DNA of 21,319 bases. It comes from an uncultured bacterium (GTDB taxonomy: Bacteria; Schekmanbacteria; GWA2-38-11; J061). The position numbers and the translations under genes were made by a program. The stretch is from the NCBI GenBank assembly GCA_964549305.1, contig CAZJVM010000043.1, positions 1 to 21,319 on the forward strand, given 5' to 3'. This document shows positions 1-21,319 of the stretch, piece by piece; within the stretch, counting starts at the first letter, position 1; each line of letters opens with the position of its first letter. The notes below the pieces were generated by a model. It saw only the letters and a list, made by a program, of their open reading frames with translations. It searched no databases and was not told the DNA's origin.

Positions 1-114
1 GAGATTTGGATGCAAGGCAAGGAAGTGAACGATGAGCAAGCCCGAAGCATACTGATAGTATGTGAGGGGTTGCGAAGAGTTAAATGACGATGCATGGCGC
101 CAAATCCCGCATCC
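1..114. repeat. Nested-palindrome intergenic element (REP/MITE-like), possibly truncated by the window edge
   Basis: Nested inverted repeats: GAGATTTGG (1-9)/CCAAATCCC (100-108); GCAAGCCC (36-43)/GGGGTTGC (66-73); GCATACT (47-53)-GAT-AGTATGT (57-63). Lies immediately 3' of rlmH. Confidence 0.5.
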
Positions 115-117
115 ACT

Positions 118-582
118 TTATTTGGCATAAGGGAAATTGCGCATTATACAAAACGCCCTGTAAACCTGCTCAAGAAGAAAAATTCTCACGAGATAGTGAT
201 TGAGAGTCATCTTAGATATGGAAAGGCGCGAATGGCATCTAGAAATAAGGTCCTCGGAAAGACCGTGTCTTCCGCCTATGAGTATTGAAATATTTCCGGA
301 ATGATTCTTGAATTCTCTTTCGAGGAGCGCCGAAAATTTATGGGAATCAATTTCCTTTCCCTCAGGTGAAGTGGCAATGATAAATGACCCGGGTATGATA
401 TGTTTCTCTATCTCCTTTGCTTCCCCGTTCATTATCTGATTAGGATTGTCGCTCTTCTTTGCCGGTTTAAGTTCCACGATTTCGGCAGAGGCAAATCTTC
501 GGATACGCTTCAGATACTTCTCTATGATATCCTTCTCAGGTCCCTGTTTTGTCTTGTCAATCCATATGAATTGAATCTTCAA
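118..582 (-). CDS. rlmH: 23S rRNA (pseudouridine-1915-N3)-methyltransferase RlmH
   Basis: 154 aa SPOUT-type protein with IGGRHGL, LSISKMTLNHYLVRIFLLEQVYRAF and terminal FPYAK motifs; TTG start; follows rsfS as is usual. Confidence 0.95.
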   Translation of the reverse strand: MKIQFIWIDKTKQGPEKDIIEKYLKRIRRFASAEIVELKPAKKSDNPNQIMNGEAKEIEKHIIPGSFIIATSPEGKEIDSHKFSALLEREFKNHSGNISILIGGRHGLSEDLISRCHSRLSISKMTLNHYLVRIFLLEQVYRAFCIMRNFPYAK

Positions 583-597
583 CGCATTAACATCCGG

Positions 598-1002
598 TTA
601 GGCGGGCACATCTATTGTTTTGGCATCACCCCATATTCCTTCGAGGTTGTAATAGTCCCGGGTATCCTTCTGAAATATATGTATGACGATATCCGAATAG
701 TCTATTACAATCCACTGGCAAAGGGCATAACCTTCGGCGGAAACGGCGTAATAACCGAGTTTTTTGAATTCCTCCACTATATTGTCCGCAATAGCTTTTA
801 CATTCCTGTCAGACGCGCCGTGACAAATAAGGAAATAATCCGTAACGGTAGTAAGTTTTCTTACATCATAAATCACCGGTTCGAGCGCTTTTTTATCAAG
901 AGCGAGTTTCACCGCCTTTAAAACCATATTTCCCGCAGTCATAGGTGTTTTCGCCTTTTTTTTATCTTTTACTTTTTTCACTGCAGATGCTTTCAATTTC
1001 AT
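598..1002 (-). CDS. rsfS: Ribosome silencing factor RsfS (Iojap)
   Basis: DKKA, DYFLICHG.S.RNVKAIAD, WIVIDYSDIVIHIF, R.YYNLEGIW motifs; nadD-rsfS-rlmH order. Lys-rich N-terminus, exact start uncertain. Confidence 0.95.
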   Translation of the reverse strand: MKLKASAVKKVKDKKKAKTPMTAGNMVLKAVKLALDKKALEPVIYDVRKLTTVTDYFLICHGASDRNVKAIADNIVEEFKKLGYYAVSAEGYALCQWIVIDYSDIVIHIFQKDTRDYYNLEGIWGDAKTIDVPA

Positions 1003-1005
1003 CTC

Positions 1006-1683
1006 CTATAAAAAGATTTTCTCCCCCGTCAGGTATTTTTCCACTTCATCGGGTACAAGATATTTTACTGACTTACCTGCCTTTATTAATCCCCTTATTT
1101 TTGTCGCTGATATATCAAGCAGAATCGAAGAAATGGAATAAAATTTGTAATCGCTTGTATCAATCCCGTAAACGGTTACGGGTCCTTCTTTCTTCTGCTC
1201 CGAAAACTTTATCTCGGGAAAATCCGCTGTAATCGTTTTTCTTAAAACATTTTCAAAATTTTCCTTTCCGAAACCGGGACGTGAAGTGACAATCACATTG
1301 CACGCGCGAATAAGTTTATCAACATGGCGCCAGGTGGCGAATTCTTCAAAGGTATCTATCCCCGATATGAGATAGATATTCTCTTCATACTCCTTCTTAA
1401 ACTCATTTACAGTATCAATGGTAAATGATTTACCGCCTCTCCTGATTTCAATTAGGGACATTTCGAAGAAGGGATTTCCCCCTATTGCGAGTTTGACCAT
1501 TTCCGCCCTGTGGTGAGAGTCGGCAATTCCCGAAATGCTTTTATGAGGAGGAATGTATGAAGGGACAAAAATAATTTTTTTAAGTCCCATTGTCTCCCTC
1601 ACCTCTTCCGCAATTCTCAGATGTCCGTTATGTACGGGATTGAAAGTTCCTCCCAGTATTCCGATTCGCTCTTTATCCGACAT
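1006..1683 (-). CDS. nadD: Nicotinate-nucleotide adenylyltransferase
   Basis: GGTFNPVHNGH (HxGH), PPHK, SFTIDT and ISATKIR motifs. Confidence 0.96.
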   Translation of the reverse strand: MSDKERIGILGGTFNPVHNGHLRIAEEVRETMGLKKIIFVPSYIPPHKSISGIADSHHRAEMVKLAIGGNPFFEMSLIEIRRGGKSFTIDTVNEFKKEYEENIYLISGIDTFEEFATWRHVDKLIRACNVIVTSRPGFGKENFENVLRKTITADFPEIKFSEQKKEGPVTVYGIDTSDYKFYSISSILLDISATKIRGLIKAGKSVKYLVPDEVEKYLTGEKIFL

Positions 1684-1711
1684 TACGCCCTTTATTTATT
1701 CTTCTTTCCTG

Positions 1712-2965
1712 TTACCTGACCTGACCTTCGCCATAGACAACAAACTTCGTAGTGGTCAATTCTTCAAGCCCCATAGGACCTCTGCAATGGAGTTTCTGAG
1801 TGCTTATCCCCATTTCGGCGCCGAGTCCGTATTCGCCTCCGTCAGCAAACCTTGTTGAAGCGTTTACGAAAACCGACGATGAATCAACCTCTCTGATGAA
1901 TCGTTGCGCGTTGGAGTAGTTTTCCGTAACAATGGCATCTGAGTGATGCGAACTGTATGAGTTGATATGCCCTATAGCTTTATCTATGGAATTGACCACC
2001 TTAATGGCAACCTTTAGCTCGAGAAACTCCCTGTGGTAGTCCTCTTCCGAGGCGCTCTTTATTTTGGGAAGTATTTTTTTAGTCGCCGCGCATCCTCTCA
2101 TCTCCACTCCCGCCTTTTTAAATTTCCCCGCGATTAAGGGAAGAAATTTTTTCGCGATAGATTTGTGAACAAGCAATGTTTCCATAGCGTTGCAGACTCC
2201 GGGGCGCTGAACTTTCGCGTTGAAGGCAATATTTACCGCCATATCCGTATCGGCAAAGGAATCCACATAGGTGGTGCATAATCCCTTATCGTGGCAGATT
2301 ACGGGAATCCTCGAATTGTCCTTTACGAAATGAATCAGTCCCTCGCCTCCCCGGGGAATAATCATGTCTATAAACTCGTCAAGTTTCAGCATTTCGAGAA
2401 CAGCTTTTCTGTCCGTAGTCTTTACAATCTGAATGGCGCCTTCGGGTACACCGCACTTCAATGTTGAAGCCGATAGAATCTCCGCAATCGCGCAATTTGA
2501 ATTTATCGCTTCGCTTCCCCCCCGGAGAATTATCGCGTTGCCCGATTTAAGGCACAGCGAAACCGCTTCCGCGGTAACACCGGGTCTTGATTCGTAGATT
2601 ATCCCAATCACACCTACAGGCACGCGCATTCTTCCCACGCGAAGATCGTTCGGCCTTTTCCACATCTTTACTATTTCACCCACAGGGTCGGGCAGAGAAG
2701 CAACATCGCGAATGCTTGCGGCAAGCTTTTCCACTCTCGCCTTATCAAGCTTCAACCGGTCAATCATTGCGGAAGAAAGTCCGTTTTTTTTCGCGTTCTT
2801 CAAATCCCTCGAGTTGGCGTTCACAATTGTTTTATGTTTTTTCACGAGCCCGTCCGCCATCTTAAGGAGAGCATTGTTTTTAACTTCAGTTGAAAGCACC
2901 GAAAGTTTTCGGCCTGCCGACCGGGCAGTCTCTCCCGCCTTTTTAAGCTCTTTTTCGATTGTCAT
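1712..2965 (-). CDS. proA: Gamma-glutamyl phosphate reductase
   Basis: GVIGIIYESRP, LRGGSEA, IIPRGG, CNAMETLLVH, NASTRFADGGEYGLGAEMGISTQKLHCRGPMGL. Confidence 0.98.
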   Translation of the reverse strand: MTIEKELKKAGETARSAGRKLSVLSTEVKNNALLKMADGLVKKHKTIVNANSRDLKNAKKNGLSSAMIDRLKLDKARVEKLAASIRDVASLPDPVGEIVKMWKRPNDLRVGRMRVPVGVIGIIYESRPGVTAEAVSLCLKSGNAIILRGGSEAINSNCAIAEILSASTLKCGVPEGAIQIVKTTDRKAVLEMLKLDEFIDMIIPRGGEGLIHFVKDNSRIPVICHDKGLCTTYVDSFADTDMAVNIAFNAKVQRPGVCNAMETLLVHKSIAKKFLPLIAGKFKKAGVEMRGCAATKKILPKIKSASEEDYHREFLELKVAIKVVNSIDKAIGHINSYSSHHSDAIVTENYSNAQRFIREVDSSSVFVNASTRFADGGEYGLGAEMGISTQKLHCRGPMGLEELTTTKFVVYGEGQVR

Positions 2966-3010
2966 ACAATTAATTCTCCTAAACTTATAAATTAACTATA
3001 AGCACCTAAC

Positions 3011-4144
3011 TCACTCTATTATAACGAGATTATCTCTGTGGATAACCTCACTAACACTTTTCTTTCCAAGAATCGATTCTATCTCCGAAGTCTTCTTCCC
3101 CTTGATTTTTTCAATATCCAAAGCGCCGTAATTTACAAGCCCTCTTGCAAAGGCAATCCCCTTTTCATTGCATATTTCAACTGCATCTCCGGCAGAAAAT
3201 TGCCCGCTTATTTTTTTAATTCCCGTGGCAAGAAGACTTTTCCCCTTTTTTGAAAGCGCGTCGGTTGCCCCCTTGTCGGTTACGATTTGTCCGCGTGGTT
3301 TTATCGTGAAGCCAATCCAGTGTTTTCTCCTTGTCATCCTCTCGATTTTTGGAAGAAAGAGGGTGCCGACCTCTTTTGAGGAAAAAAATTTCGAAACGAC
3401 ATTTTTTTTCTTTCCGCTTGCAATCAATGTGGCAATACCCGAAAGCGATGCCTTTCTCGCTGACTGCACCTTAGCCGTCATTCCTCCGCTTCCGAGACTG
3501 CTTGTAGTTGAATCCAGCACGTCAAAAATCGTCTTGTCGAATCTGTCAACAAGAGGGATTAGCGAATTGGATTTACCGGAATTCCGATTTTCTATGCCGT
3601 TAACATCCGTAAGAAGTATCAGGAGGTTTGCCTCAATCATATTTGCAACCGATGCCGCTAAAAAATCATTGTCGCCAAACCTTATTTCGTCAACAGATAC
3701 GGTATCGTTTTCATTTACTATGGGCACCACTCCGTAATTTAAAAGAGTATGAATCGTGTTGACGGAGTTGAGATACCTCTTCCTCGATGTCAAATCTTCG
3801 TGTGTCAGAAGTATCTGTCCCGTTTTGATGCCGTAACGGGCAAAGGCCTTTTCGTAAATTTGCATCAACCTGCATTGCCCAACTGCCGCAGCTGCCTGCT
3901 TTTCCTTGAGAGTATCTATTTTTCCTTTCATTCCGAGAATGCTTTTTCCCGCTGCAATCGCCCCGGAAGTGACAAAAACGAAGTCATAATTTTTTTTGAG
4001 AGAAGAAAGCTCTTTTACGGCGGCATTTATTCTCTTTGTATTTATTCCTTTCCCTTCATCGGCAAGTACCGCGCTTCCGATTTTAACTACAAAACGTTTA
4101 ACGGAATTCACAAATTTCTGTCTTTCAAAATCCTTTATCTTCAT
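3011..4144 (-). CDS. proB: Glutamate 5-kinase with C-terminal PUA domain
   Basis: VVKIGS, SGAIAAG, KQAAAAVGQ, NENDTV, FGDND, GSGGMTAK, C-terminal EVIHRDNL. Confidence 0.97.
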   Translation of the reverse strand: MKIKDFERQKFVNSVKRFVVKIGSAVLADEGKGINTKRINAAVKELSSLKKNYDFVFVTSGAIAAGKSILGMKGKIDTLKEKQAAAAVGQCRLMQIYEKAFARYGIKTGQILLTHEDLTSRKRYLNSVNTIHTLLNYGVVPIVNENDTVSVDEIRFGDNDFLAASVANMIEANLLILLTDVNGIENRNSGKSNSLIPLVDRFDKTIFDVLDSTTSSLGSGGMTAKVQSARKASLSGIATLIASGKKKNVVSKFFSSKEVGTLFLPKIERMTRRKHWIGFTIKPRGQIVTDKGATDALSKKGKSLLATGIKKISGQFSAGDAVEICNEKGIAFARGLVNYGALDIEKIKGKKTSEIESILGKKSVSEVIHRDNLVIIE

Positions 4145-4151
4145 AATTGGG

Positions 4152-5159
4152 TTACGGCCTTCCCCCCGTTACCAATTCCAAAAGTTTCCAGACCAGCTCT
4201 TTGATTCCTCTGCCTGTTGCGGCGGAAACGGAATAAACATCGAGCCCGCTGATTTTTTTCATTTCTCCTTCCAGCGCCTTGATTTTGCCGCTGTCAGACT
4301 CCAAATCTTTCTTGTTAAGTGCCACAAGCTGTTTCTTTTCCAGCAGTGCCGGATTGTACTCTTCGAGCTCCTTTTTTAGCACACGGAAAGAATCCTGAGG
4401 TTTTTTTTCGTCATAACCTGATAAATCAATAAGATACAGGATAACCCCTGTTCTTTCAATATGTTTTAAGAAACGAATCCCCAGTCCCCTGCCATCGTGC
4501 GCACCTTCAATGAGCCCGGGTATGTCAGCGATTACAAAACTGTTTTCATCATCAGGTGCCACCACACCGAGAGAAGGTTCGAGAGTTGTAAAGGGATAGT
4601 CGGCTGTTTTAGGACGCGCATTGGATATGACGGAAATCAATGTCGATTTTCCCGCGTTCGGAAGTCCCACCAATCCTACATCCGCCATAAGCTTAAGCTC
4701 TAACCTCAGGTCTCTTTCCTCTCCCGCAGTTCCTTCCTCGAAATGCCTGGGAGCCTGATTCGTGGAAGATTTGAAGCGGGCGTTTCCCCGTCCTCCTTTT
4801 CCTCCTTTTGCCGCGATACATTCGGCGCCTTCCCTGTCAAGGTCAGCTATGAGCAAAGAATCCTCTTTGTCGTAAATGAGCGTACCCACGGGGACCAACA
4901 GAATTTTATCGGCTCCGTTTTTCCCGTGAAGTCCCGAACCTTTGCCGTGCACTCCGCGCGTGGATTTAATATGAGGTTTATACTTGAAATCGATTAGAGT
5001 TGATTTTCTTGAAGAAGCCCTGAAGATGACATCTCCGCCGTTTCCGCCGTCGCCTCCGTCAGGTCCTCCGAAAGGAACATATTTTTCCCGCCTGAAGCTC
5101 ACGCATCCGTTTCCTCCGTCTCCGGCTTTGACATACACCGTGGCTTCGTCAATAAACAC
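4152..5159 (-). CDS. obgE: GTPase ObgE/CgtA
   Basis: FIDE...GDGGNGCVSFRREKYVPFGGPDGGDGG Obg fold, GLPNAGKS P-loop, DIPG, NKKD; GTG start. Confidence 0.98.
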   Translation of the reverse strand: MFIDEATVYVKAGDGGNGCVSFRREKYVPFGGPDGGDGGNGGDVIFRASSRKSTLIDFKYKPHIKSTRGVHGKGSGLHGKNGADKILLVPVGTLIYDKEDSLLIADLDREGAECIAAKGGKGGRGNARFKSSTNQAPRHFEEGTAGEERDLRLELKLMADVGLVGLPNAGKSTLISVISNARPKTADYPFTTLEPSLGVVAPDDENSFVIADIPGLIEGAHDGRGLGIRFLKHIERTGVILYLIDLSGYDEKKPQDSFRVLKKELEEYNPALLEKKQLVALNKKDLESDSGKIKALEGEMKKISGLDVYSVSAATGRGIKELVWKLLELVTGGRP

Positions 5160-5182
5160 GCAAAGGCTGGGTTATAATATGA

Positions 5183-5446
5183 TTATTGATTAGCAGGCGG
5201 ATAGACGCTTACTCTTTTTTTGTCTTTCGATACCCACTCGAATGAAACCGTACCGGATATCTTAGCAAAAAGAGTGTCGTCTTTTCCTTTGCCTACATTA
5301 TTTCCGGGCAGGATTTTCGTTCCTCTCTGCCTTACGAGAATCGTTCCGCTGTTAACGCCTTGTCCGCTGAATCTTTTCACTCCAAGCCGCCTTCCGGCGC
5401 TGTCGCGACCATTGCTTGAACTTCCGCCCGCTTTCTTATGTGCCAA
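5183..5446 (-). CDS. rpmA: 50S ribosomal protein L27
   Basis: [15 protein letters not shown]...RLGVK...RQRGT; TTG start. Confidence 0.98.
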
Positions 5447-5494
5447 TTCTTGTTTCTCCCTGATTTATTAATATGAAAAAGGCCTGTTTGACCG

Positions 5495-5806
5495 TCAGCA
5501 AACAATGTCCTTAATCTTTATCACAGAAACAATCTGTCTGTGACCTTTTCTTCTGCGATATTTTCTTCTTCTTTTAAACTTGAAAACAATTACCTTTTTA
5601 TCCTTTTCCGTTTCAACAAGTTCGGCGCTGACACTGGCGTTTTCAAGAAAAGGAGTTCCGACTTTCGTCTCCTTTCCGTCATTTACAAGAAGAATATCTT
5701 TCAATACAATTTCATCTCCCGGATTCCCGTCAAGTTTTTCAACCTTGATTAAATCTCCGGGGGAAACTGTATATTGCTTACCACCCGTCTTGACTACGGC
5801 ATACAC
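5495..5806 (-). CDS. rplU: 50S ribosomal protein L21
   Basis: YAVVKTGGKQY and KGHRQ motifs; GTG start with AGGAGG SD. Confidence 0.98.
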   Translation of the reverse strand: MYAVVKTGGKQYTVSPGDLIKVEKLDGNPGDEIVLKDILLVNDGKETKVGTPFLENASVSAELVETEKDKKVIVFKFKRRRKYRRRKGHRQIVSVIKIKDIVC

Positions 5807-5925
5807 TTTAATTTCCTCCTACCTATAGGATACTGTAAAACAAATTCGCTAAAGTTATTTTTCAAATTAATAACAGACAAAATATTTTCCCGCGGTAAAT
5901 GTTTTTCACTGCCGGAAAGTGCGAA

Positions 5926-5953
5926 ATAATAATTATTTTCAGTTAAAAGTCAA
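5926..5953 (-). promoter_or_regulatory. Putative sigma-70 promoter of the rplU operon
   Basis: Minus-strand TTGACT (5953-5948), 16-nt spacer, TATTAT (5931-5926). Confidence 0.4.
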
Positions 5954-5983
5954 GAAAATAGTTAAAAAGAGATTCCGTGAGAT

Positions 5984-6775
5984 TCAAATTCCCGACACAA
6001 GGGATTCCGCGTAATCACCGACTTTTTTTACAAGCGCAGATTTCCCGAGGTTTGACTCAATAACTTTTATGATGGCACTGCCCACAATGACACCTTCTGC
6101 CATTTTACCCACATAACCTACCTGCTCGGGGGTCGAAATACCGAATCCCACTGAAATGGGCAACTTCGTATACCTTTTAATCTCTTTTATCTTTTTACCT
6201 AAAGTTTTACTTAAACTCTGCCTTGCCCCTGTAACACCCAATACTGAAACATAATAGATGTATCCCCTGCTTGCCCTGCTAACCTTTTTGATTCGCTCAT
6301 AATTGCTTGTGGGCGAAAGAAGAAATATGGAGTCGAACTCATAATCGTCCGCTAATTCTATAAAGCTGTCCGCTTCATCGGGAGGAAGGTCAGGCACAAT
6401 TATGCCGTCCACACCGACCGACTTGAAATCATTGATAAATTTTTCGACACCGTATTTCAGTACGGGATTGTAATAGGTCATAACCACAAGAGGGGCTTCT
6501 ATTTCATTTTTAATAGATTTCAAAAGCCTGTATATCTTCTTCACCGAAGTCCCCCCGTTCAAAGACCTCAATGATGCCTTTTGTATCGTTGGTCCGTCGG
6601 CAATAGGGTCGGAGAAAGGAATTCCGAGCTCGATTATGTCAACGCCGCGCTTTTGAAGCTCAAGGAGAATCCTTCCCGAAGTTTTCAAATCAGGGTCACC
6701 TGCGCATATGTAGGGAATGAACGCGCTTGTGCCCTTTTTGCTTATTTCTTCAAACTTTTTCCCGATTTTACTCAA
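5984..6775 (-). CDS. trpA: Tryptophan synthase alpha chain
   Basis: PYICAGDP, IELGIPFSDPIADGPTIQ, YYNP, IVPDLP, GVTG, VGFGIS, GVIVGSA; TTG start. Confidence 0.97.
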   Translation of the reverse strand: MSKIGKKFEEISKKGTSAFIPYICAGDPDLKTSGRILLELQKRGVDIIELGIPFSDPIADGPTIQKASLRSLNGGTSVKKIYRLLKSIKNEIEAPLVVMTYYNPVLKYGVEKFINDFKSVGVDGIIVPDLPPDEADSFIELADDYEFDSIFLLSPTSNYERIKKVSRASRGYIYYVSVLGVTGARQSLSKTLGKKIKEIKRYTKLPISVGFGISTPEQVGYVGKMAEGVIVGSAIIKVIESNLGKSALVKKVGDYAESLVSGI

Positions 6776-6863
6776 TTTTCAATCTCTGTATTTAAATAAT
6801 TTCAAATGTTGCACTAATTTGTAGCAATCTGTTTCTAATGTAAAAATTTCATTACCCTTATGC

Positions 6864-6917
6864 CTGTAATTAACGTGTTAATCACAGTTTATTCACAAAA
6901 TCTGGGGATAAATCACA
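6864..6917. promoter_or_regulatory. Cluster of DnaA-box-like 9-mers
   Basis: TTATTCACA (6889-6897, matches TTWTNCACA), TTAATCACA (6878-6886), TGGGGATAA (6903-6911, reverse strand TTATCCCCA), plus more degenerate copies, beside an AT-rich tract. Confidence 0.5.
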
Positions 6918-6943
6918 ATCTGCAAATTCAAACCGCATAGCCA

Positions 6944-7525
6944 TTACTTTCCCGCCAGGACGGAGTTTATTTCAGTCAGTTTAGATTTGACGTCGGCGAG
7001 ACGCCTGTCATTGGGAGCATTTTTCAGATAAATTTCCCAATTTTTCTTGGCGCGGAGAAAATCCTTCAAATCATAGTAGGAAACAATGCCCGCATTAAAG
7101 CGGGAATTTATATGGGCGGGGTTTGCATCCGCCGCTTTTTCGAATTCATCCACTGCCCTAAGGAAATCGCCAATGTTTCTGTAGCATATTCCTAAATCGG
7201 TACGCGCGTCGGAATTATCGGGATTCTTCGCAAGATATTTTTCATATTGCTTTATCGCTTCACCGAAAGCGCCTGAGTCAAAATAGGCGTTTCCCAACTG
7301 AAGGCGGATTTCAACATTGTCAGGATCATTTTTTACAAGAGATTCAAGGCGCTTCACGGCAGCTGTAAGTGTAGCCGACGGCGCGGGCGAAGCGGAAGGT
7401 GGAGGCGCCTGCACCCTGTTTGTTATATCAACCTCTTCAGGGCTAAAATACTTGGGCACAGTAACTGCTGACAAAACGCCTAAAGCAAAACAGAGTATAC
7501 CGATTACTATTGTTTCAGTTTTCAT
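6944..7525 (-). CDS. Membrane-anchored or exported tetratricopeptide-repeat protein
   Basis: N-terminal hydrophobic helix (IVIGILCFALGVLSAV), Pro/Ala linker, TPR helices (LQLGNAYFDSG, ARTDLGICY, SRFNAGIV). Confidence 0.85.
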   Translation of the reverse strand: MKTETIVIGILCFALGVLSAVTVPKYFSPEEVDITNRVQAPPPSASPAPSATLTAAVKRLESLVKNDPDNVEIRLQLGNAYFDSGAFGEAIKQYEKYLAKNPDNSDARTDLGICYRNIGDFLRAVDEFEKAADANPAHINSRFNAGIVSYYDLKDFLRAKKNWEIYLKNAPNDRRLADVKSKLTEINSVLAGK

Positions 7526-7724
7526 CCTCTCACTCCTTCAAGTTAAGGGGTGGACATCAAGATTTTTTGCTTTTTTTAACCAAATTATAAATTTTCATTA
7601 CCTTAAAAAAATTTTTTAGTCGAGAAAATAAATATCATCAATATCACTAATTTAAATTTTATAATTGAGGAAAAATGACAAAAAAAGAATCTTCGGTTTA
7701 AAAGAAATACTCAAAAAAATCACC

Positions 7725-7741
7725 TGTCGGATTTTTAGACA
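7725..7741. promoter_or_regulatory. Putative sigma-54 activator binding site (UAS1, PEP-CTERM gene)
   Basis: TGTCGGATTTTTAGACA = TGT-N11-ACA; overlaps a 23-bp direct repeat (7714-7736 / 7779-7801). Confidence 0.75.
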
Positions 7742-7756
7742 CTTAATATCGTGAAT

Positions 7757-7769
7757 ATTCAATATGTTA
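7757..7769 (+). promoter_or_regulatory. IHF-like site between UAS1 and UAS2
   Basis: ATTCAATATGTTA, one mismatch to WATCAANNNNTTR; counterpart at 14431-14443 with the same offset. Confidence 0.5.
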
Positions 7770-7789
7770 TCTAAAAACAAAAAATCACC

Positions 7790-7806
7790 TGTCGGATTTT
7801 TGAACA
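7790..7806. promoter_or_regulatory. Putative sigma-54 activator binding site (UAS2, PEP-CTERM gene)
   Basis: TGTCGGATTTTTGAACA = TGT-N11-ACA, 65 bp from UAS1. Confidence 0.75.
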
Positions 7807-7900
7807 AATTCCGTATTCTTCAATTTGATTTTTTTTCACCAATAATTTTTTATCCATATATTTCAAAAAGTTAAGCGACTTTAAAAAAATTGTCATTTTA

Positions 7901-7916
7901 TGGCATAGAATGTGCA
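7901..7916 (+). promoter_or_regulatory. Sigma-54 (-24/-12) promoter
   Basis: TGGCATAGAATGTGCA: GG (7902-7903)-N10-GC (7914-7915), 47 nt before the ATG of the PEP-CTERM gene. Confidence 0.75.
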
Positions 7917-7961
7917 TGTTTATAAAGTAAGATTGACTTACAATAAAAAGGAGTAGAAAAA

Positions 7962-8978
7962 ATGAAAAAAATATTATCATTTATTGCAATCATACTAATT
8001 ATCTTCTGTGTAATTGGGATAGCAGTTAATGAGTCTTCTGCCCTAACCTACGACTTCATACCTATTAATGACCTTCCGGGCGGGACTGGAAATTTTATGC
8101 CTTACGGAATAAATGACAACGGACAGATTGTCGGCAGAGACAATTTAGAGGGAAAAAGTTTTCTTTATGATTTCAATACGGCTTCCTATTCGTGGATAAT
8201 ACATCCTGACTCTAAAAATTACGGCGGTTATAACTATACTAATGCTTACGGGATAAACAATGATGGGATTGTGTCCGGATATTATGGTTCAAAAACCCTC
8301 GGTGGAGACCGTGGTATGTTTTACGACTCAAACACTGACACATACAGCACATTTCAGAATGCTGCACCCGGCTCAGTCTGGACAGACGGATATGGAATAA
8401 ACGAGCTCGGTGAAACCGTAGGAAGAAGCCACGGTTCCGGTGCATATAAGTCTGACGGAACAACATTTACTGACCTTACCAATTATCCGGGATATCCGTG
8501 GGGTGCCGCCAACACTCTACCCTATGATGTAAATGATACAGGTCTTGTAGTAGGGATTTTCGAAGCTTGGCGATTTTATCCGGGTGAAAATATTCAGAGT
8601 GTCCTATACGATTCCTTTAGCCAGACATATGACGAAATAAGACATCCCGGAAGTACCTCAACATATCTTTATAACATTAACAATAGTAATACTGCCGTTG
8701 GAAATTACTCTTCAGATTTTGAATCAACATTTCACGGAATACTTTATGATTCTGACAACACCGCCTTTTATACTGTTGACTATACAGGAGCATCGAAGAC
8801 AACAATTTACGGCATTAACAATAACAACTGGATTGTAGGTTTTGCTTCAGGCGGAACAGCAGGATGGGGAAAAGGTTTTGTCGGAATTCCTCAAACTGAA
8901 CCGGTCCCTGAACCATCATCGTTTTTGCTCCTAATATCAGGCATTGCCGTAGTGATTAACATTCGGAAAAAAAATTGA
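7962..8978 (+). CDS. PEP-CTERM sorting-domain surface protein with HAF-like extracellular repeats
   Basis: AGGAG SD; signal peptide; six YGINxxGxxVG-type repeats; C-terminal VPEPSS + hydrophobic helix (FLLLISGIAVVINI) + RKKN. Confidence 0.93.
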   Translation: MKKILSFIAIILIIFCVIGIAVNESSALTYDFIPINDLPGGTGNFMPYGINDNGQIVGRDNLEGKSFLYDFNTASYSWIIHPDSKNYGGYNYTNAYGINNDGIVSGYYGSKTLGGDRGMFYDSNTDTYSTFQNAAPGSVWTDGYGINELGETVGRSHGSGAYKSDGTTFTDLTNYPGYPWGAANTLPYDVNDTGLVVGIFEAWRFYPGENIQSVLYDSFSQTYDEIRHPGSTSTYLYNINNSNTAVGNYSSDFESTFHGILYDSDNTAFYTVDYTGASKTTIYGINNNNWIVGFASGGTAGWGKGFVGIPQTEPVPEPSSFLLLISGIAVVINIRKKN

Positions 8979-9055
8979 TTCTTTCCCCTTTTTTAATCCA
9001 CATTCCCCATATGTTGCAAAGTGTGGTGTCTGTTGTTTTTTTTAACTTTATCCTC

Positions 9056-9082
9056 TTGACAAATCCATTAAAGAAATATAAT
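9056..9082 (+). promoter_or_regulatory. Putative sigma-70 promoter of rplM-rpsI
   Basis: TTGACA (9056-9061) and TATAAT (9077-9082), but only a 15-nt spacer. Confidence 0.45.
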
Positions 9083-9129
9083 AAGTGCCTCTCTATTTTG
9101 TTTATTTAATTTTAAAAGAGTGGTGGAAA

Positions 9130-9579
9130 ATGATTAAAGCACAATCAACATTCAATGCAAAAAAAGAAAATATTGAAAGAAAATGGTTTGTCGTTGATGC
9201 CGAAGGCAAGATTTTGGGCAGAATGGCATCGCAAATAGCGACAATCCTTATGGGAAAGCACAAACCTACATATACCCCTTTCGTTGATACAGGAGACTTT
9301 GTAGTTGTAATAAACGCGGAAAAGATAGTTCTTTCGGGTAAAAAGTTGGATGACAAAATGTATTACCGCCATAGCGGATGGATTGGCGGCCTGAAGGAAA
9401 TGAACGCAAAGGATATGCTTAAAAAACACCCCGAAGACATTGTGCGTCTTGCCGTAAAACGGATGCTTCCAAAAACAAAGCTTGGAAACGCAATGATTAA
9501 AAAACTAAAGGTGCACGTCGGTTCCGAACATCCTCACAAGGCACAGACACCTGAACCTCTTGAATTCAATAAAGCTTAA
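9130..9579 (+). CDS. rplM: 50S ribosomal protein L13
   Basis: [49 protein letters not shown]. Start moved from the ORF-track GTG at 9085 to ATG 9130. Confidence 0.97.
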
Positions 9580-9593
9580 AGGAGTATAACACT

Positions 9594-9986
9594 TTGGAAA
9601 ATAATACTTTTTATGCCACGGGCAAAAGAAAAACCTCAGTTGCGAGGGTTTGGCTCAAACCCGGCAACGGCACAATTCAGGTCAACAAAAGGACTATTGA
9701 AGACTACTTTCCGAGAGAAGCTCTCAAATCGACTGCTTTAAGCCCTCTTCAGTTTCTTGCCGACAGGGAAAACTTCAATATAATGATTACCGTCAACGGC
9801 GGTGGTATTTCCGGTCAGGCAGGCGCCATAAGGCACGGAATCGCAAAAGTGCTTTTGGGACTTGATTCCAGCATTCGCGGAAAGCTCAAAAAAGAAGGAA
9901 TGCTAACGAGAGACCCGCGTCAGGTTGAAAGAAAGAAATACGGTCAGCCAAAAGCAAGAAAGAAATTCCAGTTCTCGAAGCGTTAA
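9594..9986 (+). CDS. rpsI: 30S ribosomal protein S9
   Basis: ATGKRKTSVARV, GGGISGQAGAIRHG, LTRDPRQVERKKYG, QFSKR; TTG start with AAGGAG SD. Confidence 0.98.
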   Translation: MENNTFYATGKRKTSVARVWLKPGNGTIQVNKRTIEDYFPREALKSTALSPLQFLADRENFNIMITVNGGGISGQAGAIRHGIAKVLLGLDSSIRGKLKKEGMLTRDPRQVERKKYGQPKARKKFQFSKR

Positions 9987-10034
9987 AAACGTTTCAAATT
10001 CAGGAAGCCGGCATTTTTTCAAGACGCCATCCTC

Positions 10035-10898
10035 TTATCCGAATACAACTGTTTTTCGTCCTTTGACGAATATGCGGTGTTCCGTGTGAAGTCGCAATGC
10101 CTGTGCAAGGACCAATCTCTCGAGGTCGCGCCCTTTTCTCTTGAGGTCTTCAACGGAATCCTTATGGGAAATGCGCACTATGCCCTGCTCGATAATCGGT
10201 CCTTCATCAAGGTGTTCGGTTACATAGTGACTTGTGGCGCCGATAAGTTTTACGCCTCTTTCAAATGCCTGTTTGTATGGATTCCCTCCGGCAAAGGCAG
10301 GAAGAAATGAATGATGGATATTTATTATCTTTTCCCTGTACTCATCTAAAAGAATGGGAGTGACTATCTGCATATATCTGGCAAGAACTATTGTATCAAT
10401 CTTGTACAGGGAAAGAAGTTCAAGTTCTTTCTTTTCCTGCTCCTTTTTGTTTTCCTTCGTAACGGGAAAACAGTAAAAGGGAATGCCGTAGTTATCGGCA
10501 AGAGTCTTCAGGTCTTCGTGATTTGAAATAATCAGGGGAATTTCGATATTGAATTCGCCTATGCTGTATCTCCAGAGAATCTCCTGAAGGCAGTGGTCGT
10601 ATTTTGAAACAAAAATCGCTGTTTTGGTTCTTTCAGCAGCAAACTTTATTTTCCATTTAGCTTTACATTCTTCCGCTACAGGCGCAAAAGCACTCTTTAA
10701 CGAATCCATATCGCTATTCGCTTTTTCCTCTTCCCATAAAATGCGGATGTAGAAATGTCCCTCGTCTGTATCAACGTGCTCATCAAGGTCAACGATGTTT
10801 CCGTTCCTTTCCGAAATGAATCCTGAAATATTTGAAACCAACCCCCTTGTGTCAGGGCAATGCAAAAGAAGGACAATTTTCTGTTTTTCATCAGTCAT
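10035..10898 (-). CDS. purU: Formyltetrahydrofolate deformylase
   Basis: ACT domain (CPDTRGLV), VSKYDHCL, VLARYMQI, INIHHSFLPAF.G.NPY, GVKLIGATSHYVT, LDEGPIIEQ. ATG 10898 with GGAGA SD preferred over 10913. Confidence 0.96.
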   Translation of the reverse strand: MTDEKQKIVLLLHCPDTRGLVSNISGFISERNGNIVDLDEHVDTDEGHFYIRILWEEEKANSDMDSLKSAFAPVAEECKAKWKIKFAAERTKTAIFVSKYDHCLQEILWRYSIGEFNIEIPLIISNHEDLKTLADNYGIPFYCFPVTKENKKEQEKKELELLSLYKIDTIVLARYMQIVTPILLDEYREKIINIHHSFLPAFAGGNPYKQAFERGVKLIGATSHYVTEHLDEGPIIEQGIVRISHKDSVEDLKRKGRDLERLVLAQALRLHTEHRIFVKGRKTVVFG

Positions 10899-10924
10899 AT
10901 TTCTCTCCGGCAATAATCGCGGTT

Positions 10925-12040
10925 TTACATTATATATCTTCGTCCGCCGACACTCAGAATAATCCCTATTGATGCCATAGTTGAAACCATCGACGACCCA
11001 CCGTAACTGAAAAGCGGCAACGGAATTCCCACAACGGGCATAAGCCCTATAACCATAGATATGTTAACAATTACCTGAAAAAGCAGGAACGCGGAAATGC
11101 CGAATGAAAGGAGTGCCCCGCACTTGTCCCGTGCGTCAAGGGATACTTTGAGACATAGGAAAATAAGGGAAATAAAAAGCCCTAAAAGGATAACGACTCC
11201 CATAAATCCCCATTCTTCGGCAAAAACGGAAAAGATAAAATCCGTATGACTTTCGGGAAGAAACTTTAGCTGTCCCTGGCTTCCGTGTAGAAATCCCTTC
11301 CCCAATAAGCCGCCCGACCCTACGGCAATTTTCGATTGTATGATATTGTATCCGCTTCCGAGGGGGTCTGCCTCGGGATTAAAAAGCGTCATAATTCTTC
11401 CCCTCTGATAATCTTCGAGGAAAAACCACATAATGCCGGAGCTCGTAAGAAGCGTTATTGCCCCATAAATATAGACCTTTCTCTGCAGTCCCGCGGCAAA
11501 AAGATAGCAAACAAGAATCACCCCAACGGAAATAGCAGTTCCAAGGTCCGGTTGAAGAATTATGAGAAACGCCGGAAGCCCCGCTATCGCTAAGGGATAA
11601 AATACCTCCGAAAAAGTTAGAGGTTCTCCCGTCCGAAAATCAGAAATAAATCTCGACAACACGATTATTGTGGCAATCTTTATAAACTCCGAGGGCTGAA
11701 TATTTATCCCTGCGAGGGAAATCCATCTTCTGGATCCCGACTTTACATCTCCTGCGACAAGAACAAGGAAAAGAAGTATAAAGGAGACAAAATAGATGAC
11801 ATAGGCATATCTGACTATGATTCGGTAATCGAAGAATATGAGGAAAACCATTACTCCGAATCCGATTAGAAACCAGAGAAGCTGTTTTTTCCAGTATGAC
11901 TGCGCGGCTATAAAAAAGTTTTCACCGTAGAATTCGGGATAATAGCAGGAACTGTAAATCGTAGCGATGCCGATAACCGACAGAGCAGTTGTTAACAGGA
12001 GAATTCTCCACTCAAGATTGCTTAAAATGTCTTTAAACAA
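10925..12040 (-). CDS. rodA: Rod shape-determining SEDS protein RodA
   Basis: Multi-TM; GSRRWI, QPSEFIK, QPDLGT, DPLGSGYNIIQSKIAVGSGG, FLPESHTDFIF, PVVGIPLPLFSYGGSS, which fit RodA better than FtsW. Confidence 0.92.
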   Translation of the reverse strand: MFKDILSNLEWRILLLTTALSVIGIATIYSSCYYPEFYGENFFIAAQSYWKKQLLWFLIGFGVMVFLIFFDYRIIVRYAYVIYFVSFILLFLVLVAGDVKSGSRRWISLAGINIQPSEFIKIATIIVLSRFISDFRTGEPLTFSEVFYPLAIAGLPAFLIILQPDLGTAISVGVILVCYLFAAGLQRKVYIYGAITLLTSSGIMWFFLEDYQRGRIMTLFNPEADPLGSGYNIIQSKIAVGSGGLLGKGFLHGSQGQLKFLPESHTDFIFSVFAEEWGFMGVVILLGLFISLIFLCLKVSLDARDKCGALLSFGISAFLLFQVIVNISMVIGLMPVVGIPLPLFSYGGSSMVSTMASIGIILSVGGRRYIM

Positions 12041-12064
12041 TAACCTTTACCTTTTATTATTATA

Positions 12065-13054
12065 TCACTTATTGAAAATAGCTTCCACAAAGGCCTTTCC
12101 GTTAAAGGGCTGAAGACTCTCTATGTCTTCCCCCACTCCCACAAATTTTACTGGCACGCCCGTATCGAGAGCGACTGAAATAATTATTCCGCCCTTCGCG
12201 GTGCCGTCAAGTTTCGTCATAATTACACCTGTAAGACCAACGGTATCCTGAAACATCTTCGCCTGACTCAAGGCGTTCTGCCCCGTTGTGGCGTCGATTA
12301 CAAGAATGATTTCGTGTGGCGCGCCGGGAAGCGCTTTATCAACTACTCTTTTCATCTTCTTAAGCTCTTCCATCAGGTTCTTCTTGACGTGCATTCTTCC
12401 GGCAGTATCTATTATGAGTATATCCACGTTTCTCGAAAGTGCCGCCTTTACGGAATCATAGGCGACCGACGAAGGATCGGCGCCTTCCTTTCCGCCTATT
12501 ACTTCCACGCCTGACCTTTCACCCCATATTCCAAGCTGTTTGTCCGCGGCAGCCCTGAAGGTATCTCCCGCGGCAAGCATAACCTCTTTCCCCTCCTTCA
12601 GAAAACGGGAAGCGAGTTTTCCTATGGTTGTCGTTTTGCCAACACCGTTGACTCCTACTACCATTATCACATGGGGGGTGTTCGTGCATTCGATTACGCC
12701 CTCGTATTGGGAAAGCATCTCTGCGAGCTTGTCGCAAATATATTTTTTAACCACCTGTTCATCCTTCACATTTTCCATAAGGACATATTCGCGCAACTCC
12801 TCAACAAGCTTTGCCGCCGTGAAAGCTCCAATATCCGAAAGCACGAGGACTTCTTCAAGCTCTTCAAAAAAGTCTTCGTCAATGGCTCTTCCCGGCAAAA
12901 ATATACTCTCAAATTTTGAGCTTATTTCACGCTGTGTTTTCCTGAGCCCCTTTTTAAGGCGCCCCCATAAACCGTTTTCTTCCGAATCAGCGGCGGACAA
13001 AATATTTCCATTTTCTTCTTCTTTATCATTATTTCCGAATATTCTTTTTAACAT
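12065..13054 (-). CDS. ftsY: Signal recognition particle receptor FtsY
   Basis: GVNGVGKTTTIGKLA, DTFRAAA, DTAGR, DATTGQNA, TKLDGTAKGG; ATG at 13054 (TTG at 13057 also possible). Confidence 0.97.
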   Translation of the reverse strand: MLKRIFGNNDKEEENGNILSAADSEENGLWGRLKKGLRKTQREISSKFESIFLPGRAIDEDFFEELEEVLVLSDIGAFTAAKLVEELREYVLMENVKDEQVVKKYICDKLAEMLSQYEGVIECTNTPHVIMVVGVNGVGKTTTIGKLASRFLKEGKEVMLAAGDTFRAAADKQLGIWGERSGVEVIGGKEGADPSSVAYDSVKAALSRNVDILIIDTAGRMHVKKNLMEELKKMKRVVDKALPGAPHEIILVIDATTGQNALSQAKMFQDTVGLTGVIMTKLDGTAKGGIIISVALDTGVPVKFVGVGEDIESLQPFNGKAFVEAIFNK

Positions 13055-13098
13055 CAAAATCCTTTCCCTGTTTTATCTGTCATTCAAAGTTTCTTCCA

Positions 13099-14241
13099 TC
13101 ATTTCTCTTTAAGATACTTCCCCATTCTTTTCATCCCTTTCCTGATATTCTCTATGGAATTGGAATATGAAAAGCGTATATAGCCCTCGCCGTTCGAACC
13201 GAAATCGACCCCCGGAGTCACCGCGACTCCGGCTTTCTCGAGAAGGTCAAAGGCAAACTTATAGGAATCGGAAGTAAATTTTTTTGCGTTTGCAAAGATA
13301 TAAAAAGCCCCCGTCGGTTCACTGGTAATCCCGAAACCGAGTTTCTTCAAAGCTTCGATAACAAATATTCTCCTCATGTTAAAAACCCTAACCATCTTCG
13401 CGATATCTTCATCGGCAGATTTCAAAGCGCTTATGGCGGCGCTTTGGGCAAATGACGACGCCGAGATAAAAAGATTCTGCTGAAGTTTCTGCATGGGACG
13501 TATGAACTTCTCAGGAGCTATCACATATCCGAGACGCCATCCTGTCATCGCGTAAAGCTTGGAAAATCCGTTAACGACAAACGCTTTGTCGGTGAATTCG
13601 AGCATACTGCGCTCTTTGCCTTCATAAACAAGACCGTGATATATCTCGTCGGATATTACATATGGTCCCAATGAAGCGATTTTTTCCAGAACATCTGCAC
13701 CCAAAACAATTCCCGTTGGATTCGACGGAGAATTAACGATTACGCATTTGGCTTTTGAATCAATCTTCTTTCGGATTTCCGAAATATCCGGTTCAAATCC
13801 CTCTTCTTCGCGAAGGGGGAAAAAAACGGGTGTACCGCCCACAAACCTTACGAAATTGGGATAGCAGGGATAATAAGGATTGGACATTACGGCGCTGTCA
13901 CCGGCATTTAAAAGCGCGCCGAAAATCAAAAGCATCGCAGGTGAAGTGCCCGATGTGATTATAATTCTTTCGGGATTTACATCAACGCCGTATTTATCAT
14001 GGTAATGCCCGCTTATCGCTTCACGAAGCTCGGGGACTCCGAGACTGTGCGTGTAGTGAGTTTCGCCTCTGCGTATTGCGTCAATACCTGTTTCAGCGGC
14101 AACGGAAGGCGTATCGAAATCGGGTTCACCCACCTCCAGATGTATGACTTCCCTTCCCTCTTTTTCAAGCTGTTTTGCCCTGTCCAACACATCCATTACA
14201 ATGAAAGGGGTAATGCCCGTTATTCTGTCCGATATACCCAT
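13099..14241 (-). CDS. PLP-dependent class I/II aminotransferase (aspartate aminotransferase-like)
   Basis: GEPDFDTP, NSPSNPTG, SDEIY, NGFSKLYAMTGWRLG (PLP lysine), PGVDFG, YIRFSY. Start probably ATG 14241; the ORF extends to 14271. Confidence 0.92.
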   Translation of the reverse strand: MGISDRITGITPFIVMDVLDRAKQLEKEGREVIHLEVGEPDFDTPSVAAETGIDAIRRGETHYTHSLGVPELREAISGHYHDKYGVDVNPERIIITSGTSPAMLLIFGALLNAGDSAVMSNPYYPCYPNFVRFVGGTPVFFPLREEEGFEPDISEIRKKIDSKAKCVIVNSPSNPTGIVLGADVLEKIASLGPYVISDEIYHGLVYEGKERSMLEFTDKAFVVNGFSKLYAMTGWRLGYVIAPEKFIRPMQKLQQNLFISASSFAQSAAISALKSADEDIAKMVRVFNMRRIFVIEALKKLGFGITSEPTGAFYIFANAKKFTSDSYKFAFDLLEKAGVAVTPGVDFGSNGEGYIRFSYSNSIENIRKGMKRMGKYLKEK

Positions 14242-14398
14242 AGATTCTCTTTGCGTAAATAGTTTCCGCAAATCGTGAAGATAATTAATATAAAAAACTG
14301 TTTATCCGAAACGGGAAGAAGTCAAATTACTATTTTTTGCCTGCTTAAATGTATATAACGCAGAATCAGAATAAAAACAACATTAGTGAAAAAAGGAG

Positions 14399-14415
14399 TG
14401 TCGGTTTTTCAGACA
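14399..14415. promoter_or_regulatory. Putative sigma-54 activator binding site (UAS1, peptide/lipoprotein unit)
   Basis: TGTCGGTTTTTCAGACA = TGT-N11-ACA; near-identical to 7725-7741. Confidence 0.75.
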
Positions 14416-14430
14416 CAATTATTCTTTATT

Positions 14431-14443
14431 ATTCAATGAGTTA
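14431..14443 (+). promoter_or_regulatory. IHF-like site between UAS1 and UAS2
   Basis: ATTCAATGAGTTA, 32 nt after the UAS1 start, the same offset as in the PEP-CTERM promoter. Confidence 0.5.
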
Positions 14444-14460
14444 CACGATTCTAAAAAAAA

Positions 14461-14477
14461 TGTCGGTTTTTTGAACA
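14461..14477. promoter_or_regulatory. Putative sigma-54 activator binding site (UAS2, peptide/lipoprotein unit)
   Basis: TGTCGGTTTTTTGAACA = TGT-N11-ACA; one difference from 7790-7806; 62 bp from UAS1. Confidence 0.75.
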
Positions 14478-14561
14478 GTTTTATAAAATTGCCGCATTGA
14501 AATTGTGCAAAAAAAATATATATTTAGATATATAAGTAGCAGATTTAACACACTGTAAAAT

Positions 14562-14578
14562 TTGGCATAGAAATTGCT
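14562..14578 (+). promoter_or_regulatory. Sigma-54 (-24/-12) promoter
   Basis: TTGGCATAGAAATTGCT: GG (14564-14565)-N10-GC (14576-14577), close to the TGGCAC-N5-TTGCW consensus. Confidence 0.85.
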
Positions 14579-14631
14579 TGGAGTTATGGATAATCAGGAG
14601 ACTGAAACCAAATCGGGGGATTTGACTAAAG

Positions 14632-14787
14632 ATGAGTAAAAAAGATTTTGATAAGAAACCTGTAGAAGATAAAGAGAAAAGGAAGAAGCCATATTCTGAG
14701 CCAAAGATTACTTCCCATAAACCTCTGAAAAAAATCACGCTTATTACATCAACTCAAAATGTGCCGGGTGGCGCGTTTTTTTCCTAA
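14632..14787 (+). CDS. Small 51-aa protein with lasso/RRE-type leader motif (putative RiPP-like precursor); not in the ORF track
   Basis: Manual translation MSKKDFDKKPVEDKEKRKKPYSEPKITSHKPLKKITLITSTQNVPGGAFFS*; GGGGGA SD at 14615-14620; first plausible ORF downstream of the sigma-54 promoter. Confidence 0.7.
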   Translation: MSKKDFDKKPVEDKEKRKKPYSEPKITSHKPLKKITLITSTQNVPGGAFFS

Positions 14788-14836
14788 ACACCCGAGTATT
14801 TTTCTCTTTTATCAAACTAAAAAGGTTTTCTCTTCA

Positions 14837-16534
14837 ATGCAAAAAAAAGGAAAAAATATTACATCTGTTACTGAATCCTCTTTCTTCCGTTATTTCGCGT
14901 TAATCATTATTTTTGCTTCATCCTCATTATTCTTTTCAGGATGCGGAGGCATCGATGAAACCTCATCGACAACACAATTCTCCAATTCCACGGACAAGAT
15001 AAACAATAAGGAAAAGACCGGTGAAAAAATTCTTATTGAAAGCTATAAAGTTAGCGTCAACCTCGACAACCTGACAATGAGTTTCTCGCCGGCAAGCGAA
15101 AAGAAAGATGATTTTTCCTACAAATCAAAAATAACATCACAGTTGAGATTCAGGAGCGTTCCGTCGTGGGACAGCATTCAGAAGATTCTCTCGGGAAGTG
15201 TCGCCATTACAAACAAGAATTCTTACGATACTCTTTATGACTCCGAGTTAAGAGTGGAATCCGTAACACCATCGTCGGTAAGCGTCTCGAACGAAGACGG
15301 CATTTCCGGCGCCAATCCCTATCTTTATTACGGCACGATTCAGGGAAACAGCGATACGGGGGTACGGGTGCTCAAATTCCACGATCCTTCGTCGGTAAGT
15401 TTTTCATTCGTTGTCAACCTATACGCAAATCTTCTTCCCGGAGGTGACGGCATATTTACCGAAGACACGAGTTTCCCCGGAGGCGCATCCAATACACGTG
15501 CCGTCGCGGGAGGGGAACTTTCCGGCAACGGGCAATCTGATGTACTCTTCGGTAACTTCGGTGAGCTTAACAGACTTCTTGTAAATCAGGGTGGAACTTC
15601 ATTTCTCGATGAATCGGCACAGAGAATCCCATCGACATCTTACTTCACCTCATCGCTGAAAAGCGCAGACATTGACGGCGACGGAGACAGGGACATAATC
15701 GAAACAAACAGTACAAATATACCGGGCGATACAGTGCACATAATGGTAAATGACGGAAACGGAAATTTCACCGACGAATCGGCGCAGAGAATAAACATCG
15801 CTTCTTCCCGTTACACTCAGGATTCCGCAGTGCAGGATATAGACGATGACGGCGACCTTGACATCTTTACCTGCAATTCGCTTGAAACGGACAACAGGAT
15901 ACTGATTAACAACGGCAACGGTTTCTATACCGACGAAACATCTTCAAGACTTCCGGCAGGTATCAACAAATGCAACAAGGTGGAAATTGCCGATTTTTCC
16001 GGCGATGACAAATATGACATTTTTCTCGCGCAGGACGGTAGTGCCAAATTTAAACTTTTAATAAACGATGGCAGTGGAAATTTTACTGATGAATCATCTT
16101 CAAGACTACCGGCGGACACGGCTAACAATTTCGACATATGTGCCGGTGATTATGATGGAGACGGAGATACAGACATTTTTGTGGCAAACGAAAACAACAA
16201 CGGAAATCAGGACAAACTTCTCATAAATAACGGCACGGGAGTTTTCACCGACGAAAGCGCCACGAGACTTCCGCAAATCAGCGATTTCAGCCTTGGTTGC
16301 GTAACGGCAGACTTTGACAACGACAATGACCTCGATATCTTCGTCGTAAACTACGGCACGCAAAACAGAATGTATCTAAATAACGGTGCGGGCGTCTTCA
16401 CAGACGTTTCCTCCTCATCACTTCCCGCTGACACTTCACTCAGTCTCGATGTTTTTCTCTATGATGTGGATAAAAACGGTACTCCCGATATCATCATAGG
16501 GAACAATAACCAGAACACTCTTTTGTTAGACTAA
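14837..16534 (+). CDS. Lipoprotein with FG-GAP/VCBS-like seven-bladed Ca-binding beta-propeller
   Basis: Hydrophobic stretch and lipobox FSG-C; Ser-rich N-terminal domain; repeated F.DES..R(I/L)P followed by D.D.DGD.DI units. Start moved to ATG 14837 because 14759 overlaps the small ORF. Confidence 0.88.
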   Translation: MQKKGKNITSVTESSFFRYFALIIIFASSSLFFSGCGGIDETSSTTQFSNSTDKINNKEKTGEKILIESYKVSVNLDNLTMSFSPASEKKDDFSYKSKITSQLRFRSVPSWDSIQKILSGSVAITNKNSYDTLYDSELRVESVTPSSVSVSNEDGISGANPYLYYGTIQGNSDTGVRVLKFHDPSSVSFSFVVNLYANLLPGGDGIFTEDTSFPGGASNTRAVAGGELSGNGQSDVLFGNFGELNRLLVNQGGTSFLDESAQRIPSTSYFTSSLKSADIDGDGDRDIIETNSTNIPGDTVHIMVNDGNGNFTDESAQRINIASSRYTQDSAVQDIDDDGDLDIFTCNSLETDNRILINNGNGFYTDETSSRLPAGINKCNKVEIADFSGDDKYDIFLAQDGSAKFKLLINDGSGNFTDESSSRLPADTANNFDICAGDYDGDGDTDIFVANENNNGNQDKLLINNGTGVFTDESATRLPQISDFSLGCVTADFDNDNDLDIFVVNYGTQNRMYLNNGAGVFTDVSSSSLPADTSLSLDVFLYDVDKNGTPDIIIGNNNQNTLLLD

Positions 16535-16738
16535 AACATCCCACAAACCCCTTTTTTTCTTCACATTGTCCAATTATTTTCCTTATAATGTGATACATAA
16601 TTTTTTGGTAAAAGTTTTTTATTGACAAAGGGTGAAATTTGAATAAAAAACTCTGCCACTTTATCTGTTTTTCTATAGGGGGGAGAATTTCATTCTCTGG
16701 TATATTTCTAATCACAATTTTTTATAGGAGGGGAATCA

Positions 16739-17206
16739 ATGATAGGATTTGGACCCCATCTAACACTTGATGGTTATGGTTGCAGCAGGGAAAAACTTGA
16801 AGACCTTGAATTGATTTATTCGATTCTGGAAGACTTTCCCTCTAGCATAGGAATGAATAAAATTATGCCCCCTTATGTGTTTAAATATGACGGTATCAAA
16901 CCGGAAGACTGGGGCGTATCGGGTTTTGTGCTCATAGCGGAAAGCCATATCAGCATACATACATTCCCCTGTAAAAGCTATCTCAGCCTTGATATTTTTT
17001 CCTGCAAATATTTCGATATGGACAATGCAATCGATTACATGACTAAAACATTTGACATAAAGAAATTCGATAAAAATATCCTTGAAAGAGGGATTGAATT
17101 TCCCAAGGACATAGGGCTTTCAACTAAAATAGTCAACGGCCAGCGCAAAAGGATAGTCCCTCTTAGCGCATTTAAAAAGAAATCTTTCAGAGATAAAAAG
17201 GGTTAG
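16739..17206 (+). CDS. speD: Pyruvoyl-dependent S-adenosylmethionine decarboxylase family proenzyme
   Basis: G.HLTLDGYGC, GVSGFVLIAE/SHISIHTFP autocleavage site, LDIFSC; AGGAGG SD. Substrate is not certain. Confidence 0.85.
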   Translation: MIGFGPHLTLDGYGCSREKLEDLELIYSILEDFPSSIGMNKIMPPYVFKYDGIKPEDWGVSGFVLIAESHISIHTFPCKSYLSLDIFSCKYFDMDNAIDYMTKTFDIKKFDKNILERGIEFPKDIGLSTKIVNGQRKRIVPLSAFKKKSFRDKKG

Positions 17207-17304
17207 ATTGTTACAACGGGACTGGAAAAAACTTCCGCGTTTTTCCCCTCATTTAAACACTCCCACCCTGAGTAACAACCTTTAATCCAAACCGAACAGA
17301 CAAA

Positions 17305-17970
17305 TCAGCAAAGCTCGATAACGGCTTTTACAAGTTTCTCTATGCCCTCAGCCACTTCAGAAATTCCCGTGCCGAGCATATAAGCGGGTGTTGAGACGAT
17401 TTTATTTTTTTTGTCGATATGAAATTCTCTGACGGGGCACGCACAGTGCGTTGAACCCATTTTTTCAATCTTTCTGCTTGTATCGGGGTCATTGCCTATG
17501 GTTAATTCCGGTTTTACATCTTCGCCCTCAAATACCTTGGCGACAACCACGGGTGAAATGCATATGGCGCCAAGAGGTTTTCCCGCGCGCACCACTTCTT
17601 TTACAAGTTGTCTCACATCTTCGTCAACCGTGCAGGCATCACCGTCAAAAGCGTAGGATGAAAAGTTTTTTGCCGAACCGAATCCTCCCGGTATTATAAG
17701 AGCGTCTATTTCGGAAACATTTATATCGTTTATTTTCTTTATATTACCGCGGGCGATTCTTGCCGCCTCCACAAGGACATTTCTCGTTTCACCTTCCGAC
17801 TCATTGCCTGTAAGGTGATTTACAACATGATGCTGGGGAATATCGGGAGCAATGCATACAGTTTCACATCCCGCCCTGTCTATGGCAAGCATGGCGCATA
17901 CCGATTCGTGAATTTCCGCGCCGTCATAAACTCCGCAACCTGAAAGAAGGAGACCTATTTTCTTTGACAT
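17305..17970 (-). CDS. elbB: ElbB / ES1-type DJ-1/PfpI superfamily glyoxalase
   Basis: LLSGCGVYDGAEIHE, RNVLVEAARIARG, PGGFGSAKN, ICISP, STPAYM. Confidence 0.92.
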   Translation of the reverse strand: MSKKIGLLLSGCGVYDGAEIHESVCAMLAIDRAGCETVCIAPDIPQHHVVNHLTGNESEGETRNVLVEAARIARGNIKKINDINVSEIDALIIPGGFGSAKNFSSYAFDGDACTVDEDVRQLVKEVVRAGKPLGAICISPVVVAKVFEGEDVKPELTIGNDPDTSRKIEKMGSTHCACPVREFHIDKKNKIVSTPAYMLGTGISEVAEGIEKLVKAVIELC

Positions 17971-17983
17971 AGCTTTTCCTCCG

Positions 17984-19426
17984 TTATTTATTTTTCATTG
18001 CTTCGAGTTTTTTTCTTAAAATCTTGTTAACCATACCGGGATTTGCCTTGCCCGAAGTAGCTTTCATAACCTGCCCCACGAGAAACCCGGCAACCTTTTC
18101 CTTGCCTGCAAGATACTGCCCAACCTGTACCGTATTCTCCGCAAGCACTTTGTCGATTACTTCCCCGATTTCTCCTTCATCGCTTACCTGCTCGAGTCCC
18201 TTCTCTTTTACTACCGTATCGGGAGACTTGCCTTCCCTGTACATTTCCTCAAAGACAGTCTTTGCAATCTTCCCGCTTATAGTGCCCTTGTCTATGAGTT
18301 TCAGCATCTGCGCGAAATCTTCGGGAGAGATGAGGAGGTCGGATACATCTTTTTCCTCCTCCTTCTGCAGGCGAAGCAACTCGCCCATAACCCAGTTGCT
18401 TACCTTTTTCGCGTCGCTGTAAAGAGATACAATCTTTTCATAATAGGCGGCAAGTGCTTTTGATGAAGTTATCACGCCGGCATCATATTCGGGGATTCCG
18501 TATTCGGAAACAAATCTCTGTTTCTTCTCTTCGGGTAGTTCGGGCAGGGTTTTCCTTATGCTCTCTATCCATTCATCGTCAACCTCGAGAGGCACAAGGT
18601 CGGGACAGGGAAAATACCGGTAATCGTGCGCTTCTTCCTTACTTCTCATCGATGCCGTAGTCCCTGACGAAGGGTCCCAGAGGCGGGTTTCCTGCACAAT
18701 TCTTCCACCATCGTTAAGAACATCCACCTGTCTTTCGATTTCATATTCGAGCGCTCTTTGCAGATTGCGGAAAGAGTTCATATTTTTAATCTCCGCTTTT
18801 GTGCCAAGCTCTTTTTGCCCTTCACGCCTCACTGAAATATTCGCGTCACAGCGAAGACTCCCCTCTTCCATATTGCAGTCGCAAACCTCAAGGTAAAGAA
18901 GGATATTTTTCAGTTGTGTAAGATATTCCCTTGCCTCCTCAGGTGTGCTTATTTCAGGCTCGCTCACAATTTCCATAAGTGGAACACCTGTTCTGTTCAA
19001 ATCAACATAACTTCCACCAACAACATTCTCGTGAATGTTTTTTCCCGCGTCCTCTTCCATATGTATTCGCGTAATCCCGATTTTTTTCCGCCCCCCGTTA
19101 ATATCTATTTCAAGGAATCCGTGCTCGCTGAGCGGTTCTTCATACTGTGATGTCTGATAATTCTTCGGCAGGTCTGGGTAAAAATAGTTTTTTCTCGCGA
19201 ACCTTCCGAAGCGGTTTATTTTACAGCTCATAGCAAGAGATGTCTTTATTGCCATATTTATAACTTCCCTGTTTACTACGGGAAGCACTCCGGGCATTCC
19301 GAGGCAAACGGGACAAGTCTGGCTATTAGGCTCTGAGCCGAAGCGAGTGGAGCATCCGCAGAATATTTTTGATTTTGTGAGCAGTTGGGCGTGAACCTCA
19401 AGCCCTATGACAGCTTCATATTTCAT
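17984..19426 (-). CDS. gatB: Asp/Glu-tRNA amidotransferase subunit B
   Basis: [57 protein letters not shown]. Confidence 0.98.
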
Positions 19427-19441
19427 CTTATATTTTACTCC

Positions 19442-20881
19442 TCAAAGTTCAGGACGTTTATCCTTTACGGAAAATTTATTCTCAAGAAAATACGCGCTGT
19501 TCAGCAATGTGGATTCGTCAAAGTGCTTCGCGATAATCTGAAATCCTATGGGAAGTCCCTTCGAATCAAATCCGCAGGGAATCGAAATTCCGGGAAGTCC
19601 TCCGAGATTTACGGAAATAGTAAATATATCTGACAGATACATCTGCAGAGGGTCTTCCGTTTTTTCACCTATTTTAAAAGCGGTAGTGGGCGATGTGGGA
19701 GTGGCGATTATATCAACCTTTTCAAATGCCCTGTCAAAATCCTCTTTAATAAGAGTCCTTACCTTCTGGGCTTTCCCGTAATATGCGTCGTAATAGCCGG
19801 AACTTAAAGCATAAGTGCCGAGCATTATTCTTCTCTTCACCTCTGCGCCGAAACCTTCTCCTCTTGTTTTGCTGTACATATTGATGAGGTCGCCGTTCTC
19901 CTTTGTGCGGTATCCGTATTTTACGCCGTCATAGCGTGCAAGATTAGACGATGCCTCGGCAGTGGCAAGGATGTAGTAACAACTCACGGCATACTCGGTG
20001 TGGGGAAGCGATATCTCTATAATCTCAGCGCCTTCAGACGAAAGATGTCCGATGCCTCTTTTAACCGCTTCCGACACCTCATCATCGAGCCCTTCTCCGA
20101 AATATTCCCTGGGAATTCCAATCTTCAAGCCCTTTATATCCCCTGTAAGCGCTTTCGTATAGTCAGGCCTCTCGTAGGAAAGCGATGTGGAATCACGCTT
20201 ATCATGCCCTGAAATTACATTGAGAAGTATCGCGCAATCTTTGACATCCTTTGTCATTGGTCCGATTTGGTCAAGTGATGACGCAAAAGCCACAAGACCA
20301 TATCTTGAAACAGACCCGTATGTAGGCTTCATCCCCACCATTCCGCAAAATGAAGCGGGCTGGCGAATCGAACCTCCCGTATCCGAACCGAGCGCCCCGA
20401 TACAGGCATCGGCGGCAACCACCGCGGCAGACCCACCGCTTGAACCTCCCGGCGCCCTTTCCGTATCCCACGGATTTTTTGTCGGCCCGTACCATGAATT
20501 CTCCGTTGATGACCCCATTGCAAACTCGTCGAGATTAGTCTTTCCGCAGATTACGGCGCCTGATTTTAATATGCGCTCGGTCACATCCGCATTATAAGGC
20601 GGTTTGAAATTGGAAAGTATCTTTGATGCGCACGTTGTAAGCTCTCCCCTGACGCACATATTGTCCTTTACAGCTATTGGAATTCCCGAAAGAAACCCTT
20701 TAGGTAGACCTTCCTTAATCTGCTTTCTCCCATAATCTTCAAGGACAGTGATGTAACCGTTGATTTTACCGTTAACCGCGCTTATTCTTTCAAGTACGGA
20801 ATCCAGCACTTCTTCCGGCTTGATTTCCCCCTTGTCGAGAAGTTCTCTCAACTCCCAGATTGTCTTTCTGAATAACTCCAT
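19442..20881 (-). CDS. gatA: Asp/Glu-tRNA amidotransferase subunit A
   Basis: Amidase signature [56 protein letters not shown]. Confidence 0.98.
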
Positions 20882-20942
20882 ATTTTTTACCTGCCAATAT
20901 TTTTAAATGCTAAAGATTAACCAATGAAATTAATTAAGGACA

Positions 20943-21230
20943 CTATTCTATAATCTTCGGTACCTTAAAAAATCCTTCTTCCGCCAACGGTGCATTCTTA
21001 ATCGATTCTTCACGCGGAAGAGACTCCCTCACCTCATCTTCTCTCATAACATTTTTAACATCAACAACGTGGGAAGTGGGAGAAATCGCGCCGGTATCGA
21101 GTTCGTTCATTTTCTCGATGTAACCGATGATTGAATCAAGCTGTGTGGTGAATTGTTGAAGCTCATCTTCGCTGAATTCTATTCTTGCAAGCTTCGCCAC
21201 TTTTTTAATATCATCTATTGAAAGTTTCAT
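20943..21230 (-). CDS. gatC: Asp/Glu-tRNA amidotransferase subunit C
   Basis: VAKLARI, PTSH, MRED, NAP, FFKVPKIIE; directly upstream of gatA. Confidence 0.96.
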   Translation of the reverse strand: MKLSIDDIKKVAKLARIEFSEDELQQFTTQLDSIIGYIEKMNELDTGAISPTSHVVDVKNVMREDEVRESLPREESIKNAPLAEEGFFKVPKIIE

Positions 21231-21319
21231 TTTAAAACTCCTGAATAAGGCAACTTTATATAACCGCCATGATTATCTATTTCAAGAAATTTTTAATCAC
21301 ATAAGATAAAAATATCATT

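Follow-up and report, generated by a model that had tools for sequence, protein, structure and literature searches.

A Schekmanbacteria peptide gene with a lasso-type leader and a neighboring lipoprotein gene, and a candidate cyclase-less radical SAM operon for its maturation in trans

What becomes of a peptide that carries a lasso-type leader in front of a core that cannot form a lasso, encoded in a stretch of DNA that offers it no maturation enzymes? This question is raised by a 51-amino-acid open reading frame (ORF) at positions 14632..14787 (forward strand, ATG start, stop codon included) of the 21,319-nucleotide contig of an uncultured Schekmanbacteria bacterium analyzed here, which we refer to in its full length as the window. 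An earlier note, made from the letters of the window alone, had proposed this ORF with its translation, which we recovered at exactly that place, and had read it as a RiPP-like precursor that would have to be processed in trans. The comparative sequence evidence supports this interpretation. We give a probability of roughly 0.6 to the reading that the ORF encodes a RiPP precursor with a lasso-type leader that is matured in trans by a B1 protein, a kinase, a radical SAM enzyme and a B2 peptidase, that it is paired with a lipoprotein, and that its product forms no lasso ring.

A chance ORF is ruled out by a paralog in the same genome, by database relatives and by purifying selection at the codon level. 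The paralog lies at the end of another contig of this genome (G000, contig C26), a family-level relative (G002) carries four copies of the peptide gene, two of them in tandem, and an order-level relative (G003) carries one. Searching 5.8 billion proteins with a profile gave 25 relatives of 51-59 amino acids, one of which is labelled Candidatus Schekmanbacteria, and 1.84 billion cluster representatives yielded 17, including more distant, GC-richer forms; the family counts about 40 relatives, mostly from Candidatus Schekmanbacteria. Two further searches added nothing to this set: a contig search with one peptide alignment gave no confirmed locus, and a degenerate DNA pattern run on the genome contigs gave 13 loci, all of them chance matches once translated. 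For the seven copies whose nucleotide sequence was available, pN over 33 aligned codons was 0.11-0.39 and pS, which is saturated, was 0.63-1.1, with pN below pS in all 21 pairs, and the invariant Ile, Thr, Leu and Gly residues are each written with three to four different codons. The ORF is thus kept in relatives and, as judged from these comparisons, is a real gene under strong purifying selection.

Where in the peptide this conservation falls is seen in an alignment of 35 family members, in which Pro24, Thr36 and Gly46 are invariant, no indel occurs between Pro24 and Thr36, and Leu32, Phe49 and Phe50 are conserved in at least 90% of the sequences. Position 21 is Tyr or Phe and position 26 is Ile, Leu or Val, at a spacing that is fixed in 35/35 sequences. 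In lasso leaders, as described in PMC10368454, Y-x-x-P-x-L always lies at positions -17 to -12 and the usual penultimate residue is Thr, rarely Ile or Val. If the window peptide is cut after Leu37, its predicted leader consists of residues 1-37 (14632..14742, forward strand), and Tyr21 (14692-14694), Pro24 (14701-14703), Ile26 (14707-14709) and Thr36 (14737-14739) come to stand at -17, -14, -12 and -2. Given this cut, the leader would have the lasso-type spacing that had been claimed for it, and the alignment extends the pattern to the family, with Tyr or Phe at -17, Pro at -14, Ile or Leu at -12 and Thr at -2. The approximately 17 N-terminal residues are rich in Lys and Glu, vary between members and contain no hydrophobic signal segment. 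Behind the leader follows a predicted 14-residue core, ITSTQNVPGGAFFS (14743..14784, forward strand), with Ser at core position 3. Across the family the predicted core has 13-14 residues and ends in Gly-x-x-Phe-Phe, with the consensus F-T-S-T-x-N-V-x-G-G-x-F-F in most relatives. Asp, Glu and Cys are missing from the window core, as had been noted, and from the family consensus as well, and because of this the core cannot close a lasso ring or a thioether. One expectation of the earlier note failed: rather than varying beneath a conserved leader, the core is the best-conserved part of the peptide in the 35-sequence alignment. A highly conserved core is unusual among antimicrobial RiPPs, and we counted this against our preferred reading.

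That the gene could nevertheless be a true lasso peptide precursor, as leader spacing, the presence of B1 and B2 in the genome and a weak match to the lasso-precursor model NF033528 might suggest, is a reading to which we give practically no credence, since none of the 35 members has an Asp or Glu acceptor at core positions 7-9 and no cyclase is linked. We found no Asn-synthetase-like gene next to B1/B2 or next to the precursor; homologs of PF00733 are encoded on other contigs or at 23 kb from another cluster, and their scores of 287-299 bits are like those of ordinary AsnB. A canonical lasso peptide was accordingly rejected, barring an acceptor chemistry of a new kind. The check with curated lasso-precursor models did not recognize the family either: 5 of the 35 members match NF033528, with a best E value of 0.036 and far under the 33-bit cut-off, the window peptide itself reaching E 0.042 and 13.8 bits, and Pfam, lasso families included, gave no match to any family member. 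A low-scoring lead comes from the homologue P0004, for which the nearest named Atlas clusters (scores 0.76-0.78) are families of lasso precursors.

Which enzymes, then, could act on such a precursor? No RRE, peptidase or cyclase was found in the window among the scanned ORFs of at least 100 amino acids, as had been claimed; the other ORFs in this set are housekeeping genes, among them those for FtsY, RodA/FtsW, an aminotransferase, SAM decarboxylase, GatA/B and ribosomal proteins. Candidate enzymes for processing in trans are encoded elsewhere in the genome: a search for the PqqD/RRE, B2, radical SAM and kinase genes that the earlier note had suggested looking for found such genes together in one four-gene operon, in the order PqqD - HprK-like kinase - radical SAM - B2, and this operon is present in 5/5 Schekmanbacteria genomes (G000-G004). 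Its PqqD protein (B1, ~95 amino acids; PF05402, 63.5 bits) has the lasso PqqD chaperone as its best NCBIfam match and the lasso RRE TbiB1 (5v1u, E 2.3e-12) as its closest solved chain. The HprK-related kinase (~330 amino acids) has an invariant P-loop. The radical SAM protein (~337 amino acids) combines CxxxCxxC with C-x13-G-x4-C-C and CxxC, a cysteine pattern that we take to be that of the SPASM/twitch auxiliary-cluster domains of peptide maturases. The B2 protein, a transglutaminase-like peptidase of ~140 amino acids with invariant Cys and His, scores 55.1 bits against NF033537 (cut-off 33), and its gene is interrupted by an assembly gap in G000; the operon proteins apart from B2 fall below the curated NCBIfam cut-offs. 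The operon has no nucleotidyltransferase.

Nor does the operon carry a precursor of its own. The gaps between its genes are too short to hold a precursor gene, and a search in and around eight operon loci for ORFs of 20-130 amino acids with [YWF]xxPx[LIVMF] returned off-frame junk only, while a metagenome search with the kinase alignment yielded four loci, all with the same precursor-less operon. Conversely, no maturase was found beside any Schekmanbacteria copy of the peptide gene. The precursor genes, one to four per genome, stand away from the enzyme operon.

To connect the two, we compared their distribution over 401 genomes, counting radical SAM orthologs at E<=1e-40, a threshold set beforehand, and matches to the peptide profile at E<=1e-3. 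Radical SAM orthologs occur in 15 genomes and the peptide profile in 18, with both present in 10 (G000, G002, G003, G014, G022, G183, G191, G304, G335 and G342), which represent six GTDB families. This co-occurrence has a one-sided Fisher p of 4.5e-12, and of 2.5e-9 when Schekmanbacteria are left out, values in which related genomes are not independent. Five genomes, which weigh against our reading, have the radical SAM ortholog only (G001, G004, G080, G133 and G352), including two Schekmanbacteria in which the operon is present and no peptide was detected (G001, of the same genus, 97% complete in 370 contigs, and G004, 70% complete); the eight genomes with the peptide only gave weak, leader-limited matches. 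Of the seven genomes outside the Schekmanbacteria that have both, six (G014, G183, G191, G304, G335 and G342) were also queried for the kinase and/or B2, and every such query gave a match, often on other contigs, with the B2 match in G183 at 30.6 bits and hence under the 33-bit cut-off.

Two genomes show the connection in cis. G352 has its genes arranged as kinase - B2 - 58-amino-acid precursor - radical SAM ortholog - PqqD, a cyclase-less cassette whose precursor has a lasso-type leader (Y-x-x-P-x-L, Val at -2) and a core that begins G-F-S and ends T-V-F. In G304, where such a cassette is partial, the radical SAM ortholog is overlapped at its start by a profile-matching peptide that has W-x-x-P-x-L, Thr at -2 and a Gly-rich core with S-T-V-F as its last residues, and a lipoprotein-like gene follows. 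Both cassettes thus hold the precursor inside the operon, unlike the window, where it is encoded apart. The G352 precursor is too diverged for the peptide profile, which makes the co-occurrence count a conservative one. Moreover, three genomes (G022, G342 and G191) have the order PqqD - lipoprotein - peptide, two of which (G022 and G342) also carry a second cluster of kinase, radical SAM, large secreted protein and B2. The precursors linked to this radical SAM orthogroup share a C-terminal [ST]-[FV]-[FY]. The window peptide is thereby a candidate substrate for a cyclase-less radical SAM cassette.

We also co-folded the G000 PqqD protein with the window peptide, as the earlier note had proposed for any RRE that might be found. 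The models gave ipSAE values of 0.49, 0.49 and 0.51, as compared with 0.00 for the highest-scoring of three controls, with a partner pLDDT of at least 53 and contacts that agree to at least 92%. The signal lies in the weak band; it lends weak support to a pairing of B1 with the peptide, and it may reflect likeness alone, because lasso RRE-leader complexes have already been solved.

The genome of the window has other PqqD proteins to offer. G000 contains five PqqD matches and three further, Pfam-confirmed PqqD/radical SAM clusters, on contigs C28, C10 and C27, any of which might be the true partner of the precursor, in which case the cut would fall after Thr36 instead of Leu37. The candidate on C28 resembles the clusters of linear polyphosphorylated peptides (LPP; Popov et al., Nat Commun 2026, PMC13381572), with an S24/SpI-type peptidase, NTP_transf_5 and an ABC exporter, to which a radical SAM protein is added. 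The LPP set described there consists of an SpI/SipW-type peptidase, an RRE, a kinase of the HprK-like type, an NTP transferase and an exporter that resembles MsbA. Its leader, given there as YxxPxVLxHQxIxFETxxS, aligns with the window peptide at the Tyr, the Pro, a hydrophobic residue, the His and the Thr, the F-E-T of the LPP leader being missing from ours, and LPP precursors are cleaved behind this Thr and carry phosphate on Ser3 (PMC13381572). We nevertheless consider a different PqqD partner unlikely. The co-occurrence and the two cis cases came from comparisons that covered the radical SAM orthologs of the B2 operon specifically, Thr followed by one residue suits B2 and not an SpI-type cut, and the leader His is confined to the subfamily of the window, the position being Tyr in most members.

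The system proposed here and LPP resemble each other as cyclase-less lasso relatives in which an HprK-like kinase accompanies an RRE, both have a Y-x-x-P leader with a conserved Thr 15 residues past the Tyr, and LPP clusters sit in envelope-polysaccharide or capsule loci, much as three copies of the peptide gene here come after arrays of glycosyltransferase genes (comparison with PMC13381572). According to the same source, LPP differ in their SpI/SipW-type peptidase, which cuts after Thr(-1), in a core set that contains neither radical SAM nor B2, in their long, variable cores of ~45 amino acids and in their restriction to Bacillota.

Next to the peptide gene lies a second element of the locus, which the earlier note had missed. 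The gene at 14837..16534 (forward strand), downstream of the peptide gene, encodes a 565-amino-acid lipoprotein with a signal peptide, Cys36 in an F-S-G-C lipobox (identified by eye), a beta-sandwich N-domain and, behind it, FG-GAP repeats (FG-GAP_3, 156.7 bits). A lipoprotein gene follows the peptide gene by 48-75 nt in 5/5 Schekmanbacteria loci with assembled downstream DNA, the sixth locus (the paralog on contig C26) running off its contig. The same peptide-then-lipoprotein order recurs in G014 and G335, from another lineage, and in every locus that has assembled neighboring DNA a lipoprotein gene adjoins the peptide gene. The paired lipoproteins of G002 and G003 are ~1050 amino acids long and have no Pfam matches; they have the beta-sandwich N-domain in common with the window lipoprotein, whose N-terminal part is 28-32% identical to them (E 1e-6 to 1e-10). 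Across phyla, BLAST detected no homology between the lipoproteins, and hhalign gave 79% probability over just 34 columns. The model of the N-domain (pLDDT 74.7) is a beta-sandwich for which Foldseek against the PDB returned generic beta-sandwich/CBM-like matches, with a best TM of ~0.4 and no functional lead; the domain is also not exclusive to peptide-linked genes, since an S8 protease and an RHS protein contain it too. Three of the peptide copies lie just downstream of arrays of genes for TPR/GT-C-like membrane proteins, GT2, DUF2304 and a flippase.

This constant adjacency (five Schekmanbacteria loci, G014 and G335), together with the strongly conserved core and the lack of an adjacent maturase, could also be explained by an unmodified small cytoplasmic protein that serves the neighboring lipoprotein, for instance as a chaperone, with the leader-like motif being a structural beta-strand. 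We hold this to be improbable. The peptide has no signal peptide while the lipoprotein is exported, and no homology is detectable for the lipoproteins from outside the phylum; beyond that, the lasso spacing and the co-occurrence with the four operon proteins would have to be coincidence, as would the adjacency to PqqD in three genomes and the position before the radical SAM gene in two.

A short ORF that ends 49 nt before the start of the lipoprotein gene, with no terminator between and with an extreme C-terminus beside the stop codon that is conserved, might alternatively be a regulatory upstream ORF, that is, a leader or arrest peptide that tunes lipoprotein expression. Several arrangements speak against this idea, which we regard as a very long shot: in three lineages the order is reversed, with the lipoprotein gene upstream, a hairpin and T-run of its own (by eye) stands behind the peptide gene in G014 and G022, and tandem copies exist; the N-proximal Y-x-x-P motif would also be left without a role. 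In the window, we found no terminator-like site between the peptide and lipoprotein genes, which are probably co-transcribed.

The promoter from which they would be transcribed is of the sigma-54 type. The motif TGGCAT-N5-TTGCT at 14563..14578 (forward strand), 69 nt before the start codon, confirms the promoter that the earlier note had placed ahead of the ORF, and is the sole match in the window, against 0.04 expected, with at least one match in 4 of 100 shuffles. Motifs of this type lie 63-79 nt upstream of four of the seven Schekmanbacteria copies, and the paralog on contig C26 is likewise preceded by GGCAT-N5-TTGCT. Further upstream, the word TGTCGG-N8-ACA at 14399..14415 and again at 14461..14477 (both forward strand) may mark two sites for an enhancer-binding protein; it occurs four times in the window against 0.10 expected, a count reached by none of 100 shuffles, and TGTCG..ACA-like words are seen by eye upstream of the copies on G000:C26, G002:C12 and G003:C37. 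A Shine-Dalgarno sequence had also been claimed. This claim holds weakly, in the form of GGGGGA at 14615..14620 (forward strand, read from the sequence), which is 11 nt from the ATG, compared with GGAGG at 4-8 nt from the start in the paralogs.

How might such a system work? In the reading that we prefer, residues ~18-37 would serve as a lasso-type leader, and the PqqD-type B1 protein encoded elsewhere would bind its Y-x-x-P-x-I strand. The HprK-like kinase would then probably phosphorylate Ser3 of the core, as BsfK does in the core of the Bsf lasso peptide (PMC10368454) and LppK in LPP peptides (PMC13381572). The radical SAM enzyme, with its auxiliary-cluster cysteines, would modify the core, plausibly at the Gly-x-x-Phe-Phe C-terminus, which appears the likeliest site because the linked precursors share the [ST]-[FV]-[FY] ending. 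The B2 cysteine peptidase would cut after Thr(-2)-Leu(-1) and free a peptide of 13-14 residues, with no lasso ring formed at any stage. Precursor and lipoprotein would be co-transcribed as pairs, several of them from sigma-54 promoters, and if so, the product would probably be exported and act with or on the envelope lipoprotein.

The closest known systems, besides LPP, are phosphorylated lasso clusters (paeninodin, pseudomycoidin, Bsf), which contain A, B1, B2, C, an HprK-like kinase and sometimes a nucleotidyltransferase and an ABC exporter (the Bsf type being described in PMC10368454). The likeness extends to the spacing of the leader motif, Thr at -2, a discrete PqqD-type RRE, a B2 Cys/His peptidase, an HprK-like kinase and Ser at core position 3. 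The system described here differs from them in having no cyclase and no Asp/Glu acceptor, in the radical SAM gene that its operon contains instead, and in precursors that are unlinked, multi-copy and lipoprotein-paired, with a conserved core. PQQ biosynthesis and SynChlorMet (TIGR04248-04251) likewise combine a PqqD chaperone with a small peptide and an auxiliary-cluster radical SAM protein, and PqqA has a conserved core as well. The scores of the operon proteins against SynChlorMet models (ScmD 44.5, ScmF 84.1, ScmC 15.8 bits) are far under the cut-offs of 100-400 bits, the radical SAM protein reaches 60 bits against the 381-bit cut-off of PqqE, and B2 and the kinase are present here, unlike in those systems. 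The Glu-x3-Tyr pair of PqqA was not found conserved in the family, the window peptide reading K-K-I-T-L-I where most relatives read E-D-I-T-L-F. We found no published account of a lasso-type system with kinase, PqqD and radical SAM in the literature searched, whose scope was that outside subscription journals. What appears to be new is the combination of unlinked, multi-copy precursors encoded in trans with lipoprotein pairing, in an uncharacterized radical SAM branch of the lasso-type machinery.

If this reading is true, lasso-type B1 and B2 proteins serve a second chemistry, in which a radical SAM enzyme replaces the ring-closing cyclase, and they act on precursors scattered over the genome. 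Genome mining that is limited to the neighborhoods of maturases would miss such trans-precursor systems entirely. The conserved core, the one-to-one pairing with genes for surface lipoproteins, which recurs in several deep-branching lineages, and control by sigma-54 suggest a physiological function in the envelope over an antibiotic one. It is tempting to go further and speculate that the modified peptide, instead of being an antibiotic, serves the neighboring lipoprotein as its dedicated and stoichiometric partner, be it a ligand, an anchor or a cofactor-like prosthetic peptide, each lipoprotein paralog having its own precursor, all precursors sharing one B1 - kinase - radical SAM - B2 machine, and a sigma-54 activator turning on the pair of precursor and lipoprotein, which would amount to a new RiPP class with precursors encoded in trans; we regard this extension as rather unlikely. 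A loose parallel would be PQQ together with its beta-propeller enzymes of the periplasm. As to the organisms themselves, the Schekmanbacteria papers listed, to judge by their titles, deal with ecology or metabolism.

A complete cassette with a precursor in cis was found in G352, a genome from a lineage unrelated to that of the window, where locus L084 (contig C61, 1188-3966) encodes, in order, an HprK-like kinase, a B2 (lasso-type transglutaminase-like) peptidase, a 58-aa precursor, a radical SAM ortholog and a PqqD protein. The precursor carries the Y-x-x-P-x-L motif, has Val at position -2, and has a core that begins with G-F-S and ends in T-V-F. The window's own genome, G000, holds three additional PqqD/radical SAM clusters, on contigs C28, C10 and C27. 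The cluster on C28 (L069, 176-5952) comprises, in order, genes for PqqD, a radical SAM protein, a 290-aa protein, an S24 peptidase and an NTP_transf_5 protein, together with an ABC exporter; this gene set resembles that of the linear polyphosphorylated peptides (LPP), except that the radical SAM gene is extra. On C10 (L070, 4525-8278), genes for an HprK-like protein, PqqD and a radical SAM protein are followed by a 72-aa ORF, with a divergent NTP_transf_5 gene. The cluster on C27 (L071, 441-6795) encodes, in order, a PqqD::radical SAM/SPASM fusion, a 393-aa protein, a C25 peptidase and an S24/S26 peptidase.

Turning to the surroundings of the peptide copies, we observed that those at L019 (G000, C26), L015 (G002, C12) and L018 (G003, C37) are each immediately preceded by the end of an array of three to four paralogous membrane proteins of 570-730 aa, 5' of which lie genes for a GT2 protein, a DUF2304 protein and a MurJ-like flippase. 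Each array protein carries TPR repeats at its C-terminal end and a conserved Y-D-D loop close to the N-terminus. The array proteins resemble PMT/TMTC-type GT-C enzymes, but Pfam recognises nothing in them beyond the TPR repeats. No hairpin and T-run site follows the window copy of the peptide gene; in L065 (G014, C22) and L066 (G022, C41), inspection by eye revealed a GC-rich hairpin and then a T-run immediately 3' of the peptide stop codons.

The longest ORF of the window lipoprotein gene spans 14759-16534, and its start would overlap the last codons of the peptide gene; it is translation from the ATG at 14837 that would give the protein its signal peptide and lipobox. Since the beta-sandwich N-domain of this lipoprotein also forms the C-terminal end of a subtilisin-like protease and occurs within an RHS/YD-repeat protein (recurrences at L118, G001 contig C290, and L119, G004 contig C111), it is a mobile surface-protein module in Schekmanbacteria.

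Elsewhere in the window, a second pair of TGTCGG-N8-ACA sites (7725-7741 and 7790-7806) and a sigma-54-like TGGCAT-N5-GTGCA motif (7901-7916) lie 5' of a gene for a secreted 338-aa protein with a weak DUF3466 match (7962-8978); this gene and the peptide-lipoprotein pair may belong to a common regulon.
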